The notes under the pieces were generated by a model. The model had not been told where the DNA came from. It made no database searches and saw only the letters and a program-made list of their open reading frames with translations. Position numbers and translations under genes: made by a program. Source: Calcarisporiella thermophila CBS 279.70 (Eukaryota > Fungi > Calcarisporiellomycota). Taken from it: a stretch of DNA of 64,000 nt. Below are positions 1 through 64,000 of this stretch, piece by piece; within the stretch, counting starts at the first letter, position 1; each line of letters starts with the position of its first letter. The DNA lies in assembly GCF_041956535.1 (NCBI RefSeq), contig NW_027192202.1, positions 134,515-198,514 of the forward strand, in the 5' to 3' direction.

Positions 1-3000
1 GGATAAGGGAGGTGTAGGAGCCTGCCCTACCTCTCTCTTTCCAACGTCGAAAAGCCCCGGAGAATACCCTCTGCTGTTCCCATTTACAAACGCATCCAGA
101 GACGACCCATATCCACTGGGCGAAGGCGACATCCAGTACTGCTCCCCCTGATAGCCTGCCCCATGTTGGGGCTGGGATGCCTGGGAGTCGGCGGGTTGTA
201 GTTGTGAGTGTAGATGCTCCTCTAGGGCGGGATTGGCGCCGAGCTCATCCAACACGCGCTTATAGGCCTGCACGTGACCCACCCCCAGTCGCTCCACCAC
301 TCTTTTCAGCAAGCTCGCCGCCGCTGCGCGCCTTTCGGGGTCCAGCAGACCCAGCGCACGGTGTACGATGCCCACGCCGTGCACGGGATCGCTCATGGCC
401 TCGCTCAGCACCCTCTCCTCGAGCAACGTCTCGACCACCTGATCCCGGACGGGGTCGCTCTCCGCCTCCCCAATGAGCTTGGCCACCGTCTGCGAGGCAA
501 GCTTATGCGTGCACAGATAGCCCAAATTTCCCAAGAGCCGCTCCGCGAGCATGCGCCTGCCCGCCCCACCTCCAATGTCGTTCTCCAACACCCAGCTCAA
601 CAGGAGAGTCCCGTTCGGATTCGTCACGAGAGCCAGCCCGGTGCCGATCACCGCGGCAGCCACCTGCTTCTTCTGATCCGGGGTGGTGAACGTGCTCTCC
701 AGGCAGGTGCGCATCGCGCGCGCACCAAAGCGGCCCTGCGCGATTTCCCACGTGCGATCGACCATGGCGTCGAAGGCGTATTGGTTGTGCGCAGGCCCAA
801 ATTTTAGGGTGCACTGCACGACGTAGTTGCCGAACTGGTCAAGGAGCAGGGAGGGGGCATAGGGTTTGAGATGGGTGCTGATCAGAGAAATCTAAAGAAG
901 GGAGGAGGAAAAAAAAAAACATAAGCCCGATCCATGGATGAATACCACCCTTGCTAGTGGGGAAGAGCTGTTCGACTCACCTGCTCGGGGGTGCGTGCAC
1001 ACTCGATGATCTTCTGGGCCGCCCACGTTCCGTTCTTGTGGATCCCTATCATGGCCAGATGCGGCGCAATGCGCTCCAGCATCTTCGTCTTGGTTGCTTC
1101 ACTGCATTTGTCGAAAAGGCGTTGGATCACGGTGTTTCCAATGTAGTCGCTGCACAACTCCACGATCTCGGGGAGGCACTCGTTCGCCATGTCCTCGACT
1201 TCGGGGGGCGAGCACACCGCGCTGTCGAGCCGCTTGCGCATCTCCTTCAGACGGGTCACATCGACGCGTCGGGACAAGCTCTCGGGTGGCACGGAGGGGA
1301 TGCTCGTCTTGTACTCATAGGCGCCGATGTCGCACGCCTCCTCCCCGGTCGTGGCCTCGGCCCCACCCAACTCCCGCAGTAGCTGGGTGTACTCGCGCGA
1401 GCGTCCCTCGGCGTTCATGCTGCTCAGCGCGGCCACGTTGGCTTGGTACGCCCCTATTCCGCCCCAGCGCTTCTTCTCCTCCTCCACCGAGCTCGAGGGC
1501 AGGACGGAGGGCGACGGCGGCTCCTTTGCGAAACCAATTCTAAGCACCGCGCCGCTGACCCCGAACAGGTCTTTGCCCATGACGCTCCGCCTGGCGAGCA
1601 CCGCGTCCTCCGTCCGCGTGAAGTTCACAAACCCGCAGTTCTTGTGCGTCAGCACTCTCGCGCTCTCCACCTGGCCGAAGGCGGAAAACACGGCGCTGAG
1701 GTTTTCGGGCGTGGTGTTGGCGGGGATGTTCCCGATCCACAGGGCTCGGGTCGGCTGCTCCGTCACGGGGTCCGACTTGCCGAAGCCCAGCCGGACCACG
1801 CACTGCCCAATCCGCCCGCCCATCCGATGCAGGATCTCGTCGCGCGCGCTGATGGCATCCTCCACCGTGGCAAAGTGCACGAAGCCGCACTCTTTGTCGG
1901 GGAGAAGCTTCACGCTCTCGACGGGCCCCAGGCCGGAGAAGATCTGGCGGAGGTCGGCGGTGCTCAGGGTGGGGTCCAGGTTCCCGACGAAGAGGGTGCG
2001 GGAGGGGGTCTGCGACATGGAGTTGCCCGTCGAGGCCGCCGCGGCGTTGTTCAGCGGGTAGGCCTCGAAGGGGGAGGGCGCGCGCTGGATGTAGGGCGAG
2101 CTCACCTCAGCCATAGGGCCCGCGCGGCTGGGCTGGGGGTATTTGGGGTAGGGCTGGTGCTTGCCCTCCACCACCCCGCTCACCAACAGGCCCAGCAGCT
2201 CGTTTCCGCCCATGCCGTTTTCCACGGCCTGCATGCCGTACTCGCCGCCAGAGGGGGGCGACAAGTCCCCGCCGGAGGAGGGCGACGCGTCCACGTAGGA
2301 CAGATCGGGGGGGTTGGGCGAGTCGAGGATGCCCACCGAGATGGCCCTGGGGCGTAGCAAGTGGTGCAGGCGACTCATGACCGAGGGCACTTGCGAGTGC
2401 AGGTGGGCGGCCGAGTCGTCGTCCTCCACCGCCTCGCACTCTGCCGCGGCCGCCTCGCGGTAGTACTCGTCCTCGTAGCGGTTGGTGGCCGAGGTGGAGA
2501 GCGAGCGCAGGCGGTGGGCCATCTTGATGCGCAGGAGCGGGTTGTGTGTTTCCTGGGGGGGCATGGCGGTGGGGCTGGCCAAGGCCTGCCCGCCGACAAA
2601 GGAATATTCCGCCTGGCCGGCGTCCACCTTCCCGGCTCGGGGGCTGAGGGGGTCCTCCAGGCCCAGGATGTTCAGAGTGCGCGCGATGGAGTTGGCGCTC
2701 TCCTCGGTCAGCTCGCCGCCGGGGGTGGTCGGGGTAAGGGTGCTGGGCTCACGCTCGGACCAGGCGAAGATGGATGGTCCAAACGCCTTCGAGATGGTCG
2801 CACTGGGGAGGGTCAAGGATCCGGAGCGGAAGCGCGTGGAAATGGAGAGGGGAGAGGGTTTGCGTGCAATGGAGGATGCATGCGGCACGGGCAGAGATGG
2901 CGTCGGCTGCTGCTGTTGCTGTTGTTGCGGGTGGTGGTGGGGGATGACCACGGGGATGGAGGTTCGCGATGGCATGGTGTCAGCACGAGGGCGACGCAGG

Positions 3001-3194
3001 CCGGAGAGCGCGGGAGACACGTAGGGCTCCGCTGCGAAGCTGGGGCTGGCAGGGGTGCCATTGGTGGAGGCAGAGTTCTCGACGGATCGCCGAAGCAGAT
3101 CTAGATGCGACACGTGAGCTGACGGCAAGAGGGGAGAGATTAGAGGCTCTGGCGGAAAACCAGGGGAAATCGCGGTTAGCTTACCCCCATTCAT
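1..3194 (-). CDS. Puf1/Puf2 (Jsn1)-like RNA-binding protein with 2 RRMs + Pumilio repeats; 3' end runs off the window
   Basis: Two RRMs (TLFVGNL..CGFVHF; ALWIGNI..CGFVNF) followed by PUF repeats (DYIGNTVIQRL, HKNGTWAAQK). After a GT-AG intron (892-980) the frame continues LDQFGNYVVQC...HKLASQTV...YKRVLDEL and stays open to position 1. Confidence 0.85.
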
Positions 3195-4739
3195 GATGTC
3201 ATGCAGCGGTACACCTTGGCAGAAAGGATAACAGCACGGACTGATGACAAATTAGCGAGGGCGAGGGAGAGGATTATCAACACAGTGAGGAGGGGGCGAT
3301 TGGCTTTTGATTGGCAAGGAACAGGAGGGGCGGCAGAGATGAGGGCTTAAGGGAAATGGGGAGAGGGATATCGCAAGAAGTAGGGACAGGGCAACAGGAA
3401 TCAATAAAAAAGGAAATAAAAGATGGACTAGATTATTATTTGGAACCCACGGCTCTAAAAAAGACCAGACACAACTTCTGACAAAGGCTCCACTTTCCGA
3501 TAGGCCATACAGGGCGCTTCTTCCAGCGGGGGGGTTTCGTTGCGAAGGCGTCGAATCAACCGGATGATGGCGGATAGCAGAATCGGCGCACGCGCGTTCA
3601 ATCACGCTGAAGACGGAGAAAGATGGAAGCAGGCGGAAAGCGGGGGAGCAACAAGCAATACCAGTCTGGAATAAGGAAAGGGATAATTGGGAAATTCGGA
3701 CGGGTCGCCAAGAGGGAAAAAAAATAAACGGAAATTAAAATTCGTCCTCGCAAACCAGCTTTCGTTTCAGCTGCTGCATCCTCGCCTCCCTGCCCTTGGG
3801 CCGGCGTGGCCGCAGCGAGGATCCCGGGCTCGCGCGTGAGCGACCTCTTCTGGCTGCGTGCGGGCTTGCTGCAATTGCGCGCCCTCCGAGCTCTACTGGC
3901 CGCGGCCTCCCCAGAGCGTGCCCCTCGGCCTTTCCCTCCCCAGGCTGACGCTCAGCCTCTGGTTCCGGCGGAGGGTGTGGGCCAGAGTGCTTTTGCGCTT
4001 CGGGCCGGGCCATTCTCACGGGCGAAGCTGCACTGCGCGAGATTCCGCAGCAGACGTCCGGCCATGCAAGCGCCATTACAGTGCGCCAGATGGCTCCTTG
4101 GAAAACAGAAAACAGCGATTCGTGGAAGGCCGCATCCACAACCACACACGCAATCGCATACGCATGCGCATCTCCTCCACCTATATACCCCCCCCCCTGG
4201 GTTGACATTATCAGCGAGCACCGCTGGATATGGGAAATTCTCATGTCGATGGAATCGTGGTTACAAATCGATTCATCCCCAGGCTGGGCCCGTCCAATGG
4301 TGCGATCTGGCTGGATGATTCGCTGCATTCCTTTTATGCACCGTCGGCCAGAAATCTCGGATCCCCTAGGTTCCAAACCACTGCTTTGGGGTGCCCCTAT
4401 ATGCGTGTTACCTAATGCAGGCTGGCAGAAACCGGCCCTCAACAAAAATGCTTATCCATATGCGATGCCCTCTCCCGTAGGCCAAAAAGTATATATACAT
4501 AAATTCATATTCGATTTTCCTAATGGGCATGGATCCTAGTGCCCATCCTTCTTATCCTCTCCAGCTTTCTCTCTAGGCGAGAACATAAATCACGAGTGTA
4601 AGTGGACCCCCCTCCATCTGCCTTTTCTTTTCGCCCGATCCAGCCGAGCTGCGGGCCTCTCCTCCTCGATTCCTTCGAATTCATAATCCTTTCCATTAGC
4701 AAGTAAGAATCCCTGAATAGCAACTGACATTTTTGAGAT

Positions 4740-6127
4740 ATGACCATGGAGGGCATGGGATTGCCGCGACGTGTGGACACCAAATCGCCAGGCGATCCAC
4801 AATCTACCCCTTCTCACGCTTTCCCCCCTTCCCACGCACCGCCCGCCCCCGAGAATGCAGAGGGCACGATGCGCGAACGCAAACACGTCCTACGATTCGA
4901 GGCGCCATGGCCCATTCATGGATTAGACTGGAGTCAGAGGCCCGGTGAGAGGGGCGGATGGCGACTTGCAATCGGTAGTCTGATCGAGGAACATGTGAAT
5001 AAGGTAGAATGCAGTATTGCATTTATGTGTATGCTTTTCTAACGCGAGTATCTTGCACGGGGGGGCGGACGGACTCCAGATCCAAATTGTGACGCTCCCT
5101 GAATTCACCGCGTCAAGAGACGACGCCCACGTTGATCTAGCGGTGCTCTCCGAGGTAGACCATGGCTATCCGGTCACGAAAATAGCCTGGGAGCCGTGGA
5201 AAGTAAAGACGCATTGCTAGGCGCCCCATATTTCCTTGCTTCATCTGGCTGACCTGTGTGTTCGTCTTGTATTAGGGTGGAGGTAGCTCCACGGATCTCC
5301 TGGCCACCACGGCCGAGGTGGTCCGCATCTGGGAACTCCCAATCTCCGGCGACGGAGAACTTACCCTGCGCACCTCTCTGTGCAATACCAAGTCCGAGTT
5401 CTCGGCCCCGCTTACGTCCATCGACTGGTGCGACGTGGACCCCTCTCTCCTGATCACCAGCAGCATCGACACCACCTGCACCCTCTGGAACGTCGAAACC
5501 GGCCAGTCGACCACGCAGCTTGTGGCGCATGATAAAGAGGTCTACGACGTGGGCTTTATGCCGGGGAGCAGAGACGTCTTCGCAAGCGTGGGCGCGGACG
5601 GCACCGCGCGGCTCTTCGATCTAAGGGCCCTCGAGAGATCGACCATCGTCTACTCGTCGCCCTTCGCCCCCGCCAATGCCAGCGCCCTGCCCGTGATTCC
5701 AGGCGTCTCGCTGCTCCGACTGCAGTTCAACCGCGTGGAGGCCAACATGCTCGCCACCCTACATGTGGCCACCAACATCGTCCATGTGCTTGACGTGCGG
5801 CGGCCAGGTCAGCCTTTGATTGAGCTCCGTGGCCACTCCAGTCCCGTGAACACAATCGGGTGGGCGCCTCACCTGCGCAACCTGCTGGTTTCCGGGGGGG
5901 ATGATTCCCAGGTGCTCGTCTGGGATCTCGAAGACAATCAGCACAGCAACCATCCTTCCGAGAATGTGATGCTAGGGGCCCCCCCTCCTACCGCGCACAA
6001 GGTGATCAGCCACCCGATCCTGGCCTACACTGCGGAGGCGGAGGTGGATCAGCTCTGTTGGAGCAAAGTGCTTGCGGATCGCATGTGTATTAGTTTTGGT
6101 CGGCATTTGCAGGTTTTAAAAATCTAG
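4740..6127 (+). CDS. DCAF7/WDR68 (AN11/YPL247C-like) WD40 protein; 5' end uncertain
   Basis: Spliced exons read APWPIHGLDW..LAIGS, HGYPVTKIAWEP, DLLATT..VRIW, SEFSAPLTSIDW, SSIDTTCTLW, QLVAHDKEVYDV, FASVGADG, LRGH..VN.IGWAP, which are characteristic DCAF7 motifs. Introns at about 5004-5079 and 5203-5276. Confidence 0.85.
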
Positions 6128-7017
6128 CCCTTTATTATTATGTTGGTATGTGTTTCAACAGATGCCTTTTTTCCCTCCCCTTCTCCCCTAGCAACTCTGA
6201 CTTCGATAAAGGACGCTTTACCCCCCCCCCCTTCTTTTTATTTCTCCTCTTTTTTATGTCTTCCTCTATTGCTTTTTATTTTCGTCGTTTCTCTATTATA
6301 TATTTCTACTTTCTCTTTGTTGATTGATATTTGCTAATCCTCTTATTTGTGTAGTTCTTCGACTGGTCCTTACACTCCCCTCCTACCCCCTCTTTCTTTC
6401 TTTGGATCAGCCTATTTCAAACTTGTAGTCTTTTCTATTTTTATCTAGCTTTATTTTTTATTTTTCTCTTAGAGCGGTATGGTTATAAAAAGATGGCAGC
6501 TAAGACTGGACATTCTTTCCACTTGAGCCCCTTGTCCCCAAAGCTGTGAGATTGAGTTTAGGCTTGGTGAAACGGGATAAAAAACGAGGCCATGGCTCCA
6601 CACTCAGCTTAGCTTTCTATACCGTTTCCGTATGCTTTGTTAGAGACGAGTTGGGAAACTCGTGGTAGCCTTCTCCATCCAAATGAGTAGAACTTCGAGT
6701 GGGGGAGGAGGGGGGGGGGGGCACGAACCAGGCTATGGATGGGAAGCCTCTCTTGGATTGGTCTAGCGGGAATGGTAAATCCGGAAAAGGGGGGAGGAGG
6801 TAAAGCATTCGGAGTGAGGACAGAGTGTACGACATGGTGGGCTTGCTTTATATTTAGATGGAAGGCTTTATTCGGAGCGATTTAATTAAACTAGTAGTAG
6901 AAATCAAAGGGAGATGCATATGCATATATCACTGAAAATCAATTCCAATAGCAAAATAATAAATAAACAGCAAATAAATAGAGTATAAATTAACCCCCCC
7001 CCCCCCCCCAAGGGTGC

Positions 7018-9087
7018 CTAGAGAACAAGTCGGCCCAGCTTTCTCCACCTTCTCTTCCAACCTCCCGCCTCCGGCTCCTCGTGCTTTTCCAGTTCATTCT
7101 GCTCCTCGGCCGCCTGCAATTCCTGATCCTTCGCCAGCTCTCGTTTCCCGGCGTCCAAGTCGATCTCCTCCAGGGGAATGATCCGACTTCGCAACACCAA
7201 CTGGCACACCCCCCATAGGAGCAGGAAGAAGATGGGCCCGGTGTACAAGAGGAAGAACTTCAGGGGCTGAACGGGGGGCAAAAAGGCGGAGTAGCCCTGC
7301 CCGAAGATGATCAAGACGCACAGGCCTAGGGAGTAGAGGTTGCCGTACGGGAACAACGGTCCCCGGAAGGGCAGGTCGTCCAGGCTACGGCCCTGTCGTT
7401 CGAACGCCCGGCGGAAGCGGTAGTGCGCCCACGAGATCCCAGTCCATGTGACAAATCCGGCGAGCCCAGCCGTGTTCATGAGGAACGTGAACACGGTCTC
7501 CACCGGCAGGAAGGATGTGAGGAAGGCAATGAAGCCGAAGAGGGTGGAGCAGCAGAGCGCCGCCACCGGCACCCCGCGTTTGTCGATCCATCCGCACCAT
7601 TTCGGGGCAACCCCTTCCTTCGAGAGGGCGGTGAGGGTGCGGGCCGCCACGTAGAGGCAGGAGTTTCCGCACGAAAAGATGGTGATGAGGATCACCGCGT
7701 TCACCACCGACGCAACCCCCGATATCCCGGCCTTGACGAACACCAGTGTGAAGGGGGAGACCGTTGCGTCGCGTTGGTGCCCCAGCTTGTCGAGGAGGCG
7801 CGGGTCGTTGGCAGGGATCAGGAGCCCAATGATGAAGATACAGAGGATGTAGAAAATGAGAATGCGGTAGAACACCTGTTTGACTGCAAGTGGCACGTCT
7901 CTACGTGGGTTGCGGGACTCTGCTGCGGTGACGCCTACAATCTCGCTGCCCTGCATCGTGAGGCCAGCTGAGGACAACATCGGGTTAGAGGCGGTGGAAT
8001 GAAAGCAATAAAATCAAGGGCATCCACTAACCAATGACCAGCACGTCAATGATCCCGAGAATTGGGTTCGCTCCAAATGCCCCTAAAATAGATCAAGATC
8101 GGTCAATGCCTCGTTCCGCTAACATCCTTGCGACATTGCAGCCCAACTCCCTACCTGGATCGCTCCAATACTTGAACCCCACCACCTCGCCTCCAATCAC
8201 CCCTCCATCCGTGAGGACACCCACAATGATGAATACAATACAGGTCAACACTTTCACCAATGAGAAGATGTACTCTGCTTCGCCATAGATCCGAGCCCCG
8301 AACATGTTGAGGGCAAAGATGATGACGAGGGTGATCGCAGACCAGGCCCAGCTAGGCACCACTTTGGTCCAGAATGACATGATGATGGGGACGGCGGTCA
8401 ACTCAATGGCGAGAATGGTGGACCAGGAGACCCAATAGTTCCAGCCAATGGCGGCGCCGAAGGATCGATCACTACAACATATCCGAGGGCGATGTGAACA
8501 AAGGAAGCGTCTTAATAAACGGCTTGGCAAGCCATTCTACTTACACGAATCGAGAGCAATAGGAGGTGAACGCCCCTGGGACTGGTATATAGGTGGCGAG
8601 CTCCCCAAGGGACATGGTCACAAAGTAAACGAAAGAGCCAACTAAAGCCACAGAGCGCATCAATGTTACTTTCTCTCCTCCTCCTCCTCCTTCATCAGAA
8701 TAGGCAACCCTCTACTAACCTATCACATAGGAAATAAGCGCCCCAGCAGGCCCAGCAATCGCCACCGTTGCTCCTGAAGAAAGAAATAGGCCCTGTCCTA
8801 TAACGCCCCCAATTGAAATCATCTATGATGGTAAAAAAGAGGCCATTGAATTGACTTTCAACCCATTGGAAATGGAGAAAGGCCGGACATCCCGCCTATT
8901 CCACCCACAAAAGAGACCACCGGCAAGTTCAGCAGCCACTATGCCCTATTACCTGGAGATGTCTCGAATGTAATGTCCGCTTGTAGCCATTTTGACTCTC
9001 CACGCTCTGGTCGCCACCAGCGTCTTTGCCGTGCTCTTCGGGAACGACGACCACCGCCACCTCGAAATCCGGACTCTTCGATGCCAT
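7018..9087 (-). CDS. APC-superfamily amino-acid permease (YAT family)
   Basis: Multi-exon. Motifs [10 protein letters not shown]|[72 protein letters not shown]; many hydrophobic segments. Confidence 0.92.
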
Positions 9088-9373
9088 GATAGAAGAGGCC
9101 TTTGGCTATATCTAGTGCCGAGAAATGCAGAGAACCCAAATGTCAGTGTGCCTCGGGCGACGGAATGAAGGAGGGGATCAATGAATGGCAGCCAACAACA
9201 ACCGATTTCATTATATCCATCCGGAAATTGAATTTATACCCTGACTCACAGGGTTCAGCCAACGAGGGGCCAGTCCGATGGGCTCATTTGATATTAAAAT
9301 TTCCGAGCGCCCAAAAAGTTTAAGTTATTAACGGTTTTATTACTCCACTTGAATGCTCGAAACTTAAAATTCC

Positions 9374-11895
9374 TCATGAGAGCACCATCATATCGTCGAT
9401 GTCGCCAAGATCCACCTCTTCTCCCTGCTCTCCCTCCCCCCCCGCTGTCCCCTCGACCCCCCCCACGCCAGGCTTCTCGCCCTCCACGTCGCCGGCCCCG
9501 CTGGGCTCGCCGCTGCCCATGCTCTGGCTCAAATCGCCTAGTCGCCGTATCAGCCATCTCAGCATGATCGGGACGTGGCCGCACGCTCTCAGGACTCGGG
9601 TTAGCTTCTCGGCCAGCGTCTGGTCTTCAATTCCGCTCACGTTCACCGTTGGCTCCCCGCCTTCAATGATGATGTTGAGGGTGACGGGCATGTCCAATAA
9701 CAGGGTCAGGGAGAGGTGGCGCGGCGGGTCGGGGGTCTGAATGTCGATGGAGATGGTCGGTGTGTTCGACTCCTCTAATTAGGAAAATTAGTGGCTATTA
9801 GCACCAACGAAGCAATCCTGATCAAGGGAGGGGAGTATCGGTAAGGGATAGCGTACCTTCTTCTTTTAGGGCATTATCGAAACAGCTTTTGAACAGCCAA
9901 TTAAAAGCGAGCTGGTTCCTTAAGAGTCGCATCGCTCCGAACAGCTTCGCCGGGTGTTCCACAGGGATCCTTGTCAACATCTTGGTATTGCACAAGGTGC
10001 CGGCAAACGTGTATTTCTGGACGATGGGCGTGTCCGGAAAAGCGATAGTCCAGCGGTGTTTCGCATCCATAAGCCCGCTCGTCAACTCACTTAATGAAAC
10101 GCGATTACCGTTGAGAGCAAGGGCCTCTTGGAGAGACAATGAGCCAAAATCAGCGAGATAATCGGTCGGCATTTTGGCTGGAGTCCAATCTATTGAAAGA
10201 CAGCGGGTTGGGACTAAATTGTTCTGCATTTTTAAATGGAATAAGCATTACCTTCTGACATCATTCCCATAAGGCCTCCAATTTCCGCTGCAACCCCATC
10301 CGTAACAAGCACGGGGGGATCCAAGATAACGACCACCTTGGCCGGTACTTGCAACGGTGCCTCTGCCGTGGGGGTCACAAATCGTAGTGGTTCCACAAAG
10401 CTTGGCGAAACGGTCTCCGTCACAATCTCGAGGTGCTGTCTAATAAACCAAGATCGTTTAGCACCGTTGCATTTAATTACGAATTGTTATTGTTGCTATT
10501 CTCATATTACGTACCCTGTTTCACCAGCTTTGATGCTTTCCTCCGTTTCGTCGTCTCCCACCAAAAAATGCCGGTTAGCGGGGAGGGTTGGCTCCGCCTT
10601 GACCGCCTCTTCTACACTGAAACATAGCCGGCTCATCTTTTCCAACCCCAATTCTTTATATTTCCCGCCCTCCACATTCTTCTTTACCGTCTCCCAGTCA
10701 GCCATCACCAACGTCTCTTGTGGTGCCCAATAGGCGATACAAGGGCCAGGCTGTCTAAAGTGCATTAGAGGAATGCCATGCCCAGAGAGCAGAACTCGGC
10801 TCAAATCCTCAGCCGCGGCTGAGCACTCCTTGGTATAGATCGAGGAAAAGTCTGCGGAGAGATTCTTCATGATGAGGAAGAAGTCTGTGGAATTGACGCT
10901 TGTCAAACGATCTAATACAGCCAGATGGCCGAGATTTCGCTTGAATGTCTCTAAATCCAATGCTCTGCAAGCAATTAAAATAAAAAAGATAAACATAAAT
11001 GCGTGCTACAGTTGGGAGGGGGAATGCAGCAAAATAGGCGAACATATATATACTTCAAATTCTCCAAGAGTAATTCGTCTACTCTTGCATCCTGATGGAT
11101 TTCCGAGGCAAAGGATACCTTAACTTTCATCACCGTTCCCATGCTATCAATGTCAATCTAATATTAGATGAGCGCGTTTGCGTTAGTCCAAAAGGAACCC
11201 ATGCTGTCCATCTGAACATTCAATTTACATCAACGACAATGATTTCTCCACCAATAGTCAGCGCTGTGACGGGTAATGAGATGTCAGGCCGGTCTACTGT
11301 TTCTATATAACTCATAAGTCTATATTCGATAGATAGGCGAGATTAATATCAAGCAACGTAAAGCCCGTCAAGGTATTCAATGCACCCCAGATCTTTCGCA
11401 ATGCCTTCCAATCGCTTTACTATTTCCCGCCCTTTTACTTCGATTCCGGATCGCGTCGCAATCATTTCCTTGCACATTTGTAGTTGCTTTTCCATTTCTC
11501 CAAGCGCTGCACGCAGATTCGACCCCTCCTTTAAAATGACGGAGAACTTGCGTTGGTCTTGCTGAGAAATCTCAGGTGTCGCGTAAGTTTCTAGGAATTC
11601 ATTGCAGGCTGTACGAATCTGGGCGAGACTTGTGAGGAGATGGTGACGGAGGGGTGCAGGATTTAGAGGACCGAGGGGATGCACGTCTAATGGGAGGAAT
11701 GAACAACGGGTCAAAGATGAAAACGGGATTCGCGCAGCTAAGCAATAATGACTTACGGTTTGGGGGGATAGAAGTAGTCGAGAGCGTGTCGTCAGAAAAG
11801 GGTGCGAGCTGCCATTGTTTACATGCATCTTCTAGTTGATACCGCGCTTTAGCCAGAAGAGACTGGATGTTGGGTGGCGACTGCGAGTCCCGCAT
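9374..11895 (-). CDS. MED1: Mediator complex subunit Med1-like
   Basis: Multi-exon. Segments LTIGGEIIVVDV, FKRNLGHLAVLDRL, GHGIPLMH..PGPCIAYW, IPVEHPAKL..AMRLLRNQLAFNWLFKSCF and LTRVLRAC..VPIMLRWL match recalled fungal Med1 features. Confidence 0.65.
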
Positions 11896-12026
11896 TATTC
11901 ATAAGTCAGCTACGACTTTTCACGGGCAAAAAGCGATAACGCGAAAATTAAAAACTACAAAGGCCGTCACATCATAAATATGGAGACAAGCCACTCCACC
12001 TCTTTGTCCCTGACTCATTCAGAATA

Positions 12027-13697
12027 ATGTCAACCGCATTCCGGGCGCTCCTCGAGCTCTGTAAGCGCCGGGGCTTCCTCTTTCAGTCTGCTGAGATCCA
12101 CGGTGGCCTCCGTGGAGCATACGATTATGGACCATTGGGCACAGAACTTAAAAAGAATCTTGCAGCCGTGTGGTGGAACACTAATGTCTACCAGCGTGAG
12201 GACGTGGTCGGAATCGATACCAGCATTATTACACCGCCCTCGGTCCTGAAGGCTTCTGGGCACGTGGATCAATTCACCGATGCACTGGTGGATTCCCTTC
12301 TGACGAAAGAGCGATTTCGACCGGACAAAGCTCCGGAGCTGACCTTGATTAAGAAGGAGGGCGAGATGCTGATCCCGATACAGGCGCCGGACAAGGCGGT
12401 GGCGAAGGAGTGGGAGAAAAAGATTAGAGAGCAGATTGTTCCTGGTGCTAAAATATCCCGCAAGGGTCGGGAAATTCTATTGCACGCGGAGGCAATGCGC
12501 GAGGGCCAGCTGATACTTCAGGGAGAAGGAAAAACAAACCATATACAAGTACCCTATAATGGATACGCCGAACCCGATACGAATTCACCATTTCTCACCC
12601 ACCCAAGAGCCTTTAATCTCATGTTTAAAACTTTTCTGGACCCAATCGACCCGCTTGATCGCGCCATTCAGGCTGTTCAAGCCACACCACATGGTAATGT
12701 ACGCGAGGCCGTGGATGCCTCCCTCGCCTCCTCTACGGTATACTTGAGGCCGGAGACTGCTCAAGGAATTTTCATCAATCTCCCCCACCTCCTCCGTACA
12801 ACTCGGCTGCGTCCCCCCTGTGGAGTCGCCCAGCTCGGCAAGTCATTCCGCAACGAAATCAGACTAGAGCATGCAATCTTCCGAACCCCCGAATTTGAGC
12901 AAATGGAGCTGGAGTATTTCGTTCCGCCGAGTGAGGCAGATGGGTGGTTTACATACTGGAAAGAGCAAAGGATGCAGTGGTGGAGGACTTTGGCAAGAAA
13001 TCCGGATGGATTCAGAGCTCGGCCGCACGATCGCAGCGAATTGGCTCACTACGCTAAAGCCTGCGTGGATGTAGAATACAGCTTCCCATGGGGCTGGGGA
13101 GAAGTTGAAGGCGTTGCAAATCGTGGTGACTATGATCTTGTTCAGCATGCACAGGCGACGGGCACCTCATTTGAATGCGGCGGCGACAATGGAGAAAACA
13201 AATTCCTGCCCCACGTCATCGAATCGTCGTGCGGGTTAAATCGTGCGATGCTGGCGTTCATGCTTGATGCCTATGACGAAGTTGTCGAGGAGGCCAATAG
13301 CAGTAGTGCAAAACACTCCTCACGCCCGGTTCTAAGGTTGCATCCTCTCCTTGCTCCCATCAAGGCCGCCGTCATGCCTCTTATTTCACGTCCGGAGCTC
13401 ATTGCTCTCGCTCAGCGTATTGCCGTCAACACACGGAGGCGCATGCGCGAACGAATCGAGTTGGACGCTGCGGGTGGAAATAAGGTTGGCAAGCGCTACT
13501 ACCGGCATGATGAGATTGGAACTCCATGGTGCATCACGGTAGATTTTCAAAGTTTGGAAGATGGGAGTGTGACGATTCGCGATCGTGACACAACACAGCA
13601 GGTACGCGTCCACATGGAAGAAGTCGTTCCCTGGCTGCGCGACAAGATGGAAGTGTATGCTCTTGGCTTTGAGGTAGATGAGTCAGAGAAACAATAA
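12027..13697 (+). CDS. glyQS: Glycyl-tRNA synthetase, alpha2 class IIa, bacterial (glyQS)-type, intronless
   Basis: Motifs LCKRRGFLFQSAEIHGG..YDYGPLG, FNLMF, YLRPETAQG, GKSFRNEI, EFEQMELEYF, LAHYA, FPWGWGEVEGVANRGDYDL, VIESSCGLNR; anticodon-binding domain GKRYYRHDEIGTPWCITVD..VTIRDRDT. Confidence 0.92.
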   Translation: MSTAFRALLELCKRRGFLFQSAEIHGGLRGAYDYGPLGTELKKNLAAVWWNTNVYQREDVVGIDTSIITPPSVLKASGHVDQFTDALVDSLLTKERFRPDKAPELTLIKKEGEMLIPIQAPDKAVAKEWEKKIREQIVPGAKISRKGREILLHAEAMREGQLILQGEGKTNHIQVPYNGYAEPDTNSPFLTHPRAFNLMFKTFLDPIDPLDRAIQAVQATPHGNVREAVDASLASSTVYLRPETAQGIFINLPHLLRTTRLRPPCGVAQLGKSFRNEIRLEHAIFRTPEFEQMELEYFVPPSEADGWFTYWKEQRMQWWRTLARNPDGFRARPHDRSELAHYAKACVDVEYSFPWGWGEVEGVANRGDYDLVQHAQATGTSFECGGDNGENKFLPHVIESSCGLNRAMLAFMLDAYDEVVEEANSSSAKHSSRPVLRLHPLLAPIKAAVMPLISRPELIALAQRIAVNTRRRMRERIELDAAGGNKVGKRYYRHDEIGTPWCITVDFQSLEDGSVTIRDRDTTQQVRVHMEEVVPWLRDKMEVYALGFEVDESEKQ

Positions 13698-13915
13698 ATT
13701 ATTGTGTATATTTTACTCTCATTGAATAGACTGAGTTTATTTCGAGTTGGGTTGGGTCTGGAAATGTTCTCAGTGTTTAACCTTTAAAACATTATCTAAA
13801 TGTACATAGAAAAAATTGCAGAGGGGATACAATGCGGGATGATTGCAAAAGTGTATAAATGCATAGTACTATTGAAATAAGTTTTGACAAGCCCTCAGAG
13901 AAACTATTTGTGCAT

Positions 13916-14923
13916 TTAGACGAGAAACACTAGGGAAGCCAACGTGAGGAGAGCGGGGGGCAGGATCTGCAGAGTGCTTGCCGACGACGCTTCGGCCATT
14001 GAGGCCGAACTCATGCCGTTTTGATACGTGGTATAGGACTTGTTGGGATCATTGATTTCGGCTGCTGACGCCACGCCTCCCGTAGACGACTGTCCCGGTT
14101 CAGTCTCCACGGTAAAGTCAGCGGAACCCTGGCTGGAGGCAGAACCAGCTGCTTCCGAGGTGGAGCTCCCACTAGTGCTTGACTCTACTTCAACACTGCT
14201 CCCTTCGGCGCTGGAGGTCGAGTCCCCCGATTCAGCAGTGGTAGCGGAACCCTCGGAGGATGGACTCGTGCTTGACTCGATGGCAGTGGAGGTGCCTTCT
14301 CCGGCGCTGGGAGAGGAGGATTCAGTGGGAGACGAGCTTTCCTTCCTTTCTCGCATAATCTCGTTCATCATCTCCTCCGTCATCCTCCCCTCGCGCACCA
14401 TCTCCTTCATCATTTCTTCGCTCATGGTACGCTCCCCTTCAACACCAGCACGAGACATTTCCTCGGACTTCTCCTCGCTCGACATTTCCTTGCCCTCGCC
14501 AGCCATCATTTCAGCATTGTGGGGCGCCTCCGTTTTCGTCTTCGCCTTGCACTTCTTTCGCTTCCCCGACAACACCTGCAACGATCCTTTCATCCCATTC
14601 TGGCAGTGCATTCCTACCGTGCAAAAGAATCCCACTTCTCCGACATGCTTCTCCTCCAATGTGATGTTAAATGAGCTCCCAGCCATCTGCACCCCTGAAT
14701 CGAATCCCCCTTCCGCGCGGTCACAGCTGCCCACCTTTGCAGCTTGAGTGACTGAGTGCATCCCGGCGACAAACTTGAACATGATCATGTCGCCGACATG
14801 TAGGGAGCGAGACTCGGGGGGGAAGTACTTCTGGCCACCTTTGCCGACCTCGATCTCAACCATTTTGGCGAGAGATGGGGAGGCCAAGATTGCGAGCAAC
14901 GGAATGCTAAGGAGCGGACGCAT
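13916..14923 (-). CDS. Secreted, probably GPI-anchored cupredoxin-domain protein with Ser/Thr-rich stalk
   Basis: Signal peptide MRPLLSIPLLAILASPSLA; type-1 copper ligands in HSVTQ..GFDSG..FFCTVGMHCQNGM; Met/Glu-rich then S/T/E-rich region; hydrophobic C-terminus. Confidence 0.85.
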   Translation of the reverse strand: MRPLLSIPLLAILASPSLAKMVEIEVGKGGQKYFPPESRSLHVGDMIMFKFVAGMHSVTQAAKVGSCDRAEGGFDSGVQMAGSSFNITLEEKHVGEVGFFCTVGMHCQNGMKGSLQVLSGKRKKCKAKTKTEAPHNAEMMAGEGKEMSSEEKSEEMSRAGVEGERTMSEEMMKEMVREGRMTEEMMNEIMRERKESSSPTESSSPSAGEGTSTAIESSTSPSSEGSATTAESGDSTSSAEGSSVEVESSTSGSSTSEAAGSASSQGSADFTVETEPGQSSTGGVASAAEINDPNKSYTTYQNGMSSASMAEASSASTLQILPPALLTLASLVFLV

Positions 14924-15899
14924 TTTTCTAGCGAGGACGTCAATGAAAGAAGAGAGGATGAAAATTGGATGTGAAAGCGACAAAATTTCCCTCCCTTACA
15001 CAAAATATGAGGAGGCTAGTCTTTATATTAGGTGGTCATCTCGGTTCCCCCTTCCCCTCTCCCCTTCTCAAACATGGATTCGCTCCTAACCTAAGAGCCT
15101 ATTATGAAAAAAAATTAATCGGGTTTGCAATGGGAAACGTGATATCCTTCGAGAAACATGAGGAAATTAGCCGCTGCCTCTTTGCGTCACCAATTGATTT
15201 TCTGTAAAGTAATAATAAGGAGGTTCATGGTTCCACTTTTCTCCCTTTTCTTTTTGGGTTTCTTCCCTACTTGCACACTTTCTGCTACACCCGCTCCCGA
15301 CGTTCCGCCACACCCGCGAAATCTCTGGACATCTCGGGGAATATTTCACGGATGGATGACAGTCACACCTCTCGGTGTGTTTATTTGCGGCGGAGTTTGG
15401 CCTAAATCGTCGACAAGCCTTGGATCCCTGGGATCGAGTGGGTAATACAAGCGCGTTGTCCTCCCCTTCGATGTTCCGAATATGGGCAGCATCACAAGTC
15501 GTCCAATATTGCACCGAATCACTTCCATATCCTCTTAAATAGATTAAAAGTCTTTGACTAATTAGTGCACATATCTATTTTTGTGTATTGGATGGGTCCT
15601 CGCTAGTAGAGGCCGACACAATAATCTTTCCATATCCACGAACATGCTAAGAGATTAAATGAAAATTAGATTGTTTGGCTAATTAGACAAGTGCCATCGG
15701 CGCCAAATTCCCGGTACATTCGAGGGAATAGACCAATGTCTTTTGCAATGTGAACTATTTCTCATTTGATCTAACACAAATCTAATCCACCCCGAAATGC
15801 TTCTCTATTCACACAAGTCAACGATTCAAGCCATCTCGAACTCTAATAAATCAACATGATAGCCATCCATATATACACAGATTAAACAATCCCAGCGCT

Positions 15900-17498
15900 C
15901 TATTCAAATGACGGCGGTATACGGCGAACTATTTCCGAATACTGCCCAAGTTTGTCGACGCCTTTTCCGTACCAGAACATCACCCACTGGGTGTCAGGAA
16001 CTCGGTAATAACCATCCGCTCTCTCAAAATACCACTTGTTTATTCCGTTGGTTGCGCGGCTCCTCCACATCAGATCGGGATAGGCTTCACGAGTACGCTT
16101 CCAGAGGAGATCGGTGAGTCCTACTCCCTGCATCTTGGGGTCGATCGCAAATTTATCCATGTAGGATACACTCTGGGTACCAGCATGTGCAGGATTCAGT
16201 GGCTCTGAAGTGACGACGACTGCGCCATAATAGTCGCCAGCAATAATCACGCTCAAAAGCTTCTTCTCCAACCGCTCGTAAAATCGGTTCGAATTCAGCG
16301 TTCTGCCAAAGGAAGCCTCCAGCAATTGCGTCAAATCTGGCCGGGATATCTCCTCAGCAGAGCGATACTCTCTGACACGCCATCCATGACGGAAAACAGT
16401 GGCTGCCGATTTTTGGCGGTCGGGTTTGTCCGTGATCAGATTGGCAATCAAAGCTGTAGAGGTTGCGTGCGCAGGGACTATGATGCCAGAGGAGGTCAGA
16501 GGTAGCCCAGCCAAACACTTGCGAAGTAGCGATATTTCATCACGTGTGCCGGAAGAGACTGCAGAGGAATGCACGACCTCGTCGTACTCATCCTCTAAAT
16601 TCACCAACTGGCGCACCGCTCCTTTGGCATCTCTCGGCCCACCTTCTCTATTCACAATGATGACTTTTGAGGGCTGTAGGTGAGGTGAACACATTGATCC
16701 GCCGCTGGCCGACTCTGCTTGCGAGAGACCCTCAACCAGTGATGCGACAGCATCGTCTCCAGTAAACGGAACTTGCGTAGACGCCGAAGAAAAGCCAATG
16801 GGAACCACCACTGGGATTTGTCCCAACTGGAAAGCCGACTGAATCGGCTCTAATACAGATGCGATCTCTGGCCGGGTGTCTGCCCCGGTGTCTTTCAAGG
16901 TAAACACGCCGCTCACCGGCCGTGCTCTTCCACCAATTTTCTCTATAACTTCAGCGAATTCAAATGCATCTCTGATTAATTGTCTCCCTCTCCCCTCATC
17001 CCCTCCTATTTGAGAGGTCCTCAAATCCTCAACTACAATGATTGGCATCATTCCCAGTTTTTTCAGCTGAGTCATCGTGGCGGCAATGCCTTCTATCTCT
17101 CTCAGGGAAAATGGCCCTATCACCTTGATAACACACACACGATTGAATGTAGGCGACAGGATCCATTCCGTGCGCTCCTTTCCGGTGAGATCAGTGGTAT
17201 TCTCGGGCGCAAATTGCTTGAGGAATTGTTTGGCCTCGCGCTGGGAAGGATAGGTGTTTAGGATCTTGAAGATGAGCTCGCGATCACGCAGTGTTTTTGA
17301 TTGGGGGTATATTTTATCTAGATTGGTTCGAAGTGCAGGCTTCTGAGGGATTTTGAGCGAGATTTGCTATAGTGCATCTGAGTATATCAAAGGTATTACC
17401 TGAGAAAATAATCTGACACCGATGGCATAGCATGGATGTCGGGAGTTGAAGAACGTGCGATGGGATAAGAATAGCTTGCTATGTAATGATCGTGCCAT
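15900..17498 (-). CDS. ARG2: Mitochondrial N-acetylglutamate synthase (amino-acid acetyltransferase)
   Basis: Basic presequence-like exon 1 (MARSLHSKLFLSHRTFF), then RELIFKILNTYPSQREAKQFL, an AAK-like domain, and a DUF619/NAT domain (LLEASFGR, YMDKFA, LMWRSR..NGINKWYFERADG, WVMFWYG). Confidence 0.8.
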
Positions 17499-17751
17499 AA
17501 TGGAAGGCTGTGTGCTATCAAAATGTATAAGACATTATGCATCCGAGATCGCTTTATTCTTTAATTAAGAACACTTAAATTTTGATTGGCAGCATACAGT
17601 TTGACATGAGATGAGTAAAAAAAATTGAGTTAAATTATGGAAGATTAAAGCATAGTAATTACAATAGATATCAACACAGCAAAAAGCGAAGAAAAAGCAT
17701 AGGCAAGAGGTACAAAGGGAACTCTAAAAATGGGATTTAGCAATGCAATTG

Positions 17752-19312
17752 TTATGAAAAATAAGATGTATTTTGTCTTAAATTATAGGTGAGAAGCTGG
17801 TCAATCATCAAGTATGTTAGCCGAACATCCATTACCGGAAATAGCTATTAAAAACAATCAAAAAGAATTAAGTGTACAGTTGATTACATATAGGGAGTGG
17901 CATATAGTTTTACCTTGATCTTTCCTTCTGACGCAACATAGGCCACATTGGTCCCCAAACGCACCAAACTTAGACGCGACAAATGAATGTTTGAATGATG
18001 TAGAAAATGGCTCTCAACACCTTGAATCAGTGTGATGTCTTGATCGCTTCGTCGTGACAATCGTTGAACTCTGCAGCCCAAGGTATGAGATGATAATGCC
18101 GTCTAATACGAGAAACTGCCACTTACTTTTCGTATATTTGCTTTGCATCCTCAAGAGTAATGGTCAGTGTGATTGTTTTCAGTTCTGTAATATCTCCGAG
18201 TGCATAGGTTAATTCAAGCGGTCTAGCTAGATACTTTCGGCCGGGAACTAGTATAAAATGTAAAATATAAGGATCTCCAAATAGAGAAAGTACCCAAATG
18301 ACTGAACACTTGCTTCGATTCCCATCCCGCACCCTGTCTTTTAGTTGCCACTGAGCCCACTGCTCTGCCATTTCCATCAATTCGAACGGCTGCAATCGAA
18401 ACTTGCATATCCTACAATCAAATTTCGTCTGAAACCATTCCGAGATGAGGTTTGTAAGCCATTGAGGAGCCTTTAGAAGGAGAACAGGATATGGTGAGAA
18501 CTGCGAGGCTTTGCCTAAGAAAAGTTCAACCAATATTCGTTGAGTAAACTAGCTGAAGAAATGAAAAGAGGGTAAAAAGTGGTTACCTTTTAGCAATTCT
18601 GGATAGTCGTTCTTTCTTGCCGAAAAGAAGATGGCATAATAAGCTTGTTCTTTTGCATTTGCTAGATTAATTCAAAATGGTTCAGTAGCTCTTCCCTGAT
18701 AATGCCTTGATAGTACATACAATTTGCCTGGCAGGATATTTTCACTCCAAATGGGTCAGCCAAATAATCATCTAGAATCAATATATGTATTTGAGTATTT
18801 GCAGAGCCCAAAATGCATTTGGATAAAACTTACTTTCAACCTCCACATCCAATTCAAAGAATGACAGATCTATTATCTTCCACCCCTTTCTAATGCCTGT
18901 TTCTTCTTCATTATTTTTTTCGTATTCACCATCAATGGCTGCCACCGCTTCCTCCGCCGCCTGTGCAATGCCTTGTAGTTGCCCCTTAAGCCACTCTTGA
19001 AAATCTTGCGCGTAAGCATGAAATTGAGTAGCATCGAACCGGTAAAGAGGGGTACAATGGTGTGTGGTCAGTGTTTTGCTGAGAAGAATTTCTGTTGCGC
19101 ACACCAAAATATTAGATTTAGCAGAATAAGAAAACCCATTAGTAACGGTGTAACTTGCCTAGATTATATGTGTCGATGGTAGTCGATTCGCTTTGGATTT
19201 GAGATCGCGACGATTTGGAAACTACACGCTCACGACTGCTAGCAGCACCGCGTGGACGCCCGCGAGTGCGCATGGGAGGTGTAAACTGGACGGCGCGGCT
19301 GGTGCTAGCCAT
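17752..19312 (-). CDS. Kinetochore protein CENP-L/Fta1-like
   Basis: Multi-exon. LLSKTLTTHHCTPLYRF, PVLLLKAPQWLTNLISEWFQTKFDC, PLELTY, HSNIHLSRLSLVRLGTNVAYVASEGKIK match the recalled CENP-L/Fta1 family pattern. Confidence 0.7.
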
Positions 19313-20063
19313 GTTTATCTGGGTTTACTATGATCTCCAAAATAATATAGAAACGCGAAATATCCTAAATTAAAATGTTTGGGGGAACCTAACCTAATAT
19401 AACCTAAGAAACCCAATCCGTGACGGTGTAAAGTTGCCATTTGTACCAACTCTGTTTTCTGCACTACCATGCTTGCCCTAACGATGATGAGGCGGGAAAC
19501 GAGGATGTCACCAGCCAAATTTTCGGCCTGATCTGGGTAGGTTCAGCAGCATAATGGGACACCATAAAAATTAATGGAAATTCTATTTTATCGCACCATT
19601 CAATTGGCCGCGTCGAGGAAGAGGATCTTCAAGCATTCTGAAAAATTCTTTGCGTGTAAAACAGGTAATACTATTACTCTTTTCGCAGCCCTTAAAATTT
19701 CTTATATACCTCCTTGTTTTCTTATCGTGGCCCATTGCTTTTCCTTTTTCCGCCTCGCCCAACCTCCGCTGCTCATTCTCTCCTTCAATTCCTATCATCC
19801 TCTAGGAGTGGTAATCGTACATTCCTTTTGTGTCTTCGAATTTTCTACTCTCAGCATTTAGTCCTTTTTCCCACCATCTAATTCGCTGCAGTCGATCGAT
19901 TACTCTCCTTTCCCCTCTACCCAAGACTGGTGCGACAGTGGATGAGGGGAGCAGCCTAATACTGTATATATCATTTTGGAAACATACCGAGACACCGCTG
20001 AGCCGAGAAAAGTGAGGCGGAATACAACGGTAATATCCATATTATATCACATAAAAGGATAAA

Positions 20064-23000
20064 ATGAAAGTTGGTTCAGAAGAGAAGCCCATTACTCACG
20101 ACACACATGACACTGGTTTGGGTTCCGATCCCGTAAGAATACATCCCGAGGATAATGGCGATACGCATGTGCAATTTTTTACAGAAAGGCCAAGCCGGCA
20201 TCTCAATTCCTCCAACCGCAGCAATCTAAACCGACAACGTTCCCTAACGCGTCCGGAGCGTCAGCGGGCACGTATGCCATTGCTCGGAGAAGTCGTTCCG
20301 GGTGGCACAGATTTAAGACGAATGCACTCGGTATTCAAAAGGCAGCCAGGGAACAGAAGTAGTATACAAGGCACACAGGTAATGGAGGACAAGGTAAAGA
20401 CAAGAGTAAAAAGCAAGAGCAAATGGCATTGCAGGCCATGGACATGGTTTTCCTGGGTGATGACTTGTTGCTGCCCCGGGTTCTGCTTAAGCTCAATGGG
20501 GAAAGGCGATCCTCTTATGCAACAAGCGTGGAGAGAAAAGGTAGGATGGTTTATTTGTCGCGCGTATTTCTCAATAATAATTTTGTATTTTTTTTTATCA
20601 GGTTTCGCTCTGCCTCATCGCATTCTTCTTTTGTAGTATTCTTGGCTTTCTTACCTTTGGCATTCAACCATCTCTTTGTCCTGAGAAACGCGAGTTTTTC
20701 TCCTATACCCAAAAACAAAATGGAAAAATCATCAAAGTGTATCGCGAGCATATCACAGTATATGGGCAGCTCTACAGTTTTGAGCTCGTCCGGGATTTCC
20801 TTGCCAATTACGGAGTTCCTGATCTCTCCACGGACTACAAAGGGGTTGATTTATCACCACTCTTTGACGCAACCAACGGTGCTTGTAGTGCATATGATGG
20901 GGGAAGGAAATCAACCGCGGAATGTTCAGTAAGTAGCCCTTATGGTGGATCAATACGTTTACCCACGTGTATCCCCCTCAGCCAACTTCAACGTTCGCTG
21001 AAACCTTTGGGCGTGTTGTTCTACGAATGGGAGAACTTGAGATCAAATAGCGTAGACCTATCGCCCCAGTTGATGGTTCTGAATAATAGAGGTACTAAAA
21101 TACCATCATAGCAGTTTTTTTCTCCTAACCATACCTAATACTATATTTTTGTTTGTTATCAGTTTTGAACATGTCCAGCTATTTAAATAGCTACGACTCT
21201 TACTTTGGCCCAGTAGTCCACAACCTCATCCTAAAAAATATTGGCAGGGACGCAACTGCTGCCTTTGCGTCCCACTATGACACCAATTCCGTAATCCCAT
21301 GTTTGCAACTTCGCTATAACGTGGGCGCCCTCTCAAGCGACACGATTGGGTGTTTTGCTTCCAATGTGATCATGTATGTCTCCCTCGCAGTCATCGTTGC
21401 GCTGATTGTTGTAAGATTTGCGATGGCAGTTGCGTTTAACTGGTTTATTTCACACCGCCTTGTGAAGCCAGGTGGGCGACATGGAATGCCGTGGTCGAGA
21501 AATGCAGGGCAAGGTGGCCATGTTCAGAGACCAGAGTCGTTTTATGAGGATAAGACTGGAGAAAGAACGATGCACTCGGAATGGAGGCAATCGCTTGCTG
21601 GCTCTATGTTTTTGGGCCGTCCCCGCTCCTACTCTCGGTTCAGCCAATTGCCACCCACTGTGGCTACACGGTCTGAAGTGTCATCCCAATCCCATCAAAC
21701 TATTGATACAAAACTCTACACAGTGATGATGGTGACGTGCTATTCGGAGGGATCCTCTGGTATTCGAACCACTCTGGACTCTCTCGCTGCGACTACTTAT
21801 TCGCCAAAGCACAAGTTGTTTTTCATCGTGTGTGACGGTATCATTACTGGCCATGGTAATGCGAAATCAACGCCCGAGTTGGTTGTGGACATGCTGGAGC
21901 TTGAGAGCCACATGAGAGATCCGAAGCCATGCTCATATGTCGCGATTGCAGATGGTGAGAAGCGGCATAATATGGTTAAAGTGGTGAGTCGCTTTGTTTT
22001 CGCTCGAATCCTGATAAATTGGCCAAACCTTTGTTTTTCCCCTGCTAGTATGCTGGACACTATGTTTACAAGGACAACTGGGTGCCTACCGTCGTCGTCG
22101 TCAAGTGTGGCACTCCCTCCGAGGCATTACACCCGAAGCCTGGAAATCGTGGCAAGCGAGACTCTCAGGTTATTTTGATGACCTTTTTCCAGCATGTCCT
22201 CTTCAACGATCGTATGACGGAGTTAGACTATGAACTCTTTTGGAAAATGACATGGCTTATGGGCGGAGTTACGCCAGACAAGTTTGAGACGGTTCTGATG
22301 GTCGATGCCGACACGAAAGTCATGCCCGACTCTCTAGATCACATGGTTGCGGCCATGGTCAATGATGTCACAATCATGGGTATATGTGGCGAGACCAGGA
22401 TTGCAAATAAGCGGCAATCATGTAAGTTCCTCTATACTTGGTAGAGCTACGTGTCATAAATTATACATCTTTGTATACGCTTTACAGGGGTAACGGCTAT
22501 TCAAGTGTTCGAGTACTATATTAATCACCACTATGCAAAGGCTTTTGAGTCGGTGTTTGGAGGCGTTACGTGTTTGCCTGGCTGTTTTTGCATGTACCGT
22601 ATCAAGGCCCCTAAGAGTGGCGGCTGGGTACCCATTCTCGCCAATCCGGATATCCTCCTTGAGTATAACCAGAACATAGTCACTACGTTGCACGCAAAGA
22701 ATCTTCTCCTACTTGGAGAGGACCGCTTTCTCTCCACCCTAATGCTACGCACTTTTCCAAAGCGCCAGATGCTTTTCGTCCCTCAGGCCGTATGCAAAAC
22801 CATTGTTCCTGATACCTTCTCCGTGCTTCTATCCCAGCGGAGACGCTGGATCAATTCGACCATACACAACCTAATGGAGTTGGTGCTGGTATCGGATCTG
22901 TGTGGAATCGCGTGTTTGTCGATGCAATTCGCCGTGTTTATCGAGCTTATGGGCACGGTGGTGCTGCCTGCCGCTATCTGTTTCACGGGATGGTTGATCA

Positions 23001-24168
23001 TTTCTTCATTCATTGGGACGCCGCAAGTGATCCCGCTCCTATTGCTTGCGGCTGTTTTGGGCCTGCCTGCATTTCTTATCGTGATTACAACTAGGAAATT
23101 GGTGTATGTCGGGTGGATGCTTGGTAAATCTTAGTTTATGCAATTTAAGGGGACCGTTTTTTATGTGCTAACATTAACCTCCTTGCTTTTATTTCTTTAG
23201 TGTATCTAATATCGTTACCCATTTGGAATTTCGTTCTCCCAGTGTATGCTTACTGGCATTTCGATGATTTTTCCTGGGGTCAGACTCGCCGTGTCGCCGG
23301 AGAAACTGGAAAAGACGACCATGGGGCAAAAGAAGGCGAGTTCGATTCCTCTAGCATAGCAATGAAAAAATGGGAGGAGTGGGAGCGCGAGCGGCTTGGA
23401 GTGCGAAAGCCTGCGCAGCGGTTAACTCTACGCGAAAGCTCCTATGATACCTTAAACAAACTGCATCTCATGGGTCTGGAGATACCCCCGCCGGCCACAA
23501 GGCCGATTTCACACTCATACAGTTCACACAGTCTTTACCATCCTTCGGATGGGCTGGGCATTTCGAACGCACACTCTGGAGGACGGCTGGGCAGAGCAAG
23601 CTATATACCCTCTCCCTCGCCTCGTCTCTCCTCATACGGCTCCTCACCCACCCTACTCAACGCAGCCTCCACTCTCAAAGCGGGCGCGAGGCCATACTCC
23701 ACCTACTCTGGTCGTAGGAGCACCTATCTTTCCCCGCGAAACCCCGCACGGCTCTCCGCCTTCCCCACCCAACGTCCCGTGGTGAGCATGATCAATGGTC
23801 GGACAAGTGCGCTGATACCAAGACATTCGTTGACGGGCCAAAACATTTTGATGATGAGCTCACCGATGTCGTCCGATGACGATTTACCAGCCCAGGGAGA
23901 TTTTGGAGAGGACTCCAACCTCGGCCGTCGGGGGAGAAAGCTCTCGGACACGTCGCTGCTGAGGTCACCGGAATTAGCTTTGAGCCAAGCTGGCGGAGAT
24001 GACTCATTTAGATATGAGGAGAGTTCGCCGGATCCGACAAGTTGGGAAGGCGGATCCGCTGTCGGCACAGCTTACAAGCATCATGCAGAAGTCTCTGCAC
24101 AATATTCGTTGCCGTCGCCGGCGACTCTCCCCTATGGAGATAGCACCCCTCCGCCAAATAGTAGATAA
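20064..24168 (+). CDS. Chitin synthase, class IV (Chs3-like, GT2)
   Basis: Motifs [15 protein letters not shown], cytochrome-b5-like [73 protein letters not shown]; several GT-AG introns. Confidence 0.95.
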
Positions 24169-24454
24169 AATTGTTTTCTTACCTTGTTTTGCTGCTTTCT
24201 TTGGACCCTACTTCTGTAATAATAATGATTCTAACGCTGAATAATGCTTGTACTCGAGCCATGCCCTCCTACAGTTTCGAAATCTCGGGTCATCATTTCG
24301 CCACCTCACAGAGGTAATAAAGAGCGATTACGGAAAGTGTGTCCATGTGTAATACATGAGCACATGCTGTGCCACACTCCATCATTCCCACGCTTCGTGT
24401 ATATATCGAAATTCTCCTCGCGTTCGGTTTTACGAAAAAAATTGCGAAAAAAAA

Positions 24455-26143
24455 ATGTCGCTTCCCACAATCAAGTTTCTTGATGCCATTACGACCAATA
24501 CCCAGGCGCCTTATGATGGATTGCTGATCCTGTTCACGGATGCATCCCGCCTCTCTGGTGTTCAATATCTCAGTGCGTCCACCACACTGAGTAAACATGC
24601 AAAACATGATGCTGCCTTTGGTAAGGAGGTCTTGTTCGTGGCAGACGATGCCTTCCCCGGAGGCCGCGCTGTGCTAAGTGGTACGGGGGGGTTGGAAGGA
24701 GATGTTGATGACGTTCGCAAGTGGTTAGGTAATAATTGATGATTACTCATGTCCTTATCGAAGCAGGAGTTAAAATTGACTTCCAAAAAATAAACAATAG
24801 ATGCAGCCAAGAAAGCCGTGAACCGGGCTAGAACCGCTGGCATTACCCGTCCTTTACTCTATTTCCCAGACCCTCCGCTTTCGCTTGAGTATCCGGAGGA
24901 TTACGCGCGATTCCTTGAGGTCTCACTCTTGGGAGTTTTAGGTGCGGCTTTTGATCCTGTAGACGTACGAGAGCACTATGCCCTCACGGGTAAATCGGCC
25001 TTCGCCATCGAAGAGCTTGGCGTGTTTGTGGAAGGCTACACTGTCAAAAACTCCGAGCAACTATTGCAGCAAGTGCAGGCGATTGAGGAGGGCAAGCGCC
25101 TAGCCATCGACCTGGGTAGTCCGAACCCAGAGCGTATGGCCCCGCCTGCATTTGCCCAGTACGTCGTCGAAGCCTTCAAGAATGTGAGCAACGTTAATGT
25201 AGAGGTGATCGAGGATTACACGGTGATCAAAAGGGAGTACCCCTTACTCGCGGCAGTGGCCCGCGCGTCTATGTTTGTTGAACGCCACCGTCCACGTGTC
25301 GTCAAACTCTCCTACCGCTCTCCCGCGCCCGAAAAAGTAAAGGAGAACCTCTACTTTGTCGGCAAGGGGGTCACATACGACACCGGTGGTGCTGATGTGA
25401 AATACGGTGGAGTCATGCGTGGGATGTCGCGGGATAAATGCGGCGCGGCTTCGCTTGCTGGCTTCATGAAGACTGTCAGCAAACTTGCCCCTGAGCACGT
25501 GAACATCGACATTTCCCTTGGGCTGGTGAGAAACAGCATTGGTGCGGATTCATACGTGTCGGATGAGGTGATTGTGTCCAGGGCTGGGGTTCGGTGCCTT
25601 GTCGGGAACACGGATGCCGAGGGCCGCATGGTGATGGGCGATCTCCTCTGCGAGGCCAAGGAAACGGCCCTGAAGGGTAACCCTTCCACCTCGAAGCTCT
25701 TCACCGTTGCAACCCTGACTGGCCATGCTATTCGGGCCTATGGCCCTTATGCTGCCGTACTTGAAAACGGACCTGCGCGCAAGTGTGGAGTTGCGAAACG
25801 CCTGTTTGAGGCCGGAGCCCAGTGGGCCGATCCATTCGAAATCTCGACCTTGAGACGCGAGGACTTCGCCCTGGTCGCCCCTGGAGGAAGAGGCGAAGAT
25901 GTCGTGCAGGCCAACGACAAGCCAAGCACCATGACTTCTCGTGGTCACCAATATCCGATGGCGTTCCTTGTGGTGGCGTCGGGGCTCGATAAGCACGGCC
26001 TGGATGCACCAAAACAGGTGAGACTGGCCTACTCGCATCTGGACGTGGCTGGTTCCGCTGAGGCAGGAAGCCCAGGTGGGCTCAGTTTGGGGACCGTGAC
26101 GGGCAATCCTGTCCCCTCTTTAACGGGCGCCTTCCTATTGTAA
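24455..26143 (+). CDS. M17 leucyl aminopeptidase-family protein
   Basis: Metal-binding motifs VGKGVTYDTGGADVK, MSRDKCGAA, GNTDAEGRM, ATLTGH, HLDVAG; one intron at about 24729-24800. Confidence 0.9.
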
Positions 26144-26512
26144 TATTTATGGCTTGCTAGTTTAAAGAATTTTTTTTCTCGCCAAGTTCACGCTTTGAAA
26201 CACCATGGATACGGGGAAAAAGGGACGAGGATGGCCGAGTAGGAAGACAATACTAATCATTAATAAAACAGTAAATCTGAGCAGAGGTATCCGCGCTTTA
26301 TGTATAGAACAAGGGCTTTTACAGCACTGGAAAGAAATGGCTGATGCCAGTCACTCTTCGCCAAATTCAAGAGATCTCAGGGCGATTTTCCTCGTACATT
26401 CTGATTCAGGGTGTAACCATAAGCCATGTCCTATAAATTTTCCCATTCGGCTGACAAGAAAAATACTCGAACAAACGTTTGAATTTCTCACCGCTACTCT
26501 TCTCACATCTCC

Positions 26513-26932
26513 ATGGATACCTCTCAATCCTCCTATAATATCACGGCGTACAAGCGCCACCTCTTCCAGCGGGCCTACAGCTACCCGTCCCCCCAGCCCT
26601 CCTCCAAGTCGCAGTACTACGGATTCTCCTCGCCGGCCCATCGCGATGATCTTGGGGCCTTCGACAATAACACGGCATCGAGCGAGCGGTCAGGAGAGGG
26701 TGTGAATCAATGGATCGAGGACGAACATGCAAGCCACCTGGGCCGGGAAATGGCGGGCCTAGGCAAAGAGGTGACGCGCCAATTTCTACATTTGAATGAG
26801 GCGAGGAGCAGAACAAATTCCCCAGCTCCACCCGCCCCTCCGACCACGATCCAGCAACCTTTACGCATCCATTCGCTGCCGCCGGAGGAAACCAGCACAT
26901 CGTCCACAAATGCAGAGAAAGAACGGCCGTGA
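26513..26932 (+). CDS. Hypothetical 139-aa low-complexity protein
   Basis: ATG-initiated GC-rich ORF between AT-rich flanks; S/P-rich; no recognisable domain. Confidence 0.35.
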   Translation: MDTSQSSYNITAYKRHLFQRAYSYPSPQPSSKSQYYGFSSPAHRDDLGAFDNNTASSERSGEGVNQWIEDEHASHLGREMAGLGKEVTRQFLHLNEARSRTNSPAPPAPPTTIQQPLRIHSLPPEETSTSSTNAEKERP

Positions 26933-27515
26933 GCGCCGTGTTACCTAGATAGGACTCTTCGCTCTCAGCGAACCATTGCCCTCCTCCCCGTTCACTATCA
27001 TGGCGGACTTCCAAACGACAGTCTTAGTTTGTAGTGGGTCATCCCAAAATCGAGTCCTGTACTATATTCTTATCCATCCTGTGTAGTATTTCCTATTCTC
27101 AATTATTTCCTATTCATGCGTGCAACAAGTTAAGAACCATAATAAAAGGACGCTGTGACTTTTAATTAGATTTCATAAAAATAAAGACGCAATCAAAAGG
27201 CGTTATCCAAAGAGCTCCTCACGTTCTCTCCTCGATACTTAAAGACTTAAGAAAACCTAAAAAAGAATATGGAAAGAAAATGATAGAGAATGTCGAAAAA
27301 AAAAAGAGATAAGCATCCGCTTCAGAAGAGAATATTCATTTCTTCAATCAAATCGAACACCTCCTTATGAAGAATTGGAAAAAAAAAAAAGAAAAATGCT
27401 AATAAAAATATAGAGGCGCGGTAAAAGTGACATACATATATCTCCGCTCATTTTTTTTTTGTTGTTGACAAACAGCAACCAGAACTTCATGAGGAATTAG
27501 CCTCTCTCCATTGCA

Positions 27516-29963
27516 TCAGGGCATCTCCGTTTTCCAGTGCGGAGTTCCCCCACCGCGATAGGACCAAACTTTGGCCTTGAAGTCTCCAGAGCCGGAGGCG
27601 AACAGAGGCATCCCTGCTTGGTTGATGGCCACCGATATGACCGAATTTTTGTGGCCTTGCAAGGTCAGCAGAGAATGGCCTGTCCTCCAATCCCAGAATT
27701 GCACGCTTCTGTCCTTCGAGCCGGAAATAACCCAGTTCCCACACGGCGAAATGGCCACTGAGAGCACGAAATCCTTGTGTCCCGAAAACGTTTGCCGGCA
27801 CACACTCCCGCCCATGCGAGGAGTGCCGCCTCCCGATGCAAGCAAATTGGTCAAATCCCAAAGCTTCAGGGATCTGTCCAGGCTCCCGCTGACAAGCGAT
27901 TTTCCATCGGGACCAAATGCAACACTGTACACGCTGTCCTTGTGGCCCTCCAAGTTGTCCAACAGCCGTCCGGTGCGTGTGTCCCAGATTCGCACCATTT
28001 TGTCCAAAGATCCGGCCGCAACCAAGGATCCATCCGGAGACATGGCCACGCTAGTTACCCCCGCATCCTTTGCACCCGCGTCATCAATACGCAACACGTG
28101 TAAGCATTGGCCGGTTTCTGCATCCCAGATCCGGGCGGTTCTGTCTCCGGATCCGGATGCGATACGCTTTCCATCACGGGACCACTCGAGCGAGTATATA
28201 TCCTGCTCATGGCCGGTCAGGATCTGCTGCACGCGTTTCCCCTGAATATCCCAGATGCGCACCTGCTTGTCCTCTGCACCCGTTGCCAAAAATTGATCGT
28301 TTGGCGAGAAGCACACCGAGCGAATGTAGAGATCGCTGCCGTCCATCGCTATGCTTTCGTCAATAAGCACACTATCGCGGGCAAAAAAAAAAATACAATT
28401 TGTAAAGCCTATGGACATAAATCTGAGGATGGTTAAAAAATGAGAGGTTACGTGAGTTTCTTCCCCGATTGCACATCGAATATTTGTGCACTCCTGTTGC
28501 ATCCCGTCGCCAAATATTTCCCATCAGAGCTAAACCGCACGCAGCATACGACGCTGTTGTGCTCAAGGATGTGGCGCAAATCGACATCAAGAGTTCGCAC
28601 CAATTTCGGGTTAAACCTGAACCAAAATGTTAGTCGATCCATCGAAAAGGGGCTTCGGGTTTCGCATGCGCATGAGGGACTTACAATGCAAACCAGTCTT
28701 GCCCTTCTTTCCGGTATCCAGCTTGGACATCCGTGTCCATGTCGTGGTATGGAGCATGGGCACCCTTTATGCTCGGTTGGGACGTGCTCATTTTCCGCTT
28801 CCCCGTAGTGGGCGGTTGTCCAGGATTCGTCTCTACATACAGAATAGCCAGGATAAGTCGATACTCTTCGAAATTGGAAAACATCGCTATTTATTCACCT
28901 TGCATGTAACCTATGAATGGTAATTCGATACGAGGTTGCATTTGTTAGTTTCCTCTAAAATAATTACATGGAAAAAAACTACTGTGTTACCCATCTGTGG
29001 TGGACCCTGCGATGCAATTGTACTCCCAATCGGAGTTTGGTTGGGATTGTAAGCCTGACTTTGGGTATACATGCCCCCCGGATGCGGTGGAGGAGGCAGC
29101 CCACCCGTGGAGCCCCGAGGATCGTCTCTAGCCATCGCGGAGTGATCTGGACCCGTGGTTCCGGGAGCTGTGCTTGGTGGTAAATAGCCTCCGCCTGCTC
29201 CATTCATGTAAGGGGGTGGAGGACCTGCAGGTGGGTGAGAGTATTGAGAGGGCGGAGGAGGGTGCTGCTGCTGCTGCTGCTGTTGTTGTTGCTGCTGCTG
29301 CTCCATCATACGAGGGGGAGCAGCAAGACTATGAGGACCTTGGCCTCCACCAGTCCCTCCCGCGGCGCTACCTCCAATTATCCCGCTGAAGAGATTCGAA
29401 GGACCATGCCCTAGCTGTGGGGGAGCAGGCTGCTGTGAGAGATGTGAGGCAGGCGTCGGCAAGGATGGAGCATGCGCTGATGTGGGGGGTGTAGGGGGAA
29501 CCTTGTGACCTGCTCGAAGCATCTCGTTTTCTCTTCGTAAACGTAGGATTTCATCTTCATATCTAAAAAAGAGCAAAAATATTAGCCATATTTCCCCGCC
29601 CATATGACCCTATTATGTTCCAAGCACTTACTGTTGTTTATATCGTTGATGCAGTTGCTCGAGATCCATTAATTGGTGTTTAAAAATATTCATTTCCTGA
29701 ATCTGTGCTGCAACTAGAATGATAGATTCGTAAGTCCGTGGAAACATCATTTGGCCAAGCACGAAAAGATCAAATATACTTCTGGCATTGCATCCACTAA
29801 AATCACACCATCATTACTTACATTTTTGTTCATATTCCTCTATCCGAATCTTGCTCTGGGATGCATTATGGGAGAGCGCGTCATGTTCACCCTTCAATTG
29901 ATCAATCATATCCACGATCCGCGATGATGGTGGGGCCATTGGCCGATGATTATAGACCGACAT
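27516..29963 (-). CDS. TUP1: General transcriptional corepressor Tup1
   Basis: N-terminal Tup_N ([32 protein letters not shown]), Q/P-rich linker, WD40 repeats with [73 protein letters not shown]. Confidence 0.95.
29264..29300 (-). repeat. CAG/CAA trinucleotide tract (poly-Gln) in Tup1
   Basis: (ctg)n/(ttg)n run on + strand encoding about 12 Gln. Confidence 0.85.
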
Positions 29964-30746
29964 TTCTGAGAATTGCTAGAACACCGAAAAATAGATCCAA
30001 GAATTATCGATTGTTGGTAGAACTAGGGGGAAAACGCGCCAACCGCGGTTTCTTCGCTCCTTCTTGTCTTCTCAATCGCTTACTACGGTCGAGCTCTAGT
30101 GAAATTGAAAAATGTAGGGCGAATTTATATGAAAGACTGCAGATGTGAGAAAGGTCGATCGAAAACGGGGTTGATTTCGATTTTTATGCCAATGGTATGA
30201 TCGCGTACTTTTATCTTCTTCAGTGATAAACAAAAAAAATTCCTCGCGTTGATCGTCACACTGGAAATCCCTGAAAGAGAAAAAAAAAATGCGGCAAAGA
30301 ATCGTCGAATAAGAAAAAAAAAAAAAAAAAAAATAAAGAAAAGGGAAAAAAACGAAAGGGAAGCAACGAAAAAGAAATTCGCAGTTGGATCGTTTCAATC
30401 CCGAGGGTTTGGTCCGGGCGAAACTCTGTCGTCATCAATGAAATTCTGTCTTTATTTTCGATATCAAAATTGTTAATAGCTAAAGCTTGAGCTAAAAACT
30501 ATTGATAATCTACAATATAACAATAATAAAAAACATAGTTGTGACATAGAATAATATATAATGGAAGGGAGGAATCAATTTTAACAAAGAAAAAAAAATA
30601 TATGAGCCAGAAAAAGATATATATTTATAGGGGGAAAAGGGGGAAGAAGGAAGATTAAAAGGGGATACACAAAGTATCTCGAACAAGGCATCCAAGAGAA
30701 AAAAATGATTGTTTTGATAAAATAGTTGATGGCATGCTGAATTACG

Positions 30747-32418
30747 TTACTCTACCAGGGCGGTTTCACATATTGTCTCATCGGGGGGTCTTGGCCATCC
30801 CCGCTCGCTAGTCTGCGGCTCAAATATTGTTTCTATTCCATTTGTGTTTGTAGACGCAGAGCGGTGATGGAAAACGATGCGATTACCCGATGAGCTGGGG
30901 GCGCGAGAACGTATTACGGGCTGATAGTCGGCACCGGTAGTAGCGTTAAGTATATTTGTGTCACGTTCTCCAAGCGTCCCAAGTACGGTGCAAGCAGAGC
31001 TTGGCGAAGCTATTAGAGGAGGCTCGGCACGGCCCTGAGTATGGATGGCAATATCCTTTGGATGGCCCCCAACCGCACCGCTGCTCGATGGTGCGGATGA
31101 GACCGCCGTTGCACTCAACTTATCCGCCAGCGTGATCACGCCTATTGTTCGGTCCGCCGCGATATTTTCCATTTCGTCTTCACTCAACACATCTCCAACT
31201 TCGGGGGATACGCATTTGTACTCGAGATCTGCTGCACTGCTGCTTATTTCCGAGGTAGGTAGTAGTGGGAGCACGGCGGGAATATTCTTGGTTGGCTCGA
31301 GTGCGAGCTCAGTTGACGATGCAGTATTTACCGATTCCGCGATATTAGTTTCTGCCGTCGCCGAACTCGGCTGACGGTTGTTCACCGGCTGTACCTCTTT
31401 TGTCAGAGCCCTGCGTAAGTTGGTGCAGTTTTCGAAAGCATTCTCCCAGAGTTCAGCAACCTCTACATTGGCATCCAAATTTGCGTATGCTCTGCAAAGG
31501 GGGCAGAGGAAGCTTGGGTGGTGCGAGATGAGTGGGCGGATACATTTAAAGTGAAATGCATGCGAGCAAGGGGCAATGAAGAGCGCTTGGAGTGGGCCAA
31601 TAGCGTAAAGACAGATGCAACATTCGGCTGTAGTAGCATTTCCGTTGGTTGGAGAGTTGGGAGTGATGGAATTGGGGGGGACTAGATTGGTGACATCCAT
31701 TTGCTTTAGAAGATTTTGGTATTGTGTAATCCTAGCAAGAGAGAAGAGTATAGGGAAAGGAGAGAGTTAGCTTGAAGCTAGCCCAGAATACTCATAGATA
31801 TAGTACTTGAACGCGTCCAGTTGAACTTGACAGCTTCTCCTGATCTCAATCCGGATCATTACACAGCGGTATAATTCTGTATCATCATACAAATTTGATT
31901 AAATGCCTGGTGGTAAGTAAATAAACACAATCATTTTGATTACCTTCGCAGCCTCCCTGATAATCTATACCCAACCGGACTATATCACCGTCTCTCAGGG
32001 GAAATGGTCTGCTCTCAACCTTGGGCTGTGAGAGTCTTACGTGGTTTAAGAACGTGCCTGAAGAGGATCCTGCATCGCGAATATAAAACTATTGCAAATA
32101 GTATTTAGTCAATGGAAAAAAAAAAGGGATAAGAGAGAGGGGGGGGGGGAACACCCCCTAATGACAATATCCCCAACTTACATTTCCCTGTTCTGACCAG
32201 ATCTCGGCATGAGATCGTGAGACAACCTTACTCTTGAACATGATGAAGTTGGAGTTCTGCAGGCGCGCACGTTCCGTGAAGCGGCCAATGCGCAGAATGG
32301 TGCCCTGGGGGACCTGCTTTTCCACGGGTTCAAAGTGGAAGCCTGGGGTATCGACGAAATGGGGGAGGAGGCGGATAAAGGGAAGCATGTTATCTTGCGA
32401 CGAGAATGATTTCGCCAT
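30747..32418 (-). CDS. DMA1: FHA + RING E3 ubiquitin ligase Dma1/Dma2-like
   Basis: FHA motifs IGRFT..FKSKVVSRSHAEIW, RDAGSSSGTFLNHVRLS, GDIVRLGIDYQGG; RING-H2 CCICLYAIGPLQALFIAPCSHAFHFKCIRPL..FLCPLCR. Confidence 0.9.
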
Positions 32419-33374
32419 TCAGAACAGGGGGATCGACACAGATGGGGAGGAGGAGGATGCTTGAAGAATGATGGCCAGAGCGTAGAGGGATTTTCCCATC
32501 GAAATGGACGCGAGGGCACAGGGAAAGTATATTGCTGCAGAGGAGAAAAATAAAAAAGAAAAAACTTTTTATTCTAATGAATAGAGCAGGTGGCTTCGTG
32601 ACCACGGACGACAATTCATCATGCACGTTATTCGATAATGAGGGAGAAAATAGACTGTTCCACAGTTGTAAGAGGAGACGCAAGCAAATTGGCTACCACA
32701 AGCGATTAAGCTTTGCCTAGCGCCCCTGCCCACTGACCGGCGTCCGCCGCCGCGCAACTCGCAGCCCCTGCTTCATACCGCGGCGCGTCTCTATTGAGTT
32801 GGCTCCCCCAATCTCGTGACCAATGGCGGTCAACCTTGGCCGGGTGCCGATCAAGCCTACTGGGTGGCGATAATGCTGTTCCCTTGGGCGTGACTCTTAA
32901 ACCTGCCATCAGATCCATGTGGCACCAAGGGTTGAAATTGCGTCTGATGGTTGCCCATATACATTCGCCGCATCGCCTTAAATGTAGCTTGAAAGCTATA
33001 GAGTTATAGAGCTCCATGCAAACAGCTCTCGTAATTAGGCTGCAGGCAATCCATCCTTTCTGCTGGCAGTCACTGAGGTGCTAAATCTAGTCGCATTTGA
33101 ATCCCTTGTACGGTGACTCGAGGAATGGTGACGCTTTCGACCGTGGGTTATTTTTTCAGAAACCTTGGGCTACCAGTTTGAAGGTAATTTTAATTAAAAT
33201 ACGGCCTGTGGGAAACATTTGGAAATCAATCAAGTACAGCGCTCGAGCTCCAGATTAGCCCATCTAACACAAGCCACACTTCCACATTTTCTTTGAAGTG
33301 GCAAAATACCGGCTGCTTTATTTTTGCAGTCATTCTAGTTTAAAACTGCATTCCAACATCCATTCTTTCCAAGC

Positions 33375-34893
33375 ATGAAACAAAAACTCGCACAGTTATT
33401 TCGCGGAAACCTCGTACACACTCCCTCCAAAGGAGAGCTCGAAATTCTTACGGATGTCTACTGTGGAGTCGACGAGCAGGGCAAAATTGCATTCATTAGC
33501 CCTATAAACAGTGAGGGGTGGCGAGAGGAATTTGATGCCCAAGGCGCAATGGAAATTGACGTTGGAAAAAACAGATTCCTGATGCCGGGGTTTGTGGATC
33601 TGCATTTTCACGCGGTAAGACCACCGGAGTACATGTACATCCCACATTATCAAAATTGTTAAATACGAATTATTATCACAGCCGCAGTATCCGTTCCACG
33701 GAACTGCAACCGACACATCCCTCATGCAGTGGCTACAAAAATATATCTTTCCAACGGAAGCTCGCTATGGCAAGGATCTTGCTTTCGCCACCAGCGTGTA
33801 TAGACGCATGGTCAATCATCTATTAAGACTTGGCACCACGACGGCACTATTTTACGCCACCATTGATGTTGAACCTAGCTTGGTACTATGCGACGAGATA
33901 GAATCAGCTGGCATGAGAGGTTTTGTTGGCATCCCAAGTTTAGATAGTAAGTGCGGAGAAAGCCATACATAATGGTCGAGTAAACTTACCATCTCAACGT
34001 TTGCCTTAGGGAATGGCTCCGCAGAACATGGTTATGAGCGCTCTACCGCCCAAGCCATTGAAGATGCTCAACGATTTATTGACACGGTCCTCGCGCGTCA
34101 TAAACCTCGGGACCTTGTCCATCCCGTCGTCACCCCACGCTTCCTTCCCACTTGCTCTCCTGAGCTATTGACTGCTCTCTCAAATCTTGCACATCAACAT
34201 AACCTCCTCATCCAATCCCATATCTCAGAATCCCGTGATGAGGTTGAATCTGTCCAAAAGTTGTATGGTGAGCCTGACGCCAAGGTGTTTGAGAGAATGA
34301 ACATGATGGGCCCAAGGACCGTAATGGCACATGCCACGCGCATGACACGTGATGATTGGAATATTGTCAAGAGTAAGGGCGTAGGCATTGCTCATTGTCC
34401 TCTCTCCAATGCATTCTTTGGAGACGGTGCGGTCTCTGTCAAAAGGCTATGGCGCGAAAACATAAAGGTGGGATTAGGAACCGATGTTGCTGGCGGATAT
34501 ACTCCCGCAATGCTCTCCGCTATAAGGCAAGCCGTGGTCACCTCCAAAATGATGGAGGCGCAGAGAAAAGATTCCATAGATAAGCATGGAGTACAAAAAA
34601 ACTGGAGCGATGAGCCATTGGACATGGATTGGGTGAGTGGACTATATCTTGCAACTCTGGGAGGAGCAGAGGTTCTTGGCATGGCGGATAAGATAGGTAC
34701 ATTGGCTGTTGGAAAATCTCTGGACGCTATTGTTGTAGAAGTTCTCCCATTCAATGGGCAGTTTAGACCACCCTTTGAAGTGTTCCCAACCGACACAATG
34801 CGCGACCGGGTGGAGAAATTTGTGAACTTGGGCGACGATAGAAATATCAAACAAGTTTTTGTTGGAGGGAAATGCGTGTTTTCTTGTGAATAA
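33375..34893 (+). CDS. GUD1: Guanine deaminase (amidohydrolase)
   Basis: Motifs PGFVDLHFHA|PQYP, LMQWLQKYIFPTEA, GTTTALFYAT, PVVTPRFLPTCS, QSHISE, HCPLSN, VGLGTDVAGG, LATLGGA, GDDRNIKQVFVGG; two introns. Confidence 0.92.
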
Positions 34894-35313
34894 TAGGCCA
34901 TATATATTTGCATTTTGTCTCCTCCTTCTTGGATGCAACATAGCTGAAATGAATTTTTTTCGGCAGGACCATTTATGCCATTAGGCAATTATTGGATCCA
35001 TAAATTAAATTTTCTTTAAAAAGGTAGTTGTTGTAACAACACACTTCAAATAAGATAGAGCGCATTAAGGGGAAAAGTTCACGATGACTTTCTGCGAATT
35101 CAAACATAAAGCAACAGGCACTTACTCAGAATAATAATAAAAAAAAAATAAAAAGAAATAATTCAAGCAAGCTATACTCGCGATAATAAAAGAAGGAAAT
35201 TGTGTAAACAAGGATGGAAATACGCTCCTTGGGCACTTGTTTTTGAAAATTTCCGTCGTCGAAAGGGGACCAACTCCTCGCTCTCAATTCCGGCATCACG
35301 ATTCCATCCCAGG

Positions 35314-36285
35314 TTATGAGATGGGCTTGAAGTTCGAGTCGATTGTGTTAGCCTGGTCATTGATAGAATCGGCGGGGTTGCTCCGCTTGCCAATGGTTGC
35401 CGCGCCTTGATCCTCCACGTCCTGCTGGAGCATTTCTTGGACCATTCGCATCCTAGCAGCAACCAGCTCCTTCTGGCTCATATGCTTTGTTCGTTCTGAA
35501 TCCGAACGATATTTATGTTCGGGTTGGGTATGGGCGATCTCGCGCTTCTGGTAGGGGGGTCTTTTAACGGGGTAGGATCGCAGCCGTTGAGGGTAAAATG
35601 GGCGAGTTTGACGGTTCTGACGGTTCTGCCCTTCGCGATCCACTAGGAGCTCGAATCGTTTATCGATAAAGTGAGGTTTATGATAGCTATGATGCTTCCC
35701 GTAGGGAACATAAACAGGCTGGGCAGACATGCGCTGAGGTGCACCACCCGAGAAGAATTCATAGGCTGGGTCATATGAGACGCGCTGAGGATATCCCATA
35801 GGGTCATGGTGATCAGAATACCAGAAATCATCTTGGTAGTAGTAGCCCTCCGGACCCTGTTTCATAAGACTAGAATTATCGCCCGGCCCCGATGCCTTTG
35901 TGTTTGCGTTCGAATTCTCGCTGGACTGCTCATCCGAATTCACGGCCGAGTTGAACAAATCCAAGTGATCAAGCACATGGATATTATTAAGGGCATTATC
36001 TATCACACCACGTTTCATCTTTCTCCACTGTTTTTTGTAGATGCCTTCCCCGCCTTGCTTCGAGAGAACCGAATTGTCGCCTGGACCTGATGCTTTGGTG
36101 TTAGCATTACGATTCTCCGAATCCTGTGGATTAGAATTGACCATGGAATCTATTAACTCCAGGTGATCAATAAGATCCAAATTGTTGACGGCATTGTCAA
36201 GAATTCCACGACGTAAGTGCGCTGCACCTTGCGCGAGACTCGCGAAGAGCATAAGCGAGAGTGTTATACCAAGCGATGGTTTCAT
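35314..36285 (-). CDS. Secreted Kex2-type precursor with two 46-aa G(I/V)(L/I)D..NN..ENxNANT repeats
   Basis: Signal peptide MKPSLGITLSLMLFASLAQG; RR/KR sites directly precede two homologous repeats (starting 36207 and 36009); more KR sites downstream; intronless. Confidence 0.8.
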   Translation of the reverse strand: MKPSLGITLSLMLFASLAQGAAHLRRGILDNAVNNLDLIDHLELIDSMVNSNPQDSENRNANTKASGPGDNSVLSKQGGEGIYKKQWRKMKRGVIDNALNNIHVLDHLDLFNSAVNSDEQSSENSNANTKASGPGDNSSLMKQGPEGYYYQDDFWYSDHHDPMGYPQRVSYDPAYEFFSGGAPQRMSAQPVYVPYGKHHSYHKPHFIDKRFELLVDREGQNRQNRQTRPFYPQRLRSYPVKRPPYQKREIAHTQPEHKYRSDSERTKHMSQKELVAARMRMVQEMLQQDVEDQGAATIGKRSNPADSINDQANTIDSNFKPIS

Positions 36286-37676
36286 TTTTGTTCAATTATT
36301 GTTTTTGCGAGAATGGGGGGCGTGGGTATATGCAGGGATATCTTGTTTGTAAAATGAAGCGTGTACTTAGGAAAGGAGAGGGGCTCGTCAAGAGTTGGAT
36401 AAAGGAGAAAAGAATTATTAAATAGGTATACTGCTACTTCTTGGGTATAGGAGAGAAATATGGACACTAGTTTGTAAGGACTAGATGGATATGTATAAAA
36501 AAATAATAAGGGCGATGGCGAGTTCAAGGATGGAACGGGGGAGGAAAGAGAAAGGAAAAGTGTAAAATGAAGCGTTTAAAAGTGATTTGAAATTCGGCTG
36601 AACCAAACCCCAACGATACATTCTTCTTTGTCTCTAGCTGAAATGCCGGAATTTTCTTTCCTTTATATTGCATACCGGTCAATTTCATGCCACGGTTGAG
36701 AATGAAAGAATGTTGCAACAGAAATTCCAAATCGGAAATTTCTTGGTATGAAGATAATAATAATCCTGTCGTTATTAAATCTAGAACCATCCCCTCCATA
36801 TATTAATTACTTTCAAGACTACTCTTTGCGTTTTCAAATATATTTTTGACCAACATACAGTTGACTAACACAATTGTTCTCCCTCAAAGCCATCAAGTTC
36901 GTTGAATAAAGTATGATGGTATAGTGTCGAATGAGGCTAGAACCATATCGTCATCTTCGATGGTCAATGCTCTTATCCAATTATGTCAAGAATCAAAATA
37001 AAATTAGAAAATAATGTCACTGGGATCTGGGACAAATCCAGACCAGAATTCCAAATGTGCCTTCCATGAAGAATTGGCCAATGGAGATTTCATATTGGAC
37101 CTTTGATTAAGTCGCTGATGGAAAAGTCATCGGGTCGAGACGAGAGTTCAGATCAATCATGCTTACGCTGTAAGCAGCAAATTACTTGGTTAGAAACACT
37201 GGTTCTTGTATATTTGGAGTATGAAACCTATTATGGATGAAGAAGGAACTCCACTATTGAGCGATCTGAAGAGGGCATCAGGTACTTATAAACCACTTCC
37301 ACGTAGATGGTACTCAATAACGGAATTTATGAGTGTGCAATCCATGGCCGTGTTATAAGTATTGAATAGTGTTTGTAATTCAATGGTCGTCTCAGCCTTC
37401 CATCTGGTAAGTCTGAATGCCCTTGCTCCACGAGTTAAGGCAGTATGGTTTTGAGGGTTTCCGGATGATATCCAATAAAAATCTTTAATAGAACTATAAT
37501 AAAGAAATGCTACATAAACATATATAGGCAGGGCAAGTAGGAATGGGTTCAGGCATCTAGTGCTCACAAACAAAAAGGAAAAAACTATTGTAAAAATGGA
37601 AGATAGAATGATTATCTAAATGGTGTGCGCATTTAGGCAGGATGAAGCCACCAAATAGCATTCTATTGAATTCCCA

Positions 37677-38201
37677 TTAAAACAGGAACCAGAGTGCAGC
37701 AGCAAAAGTGGAAATTAATCCAAAATCACCAAGATTGAACACTCTCGCGCCCCTTATTGGGCTCGACGCTGCGGATATGCTACCGTTCACTCCTCCTGTC
37801 GGTAATCCAGCGCTTATTGATCTTGAGCCCGTGGGGTAAGAGGTGTAGCCGCTTGTCCCAGAAACTGAAACGACAGTGCCAGTAGCGCCGGGTAAGGCAG
37901 CAGTTCCAGTCGAAGTGCCATTCAAAGACGCACTCGAAGGCAAGGCAATTGCTTGCTTCTTGTTCTTATCCTCCTTCTTATTGTCCTTTTTGTCGTCATT
38001 CTTATCGTCCTTTTTATCGTCCTTTTTATCTTTGTCTTCCCGTTTGATAAGATTGGCATTGGTGTCCAAAATCACTCGTTCATCAATATCCGGCACGCGG
38101 GCCATGGAATTAGCTTGCTGATTAGCGAAAGATGGTGATGCAATGAAGATGAAAAGAAGTACATAGGTGAAAATGAGACATTGAACGTTGACGCGCTTCA
38201 T
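37677..38201 (-). CDS. Small secreted, probably GPI-anchored protein with D/K-rich repeat
   Basis: Signal peptide, LIKR site, DKKDDKKDDKNDDKKD repeat, S/T/G-rich stalk, hydrophobic C-terminus (ISTFAAALWFLF). Confidence 0.7.
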   Translation of the reverse strand: MKRVNVQCLIFTYVLLFIFIASPSFANQQANSMARVPDIDERVILDTNANLIKREDKDKKDDKKDDKNDDKKDNKKEDKNKKQAIALPSSASLNGTSTGTAALPGATGTVVSVSGTSGYTSYPTGSRSISAGLPTGGVNGSISAASSPIRGARVFNLGDFGLISTFAAALWFLF

Positions 38202-41120
38202 CTTGGATGCAGAAGAGGCAAAACACGGATGATATTACCAGTGCTAATGAAGGGAATGAGGATGGGAATGTTTACTTTCAAAGAGGAGAAAAACTAAACA
38301 GAACGTGAGGAAGAGAGAAGTTGTGTTGGTATAAAAATCATTTGGATAGCAGAAAAAAAAACAAAGTGAGACCCGATCCTTTTATGCAAATCAATTTCCT
38401 CTTGTGGATTTATTGAAACAAACAAAACTCGATTAGGGCATCAATGGGATTGGACATTTTGTTAATTTCTAATTACCAGAAGCTGTGACGCTTCTAAAGT
38501 TCGTGGAGATTTATTCTGCATTCTATTATGCTATTGAAAGATATCAGCACGAAATAACTCATTATTTCATCCCATCCTTCACTCCCCCTATCCCCCCTTT
38601 TGTCAAGCCAAAGACAACGCTAAAATTCCCTACATCTACTAGTGCAGCGGTTCCCACAACACGAAGCTCTAATCGCATTGTTCAAATCGAAAGGCCTAGT
38701 GCGTAGAATTGCATCATGTAACTAAATGAAGTTTGGCAACTTCTGACGCAATGAGGTAGATTGCTCCGGTTTTCTACTAGAACTAGGTCAGAGCTTTTTT
38801 CAGTGGATCATTTCTACGATGCGCTAAAAGAACTAAACCTATTTTCGTGAGATGGATGCAAATCCGAAACTCTTATCCAATTTACTCTAATACTTTAATT
38901 GCATTGAAAAATTTTTAACAGCAATCGCGCTTTGACTTTCAATATTAATCACTCTTCTGTGTGGGGATATCCATACTTTTTAATGACTAGTATTCAGAGA
39001 GTGTACGATCTAAGTGGTACAGTTCAAAAACATAATGAATTTGGCTATGGCAGAGCAATCTTAATTGAATTGAATTTTAATGTTTGAAACAGACATAATG
39101 GAGTGCAAGATATTTGGTAATTGTGATTGCTTATTCTTATAAAAAATATAAATGGTGCAAGATGGCATATCAGTCAATTTGTAATACTAGATAGATCATT
39201 GTTTCCTCAAATACATATTTAAAATTCCTTTGTATTGGAGCCCTCTAGTCATTTAATCCAGCTTATATTATCGGTCAATTATTATAATCACTGATCGATA
39301 GAGGAAATTGACGGTAGTGAAATTTCGATAATAGCGTTAGAGTAAACTATTTCAATGACTTATTATTGTCCCTAATAAATTTCTCCGGAATGCTCTCCAA
39401 CATACCTTGTTTGCAAAATTTTTATTCAGGATCCTGCGATGACTTGCTGTGCAAACTAGATCCATTGTGCAAAGACAAGCTGTCTTGCAAGATTTGGCAC
39501 GAATTGTTTATCCGCAAATGCCGCAGTTAAATAGAGCTTACTGCTACCGAGATTTTTAAATATCGTCTACAAGATTTTTACTGTTGGCCTACGAGTAATA
39601 AAATTGATATACATTTTATCACACGATAATTCTGTTCACGGAGATGAGATATTCGGTGTTACGAGTTTGAGTACAACTAAATTTTAGATGGAATGGCTGT
39701 GACAGGAGTGAACAAGTACTACGATAAGGCTGAGGCATTATGAATAATCAACAGAAGCTCCAAGGGTGCAGTCACGTATATTTCTTTTAACATTATACAT
39801 GAATAATATATGAAAAATGGAAGGATCTGGTTTGTTCTACGTAATCTTTACCAGTTGAAAATTTTGCATTCAAATATATATTCTTTCTCAATTATATCAT
39901 ATTTTACCTACAGCGAAGGCAAATATGCTGCAGATCATTTGATTTAGTTGTTATGAGTGGGATGAGTTCGTAATTGAATTCTTGTTTCTGTCGGCATATT
40001 GAGAAGAAAAAAAACATTGACTATCAGATGTTTTCAACTCCTATTTAACTTTAAATATATTGACCAATGGCCAATATGCACATTGAATACTGCCAATATA
40101 AAGTAGGCTTTATATAAGCCCCAGTAATATTTCTTGAGAAATTTACAATTATAAATAAATAAAAAAAAATGATCCACTTATCTATTGTATGGTAAAGCAC
40201 TATTTCACTCGTACTTCATATTAGCTTCGCCCCAGAATCGCTTAAGATTCTAGCGTTATAAGGTTAATGCGTACGGAAGATAGTCAGCCTCATTTCTTTT
40301 ATTATAAGGCTTTAGAGAGTAGAAATGGATTCCCGAAATTTTGATATAATTGGCTTACTGGGAATCCTTGTAGGTCGCGAGAATTGATTGATAGCTTATA
40401 CCAAACACCTTAATGATATTTACCTCGGTCGAAACGCATGTATAATTCACAGATACATAGATACAAAGAGATATATTACAGCATTAATTCAAAGGGGTGA
40501 ATGCAGCGGAAAACCAAACTGTGTAATATACCGAGAACAAAATTATAAGTTTGAAATATCGTTCAGAGCCCTGTACACTTAAACTATTTCTTTTTTCAAT
40601 CACCTGCACATGTGTAGTTTAGTCAAAAATTTAAGAGATAGAGCAGAAATTTTTTCCCCGAAAAATACACCTGTGCATTTGGGAGTTGTGGGCTCTCAAA
40701 GTGGTAATTGAGCGCTGGTTGATGCACAAATCTTCTTACATATTGTTTGCAATATCAAAGTAAAGATACAAATTCTCGGGTTGGATTTTCTACTCTGAAC
40801 ACTCGTACAAAAATAAGTTTAAGTGTTGCACTCCATTTTATAGAAGTTTTGCGTGAATTTCACGACTTGTTTCCTCCACATGTAAATCCTTTCAGTAAAA
40901 TCTATTCGCGGAGAAGGTGGATGGTACACATAAAAAATTCATTGGAGTTACACTTGCCAGGTGGCTTACCCACGAAAAAAATATGTATATACCTGCTCCA
41001 TCTCCAAAATTGCAAAATGTATTTATTTACTTATTCTCGTTTTTAAGTCTGGGTTTGACGCTAAATATATTTATTACTCATATTTACTGGTCTTGTAATT
41101 TCATTCTGTGTGCATTCAAT

Positions 41121-42764
41121 ATGAGGCAGACCATATTCACCTTCTTATTAGCCTTATCTCTGGGGGTATTTGCACTTGGAAGCGGTCAGAATTCGCAATC
41201 ATTATACAAAGTTGAACATATTCAGTTAAAAGACTTCATTCGACAATCCAAACGCGTAGGTACGTTGGCTAGACCATGTCAATTGCTTCATAAGTAGTGC
41301 TTAATATTACAGTTGGTACTAGTTTTTAGTCATAGAAAGCAAAATGACACTTATATAATCAATAAATCAAACGATATTAATTGGCCCAGAAAATCCTTTT
41401 CTAATTATAATAGCTGTAAGTAGCGTTGCGAAAATTTTACAACTGTACCCTTCTAATGCTCATATACGCTTTAAACAATCCCCTTGAATTACAATTCTAC
41501 AGACGCCAAGAACCGGAAACATCCTCTCATGTAAAAGGTAAATGCGCCTATTTTAGTATAAAATATCTGCTAGCTCCAACAAATTCTTTTCAGACAAACG
41601 GGATAGCCTTGCTATACTCAAATGTGATTCTCAACATAAATGCCCGGGAGACAAGTGTTGTCAAAACGGCATATGTAAGGATCAGCCTTGTAATAAAGGC
41701 CGAGAAAGGTCACAAAAACCAGTACGATGTAGCTCATTGGATGACTGCCCTAGCGATAGTTGCTGCCAAAGTGGTCGATGCCAAATCTGCAAATCTCAGC
41801 CTGAACGGCCCAAAAAGTGCAATATCAGTAAAGATTGCCCAAATAAAACCTGTTGCCAGAATGGCAGGTGTCAAAATTCCCCTTGCAGAGCGACAACAGC
41901 ACCGAAACAACCAAATCGTTACCGTTGGACTTATTACTGGCTTGCAGATGAAAGAAATGAACCTAGTGGTCGACCCATTAACCAACGACTCAAAACATGC
42001 AAAGGAGAATTGTTACATAAAACCATCCGTGAGTTTGCCGAAAAGGCAAGGATGGAAGGAACCGCAATTTTGAGCGACGGGCGAATGGTTAATTTGGGTT
42101 GTGATTGTAAAAAAAGCTTTTCTTGTTTTATGCTGGTAGACACCAAATCCTATCCTTATGGCATCGGCAAAGATAATCGACCTTTGGATCCATTCGTTAG
42201 TGTTGGTATGTACTTGCATAGGAAATATCTCTTAAAACCAGTTCATTTCTAAACCACGGGCCTACTTTCAATTTTCGGATAGCCTCCAACTCACACTCTG
42301 CTGGCACTGTATTTTATGTTTCTGACCTTGATGGCTGGATACTTCCAGACAAAAAAACCAAGCATAATGGATGCGTGAGAATTGACGATGAGGGATGGAG
42401 TTTGGAGAAATATCATCTGGATTTCTTCGTGGTGACGGAAAGCAACTATAAATATTTTGACCAGATCCATGCTATTGAGAATGTTGACGCTTGTAAAAAA
42501 GATTGCGAGTTGTTGAATTATGGCAAGTGGTACTCTTCCACAACACAAATTTATGTGAATTAACTAATATCGTTTACAATAGCGGAAAAAATGGGAATGC
42601 CTACCGTGCCTGAACGGTGTAGAAATGGTTCATATAACGTGAACTCACCACCAGAAAAGTGTAAGTGTGATTCAGATTGTCCTGAAAATCATAGTTGCAA
42701 GAAAGGGAAGTGTTTGAGCGGCTCATGTAGCGGTAAATCGTCTTCAAACCGCCAAATCCAATAA
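41121..42764 (+). CDS. Secreted Cys-rich-repeat protein with 3D (MltA-like) domain
   Basis: Signal peptide MRQTIFTFLLALSLGVFALG; C-x5-C-x4-CC-x2-G-x-C repeats; TYYWLADE..RMEGTAILSDGRMVN..PYGIG..LDPFVSVA..LDGWILPD..HNGCVRIDDEGWSL..HLDFFV. About 6 exons inferred. Confidence 0.7.
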
Positions 42765-44394
42765 TCTATTCGTTTTTTCCGATGAATTTTTTGAAAGTAG
42801 ACTTTCAACCCATTTCTCTCTATGCGATTATTTGTTGATATTTTCTGCTACTAAAATTCAATCTACTGATACTACTCTCCTTGAATGAATGAGCCGTAAA
42901 AAATCTTTAATGAGACATGTGCATCAATTTGTTTTGTTCTCTAAAGCATTTCAAATTGGTATATCAATAGGTCGTTCAAATTTATCTTCATCACTCTTGT
43001 AACCAGTATTCAATTAATCGTACGCTAATTAGGTGATATATTTTATTCTATAGCATTCTATTAATAGCTAAAACAATTAATATTGCATTTCTTATCGAAC
43101 TCCTTTTGCACAGAAGCTTTATTTTTTGTTTATATAAGTTATATTTTTCTCAAAAGATATTAATCATATTGAACTTAATATTTCTCTAGAAAACCATCGA
43201 AATTTTCTACTTAAGTTCTTTTCTTTGTTATCACACTTAACCCCACGATTATCTTAAATGGGTGTTTTTTTCAATGTGTCTCTTAAAATGTGACCATCTA
43301 CTTTTGGTAAGGTGTACCAAGTAAAGAAAATCGGGCGTCTACCAAATTAGCTGTTAGAAATAGTTAGATTGGAAAAGTGAGGCTGCTAGATCAAGCATGA
43401 TAGCAAGGGTCCAAAATGATGCTTGTTTACTCCCATGTGGATTAACGTGGGCAATATTTTTAGATTTAGTTGCTATTCAATCTAATATTTACATGGGGGT
43501 GTGAATATTTACTAGAAGACCTCGGGGATAAATCCTATTTGCTCTGATTTAAATATTACAAATTACCTCCTTGCATAAGTTAAAAAAAAAAAGATTCATA
43601 TTACCCTGCACCCTGGAATCCATTCAACATACAGTAGGTAAGGTTGAAAGGGTGGATAGAACAATGAAATGAACATAATGCTCTCTACATTTTACTCTTA
43701 CGATTATTTGAATTGAGATTTGTTGCACGGAGTCCACAAACTATAGAAATGCTTTTCGGGCAAGCAAATAGAAAAAAATTACATTCCATTACCTATAATA
43801 TTTACATAGGCTTTCACTCGCATGATCATCCCACTTGGCCCTGGCATGAGAGCATGTTTGAAGATCTACAAAATCATATTTTTACTTTCGGCAGAAGCAA
43901 TCCTGTTCGCCGAGTTTAAAACCGAAGTTATTCGGCTAGCCTTAACGCCTAAAATAAAACACATACAAAATCATCTTTTTATGACGGGACCATGGCTTTT
44001 CCATTCCGATTAAAGCCAGGATATAGAGAAGTGCCCGAGCGCTCCTCGACCGCTACAACATAATTTCTCTATTTCTAGAGAAAACAACAAGAAAGCTTGT
44101 CATATATAATTTCCAAAAAAAAACCGTTAAATCCTTCTAAACTTAATGTAAACGACGCATTTTAATTGTAGGTCTTATAAGAACAAAGTGATTGTCATCT
44201 TTCGTTCGGTCATTACAAAATTTAAATAGATTAGCTCGGTTTGATTGACATTTGCAGGTAGATCCCTAAAAAAATACCGTTGCTTCGTTATTTTATGCTA
44301 TCTTAAACAACATATTTTCTTTTTAAACCTTCCTGGTGCTTGGATAGACTCGATTTCTCATTTTTCCCAGTCAAAAACCATTTCCATCTCTAAT

Positions 44395-46927
44395 ATGAGG
44401 TTCATCGCTCTGACAATAGCTTACCTTGGGGCACTTATGCTCTCACAAGCTGCTCCCAGTGGAAAACGTCGCGATCTAGAGGACACTTCGACCGATGCAC
44501 AGAATGAAAGTAAGCTGGGCATCCTCAATACCAATATAAACTCGGACACGTACTATCATCATCACCACCATCATCACGATGACTGGGACGATGACCATCA
44601 CCACCACGATGATTGGGACGATGATCACCACCAGCATCACCATTGGGACGACGATTTCGTCAAACGTAAAATTCCTGTAGAGTCCGAAAATAATGCACAA
44701 AATGAGAGCAAGCTAGGCCTCTTTAACACCAACTTTAACTCGGGAGTATATTATTCTCACGATCACCACTATCATGATGATGATTGGGACGATGATCACC
44801 ACCACGATGATTGGGATGACGATGATCATCACCATCACCATCACCATCACCATCATTGGGACGATGATTTCGCCAAGCGTGAAGTCCCTGAAGAATCCGA
44901 AAGTAGTGCACAAAATGAGAGTAAACTTGGCATTGGCATCCTAAACACTAATATTAACTCGGACACACATTACTCTCATGACCACCACCATCATGATGAT
45001 TGGGATGATGATCATCACCACCACGATCACCNNNNNNNNNNNNNNNNNNNNNNNNNNNNNNNNNNNNNNNNNNNNNNNNNNNNNNNNNNNNNNNNNNNNN
45101 NNNNNNNNNNNNNNNNNNNNNNNNNNNNNNNNNNNNNNNNNNNNNNNNNNNNNNNNNNNNNNNNNNNNNNNNNNNNNNNNNNNNNNNNNNNNNNNNNNNN
45201 NNNNNNNNNNNNNNNNNNNNNNNNNNNNNNNNNNNNNNNNNNNNNNNNNNNNNNNNNNNNNNNNNNNNNNNNNNNNNNNNNNNNNNNNNNNNNNNNNNNN
45301 NNNNNNNNNNNNNNNNNNNNNNNNNNNNNNNNNNNNNNNNNNNNNNNNNNNNNNNNNNNNNNNNNNNNNNNNNNNNNNNNNNNNNNNNNNNNNNNNNNNN
45401 NNNNNNNNNNNNNNNNNNNNNNNNNNNNNNNNNNNNNNNNNNNNNNNNNNNNNNNNNNNNNNNNNNNNNNNNNNNNNNNNNNNNNNNNNNNNNNNNNNNN
45501 NNNNNNNNNNNNNNNNNNNNNNNNNNNNNNNNNNNNNNNNNNNNNNNNNNNNNNNNNNNNNNNNNNNNNNNNNNNNNNNNNNNNNNNNNNNNNNNNNNNN
45601 NNNNNNNNNNNNNNNNNNNNNNNNNNNNNNNNNNNNNNNNNNNNNNNNNNNNNNNNNNNNNNNNNNNNNNNNNNNNNNNNNNNNNNNNNNNNNNNNNNNN
45701 NNNNNNNNNNNNNNNNNNNNNNNNNNNNNNNNNNNNNNNNNNNNNNNNNNNNNNNNNNNNNNNNNNNNNNNNNNNNNNNNNNNNNNNNNNNNNNNNNNNN
45801 NNNNNNNNNNNNNNNNNNNNNNNNNNNNNNNNNNNNNNNNNNNNNNNNNNNNNNNNNNNNNNNNNNNNNNNNNNNNNNNNNNNNNNNNNNNNNNNNNNNN
45901 NNNNNNNNNNNNNNNNNNNNNNNNNNNNNNCACCACTGGGGATGACGATTTCGCTAAACGTGAGGTCTCCGAGGATTCTGAGGGGAGTGCACAGAATGAG
46001 AGTAAGCTCGGTATTGGCATCCTAAACACCGATATCAACTCGGACACATATTACTCTCATGATCATCACCATCATGATTGGGATGACGATCATGATCACC
46101 ATCATCACCATCACCATCACCACTGGGATGACGATTTTGCAAAACGTGAGGTCTCCGAAGATTCTGAAGGAAGTGCACAGAATGAGAGTAAGCTCGGCAT
46201 TGGCATCCTAAACACCGATATTAACTCGGACACGTATTACTCTCATGACCACCACCACCATGATGATTGGGACGATGATCACCACCACCACCACGATCAC
46301 CATCACCACCACTGGGACGACGATTTCGCCAAGCGCGGAATTCTTGACGGATCCGGAAATAATGCACATGTGGGTAGCCATATAGGCGTTGGAAACTCCA
46401 ACTTTAACTCGGACTCACAATATGCTGAGAATAACAATGCCAATACCTACTCAGATGGCAATTGGGATAACTCAATCTATCAGTATGATGGAGGTGAACT
46501 CGAGAAACGTGGCATCCTGGATGGATCCGGAAATAATGCTCAGATCGGCAGCCATATTGGTGTTGGTAACACTAACACTAATTCACATTCCAACCATGCT
46601 GAGAACAGCAATGCAAACACTCATTCTGAAGGGGATTGGAATAATTCGATCTACCAAGGCGATGACTGGGACGATGATGATTGGGATGAAGACGACTGGG
46701 ACGATTTTAAAAAACGAGGAATCCTCGATGGATCATTGAACAACGTGCAGCTTGGTAGTCATATTGGAGTTGGTAATTCTAACACTAACTCACATTCCAA
46801 CCATGCTGAGAACAGTAATGCAAACACCCATTCAGATGGGGATTGGAATCATTCGATCTATCAGGGGGATGATGACTGGTGGGATGAGGACGATTTTGAT
46901 AAGCGCAGAGCCACCGCTCGATCTTAA
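44395..46927 (+). CDS. Kex2-processed repeat protein (KEP) with His/Asp/Trp-rich and Asn/Gly/Ser-rich peptide repeats; spans an assembly gap
   Basis: Signal peptide MRFIALTIAYLGALMLSQA. Tandem KR-delimited units AQNESKLG(IG)ILNTxINSDT-(H/D/W-rich)-FAKR occur on both sides of the gap, followed by three KR-GILDGS units; stop at 46927. Confidence 0.85.
44473..46336 (+). repeat. Tandem coding repeat, type A (about 180-200 nt units)
   Basis: At least 5 unit starts visible, each containing gcacaRaatgaRagYaaRct..aactcgg and cac/cat/gat runs. Confidence 0.9.
45032..45930. other. Assembly gap (899 N) inside the tandem repeat
   Basis: Run of N flanked on both sides by the same His-rich repeat. Confidence 0.99.
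46337..46906 (+). repeat. Tandem coding repeat, type B (3 units GILDGS..ENxNANT..NSIYQ)
   Basis: Three near-identical KR-delimited units. Confidence 0.9.
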
Positions 46928-47337
46928 TAGTACGTTTTTAGCTTAAAAAATTTGGTTAATTAATAACTGCTTCTACGCGTTTTAGTATTAATCGCTACTA
47001 TTAATTTTTGCATAATTACATATTGGATGAAAAATTATTATATTCAACCGGTTTTCCCTGGAAATACTGTGCTTTTTGTATGCCTGTGTTTTGTATGGAT
47101 TTATTCTTTAATGTTTATTGGTATTAATAATAAGTCTTTTTATGATAATTTATTTTCAGTATAGCCCGAGCTACATAATTGCCTAAATGGGGGATTTTCT
47201 CTCCGATTAACTTTAATACTCAGAATTCCAAGCCACTAGATTTTTCAAAAATATTTGCTAGTAAGAGTGAGGGGAAATATCTTTGTGAACCGTTCCTTTA
47301 TATTTCTACATCTCATCTTTTTATATCTGGCTCAAGG

Positions 47338-50300
47338 ATGAGCTCATCAAAAAACACCAATCCCCAAAAGAATAATGGGGTTGTGCTGGCTCGGGTAATG
47401 AAGGTGTTTGAGCACAATCATCTCTGTTGTTTTAATAGGATCTATTATTGAATTCACCAGGTATCCGGAGAGCTTGTTACTTATTCGCACACTCTTTTCG
47501 CCTACTGTGAGTACTTTCATCAGTATTATTTGTCTTCTTCTGGATTTGTTCCGCGTTTCTAGCATAATATTATAGCTTCTTATAGGCCATTTAGTAATCT
47601 TTTGTTTTAACTATTAGGCGCATTTTTTATTGCCCTCATCGTTGGATGCTACACTCACTACTACAAAATTGTCGAAAATGAATTTTATGGTTATCCAATA
47701 GTAAGCCTTTTTAATTTTGTTCCTTGAATATTATAAAGGATAAATTTTTCTCCAATTTTTAGGAATGGTTCCCTAGTGTTAGTGCAACTATTGGTGACCG
47801 CTATCCCGCGCGTGCTATTTTTCAAATTTTTATTGCTTTAACTTCGGGTAAGATTCTGTTCTGAGTAAAGGCATTTTCACTTTTCTACACTTATCCACTT
47901 TCTTCTAGGACCTCGCTTTGCCCTTGTTTTCCTTTGGTATCTTATCTCTGTGCGTAATAAGCCTGGAGCCCACGTCTGGCAGAAATCTTTATTGATTGTG
48001 GGGCTTCTACGCACTGTTGCATGCGGAGGCTGGGTCTACGTTACTTCTACAGATGACCATTTTCTGCACGACGTAGCCATGATAACTTATCTCGTGCTTA
48101 CCCTCCCTTGGATGGTAGGCGGGATTCTGAGCACGCCCATAGAACTCCAACGCTCGCTACGGATGCGCAAGAGGCTCTGCTACACATTTTTTGGAAGTTT
48201 AATACCTCTGGTTTACTTGTTTATTCAACACAAAGTACACCATGTACCTGGGGGTAAATTTTGTCCTTGTTATATTTTCTTTTCAGTATTTAACTCTGAT
48301 AATTTTAATGTAGCCTATACCTACTATGCATTCTTTGAGTGGTCTCTTATTTTATACGATGTTGCCTTTGATGCAGCTACTGCATTCGATTTCTGTCAAT
48401 TTGAGTTGAATATTGTGGATATTTCTGGCATCAGTTCAATGCCATCAAGTAATCAAGGGTAAGCACTCTAAAAAAATGATATATATGATGTGTCGTTTAA
48501 CTATTTTTATCATTTTAGTGCTAAAAAATCCTCTAGACTTACACCTACGCCTTTTGCGGAAATTCGTGGATTCGTGTCCGAGGTGTATTTGTGTAAGTAT
48601 ATACATATCATTATGCTTATACTTACTATTCTGGTATAAACTCTATACTCTCTTATGCACAGCTTTTGTTTTCTGGAGTATGTTGACATCACTTGCACTT
48701 TTAATTTGGTATTTTCCACTGTGGCATATGGGGCTTTCAGGATATGAAGCGTTCCTTTTCATCACTCTCTCACCTATGCTACTTGGTATTAACTCTCTCC
48801 GCAGAGTTGTCAGCTCTTACCGAGGATTCTTTCACCTTATCTCGCTTATATCGCTTGCCTCATACAAAATTTCCGATCCGACCAACCGTCTCACGGTTGC
48901 TGCCATTGGCCTCTCAATTAGTATTCTCACCTATACCGCCTCTTGGGTAGACCTAAAAGCACGCTCTGGTCGCCTTGAGCGAGACGCTATTGCTATTGTT
49001 CTCGGCCTCATTTTACATAATGTCGTGAAGTTAGCATGGTGGGCTAACAACCCCATTTGGCCCATCATGCATGGACCCAATGGCGGGCGCAATGGCCTCG
49101 GATTGGCACTCGCAGTGATTGCATGCATTGATTTAATAATTCGTGATTCAATGGTACCCTCTGTACGGATTGCATCAGACAAAACTCGTCCGAAAAAACA
49201 CTGGCTTAGTGCATCCTTTGGACTTGGTGCGCTTCTATTTGCACTTCACTCTCAACTTACCGATACGTCTGCCCTCATGCGCTGGGTGGTCGATGGATAC
49301 CCGAACACCGGCCCAATGCCTATTCCTTGGGCCCCCTTACCAATTGCTGCTATGGTTATCGGTGTCATGCTCTCCATGAACCGTCGTATAACTACTAGCT
49401 GGCTGTGGTATCTAATTGGTTGCGCTGGTAGTGCCATCCTTGTGCTTTATTCAGCTTGGAACGCATATTTTGGTGCCCTGCTTTTGACGATTTACCTTAT
49501 CTCAATTACCCCTGCGTTTATAATCTCTGCGTCAAACTACCCTCCTGGTCGTACCTTCTTTACTGCCATGATGTGGTACAACATTCTCTGTTTGGCTCAT
49601 GTGTGGGTTGTGGCTTATGCGTTCGTGCCGCTGGGTGAATATCTTCGAGAGCGTACTTGGGTTGTTGTTCTTATTACAATGTTGTCTATTGGATGGGGTG
49701 TTTATAATGCCAAGTCAATGCCCACTCCCAAAACCATTCAACTTAATGTTTCGAAAAGTGTTCGACGCTATGCGCGTGTAGTCTCCATAATACTACTGCT
49801 TTTATCGGGTGGCATTACAATGATGCGTGTATCAATGGCCAAAACACCAGCGCCCTACCACCCCGAGAATAAATCTTTCACCGCTGGTATTTGGACTATT
49901 CATTTTGCTCTCGACGATGATATGTGGGCAAGCGAGGTACGAATGCGAGATGTTATTAAAGAATTGGAAGTAGATGTGATTGGTGAGTATGCATCCATTT
50001 CTTTTCCGTATAACACTATAGTATTCATATGTGTTGCTAACCATTCACTTTCTTTCGTATATTTTTTTAAGGTCTCTTGGAATCCGATACGATGCGAATC
50101 ATCATGGGCAATCGGGATCATACTCAATTCCTATCTGAAGACCTAGGCATGTACGTAGACTATGGTCCAGCCACTAGCAAACATACATGGGGTTGCGCTA
50201 TGCTTAGCAAATTCCCCATTATCAACTCTACACACTATCTGCTACCATCACCAAAAGGTGAGCTTGCCTGCGCTATCCATGCCACTCTTGATGTCTATGG

Positions 50301-50775
50301 ACAACCAGTCGATTTCATTGTAAGCCACAACGGCCAAGAAGAGGATCTACTTGACCGTCAATTGCAGACACGTGAACTTTCACGTATCATGCGCGAATCC
50401 CCTAATCCATTTGTGTTTTTGGGTTATGTGGTGACAAAGCCTTTTGGTGAATTATATCAGACGATGGTCAATGACGGAAAGGTTCACGATATCGACACCT
50501 CTGATAGTTGGGATCGTTGGTGCGAATATATCTTCTATCGTGGACTGAAGCGCACTGGCTATGCACGTGTATCGCATGGAAAAATCACCGATACCGAGAT
50601 ACAACTCGGGAAGTTCCAAGTGTTGGATAATCCGCACACTTGGGAAGGCCCAAGTTACAACCGTATAGAAGAGAAAGATGTTCCCAATGAACTGCGATTC
50701 CCCAAGCAGTTTTATCCACCGGGAGTTCGTGGACATCGGTACCACGTGTTTGATGAGCCAAGATACTTCAATTAG
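47338..50775 (+). CDS. CWH43: CWH43 GPI-lipid remodelling protein (Frag1/PGAP2-like + PGAP2IP domains)
   Basis: Motifs [14 protein letters not shown]|[109 protein letters not shown]. Confidence 0.93.
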
Positions 50776-51332
50776 ATGTGTGTGCATTTTTGGATTATAA
50801 AAACTACTCTGCTATATAACAAAAATAAAATATATTTTCTACAATTATGGAATAATCTCCACTTTTGTAATTTTTTACATGCAAAATTATCAACCGTTAA
50901 AACTCTACAGTTTTACGTAGATATTTTAAGTTATTTACTATTGGCCAAATACGTGAGTAATGCGGAATTTGAACTAGATATGTTCAAAAGTGGCCTGATA
51001 AATAACTCTGGCTCAGAATTGTCCTTATTGTATGCCCTGTTGGAATTAGCCACTTAAAGGCTCTCGAACATTATGCTTTTTTTTCCCGCGGTTGTAGATA
51101 TATTGCCATTGTTGGTATGATACCGGCGGTACCCAGCGCAATCTGGAAAATAAATGAAGTTGTAGTGTCGATTAGAAATATTTATATACGTTTAGTTTAT
51201 TGTATATAACTAAGCATGGCGATTTTAATGTTTTCAAATATAAAATGATTTATAATAATAATATTTAATTTATATGCATTATATGAAGAGAAGAAGTAGC
51301 ATATATGAATATTATTACTATATGCTATCTAA

Positions 51333-52801
51333 CTAATCACTGGTGGAGAGTCTGCTTTTTAGCAGTAGACCCAAGCCTCCAGATACCAAACAAAGGGCAA
51401 TTGGAATAGCGTAGACCTTGGAAGCCAGGAGGGGAGTTCCCACCTCTGGTGCTGCAATCTTGGCAATTGCCAGCATCCCGATCATCCAGGGCATCAATGA
51501 CACCGTGTATTTTGGTTCAATCAGTTTTGAAAAGAGGCTTGGATGGACACCTGCTTGAAGATTGTACGCGGTATAGCATATGGTTGCCCCAAGAATCCAA
51601 ACAATTTGAGTGCCTACCGACTCGGAATTCAAAACGAGCACGAGTAGCATAATCAAATTACCAATAAACACCACAAAAAAGCTGTAGGCACTTAGGAGGA
51701 TCTCTGCTTGCCCAGGTCCGGAGAATTTTTTGAGAAATGCGTTCAAGTTGTGCGAAAACAAAGGCCCGATCATCGACACAATTAGGATTGCGGCCATTAT
51801 ACCACCCTGGAGACTGGTGCCATAGTGGAATATCTCCCAGAAAGTATACGGCATAAGAAATTGTACCGTTGACACTGCGAAAGCCGACGAAAACTGGAGA
51901 AACAGCAGTGCTGAGGGTCCAACTTTAAATATTTCACGAATACCTTGCATGGGAGAGACCGCTAACATATATAAAAAAAAGATCAGACAAAGTCTCTAGA
52001 TCTCTATTCATCTTCAATGGTACCTGGTCGCTTGATATCTTTTAGTTTAAGTGCAACAATTATGTTAAGTATTACCGTGAGAAGAGTGTTGAAAAGAGGA
52101 GGTGCAGTATAGTTGTTGATGTGATAGTGTCCAATGTAAAAGTTGCACAGCCCTAATAAACTTGCAAGGCCTATATATGTTTTAGTTGCTGTTTTGAAGG
52201 AAAAATTACTATCACTGTGCCTACCTGGGCTCACTAAGCCTAATATCATAAAGGTACGGAACATTGACATTGCCTGTAATCGTTCCTCCTTTGTGGTAGC
52301 AACCGCTATATACGCGTTCCCTAATGACCCGGAACCCTCTGCGGCGCCACAAAGGGTTCTGCCTACTACAACCCATCCGACATGATTCAAAGCACCAGGC
52401 GATGCAAGTGAATAGAGTAAATTCCCCACGCAATACAAGAACATAAGGCTCACAACCACCAATTTGAGGCTACCAATTTTCTCCGCAATATAACCGACGC
52501 TAAAACTGACGATTATCTGAGCCACAGCAGTGAGTGAAAGAGTAAGAGCATAATAGTAACTAGCTTGATCTGACGTTAAACTTTGAATATAGGGGTATAT
52601 GGAGTTGAGATAAAGAGACATATCAATAGAAAATGCAACTATAATGATAAAGATGGGGTAGAGATCTTTGAGAAGCTGCCAGCCGTTACGTCTCTGTGGC
52701 TTGGTTTCAACTTCCTTTTCGGCCGTGTGTCCTTCTTCGAGTTTGGCATCATTCTCCAAGTTTTTTTCGTCAAGTGCCACGCAACTACTGGTATTAGACA
52801 T
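51333..52801 (-). CDS. PUL3: MFS transporter, PUL3-like (pulcherrimin-type) transporter
   Basis: Three exons, many TM helices. FSIDMSLYLNSI..AVAQIIVSFSVGYIAEKIGSLK..VGNLLYS..GRTLCGAA..FRT..CNFYIGHYHINNYTAP closely parallels my recollection of yeast Pul3 (YNR062C family); not verified by search. Confidence 0.7.
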
Positions 52802-52910
52802 ATTTACAAAACCAAGAAAAATGACAAGATGTATGTGATTTTCCCTCACTAGAATGGATTTCTTATATATTATTCTTGAAATTAAATTACTTGGCATCCC
52901 TCATAATCCC

Positions 52911-53026
52911 TGGCCGCGGAAAAGTTGATTTCGGCTCGGACAACCGGAATAAATGCGGCTCGGACAGCATTTTTAATTCGGATCGGAGAAAAAAAACTGC
53001 TGGTAAGCCACTTTCCGACTGTCCGA
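52911..53026. promoter_or_regulatory. Cluster of CGG triplets (candidate Zn2Cys6 sites) in the divergent MFS/P450 promoter
   Basis: CGGCTCGGACA twice (52932, 52956), CGGATCGGAGA (52979) and TTCCGACTGTCCGA (53013) in an otherwise AT-rich spacer. Confidence 0.45.
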
Positions 53027-53780
53027 AATCTTTATTTAAGCCACCATTTTTATAAGGAAATTCAATCCAAAAAGATTGAAAAATAACCTAAAATGAGCTC
53101 GGGATGGGATCATTTATTTTTAACTTTTTAGCTTAGAAGTAAACCAATCAATTTTGGTGGTATACCACGTTTAAATTTTTGGCTATTGGACTCGGGGTTA
53201 AAAGCTCTGCTTCAGAGGCAAGTTGATTTGAATCTAAATAGGCGATTAATTTGTGGATATCAGCTACTCTTTAACGAAAATAACTTTGCGTCTTAATATT
53301 ATAAAATATGAATTAAACTACTCACCCTGAAGGGTCTCCTGATATGCAACTAATGATACATGAAAAAAAAATAAAATCCAATCTTGGAGTCACAATTGCG
53401 TGTTATTGGTACAAACATTGGATGCATTATTATTTTCAATATCATAATTTTTTTTGAAAGATGCCCTGAATTCAATTAATTTAGAACTCAAACCTGGAAA
53501 TTAAATTTCGCGGTTAATAATTATCACGGCTTGTACTATGTGCATGGCCGAAGATATTTCTTATCTAAGAAAGAGCTACGTTGCGCCTTGTTACAAACCG
53601 CCACCTTTGTGCTCGATTACGCATTGTCTTCCCGAGGTTACCGCGTTCATATACCAGGATTTTATTCATAAAGAGGACAAAAGCCCACCAATATACCCCA
53701 CGTCATTATCCTTCCCCAAAATTTATATATATTCTTCTCGTATTCGTGTTAGAACCAATTTCATTACTTTATCCATTAAG

Positions 53781-55972
53781 ATGTTGAAACTTGATTTTTC
53801 TGCCCAAGGATTTCCTGAGGCAATCATGGAATTGGCTAATAATTTGGGGACACGAGAGCGTGCTGTTCTTAGCGCTGCCATTGTTGCCTCTGTTTGGCCG
53901 ATTGTTTTACCCCTTGGAAAAAGTCTATATGAGGTAGGGTGACTCTAGCAAGAATATTAATTTCCATAGCATTTATGGAGCCTTCATACTAATAAATTAA
54001 TCACCAACATAACCACTCAAAACCATAGCGATATCTTACTTCCAAGCATAAATGGGTTAACTCAACTGGTGAAGATGTTAACGGTCCTCCAGTGTCACTT
54101 CCTCATGGTTCTCGTTTTGAGCGCTTCAGTAGAGGAAAAGCCATGACTCGAGAGTACTATGAACAATACGGCCATGTCTATCGCATCTGGAACGGAAGTC
54201 TTCCAGAGCTGTGAGTATCTGTGTATATGAGTTTGACTAATAATTGCTAATTGTTACTCCTTAGAGTTCTATCAAGCTCTGATGACATTGCTGTATATTA
54301 CAAAGATTCCAAGTAAGAAAATATTCATAATATTTTGTATATTATAATTTAGTCAACTTATTTAATATTATTAAATATTCATAAGAGCACACATGAAAAA
54401 CGAGTCTATAGGGTTTGGAGCTTTTTTCCATCGTCTCCTGGGTGACTGTGTCGGAGTTCAGCATGGTTTGTAGCAACTGAGCACTACATATTGGAGACTT
54501 TCTAATCTTATTTTTATATATAGGAGAGGATTGGAAACGTGTTCGCTCCATTGTCGATCCACATTACACCTACAAAGTAGCAAATAATTTTGCCTCAGAG
54601 ATTATTAGCGATGTTTACGAATGGATAGATAAACTTCCAAACAATGCCAGCAGGTCGCATTCTCATGAAGATATTCTAGTTGCCGATTCTATGAATATCG
54701 TCAAGCATTTGCCTTTCGGGATGATTGCCAAGACGATCTATGGTCAACTAACGCCCGATGACCAAATTCGTCTCAGAGATATGAATGAGGATCATGAAAA
54801 ACTCGTAGAGATCGCTTTTTTGGGTCAATGGGCGAAATACTCGTGGTATCGCTGGTTACCAACAGAAGCAAATCGTATGATGGATAAGTACTTGGGCTCT
54901 TGGGAAGCATTCAATATCGAAATGGTTAAAAGAGCACGCAAGGTATGAAAAATAATATGTTAGTAATATACCTATTAGGAAATAGAAGCTAATTATATCG
55001 GTATATCTCTTCTTTAGCTTGATCAACCTGACGCAGCATCCACTATGTACAGCTCAGTTGAATCCGGAAAAATGCGCCTGGTTGAAGTAGCTATTCATAT
55101 CTATCTCTGCACAACTACACGATTCAATTGATTATGCATTTATTTTCATAGTTCTTACAGACTCTAGATGAGATTTTATTCACAAATATTGATGTCACTA
55201 GCAGTGTGCTTGCATGGGCTCTCATTAATGTTGCGCGTAATTCTCGTGTACAGTCTAAACTTCGCGTTGAGATTCTTGATATTCTTGGTGATAAAAGCGG
55301 CCCCGAGCTTATGTCTACTATTGAAAAATATATCAATCGACAAGACACATTGCTACATTACACATACTTAGAGTCAGCGCGCTTGAACCCTATAGCCTGT
55401 AAGTTCAGTTTGGAATAAACTCTTTTGAAATAAACTCTAATTTTTCTATATAGGGCTGAGTTTACCTGAGGTTACAAGCGAAGACAAAATCCTTGGAAAC
55501 GGATATAAAATTCCGAAAGGGGTAAGCAATTTACTTGGATTACATTTATTTATCTATAATTAATTGTAAAATTTCCCTATAGACTAGCGTTGTTATTGCA
55601 ACTAATATCTTGAACACAAAAGATCCTGTCTGGGGCAATGATGGAGATGTATTTAGACCTGAACGTTTTGCAACCCTATCTCCTAATCAGTATCGTTACA
55701 GGTAATGAAACCTTAATTATATATCGATATATGTCAACTATGATCTGACATTCTTATAAATCTTAAGTTTTTGGCGCTTTGGTATGGGCACACGCCAATG
55801 TGTTGGAAAATATTTCGCTCCTTTAATGATAAAATCGCTCATCACCGCGATTCTTTCTAAATACAATATTTCGGTCGTTGGCCATGATGAGTGTTCGGAG
55901 ATCCCAACTCGACCTGATCGATTTGTGTCCACTCCGATTGCTGAGCTCAAATTTACTCCTTTAACTTTATAG
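53781..55972 (+). CDS. PUL2: Cytochrome P450, PUL2/GliC-like diketopiperazine-acting type
   Basis: Intron-rich. N-terminal anchor, YGHVYRIWNG, I-helix TLDEILFTNIDVT, ExxR (ESAR), PERF, heme motif FWRFGMGTRQCVGKY. Flanked by Pul3-like and Pul1-like genes. Confidence 0.75.
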
Positions 55973-57053
55973 TTATTAAAAATGATTATATGTTTATTTC
56001 ATTCATTAAAATAAATGATTTTTTGAAAGACCTCCATTTGCTTAATTCAAGATGTTGTTTTCGTGTTATTGGGAAATGCTAAAAAATCGAGTATCATTTA
56101 ATACTCAACATTCCACCAAGCAGTTCAATTATTTTATTTGGCCTCCTTTCATATCAGCGGCATGTCCTTCCAAACGGGTAATACCGGCCTTATTTTTCTC
56201 AAAAAGAGGTTTATTTCTGTCTTTTAAAGATTGAGAATCTATTTGTTTCAGCGGGATTCTCAATTCTAACCGAGAATCAGTTTCCGTTTTATCATTAATA
56301 AAGTTTTATACAACGGCTCTAAAATCAGTAAAAAGGAAATTCCGGTATCATTCCTTTTTTTATTACTTTTTGTGAAAATGCTTTTAAAAACTTAATCAAT
56401 ACACGTGGATCAATGTTTTATCAGACTTGGATAACGGCGAAGGAACGCCTTTCCCCATGCAGTGTTTTGAAGTAAAAATTATCGGCATATTATGTAAAAA
56501 AATTGCGTACACCTCTGTAAAATTAATATAATTTTGGTCTTGGGTTTATTGAAATCTTTTGAATCTCTTAAAATTCAAGTTGCCGATATTTCCTAATAGG
56601 AACGAGGCAACCATTAAATCTTCAAAAATTAAACCTTTCTTTATCATACAGCCATCTTATATTATAAGTACATTCATGCGCAAGGATAAGAAATAGACCG
56701 GAACTGTATAATATTATAGGCTATAAAAGGCATTGTAGAATATATTTTCAAAATGAGCACAAAGCTACTGGGGATAGCGCATCAATTTTAATCTCAGTTT
56801 TTGCAATAAGCTTGAAATTAAGCACCATCAAGGTTAGCGAAGAATGACTAAGCTTTCAGTTAAAAAGTCTTGACGTGGATTCGTGCTCTTTCGCCTCCAT
56901 TTGACGGAACAATACCGAAATAATTTCGCAGCAAGAGCCACGGCCTTTATTAAGGCTGCCGTCGCTGCACTTTACATCTCAATTTTCAAAAAATTCTTAA
57001 TCTTACTACAATCAAATATAAAAAACGCGACCCAACACTTAACTTGTATCGAA

Positions 57054-58929
57054 ATGTCGGTCTACCTATTCGCAGAACCTTTTGAGCCAATCTACTCCAA
57101 GCAGATCAAACGTGGGCAATATGCTGCTCATGTTGAAGATATCAAACGCGGGATAACAAATACCATTGAAGCCTTGCAACAATTTATTCGCCTATGCCTA
57201 GGGGATTATTCTGGGGGCGGCTCACTCGCGTTTGATGCTCACGTAGGAGATTGTGGTTGCCAATACCGTGCATGCATGATTTTGGAGCTGCTTGAGATAT
57301 ATTCAAACGATCGCACTTTGATAGCGAAATTAATTAACATGATAAGAGAGCTTGAGAACTTGCGTGAACAAGCAACGTTGCATTTGATAAAGCTCAATAA
57401 ACTTCTCCCGGTAAGTTTTTGAATTAACAAAGTGATTTTGAGTTGAGTGGAACAACATATTTTCCAGAAATTGCTTCATTTGACTACTTAATCAATCTAT
57501 AGCCAAAGCAACTGGGACTAAACGGAAAGGAAGAAACTGTTCCCACCCTACAACAGAAACTCCAACTTATACTCCAACGTGATAGCGAAGAGGATCTGCC
57601 TGAGCAGATTATTCCCACAATTGATGCACAATTCACTCCGGTTTGGCAGCCCTATAACTCTTGGTTTACTACGAAATTTTTGGCATTCTGTTATGTCCTC
57701 CGTAAATATAAAATCATCGTCAGCGAAAACGGCACGGTAACCCATCGTCTCCACCTCAAAGAACTTGGCGGAAAAAAAGTGGCAAATGAGTTCAAAACAA
57801 TGCAGAGCTATATAAGCTTACTCTCGGTGGAATATGTTAAGACTAAATCCTCTGAGCTGGGACTCCCAAATCCATTGAACAAGTGAGTTCTCTTGATTCT
57901 GTTACCAAAATTTCAACCTTAACTTACTATTTTCCTTACTGCAGACTCATTGAAAATGCGAAAGCAAGCTCTGCTAAAAACATATATGCCACGCCGTGCT
58001 TTTTGGGCTTTATTCCAATCCGTGCCCTTTGGTTCTACCGTCGAGTTCCTATATTACTTCACTTGCGTCGTTTTTGCAACGAAGGTGTGAATCAATTAAA
58101 TATTAACTAGGCTCTCTATATATGGCTACAATTATATAATTATTAGGCTACCATGATAACTTCATTTTTGTTGAATCACTTTATACGGGCAATTGCGGAA
58201 TCGATTCTTCCGTTTCTGACACATCCAGCACTGATGGGAACAATCAAGCATTCAATTTTAACTTTCATAACAAATTCAATTTCGACGAGAGTTTAGCCAC
58301 GCCTTCCTCATCTTTACTTGAGCATTATGGCTGGCGATTATCTTTATTAGCCAGCTCAGAGCAATTTGCCGCAAATAAGATCAACGGCATCAAGGGTAGC
58401 CCCAAATCTTCCTTCTCTGCAATTGAAGCAATATCTTCTACTTCTTGCATTGTAATGACTGCGAATTCAATTGATGGGTAAATAGAAAACAGGCAAATCA
58501 AACTGTTTTAATTGACATCTAATATTCTTCATTTTCGTGCACAGGACCTATAATGATTATTACCAACGTACTACCTCACAATTTGAATCTCGTCATTGTG
58601 ATCATGCATGCATGGATAATCTCAGCCTAGTTGATGCCGTTCTACACTGCGATTTCGATGAAATTCTAACACACTTTTTCGCGCAACATGAGCAATATCC
58701 GTTTGCGACTGAGGGAACTGACCAAACTATCGAAGATAGTCCATTGCATAATTCGATGAAAGCTTATGCCCCCGGGCTTCGAGACGAGTACCTGAATTTG
58801 CGTGCGAGGGCTGATGAACTGGGATGCGGCAGAAATATGCATCTCATGTCATTTCAGCATGTATTCTCGGAGCAACCATTGCGGTATGCTCATATTATTG
58901 CAAATATGCTTAAACCAACAATTGTATAA
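57054..58929 (+). CDS. PUL1: Pul1-like putative cyclodipeptide synthase
   Basis: Five exons (57054-57410, ~57502-57882, ~57945-58084, ~58147-58477, ~58545-58929) join into an open frame. LAFDAHVGDCGCQYRACMILELL, FCYVLRKYK, VPILLHLRRF..YHDN and SFQHVF parallel motifs I recall from K. lactis Pul1; needs confirming. Confidence 0.7.
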
Positions 58930-60074
58930 CTTTAGTATGTATGACGGGAGTGATATCACAATAGGAATACAAATATCCCATTATATGCGAGAATTTAGTA
59001 GCCATATTTCATTGATATATACAGTATATTACAATATTATCGCTAATAGAAATAAAGTTTAGAGCCAAGAATTATTACAACATGTATTAAAATAGTGATT
59101 GGTCTTATTCTGCCACATATTTTGTGGCTCTTTGTATATAGATTAACTATAATAACTCTTTCCAAATACAAAAAACTCAATTTTTAAACCATGAAACATT
59201 TATAGCATAAATTTAAGATATTAATTGTGAATTTTCATTCTATTAATTACCGTTTGATTACTTAATTACTACTAAGATGGTTAATTTTATATTATTTAAC
59301 TGTAAGTTACACATTTTTATCACTCTACATCTTATAAACCAAAAACCCCATGAAGCATCATGTTTATTTATGTATATCGTTTCCCATTCCATTACAGATG
59401 AAGGTAGAAGATCCAATCATGCTCCCGAGGAAAGCCATTCGTCTCGCGACAACTACAATAAAGCTTCCATTGAAGATCAAATCCTGGTTTTTAGCTGCTT
59501 GGCGCATCTCAAGGAGGAGCTTCACACAAAGGCCTCTCTCTAGAAGCTTAAGAAATACTTCTACACAACCAAGAAAATCAGGCAAGCAACGGGGTTAATC
59601 GAAATTCGACGTGGACACAATTGTCACTTTGGGGTCTTGGGCCTCATTTTCAACATTCGACTTCTTCCGAAGAGACCGCGCTTTCAACGCTGACGTTTCT
59701 AGTGTACTTCTTTCGACGGAACTTTAATGCATAGGTTAGGACCTCCTGCATTATCGTGAAGTGTGAGCTGCTGACTTGCCTTGTCAATTTCGCTTGCGCC
59801 GTCGACTCCGCTAGGCTTAAGCAAGAATTACTACTGCTGAAGAGCCAGTACACAATCACCAGGTCATGTTTTGTGCATACAGTTGCGTACAAAACCCCCT
59901 TGCTGTTTTCACGATTGCTTGTTGGCTTCACGAGACTTTCCCCTAATTATCTAACAGTTCCGCGATTTTGATGCTAGCCTGTCATGACTTGATCAGTCTG
60001 TGAAATCATCTCGTTGATCTTTCCCTTTGTTCTGTCCATCTGGTTCGTTATTGAACCAAAAAAAAATTGGGGGG

Positions 60075-60600
60075 GAGGATTATTAAAAAGTATCAATTTT
60101 TGTTCTTAATAAAGAATATTGATAGACATTAGAAATCCATGTAAGAATTGAGGGGTGTATAGTAAATCTGCTATCCTTTCTATTTTTCCATGGAGATTAG
60201 AAAATAGGATGAGATAGGAAAAAGGAAACAGAAAAAAAATAGTTTTTTTAAAGGATCTTTATTAGAAAGTCTCCTAAACAAGTTATATGAAAGGTTTGTA
60301 CACCCCTCATTTTTACATGGAATTTCTTGTTTTTCTGATGTCTATCAATATCCAAAGAATAAGAAGTACATATGGTAAAGTAACATTGACGTATTATACT
60401 GCATTTCGGAGGGGTCGTAGCGAAGTAGTTTAGAGCTCAATTCCTAGAGTATGTCCCGGTCACTTCCAGGAAACAAATAAAAATTTTTTTTTGTTAGGAG
60501 GATCTTTATTAAAAAGTATCCTTTTTCGTTAGTAAAGGAAATTGATAGATATCAAGACATCAGAAAACAAGTAATCCATGTAAGAAATGGTAGAGAGGGT
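60075..60600. repeat. Short repeated segments (direct and inverted) resembling LINE 3' UTR remnants
   Basis: attgataga..catYagaaa..atccatgtaagaa at ~60118 and ~60541, an inverted copy at ~60299-60349, and ggat(c)tttatta motifs at ~60077, 60253 and 60500. Confidence 0.6.
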
Positions 60601-61775
60601 GTCTGACTTTCCTATTTTTCAAGGAAAGTGGTATACGAGTGAGGGAAGGGAAAAAAAAGGAAATTAGAATACGGGTGGTTGGGTATTCGGTATAGTCGTA
60701 TTGGAGCTAAGTGTTTTGGATGAAGGATGTTTCGTCTCCTTGGACTTGTATCCAACTTCCCTTACACCAAAGCTCTTGGAAATCTTCTTTTTTATCCTTT
60801 ATGGACGCTGATCACTATTTGGACCTCACGATTTTTTTGCATTTCGTGTCTTAGTTGTTCAGCGAGTGCTATTTCGCTTGTTTGGACGCTATCCGTTATA
60901 ATCGATAATCTGGATCGATAGATGTTCCAGATAGTGGCATCATGGACCGTTGACACTACTTCCCGTTGGTAGACCATGGTTTTGTAGTCTATACCAAATA
61001 GTCTATCTTCCTTGGTTGATTCGTGAGCTCTCACTCCAAGAATGCGGCAGACGTAACCGTCTACCGTTTGCCATAGCTGATTTATGGCCAGGCATTCCAG
61101 GTAAGCATGAATACTGGTTTCTACTGCGTTGGTTGTGCACCGCTTGCAAATATTAGATTCTCCTATCCACTTACTAGTGATGATACCTGTCACCTATCTT
61201 AGTGCCCTATGCTTGGTTTCACTCGGCCGCTTTTTCCAGTACATCCAGGTTATCTCCCATTGGATGGAGTCGCTTGAGGTCTCTTTCCATTCCGGAGTGA
61301 TTTTCTCTCCTTTGCTTGTCTTATAAAGCCTCCCAATTTTTGTACGAAAATTGTTGAACTTTGTGCCAGCTAGCACATATTTACCAAGCGGGAACCTGGA
61401 TGGTCCTTCGATCAGTGGTATGCCCTGTAGCAGGACATCAGTCAGTTGTGGATTCATTTGGATCTCTCGTTTCCTCCGGTGCTACTGAAGAACTGTGTAG
61501 CTGTCTCTAAATCGGCTGGAATATTGGAAGGAATTTCTCGCGACTTACTCATGGACTTTTGGTTCTACCATCGGTTTGTATGTGTTAATCCTTCAATTGA
61601 GTTTAAAAAAGACACCTAGTTTGATCAGTCCTACACTTTCGCCTTTCGATTTTAATGGACATCCGCCCATTGAGAAGTAAGAGTTGTTGTTTATGGGGTG
61701 AGAGAGCGCTTCTTCGATGTTGAATTTCTGGGTAAGATCTAGTTTGCCGTCCAGACTTCTCCATACTCTCAGTAG
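60484..61775 (-). mobile_element. Degenerate L1/Tx1-like non-LTR retrotransposon 3' fragment (zf-RVT)
   Basis: CKRCTTNAVETSIHAYLECLAINQLW (C-x2-C..H..C..W zf-RVT), IWNIYRSR; stops and frameshifts; ends AATAAAGATCC..poly(A) at 60484-60492. Confidence 0.8.
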
Positions 61776-61785
61776 GAAAAAAAAA

Positions 61786-62100
61786 GTTTTTTCTCTAAGG
61801 ACGCGGGAACTTGCGTCCTGTGGTATATTTAGTATATATTACAAATGTGAGATATGCTTCCGAACAAGATTATTAAGTACTAGAAAACATGGGATATAAT
61901 ATAAAGAGTTCCGTGCTTGGAAATGTCGGGTTAGGTGTTCTTTGCTTCCTCGAAATCGAAGGCTGCTTCTTGGCTGTCATCGATCTGGATTAGCGAGCTC
62001 TTTCTCCATTTTTGCTTGAATCCTTCTTCGTCTTTTTTCCTCTGTGCCTGTATCCATTGTCCTTTGATTGCTATGATAAGATTTGATAAAGTATAGTCTC
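61786..62100 (-). mobile_element. Short LINE ORF2 C-terminal fragment
   Basis: IIAIKGQWIQAQRKKDEEGFKQKWRKSSLIQI resembles the ORF2 C-termini of the neighbouring fragments. Confidence 0.55.
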
Positions 62101-62107
62101 ACCCCTC

Positions 62108-63660
62108 TTTTTTTTTGATCAATCAACGGAGACTTTTATTAGTTTCCGTAGCTTACAGGAGTTTAATGATTACAATGAAAAAAGAAAGGGGGTATAAAGG
62201 GGTGGGGATATAGTTAGGTGGCAAGGTGGAACTTGGATTTTGACAATTTATGTTAGCCCAGAAAGGGAGAGACGAGAAGAAAGTAAGGAAACGCAAGGGG
62301 GTAAGAACATAGAGAGGGTGATAAACGCGGAGTAAGGGAATAAAGGGTAGATTAGATGTATATAGTGATCGGGTATTTGGTGAAAGATATGAAGTAAAGA
62401 GGAGGGGAGGAGATATAGATAGGGAGAGAGGAAGGGTTGCTTCATCACTCCAGTTTTAGTCTTGCTCTATCCGAACTTTCTATTACCGCTCCCTGACCGC
62501 ACCACCTTCTTCGGAATAACTCTATCTCTCGTCTTTTACGTGCCTTTATCAGTTCACCTCCGATAGCCTCCTCGATGTCCATTTTGGCACGGAGGATGAT
62601 TGTCTCGGGTGATGCTCGAGTGCATTCGAAATGGTAGGCGATTCGGTCCCGATGGATTTGCCATAGCACCGAATCGAAGACGATTTGAACCGCGTGTCTT
62701 ACTGTCCTCGGGGCTTCTGGTAGATCGCCAAGTACGAGGTTCCTGGGGCTCAGCACCTGAGTGTTTAGGGGGCTTGAGATGGTGTTGATACACCTTTCCG
62801 TCCAATGCCACACTGATGTGAGTTCGGGACATTCGAAGGTGTGGCGGATGGTGTCCCTCGGGGCGTTACAGCGGGTACATTTCGGGTCATGACCAGGGAT
62901 TGTCGAGTTTGTAATTACACGCTCTACGAGGATTCGCCAGCGTAGTGTGCGGTGTTTTGGGAGTGTTGGCCGTTTTTGAATGGAGGTCCAGACCTTTTCC
63001 CATTCCTTTGCCGTGGATGCAACCTCTGGCCAAGATTGGGGCGTCAGCGTTTCTGGTTCCGGAGAGCCATTTCGCTGGAAGTGCCTTCCCCGTCGAGTGG
63101 AGTATTCCGGGACGGGTGCGCCAGCCAGGTGACAAAGGTGGAGTGGGAAACGAGGAGGCGGATGTTGTCGGGGTATGGCAGAACATTTCGTGATTTTCTC
63201 TACTAGGTTGGGGGGCAGGATAAGGTATCCGTGTTCCCATTCTAAGGAAAAATCGTTATAGCGACGTTCGCACGCTCTTTTTACCTTTCCGTGGGTTGCG
63301 CAGAATATCTATGCTCCATTTCCGATTGTATCGGCATGTTCCGCTCCAAAAAGGCTTGTCGCCGGAGTGATCAACATTCTATCCTTCCTCCATTGATGAG
63401 GAAGGTTAGAATATCATTTAGTAGATACGGCGGTGTTGGCGGTTTCGGCTCCTCAAATTGTCGACCTTGTTTCGTAATTAAATGGCATTTGTACAAGGGT
63501 AAAGACAGTACATCTGGAGTTGACCAGTTGGGTGACGCGACCGGACCGCCTTCGATAGTGCGCCACGCTAATCCTCCCGAGTATCTAAGTGACTGCTTAC
63601 GTGACTTTTCCGTACCAAAAGCCAATATCCTTGTAATATTCCTGTTAGAATCTGCGTAGT
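62108..63660 (-). mobile_element. Degenerate L1/Tx1-like non-LTR retrotransposon 3' fragment (zf-RVT)
   Basis: CTRCNAPRDTIRHTFECPELTSVW, VLWQIHRDR, ELFRRRWC; 3' UTR ends AATAAAAGTCTCCGTTGATTGATC-poly(A) at 62108-62116. Confidence 0.8.
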
Positions 63661-63840
63661 ACATGCGAGGATAGTTAAGATAATTACTGGTTTATTAAAC
63701 AAGAATACTATCTGGAACTTAGGATCTCTCCCTTTACTATAGCGGGAGTTCTGTTCAATATATACTAAAAGAATTACATTACAACGATTACTTAATAATG
63801 CTCCGATAATGCTCCGAAATAGCAGGGCTTGAGGGATTAC

Positions 63841-64000
63841 TTTTTTTTTTTTGATCAATGCCGAGTCTTTATTGTATAGGAAGACTCTAAAATACAATTG
63901 TTACATTATTATAAGCCATAAAGTGAAAGGGAAGCCAAAGTTAAAGCTTTGGGTGATATCGTAGATCGAAATGATATGTTGGTCATATCGACTTTCAGCT
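63841..64000 (-). mobile_element. 3' end of a further LINE copy
   Basis: AATAAAGACTCGGCATTGATC followed by A12 on the - strand, similar to the 62108 terminus. Confidence 0.55.

Follow-up and report, generated by a model that had tools for sequence, protein, structure and literature searches.

A peptide module with stand-alone bacterial homologues in predicted kexin-processed repeat proteins of Calcarisporiella thermophila

The genome of the fungus Calcarisporiella thermophila (Mucoromycota) contains a family of 19 genes with at least 95 copies of an acidic, Asn-rich module of ~46-51 residues. Homologues are encoded by small stand-alone genes of Actinomycetota and other bacteria, where the whole mature product corresponds to this module. 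The fungal genes probably encode kexin-processed polyproteins that would release a peptide of bacterial type and ancestry, a judgement that concerns biogenesis and not function. As far as sequence comparison goes, this is an uncharacterised peptide family that occurs in Streptomyces, in bacteria using double-glycine leaders and in fungi of four phyla, and it has no relative in Pfam, NCBIfam or the PDB.

The shared module in two neighbouring genes

The module was recognised in two genes of the window, i.e., the analysed stretch of 64,000 nucleotides (positions 134,515 to 198,514 of contig NW_027192202.1), to which all coordinates below refer. Gene 1 (35314-36285, minus strand) is a single open reading frame for a predicted secreted precursor of 323 amino acids, identical to protein P0001; besides two full modules, it contains a linker rich in Pro and Tyr, a conserved pro-motif of helix-like character and a degenerate half module. 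Its hydrophobic N-terminus, read by eye from the translation, indicates a signal peptide of residues 1-20 (36226-36285), followed by AAHL and RR. The RR site (36208-36213) opens a first predicted peptide (36016-36213, site included), in which the module core (36070-36207) is followed by a tail up to the next KR site (36010-36015); directly behind the latter lies the core of module 2 (35872-36009). Farther downstream, a second shared motif ending in IGKR (35383-35457) recurs in the paralogs L021, L023 and L030, where it stands ahead of a full module. In gene 1, the KR is followed immediately by the degenerate C-terminal half of a third module (35332-35382, module positions ~27-43), which the profile does not score and which was matched to the paralogs by eye. 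In a tree of the modules, module 1 falls in a Calcarisporiella-only clade of 28 modules. Gene 1 is a derived member of the family that combines the commonest fungal module subtype with a decayed third module.

Gene 2 (plus strand) is interrupted by an assembly gap of 899 N (45032-45930). The part before the gap (44395-45031) encodes a signal peptide (44395-44451), KRR and the type-A units A1 (44473-44667), A2 (44668-44880) and A3 (from 44881), the last of which is cut by the gap; further type-A units may be lost in the gap. The open reading frame behind the gap (45932-46927) has neither a Met nor a signal peptide and is therefore not a gene of its own. The type-A units on either side of the gap show 82-87% DNA identity and, given the nominal gap length, the codons CAC CAC TGG at 45931-45939 are in frame with the pre-gap reading frame. 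As assembled, an extra G shifts the frame between the two halves: a run of four G is found at 45938-45941, as against three at the four other unit junctions, which may be an edge error or a real frameshift. The post-gap part continues with units A4 (45962-46147) and A5 (46148-46336), and then with three type-B peptides: the first (46337-46504, 56 amino acids) lies between KR sites at 46331-46336 and 46505-46510, the second (46511-46711) extends with an acidic, Trp-rich tail to the KR at 46712-46717, and the terminal segment (46718-46927) holds the third peptide to 46900 and, behind a KR at 46901-46906, a short tail with the stop codon.

The two modules of gene 1 (36070-36213 and 35872-36015, dibasic pair included, as also in the following) and the three type-B modules of gene 2 (B1, 46331-46474; B2, 46505-46648; B3, 46712-46855) were aligned by MAFFT over 48 residues without a gap, with 16 invariant columns and a mean column identity of 72%. 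The N-terminus of gene 1 matches the tail of gene 2 across two consecutive modules at a BLASTP E value of 2e-20 with compositional adjustment on. The initial annotation had described a gap-free module common to the two genes, beginning right after a dibasic site, and both points are borne out, KR or RR directly preceding all five window copies. The modules contain no Cys, and the predicted peptides are strongly acidic (net charge -3 to -16). Likewise, the proposed echo of the module in the type-A heads is genuine in all five units, each of which consists of a head homologous to module positions 8-32 and a His/Asp/Trp-rich tail ending in KR. The heads match the module profile at E values of 2e-6 to 8e-5 in a one-sequence search space (~2e-6 to 4e-6 for the pre-gap units and 8e-5 for A4 and A5), values that the Asn-rich composition may inflate. 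Gene 2 is a derived member of the family, in which modules of a Gly-substituted subtype bear acidic Trp-rich tails and five or more half-module units bear His/Asp/Trp-rich ones.

No Pfam family, ChpA-C, Rodlin and the curlin repeat included, matched gene 1 or gene 2 at E <= 1. NCBIfam likewise yielded no family for the module relatives or for the tail of gene 2, its only match, to the leader model TIGR01847, being below threshold. A profile search of PDB sequences with the module gave no match at E <= 10.

The gene family and predicted release of its peptides

A profile built from the five window copies gave 91 matches on 10 contigs of the 28.2-Mb C. thermophila genome, and re-scoring at the individual loci gave 95 matches in 19 genes. 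Thus, the two window genes do share the module, but it is not confined to them. Each precursor contains 1 to 12 copies, and all 19 reading frames begin with a short basic and then hydrophobic stretch that resembles a signal peptide by eye. A dibasic pair stands ahead of 73 of the 76 full modules (KR in 46, RR in 24 and an offset KR in 3), and the other three directly follow the signal peptide behind a single Arg. The kexin P-domain (P_proprotein, PF01483) has six matches above the cut-off in the genome, five of them in frames without internal stops. The modules are under purifying selection, as seen from a median dN/dS of 0.13 at dS ~1 for within-gene pairs and 0.07 at dS 0.97 for B2 and B3.

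Cleavage and secretion of the fungal peptides are predicted to proceed as follows. Late in the secretory pathway, each precursor, its modules flanked throughout by KR or RR, would be cleaved by a kexin-type convertase behind every dibasic pair. The basic residues at the cut ends would then be removed by a carboxypeptidase, so that the freed peptides would begin with G-(I/L/V)-(I/L/V)-D. The proposed ends can be compared with those of the relatives, in which the first Gly of the module follows the AxA of a Sec signal in more than 20 cases, GG in three, the initiator Met in four (in three others the protein begins one or two residues inside the module) and, in four to five, a short leader whose last residue is Arg. 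At the C-terminus, the mature bacterial peptide ends where the next fungal KR stands. Over all 51 residues, a mature peptide predicted for Streptomyces shares 86% identity with the last module of L024, a paralog with 12 modules, and both of its ends match, one the dibasic site and the other the stop codon. Module spacing within the fungal precursors is most often 53 residues, the length of one mature bacterial peptide together with a KR. The position of the first Gly, the matching C-termini and the six kexin P-domain matches support the earlier proposal of a Kex2-type release of a peptide that starts after the dibasic site.

It is improbable that the precursors instead stay uncut as modular wall or matrix proteins, with the tandem modules stacked as a beta-solenoid whose fold includes the basic pairs, since the single-module bacterial relatives have free ends exactly at the fungal dibasic sites. 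A regular solenoid is also ill-fitting, because module spacing varies between 49 and 201 residues and the spacers are unrelated to one another.

The Saccharomyces alpha-factor precursor, too, is secreted and holds repeated peptides, which Kex2 releases and Kex1 trims, but there the product has 13 residues and spacers trimmed by Ste13, and it is a pheromone whose receptor is known. A broader class is that of the Kex2-processed repeat proteins (KEPs) of fungi, which include long peptides in Mucoromycota and are numerous there (PMC6339444, PMC7329392). The window genes and their family show the features of KEPs (Le Marquer et al. 2019, PMC6339444; Umemura 2020, PMC7329392), namely a signal peptide (by eye), tandem near-identical units separated and bounded by KR or RR, and kexin genes in the genome; the main text of these surveys makes no mention of Calcarisporiella. 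The family differs from known KEPs in its unit of ~50 residues, as against 9-24 in the commonest KEP class, in its extent (at least 95 units of a single type, spread over 19 genes) and in the bacterial stand-alone homologues of its unit, which were not found reported for any KEP.

Bacterial and fungal relatives and the origin of the family

A profile search over 1.84 billion proteins yielded 59 matches at E <= 1e-3, and those from outside Calcarisporiella are single-module proteins. In a few bacterial ones (P0018, P0044 and P0050), the module lies inside a larger protein and can thus serve as a domain as well. The named sources include Streptomyces, Actinokineospora, Orbilia, Dactylella, Ambispora and Crucibulum, and the relatives span Actinomycetota, other bacteria, fungi of three further phyla and two plant assemblies, a distribution at odds with the initial view of a lineage-specific family. 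In the species genome set, the module was found in nine Streptomyces species and one Phytomonospora species. Among 401 sampled Streptomyces species, seven carry a module gene, in one copy each, and the gene is thus an accessory gene in this genus. One copy is located on a 1.18-Mb plasmid.

The metagenome-derived bacterial relatives P0021-P0023 have a leader ending in GG, and the gene of P0021 is placed in the order HlyD, peptide, C39-peptidase plus ABC membrane domain, ABC ATPase. Nine actinomycete loci share no conserved neighbour, including any immunity, transporter or modifying-enzyme gene. HsbA was considered as a recurrent neighbour and rejected, as it adjoins one metagenome copy and is missing from five actinomycete genomes with the peptide. 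PatG-type protease domains are encoded upstream at one bacterial locus. A leaderless bacterial copy has an ArsR/HTH_5-type regulator gene 5 nt upstream of it and adjoins an FecCD-type ABC importer, a context known for one protein only, on two near-identical contigs.

The neighbourhoods bear on two readings of the peptides. According to one, the precursors are fungal RiPP precursors of the ustiloxin type, for which KR-flanked repeats are a hallmark (PMC7329392) and with which the PatG-type domains would agree. This is very improbable, as the module of 46-51 residues is far above known fungal RiPP cores, it is conserved as a whole and not as a short core, and the Streptomyces genes have no conserved adjoining modifying enzyme. 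UstYa/DUF3328 (PF11807) gave no match in the genome; the control genomes were also empty and offered no validation, so that its absence is unproven. According to the other reading, the products are mainly metal-binding and the module serves as a carrier of His-, Cys- or Asp/Trp-rich tails. Many spacers are indeed His runs or combine CxxxxC with His, the type-A units of gene 2 are mostly His/Asp/Trp, and the leaderless copy is close to an ArsR/HTH_5-type regulator and an FecCD-type importer. This reading is nevertheless unlikely, because the bacterial peptides end shortly after the module without such tails, conservation covers the entire module and not the tail, and the regulator context comes from that single protein.

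Since the module corresponds to a whole mature bacterial product, it most likely entered the fungus horizontally. A horizontal gain is probable on these grounds, after which the module would have multiplied into Kex2-processed repeat proteins; both the fact and the direction of transfer are inferred. In the module tree, no single supported clade unites the Calcarisporiella modules, among which bacterial sequences are interspersed, and its columns are too few to resolve the number or direction of transfers. A single transfer, several transfers or a transfer in the opposite direction are possible.

Structure and candidate functions of the peptides

The initial annotation suggested a beta-solenoid or functional amyloid, which the structural models neither support nor exclude. 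For a module of the gene 1 type, AlphaFold2 predicted a low-confidence N-terminal amphipathic helix (pLDDT ~64 over residues 3-23), and the hydrophobic moment peaks near 110 degrees. For three type-B modules, the prediction is beta-rich with the same strand pattern in each module (pTM 0.51), at a mean pLDDT of 50.5 and with scores of 30-45 for the other four models. The secondary structures predicted in the two models differ, both at low confidence. A Foldseek search of the PDB returned nothing at E <= 0.001; FapC and CsgA fibrils head its list together with left-handed beta-helix proteins, at E >= 0.09 and TM ~0.1. The strand pattern and the identity of these entries would suit uncut, stacked precursors, while the poor model scores, E values and TM values speak against them. 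A 12-residue sub-repeat, as expected of an Asn ladder, was not significant in column autocorrelation (p 0.09-0.18 at shift 12), and shifts 4 and 16 gave p ~0.015-0.02 before correction for 23 shifts. The predicted complex of four gene 1 peptides scored 0.02, with the fold of the peptide itself uncertain, a result that speaks in neither direction on self-association. In the ESM Atlas, all clusters scored below 0.9; of those with a name, rodlin and chaplin came closest to the Streptomyces protein (0.79-0.81, a lead only) and DUF2076 to a type-B module (0.79). Chaplins, rodlins, curli CsgA and FapC are, like the module peptides, small, secreted and Asn/Gly-rich; by contrast, the module peptides are strongly acidic and have no Pfam or significant structural match. 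The suggested role as a hydrophobin substitute is weakened, since class I hydrophobins are matched in the genome at scores above the Pfam cut-off.

The Rep1 precursor of Ustilago maydis is secreted, and Kex2 divides it into some ten peptides 35-55 residues long; these repellents associate with the wall and form fibrils. They are the nearest fungal match to the Calcarisporiella peptides in size and number, without a sequence relation, and no Ustilago protein is among the named matches of the profile search. A self-associating surface or matrix peptide, comparable to the Ustilago repellents or to cyanobacterial EbfG, is a tentative but plausible reading of function.

A somewhat less probable reading retains the same biogenesis and regards the peptides as bacteriocin-like weapons against competitors in hot compost, the diverged copies acting as a cocktail. 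The family uses all three export modes of class II bacteriocins, i.e., a Sec signal, a double-glycine leader with C39/HlyD, and no leader. The scattered single-copy occurrence in Streptomyces, the plasmid-borne copy, and the predicted amphipathic helix with its hydrophobic moment point in the same direction. However, strong acidity is unusual for bacteriocins, as it is for amyloid formers; no immunity or transporter gene is conserved at the Streptomyces loci; and purifying selection and the 86% cross-kingdom identity are not the diversification expected of weapons. Moreover, a double-glycine leader and C39 exporter also serve the matrix proteins EbfG1-4 of Synechococcus elongatus (PMC4997328, PMC9981879). 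With these and with class II bacteriocins, P0021-P0023 share the GG leader and P0021 its position between HlyD and the C39 exporter, a likeness of leader and gene context; most module relatives differ in that they carry a Sec signal or lack a leader, and the fungal precursors in that they use kexin sites. The remaining share of probability goes to metal binding, signalling or something else.

It is tempting to speculate, at longer odds, that a self-assembling coat or matrix peptide of soil bacteria was captured by a thermophilic, early-diverging fungus, recast as kexin-cut polyproteins and amplified about a hundred-fold, with variable metal-binding or acidic tails added to a common assembling module. 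If true, this would amount to a functional-amyloid or repellent system that crosses kingdoms and has reached several fungal phyla by horizontal transfer.

Fungal KEPs are common, yet to our knowledge hardly any has been assigned a function or an origin. In this family, the repeat unit leads back to a stand-alone bacterial gene, and the matching predicted ends provide unusually strong comparative evidence for the released product. The family may thus be a concrete example of a transferred peptide gene that was turned into a eukaryotic polyprotein, and the single-copy Streptomyces genes offer a tractable background for the study of function, as compared with a fungus that has ~95 copies.

Repeated modules in two genes of the window

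The product of gene 1 (35314-36285, minus strand) is 323 residues long, has a hydrophobic N-terminus, and contains two Asn-rich modules, each placed right behind RR or KR, and three further modules, each behind KR, lie on an open reading frame (ORF) that ends at position 46927 on the plus strand (gene 2). No gap is needed to align the five stretches of 48 residues, which share 16 invariant columns, and a BLASTP comparison aligns the two genes across two consecutive modules (E 2e-20). The consensus proposed in the initial annotation, together with its statement that a dibasic site directly precedes each module, is correct. The partial echo of the module that it had noticed in the type-A units of gene 2 was also recovered: profile positions 8-32 align to the heads of these units with E-values between 2e-6 and 8e-5 for a search space of one sequence. 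Because of this alignment, the type-A unit looks like the N-terminal half of a module fused to a His/Asp/Trp-rich tail.

Gene 2 is interrupted by a run of 899 Ns (45032-45930). The ORF on the 3′ side (45932-46927) has neither a Met nor a signal peptide, whereas the part on the 5′ side, which starts at the ATG at 44395, has both, and type-A units from opposite sides of the gap share 82-87% DNA identity; these features argue for a single gene spanning the gap. Given the nominal gap length, CAC CAC TGG at the right gap edge is in the same frame as the upstream ORF. The G run at 45938-45941 consists of four Gs, compared with three at the other four unit junctions, and shifts the frame; the fourth G may be a contig-edge error or a true frameshift. 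The three type-B modules share their frame with both complete type-A units 3′ of the gap.

Two other elements were observed near these modules. A second conserved motif of approximately 25 residues, ending in IGKR, is shared by gene 1 (35383-35457, minus strand) and the paralogs L021, L023, and L030; in several paralogs it lies upstream of a module, and it may be a pro-region. Between the two genes lies a small ORF for a secreted protein with Lys/Asp repeats and a hydrophobic C-terminus (37677-38201, minus strand); its sole Pfam match, to ETRAMP, is below threshold (21.9 bits, cut-off 29.1).

Family expansion and the module as a putative released peptide

A profile built from the five window copies, as had been proposed initially, gave 91 matches spread over ten contigs of the C. 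thermophila genome (28.2 Mb). When all open frames in 16 further fetched regions were scored, 95 module matches were found in 23 ORF pieces, corresponding to 19 genes; this count is a minimum because four of the genes (L023, L032, L034, and gene 2) are broken by assembly gaps within His-codon or repeat arrays. All 19 genes have a signal-like N-terminus, and a dibasic pair precedes 73 of the 76 full modules, the remaining three being first modules behind a single Arg. The distance between modules is most commonly 53 residues (range 49 to 201), and the spacers are mutually unrelated: some consist of His runs or Lys/His, some have CxxxxC plus His, and others are acidic and Trp-rich or form long polar linkers. 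Module pairs within genes have a median dN/dS of 0.13 at a dS near 1; therefore, the copies are old and each has been held under constraint.

The ends of the module are matched in bacteria. More than 20 distinct bacterial proteins have the first Gly of the module directly behind the cleavage motif of a Sec signal (AxA|G). In three proteins this Gly comes right after a double-glycine leader, in four it comes right after the initiator Met (a further three begin one or two residues inside the module), and in four to five it comes right after a short leader that is not hydrophobic and ends with Arg. The leaderless form of one relative, P0017, is confirmed by an in-frame stop upstream, and the gene for a double-glycine form, P0021, lies between genes for HlyD and a C39-peptidase ABC exporter. 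The bacterial genes stop 3 to 6 residues beyond the module. The mature peptide predicted for Streptomyces sp. AC550 (locus L043) comprises 51 residues. From end to end it is 86% identical to the final module of L024, a paralog with 12 modules, in which the matching residues are bounded by RR and the stop codon; its identity to the eleven other L024 modules is 61-82%. Both termini of the bacterial product thus coincide with fungal dibasic sites, and we infer from these sequence comparisons that the module is a peptide released by cleavage at those sites.

Four paralogs on contigs C9 and C20 (L024, L025, L026, and L031), unlike the two genes of the window, have modules whose tail contains a Cys (DGC or GDC); this residue is nearly always paired with a Cys right before the next RR (KRxxxCRR). 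The latter Cys is present in 12 of 14 modules with a tail Cys, compared with 4 of 40 without (Fisher p 4e-7, the repeats being non-independent), which suggests a disulfide-closed C-terminal loop that would enclose the internal KR site.

A single Kex2 is usual in fungi. In the C. thermophila genome, the kexin P-domain was matched six times, and these matches include two head-to-head pairs (C5:1110032-1112179; C7:757755-759762; C17:258385-258645; C19:558104-558436), and this expansion may be tied to the abundance of dibasic-site precursors.

By architecture, the family belongs to the Kex2-processed repeat proteins, a class that is already known (PMC6339444, PMC7329392); Calcarisporiella is absent from the main text of both surveys. 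As far as our tools show, the new elements are the module family itself, its stand-alone bacterial homologs with matching termini, and the extent of its expansion.

Distribution and probable horizontal transfer

A word-based protein search returned only paralogs, every one annotated as an uncharacterized C. thermophila protein. The comparison with Pfam proposed initially gave no match for the module, and NCBIfam and the PDB sequence set likewise held neither a model nor a relative. A profile of 70 modules searched against 1.84 billion representative proteins gave 59 matches at E ≤ 1e-3, and those that are not paralogs are nearly all short, single-module proteins. The named carriers are Streptomyces and an Actinokineospora metagenome-assembled genome among bacteria, and Orbilia oligospora (several strains, on contigs of up to 3.9 Mb), Dactylella cylindrospora, Ambispora leptoticha, and Crucibulum laeve among fungi. 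The annotations of two plant assemblies also include single-module proteins, namely P0032 from Stipagrostis, on a contig of 8.1 Mb, and P0053 from Papaver, on one of 9.5 kb; these may reflect transfer or contamination. When one genome for each bacterial species was scanned with a pattern, the module was found in nine Streptomyces and one Phytomonospora; it occurs in 7 of 401 sampled Streptomyces species, as a single copy in each.

Horizontal transfer of the module is the simplest reading of these sequences, because its patchy spread (1.7% of the Streptomyces species sampled, and a small number of fungi of four phyla), its cross-kingdom identity (up to 86% for protein and 72.5% for DNA), and its host-like base composition (GC 60% and GC3 78% in Streptomyces genes; GC 46-52% in the fungus) are not as vertical descent predicts. 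In a module tree (48 columns, 117 rows) with unresolved deep forks, the Calcarisporiella modules do not form one supported clade: those of L035, a compact paralog with four modules, and of L026 join P0021 (support 86/81), L024 is near the Streptomyces loci L042 and L043, both modules of gene 1 fall within a fungus-only clade of 28 (98/81), and the gene 2 type-B modules form a separate long branch (100/100). The tree is compatible with one or several transfers in either direction; transfer from bacteria to the fungus is favored because the bacterial forms have four different export or processing modes.

Two bacterial or metagenomic neighborhoods were observed separately. On the metagenome contig L058 (7001-8155), a gene for hydrophobic surface binding protein A (HsbA, E 1e-12) lies 46 bp downstream of one for a module protein that is extended at its C-terminus, and fragmented S8/PatG-type protease ORFs lie upstream; HsbA was not found in five actinomycete genomes bearing the peptide. 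At L062 (5616-6165), a leaderless module gene lies 5 nt downstream of an ArsR/HTH_5-type regulator gene, beside a divergent FecCD-type ABC importer. A metal link is possible for this arrangement, which represents one protein on two near-identical contigs (L062 and L063).

Predicted structure and possible roles

The hydrophobic positions of the N-terminal half (4, 5, 9, 12, 14, 15, 18, 20, 21, and 25) give a hydrophobic moment that peaks near 110 degrees, with no beta periodicity, and an AlphaFold2 model made with 67 modules predicts a helix at residues 3-23 (pLDDT about 64), whereas the conserved polar half is predicted as coil. In gene 2, the type-B modules have Gly at hydrophobic positions 15 and 21, and their three-module model is beta-rich, with one strand pattern repeated in each module (mean pLDDT 50.5; the other four models were worse). 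Foldseek gave no significant match; the top rows were FapC, CsgA, beta-helix enzymes, and ice-binding proteins (E ≥ 0.09, TM about 0.1).

The peptide, once released, may be a coat or matrix component. The gene dosage is very high, most carriers are filamentous and soil-dwelling, and the size and number of the peptides are near those of the Ustilago repellents. A precedent is EbfG1-4, double-glycine peptides exported by a C39 transporter, of which EbfG1-3 are prone to form amyloid and EbfG2 assembles into fibrils (PMC4997328, PMC9981879). However, the peptides are strongly negative in charge, which also disfavors a bacteriocin-like weapon. The latter role, suggested by three export modes of bacteriocin type and an accessory, plasmid-borne distribution, is likewise tentative; the purifying selection and the lack of a conserved neighbor at the Streptomyces loci speak against it.

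The initial argument for a hydrophobin substitute is weakened because this genome contains three sequences that match class I hydrophobins (PF01185) and score above the cut-off (C25:89122-89352; C18:374809-375051 and 373349-373579; best E 3.7e-21). Hydrophobins are regarded as a Dikarya trait, and their presence in this member of the Mucoromycota may represent another transfer or an overlooked lineage.

Across kingdoms, both the polar motif E-N-x-N-A-N-T-(K/R)-A-x-G and the free N-terminal Gly are conserved, which points to a specific interaction rather than to mere composition.

Follow-up and report, generated by a model that had tools for sequence, protein, structure and literature searches.

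A putative Kex2-processed repeat protein with His/Asp/Trp-rich units, candidate metal-binding peptides from a larger module family, in the fungus Calcarisporiella thermophila

The window analyzed, a stretch of 64,000 nucleotides, comes from Calcarisporiella thermophila, a thermophilic early-diverging fungus. On its plus strand, positions 44395 to 46927 carry an intronless gene that would encode a secreted Kex2-processed repeat protein (KEP) with predicted metal-binding peptides, an overall reading to which we give somewhat better than even chances. The gene opens with a start codon and a predicted signal peptide of 19 amino acids (44395 to 44451), recognized by inspection of the translation: its n-region is basic, its core is hydrophobic, and it ends in SQA; the architecture of this leader is identical in the ca. 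20 paralogs described below. A short pro-piece, APSG, follows and leads to KRR, the first dibasic site (44452 to 44472), and the paralogs have AP-x-x-KR at the equivalent place. Direct reading bore out the initial annotation in its description of a signal peptide followed by KR-delimited units.

The first of these units, all of them on the plus strand and delimited by translation, alignment, or both, has 65 amino acids and a VKR end (44473 to 44667), and once trimmed of its KR the peptide contains 16 His, 19 Asp/Glu, and 3 Trp. The second is of the same His/Asp/Trp-rich type (hereafter His-type), with 71 amino acids and an AKR end (44668 to 44880), and the third (44881 to 45031) is truncated after 50 amino acids by an assembly gap of 899 N (45032 to 45930). 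Beyond the gap come the end of another His-type unit, HHW..DDDFAKR, with an extra G in TGGGG at 45937 to 45941 (45931 to 45961), and two complete units of 62 (45962 to 46147) and 63 amino acids (46148 to 46336). At least five His-type units are present, counting the four complete ones and the two fragments flanking the gap. The initial annotation was right about the KR-delimited His-type units, although its count of at least six between 44395 and 46336 comes down to four complete units and the two fragments. The gap could house ca. 4 more, as that annotation had proposed, if its length is correct (899 nt at ca. 189 nt per unit). The gene shows a tandem repeat of period 186. Every His-type unit has an invariant head, AQNESKL...NT-INS, which includes an N-E-S sequon, and a tail of His runs interrupted by DDWDDD with the terminus WDDDF(A/V)KR, so that the head and tail reported initially were both recovered in the translation and the alignment.

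The open reading frame does not finish at 46336, where the initial annotation, whose start was correct, had prematurely closed the feature, and three His-poor, Asn/Ser/Gly-rich units that it missed are found between 46337 and 46906. They match the profile of a module that we call canonical (E values of 2.7e-22 to 6.8e-19) and consist of a unit of 58 amino acids (46337 to 46510; E 2.7e-22, 78.9 bits in hmmsearch), one of 69 with an Asp/Trp-rich tail devoid of His runs (46511 to 46717), and one of 63 with an Asp/Trp tail (46718 to 46906). The protein ends in RATARS followed by the stop codon (46907 to 46927, the stop itself at 46925 to 46927), and the translation has no hydrophobic GPI-type tail at this C terminus. 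KR or KKR closes every unit, the next one beginning with EVSE, EVPE, KIPV, DLED, or GILD. Arg is confined to the dibasic sites, the leader, and the last four residues, with 11 of the 13 Arg in dibasic sites. The genes next to it encode a Cwh43/PGAP2IP-like protein and an MFS transporter, and neither is metal related.

If the gap is taken at its nominal 899 N, the codons CAC CAC TGG at 45931 are in register with the upstream frame. Four other unit ends, which served as the reference, read TGGGA(C/T)GA(C/T)GAT, while the first one after the gap has TGGGG instead of TGGG. This extra G, located 7 to 10 nt past the gap, makes the upstream frame stop at a TGA (45943 to 45945) and places all downstream units in a different frame. 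Either the contig edge contains an error here or the frameshift is real, and we treat the parts before and after the gap as one putative continuous gene. Were the G real, the gene would be recently broken, with only the preceding part being made, or else the array could be misassembled. The in-frame TGA, the gap inside the repeat array itself, the gaps in three paralogs, and the absence of the precursor from the annotated proteins returned for this genome are all points in its favor. However, the frame after the gap stays open for 331 codons, with intact KR sites and preserved module matches, synonymous changes are in strong excess among the units on either side of the gap, and a single-base homopolymer difference beside a contig end is a frequent error, and we consider a broken or misassembled gene improbable.

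The two complete units downstream of the gap (B1 and B2) are 97% identical as proteins and differ by 24 synonymous and only 2 nonsynonymous changes over 62 codons. Among all pairs of units, pN was 0.01 to 0.16 versus a pS of 0.5 to 1.0, although codon positions in the tails are not reliably homologous and what is conserved there is the composition and the order of motifs rather than the exact sequence. This large excess of synonymous changes indicates that clear purifying selection acts on the peptide sequence. The His codons are mixed (31 CAT and 43 CAC), from which it follows that the His runs are not a slippage microsatellite. Together, the placement of Arg, the open codons after the gap, and the mostly synonymous differences between units make a pattern beyond chance.

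The three C-terminal units belong to an unnamed module of ca. 50 amino acids, of which there are ca. 98 copies in at least 20 signal-peptide-bearing, KR-delimited genes of the C. thermophila genome. One of these paralogs, a secreted precursor of 323 amino acids with two canonical modules, lies ca. 8 kb upstream on the minus strand (35314 to 36285). In a profile-profile comparison (hhalign), the His-type units aligned to the module with a probability of 94.5% and an E value of 7.9e-8 over columns 4 to 31 of both profiles, and in hmmsearch they reached 8 to 17 bits with the match limited to the N-terminal ca. 30 positions. The C-terminal half of the module, EN-N-NANT-x-A-x-G-x-x-NNS, is present in the three C-terminal units and missing from the His-type ones. 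By these alignments, the His-type peptide is a chimera: the N-terminal half of the module (ca. 30 residues) is retained, while His runs with DDWDDD blocks and WDDDFA at the very end take the place of the C-terminal half, and the His-type units are, as judged from the profiles, a derived form of the larger family. Tails with runs of at least three His were found in 28 of the 98 modules; several mix Cys, Asp, and His (e.g., GGHC-DDDD-C-HHHH-W before RR), and the family member P0035 combines one module with a long His-rich tail.

Outside C. thermophila, the module appears as single secreted peptides in Streptomyces, in Kribbella and Orbiliomycetes, and in bacterial peptides that have a double-glycine leader and lie next to C39 exporters; at least one grass genome contains it as well. 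Its N terminus, G-(I/L)-(I/L)-D-G, coincides with three processing signals that are unrelated to one another, namely, the fungal KR, AxA signal-peptidase sites of the Streptomyces type, and a double-glycine leader adjoining a Peptidase_C39 ABC exporter, and in the bacterial relatives the module begins exactly at the signal-peptidase or double-glycine cleavage site. No Pfam family matched the precursor, its paralogs, or the bacterial homologs at E values up to 1 to 5, and NCBIfam gave no match to the module above threshold, the homolog P0027 scoring 13.2 bits against the bacteriocin-leader model TIGR01847 (cut-off, 15.7). A profile search of the PDB returned no matches at E values up to 10, the ESM Atlas search no usable match, and literature searches by motif strings and organism nothing on the family. 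The peptide gene had no conserved neighbor in 16 actinomycete loci. In a tree of 60 module sequences the deep forks were unresolved, and the tree supported no claim that the fungal copies arose once or that transfer went in a particular direction.

KEPs are recognized by a signal peptide, three or more internal repeats, KR, RR, or KK between the repeats, and a kexin in the genome. The Kex2-processed polyprotein proposed in the initial annotation agrees with every one of these sequence criteria, given the leader (by inspection), the four complete and two partial His-type units plus three canonical ones, the dibasic borders of units otherwise lacking Arg, and six genomic loci with the kexin-type (proprotein-convertase) P domain (PF01483), all exceeding the Pfam cut-off. 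Throughout the family, [KR]R directly precedes 76 of the 82 strong modules; in the remaining six, the KR is displaced by one residue or the module comes after a lone Arg that succeeds the leader. The precursor is most likely cut into many peptides of 60 to 70 residues rich in His, Asp, and Trp. After removal of the signal peptide, kexin-type proteases of the late secretory pathway would cleave after each KR, KKR, or KRR, leaving the basic residues to be removed by a Kex1-type carboxypeptidase. This would yield at least five (perhaps ca. nine) peptides of 60 to 69 amino acids and 7 to 8.5 kDa, together with three His-poor ones of 56 to 67 amino acids; both cleavage and release are inferred from the sequence.

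The His-type peptides (60 to 69 amino acids) contain 15 to 17 His (ca. 25%) and 16 to 19 Asp/Glu (26 to 30%). Their isoelectric point is ca. 5, and their net charge is strongly negative at pH 7 and close to zero at pH 5. Metal binding by peptides of this makeup is chemically plausible, and the likeliest activity, even if we hold it only tentatively, is that the His/Asp tract binds or buffers extracellular divalent metals (Zn, Cu, and Ni), a role suggested by composition only. Ligands of this kind recur in the family, in the tails with His runs or with Cys, Asp, and His. Zap1-type ZRE, Mac1, and Ace1 motifs, which are not validated in the C. thermophila lineage, were absent from the 1 kb upstream. 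Since long His tracts are lacking in most members, what the family has in common is probably a function other than metal binding as such.

The module could instead coat hyphae or surfaces, the peptides being surface active or self-assembling like the Ustilago maydis repellents or Streptomyces chaplins; the His/Asp tail would then be a pH or metal switch, with a net charge of ca. 0 near pH 5, and not a scavenger. The isoelectric point fits such a role, and Rep1 peptides, also derived from a KEP, structure the hyphal wall (PMC6339444). The hosts of the module (Streptomyces, Kribbella, Orbiliomycetes, and Calcarisporiella) are filamentous and form aerial hyphae, Asn-rich motifs recur at intervals along the modules, and a weak, borderline alternation of the beta type was seen in the His-type head (160 degrees, p 0.036). 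One actinobacterial-type copy adjoins a gene of the HsbA (hydrophobic surface binding) family, but this is a single case among loci without a conserved neighbor, the C. thermophila genome has no HsbA, and no match to the Pfam chaplin (PF03777), hydrophobin, or HsbA models was obtained. Besides, the modules are hydrophilic and Asn rich rather than hydrophobic. When one canonical unit was modeled with AlphaFold2 from an alignment of 60 rows, a weak helix at residues 6 to 23 was all that emerged, at low confidence (pLDDT 52.7) and too poor for a fold search; the prediction of a four-copy complex gave no answer (score of 0.02), which we counted neither for nor against assembly. The hydrophobic moment had no alpha-amphipathic signal at 100 degrees, and canonical modules had a borderline periodicity at 120 degrees (p about 0.07 to 0.09). 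With this low-confidence model and borderline moment, the display on fibrils put forward in the initial annotation found no support, and we regard self-assembly in general as unlikely. A role in competition, with the module acting as a bacteriocin-like toxin or signal and the anionic His-rich tail conferring Zn- or pH-dependent activity, as in histatin-type or anionic antimicrobial peptides, seems to us a little less likely still. Three homologs carry the double-glycine leader, one of them directly upstream of the Peptidase_C39/ABC exporter, which is the classic context of bacteriocin export, and P0027 comes close to the cut-off for bacteriocin leaders; the patchy distribution and the strong expansion and diversification are also what would be expected of conflict genes. 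Yet at neutral pH the peptides are strongly anionic, they lack an amphipathic helix signal, neither an immunity gene nor a conserved partner was seen in the Streptomyces loci, and C39 exporters also export nontoxic peptides.

Many KEPs are precursors of ribosomally made modified peptides (RiPPs) (PMC7329392), and the gene could accordingly be imagined as encoding the precursor of a small modified peptide of the dikaritin/ustiloxin type, from which a short core alone is kept. Nevertheless, the units are 58 to 71 amino acids long and conserved along ca. 30 to 50 residues with no short core, no tailoring-enzyme gene adjoins the precursor gene, and a genome-wide search, run without a positive control, gave no match to UstYa/DUF3328 (PF11807), all of which leaves this origin very improbable. 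A pheromone precursor of the alpha-factor type, with short repeats of ca. 9 to 14 amino acids, does not fit the length of the units or their lack of STE13 XA/XP dipeptides after KR.

What is new here is, in our view, the peptide family and its His/Asp/Trp tail, while the Kex2-processed repeat protein is a known type. KEPs are known in the thousands, and a function is known for few of them. The family, for which there is no Pfam or NCBIfam name, has expanded to an unusual degree in this thermophilic fungus of an early-diverging lineage, and the three processing signals before the same first residues are independent, cross-kingdom evidence for the start of the mature peptide. The diverged member, under purifying selection, offers a chemically explicit and easily testable idea of His/Asp metal binding. 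If the peptides do bind metals, fungi would have a ribosomal, polyprotein-based way of handling extracellular metals that differs from both siderophores and Pra1-type zincophores. A wider view, which we consider doubtful, would have an undescribed cross-kingdom system of extracellular peptides, released by signal peptidase in actinomycetes, by kexin in Calcarisporiella and Orbiliomycetes, and from double-glycine leaders by a C39 exporter in further bacteria, that was amplified to ca. 100 copies in C. thermophila and repeatedly fused to His/Cys/Asp tails. The His/Asp/Trp polyprotein would be the extreme form of a new class of secreted metallopeptides, with the head targeting or assembling them, for example, at the hyphal surface.

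The definition of KEPs is that of Le Marquer et al. 2019 (PMC6339444), and a survey of them was made by Umemura 2020 (PMC7329392); the precursor described here shares with KEPs the signal peptide, three or more repeats, KR, RR, or KK between repeats, and no other domain. KEP peptides tend to be longer in early-diverging fungi (PMC6339444). The differences are that the repeat comes from a family without a Pfam or NCBIfam model and that a single family accounts for at least 20 genes and ca. 98 modules, versus an average of nine KEPs per strain in Mucoromycota (PMC7329392). The text of that survey does not mention Calcarisporiella, and the motif types listed in it include di-His only, with no comparable His/Asp/Trp tracts (PMC7329392). 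Rep1 of U. maydis is likewise a KEP and gives rise to numerous peptides of some tens of residues, unmodified and without the STE13 signature (PMC6339444). Its peptides are structural on hyphae and, unlike the His-type units, not His rich, and the amyloid behavior of Rep1-1 found no support for the C. thermophila peptides. The Saccharomyces MF-alpha-1 type has the same prepro-architecture with repeats delimited by KR and is processed late in the secretory pathway, as expected here, but its repeats have ca. 13 amino acids compared to 58 to 71 here. With class II bacteriocin-type systems, the bacterial homologs of the module share the double-glycine leader and the neighboring Peptidase_C39 ABC exporter, whereas the fungal module is predicted to be released from a polyprotein by dibasic cleavage; no toxin activity is known for the module. 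Among His-rich metal-binding peptides and proteins are Helicobacter Hpn, the salivary histatins, and the Candida zincophore Pra1. The C. thermophila units resemble them in their very high His content, small size, and predicted extracellular or metal-buffering logic. However, they have no known sequence relationship to any of the three, and in C. thermophila the His runs are interspersed with Asp/Trp blocks and attached to a conserved head.

Direct reading of the sequence placed the His/Asp/Trp-rich repeats in an apparent single gene on the forward strand at 44395-46927, split by an 899-N gap at 45032-45930. The ATG at 44395, where the initial annotation had also set the start, opens a 19-residue hydrophobic leader ending in SQA, followed by a short pro-piece that ends in KRR and then by KR-terminated units. 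Before the gap there are two complete His-type units (65 and 71 aa) and a third broken off after 50 aa; beyond it come the final 10 residues of one unit and two further complete ones (62 and 63 aa). A leader and KR-delimited units had been proposed, and both are present, with four complete His-type units and two cut by the gap in place of the six or more counted. Nor does the array end at 46336, since the open frame continues up to a stop at 46925-46927 and encodes three additional KR/KKR-delimited units (58, 69, and 63 aa). These canonical units contain little His but abundant Asn, Ser, and Gly, with Asp/Trp blocks at the ends of two of them. The conserved head with its N-E-S sequon and the tail of poly-His runs with DDWDDD were well described: in an alignment of the five His-type units, AQNESKL (containing the sequon) and NT-INS are invariant, and all tails follow a single pattern of His run, DDWDDD, His run, and WDDDF(A/V)KR. 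Throughout the gene, Arg is confined to the leader, the dibasic sites, and the last four residues, and Lys to the dibasic sites and the invariant ESKL. The original observation is real; the gene's end, unit count, and frame at the gap needed correcting.

If its size is right, the gap could hold about four further units, the same estimate as before. Assuming this nominal length, the codons CAC CAC TGG at 45931 are in the upstream frame. After CAC CAC the bases read TGGGG, where the four other unit ends have TGGG and then A(C/T)GA(C/T)GAT. The extra G, 7 to 10 nt from the contig edge, creates a TGA at 45943-45945 in the upstream frame and shifts all downstream units to another one. One-base homopolymer differences near contig edges are a frequent assembly error, and either such an error or a real frameshift is possible; a gene recently broken at this point thus stays in contention. 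The coding sequence itself is that of a real, constrained gene. Between the two complete post-gap His-type units there are 24 synonymous and 2 nonsynonymous changes over 62 codons (Nei-Gojobori). By the same method, pN is 0.01 to 0.16 against a pS of 0.5 to 1.0 over all ten unit pairs, although codon positions in the tails are probably not strictly homologous, composition and motif order being what is kept there. The His runs are not a simple slippage array, because their codons are mixed (31 CAT and 43 CAC).

The units of this gene, those of its paralogues, and those of a second secreted precursor in the window (35314-36285, reverse strand, 323 aa) align to one module of ca. 50 aa, with the consensus G-x-x-D-G-S-x-N-N-A-H-V ... 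L-N-T-N-x-N-S-D ... E-N-x-N-A-N-T-x-A-x-G-x-x-N-N-S. The second precursor has two canonical modules and then unrelated KR-delimited pieces, one of them of the ...RMRMVQEMLQQDVED...TIGKR type seen again in family genes on contigs C2, C8, and C20. C. thermophila belongs to the phylum Calcarisporiellomycota, and a profile search of its genome (28.2 Mb, 116 contigs) found 91 module copies. The family comprises 20 or more genes spread over ten contigs (among them C2, C8, C9, C14, C20, C21, C23, C28, and C29; loci L026-L040). Running hmmsearch locally on the genes retrieved gave 98 matches, weak ones counted. These numbers are lower bounds, since three family members are also broken by assembly gaps. 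One gene (C9:240-243 kb) encodes 12 modules within 860 aa. Two groups are closely spaced: on C8 three loci fall within ca. 8 kb, and on C23 two ORFs are adjacent. One paralogue, P0001, is annotated as an uncharacterized protein. A signal-like leader and KR/RR-delimited units are common to all family genes; [KR]R immediately precedes 76 of the 82 strong modules, and the remaining six lie behind a KR shifted by one residue or behind a single Arg that comes after the leader. The canonical units are ordinary members (E values of 2.7e-22 to 6.8e-19). The His-type units match over the first ca. 30 positions only (hhalign probability 94.5%, E value of 7.9e-8), which makes them a derived form, with the His/Asp/Trp tract in place of the module's C-terminal half. 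Runs of three or more His occur in 28 of the 98 modules, often terminated by W(K/R)R and some within Cys/Asp/His combinations. In the single-module secreted protein P0035 (149 aa, C29:330897-331046), KR precedes the module and the ca. 45 residues after it are nearly all His, Arg, and Asn.

The module has no model in Pfam or NCBIfam, and a profile search of the PDB returned no matching structure. When 1.84 billion representative proteins were searched exhaustively with the module profile, 56 matched at E values up to 1e-3; those outside C. thermophila are mostly single-module proteins of 50 to 170 aa. An actinobacterial-type protein shares 57 to 60% identity with C. thermophila modules, including ca. 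22 consecutive identical residues. Sixteen actinomycete loci were confirmed (among them 13 Streptomyces, one Kribbella, and one Actinokineospora), with no neighbor gene conserved among them. In the Streptomyces-type proteins the module starts directly after an AxA signal-peptidase site; in those of Orbilia oligospora and Dactylella cylindrospora it is preceded by KKR or RR; and three module peptides have a double-glycine leader, with a Peptidase_C39 ABC exporter encoded immediately downstream of one of them. The same first residues thus stand behind three unrelated processing signals, which independently supports the dibasic sites as ends of the mature peptides. At two loci (L041:1369-4248 and L042:1963-4842), the double-glycine-leader gene lies between an unannotated 392- to 440-aa gene and a C39-peptidase/ABC exporter divided into two genes; nearby Uma2 and BrnT/BrnA genes suggest a cyanobacterial-type genome. 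On an actinobacterial-type metagenome contig (L065:3320-7155), a 155-aa module protein is flanked on one side by a PatG-like subtilase (Peptidase_S8, PatG_D, and PatG_C domains) and on the other by an HsbA-family (hydrophobic surface binding protein A) gene. The HsbA family, whose other known members are fungal, has no match in the C. thermophila genome. Small secreted module proteins also appear in two plant assemblies, deep within an 8.1-Mb contig of the grass Stipagrostis hirtigluma (L067:6001-6294) and on a 9.5-kb contig of Papaver nudicaule; the latter, P0048, is nested in a well-supported bacterial clade and may be contamination. The tree, built from 60 modules, lacks resolution in its deep forks and therefore permits no claim about origin or direction of transfer.

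KEPs (Kex2-processed repeat proteins) are recognized by a signal peptide, at least three repeats, and KEX2 sites between them (PMC6339444), all of which the window gene has; by sequence, it is a KEP, a known kind. The genome has six kexin-type P-domain loci, including two pairs (C5:1110032-1112179 and C7:757755-759762) with members ca. 1.5 kb apart on opposite strands; another locus, C19:558104, has two in-frame stops. Kexin-type cleavage would release anionic peptides of 60 to 69 aa. The predicted His-type peptides have 15 to 17 His, 16 to 19 Asp/Glu, and 2 to 3 Trp each, an isoelectric point of ca. 5, and a net charge of ca. -14 to -17 at pH 7 and ca. 0 at pH 5.

From this composition, divalent-metal binding is the likeliest single activity, a tentative assignment that we hold at somewhat less than even confidence. 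A scan of the 1 kb upstream of the gene revealed no promoter motif supporting a metal role, and neither neighbor, a Cwh43/PGAP2IP-like gene and an MFS transporter, backs it. The former, of GPI-anchor remodeling type, spans 47950-50775 on the forward strand; its split into overlapping ORFs (48413-50146 and 50077-50775) points to an intron or a shift of frame near 50100. An antimicrobial role, suggested by the bacteriocin-type context of the bacterial homologues, stays in play beside metal binding, as does a repellent-like function at surfaces or in self-assembly. For a canonical unit, AlphaFold2 gave a pLDDT of 52.7, with a weak helix at residues 6 to 23 only, and hydrophobic-moment tests of the units were borderline; the proposed fibrils through a beta-prone head are neither supported nor excluded. 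A dikaritin-type RiPP role is disfavored by the long units and the lack of an adjoining tailoring-enzyme gene, and the genome has no match to UstYa, which also counts against it.

The module is a peptide family without a name, and what stands out is its expansion in C. thermophila together with its cross-kingdom occurrence. The His/Asp/Trp tail of the window gene is of a type that two KEP surveys (PMC6339444, PMC7329392) do not describe.
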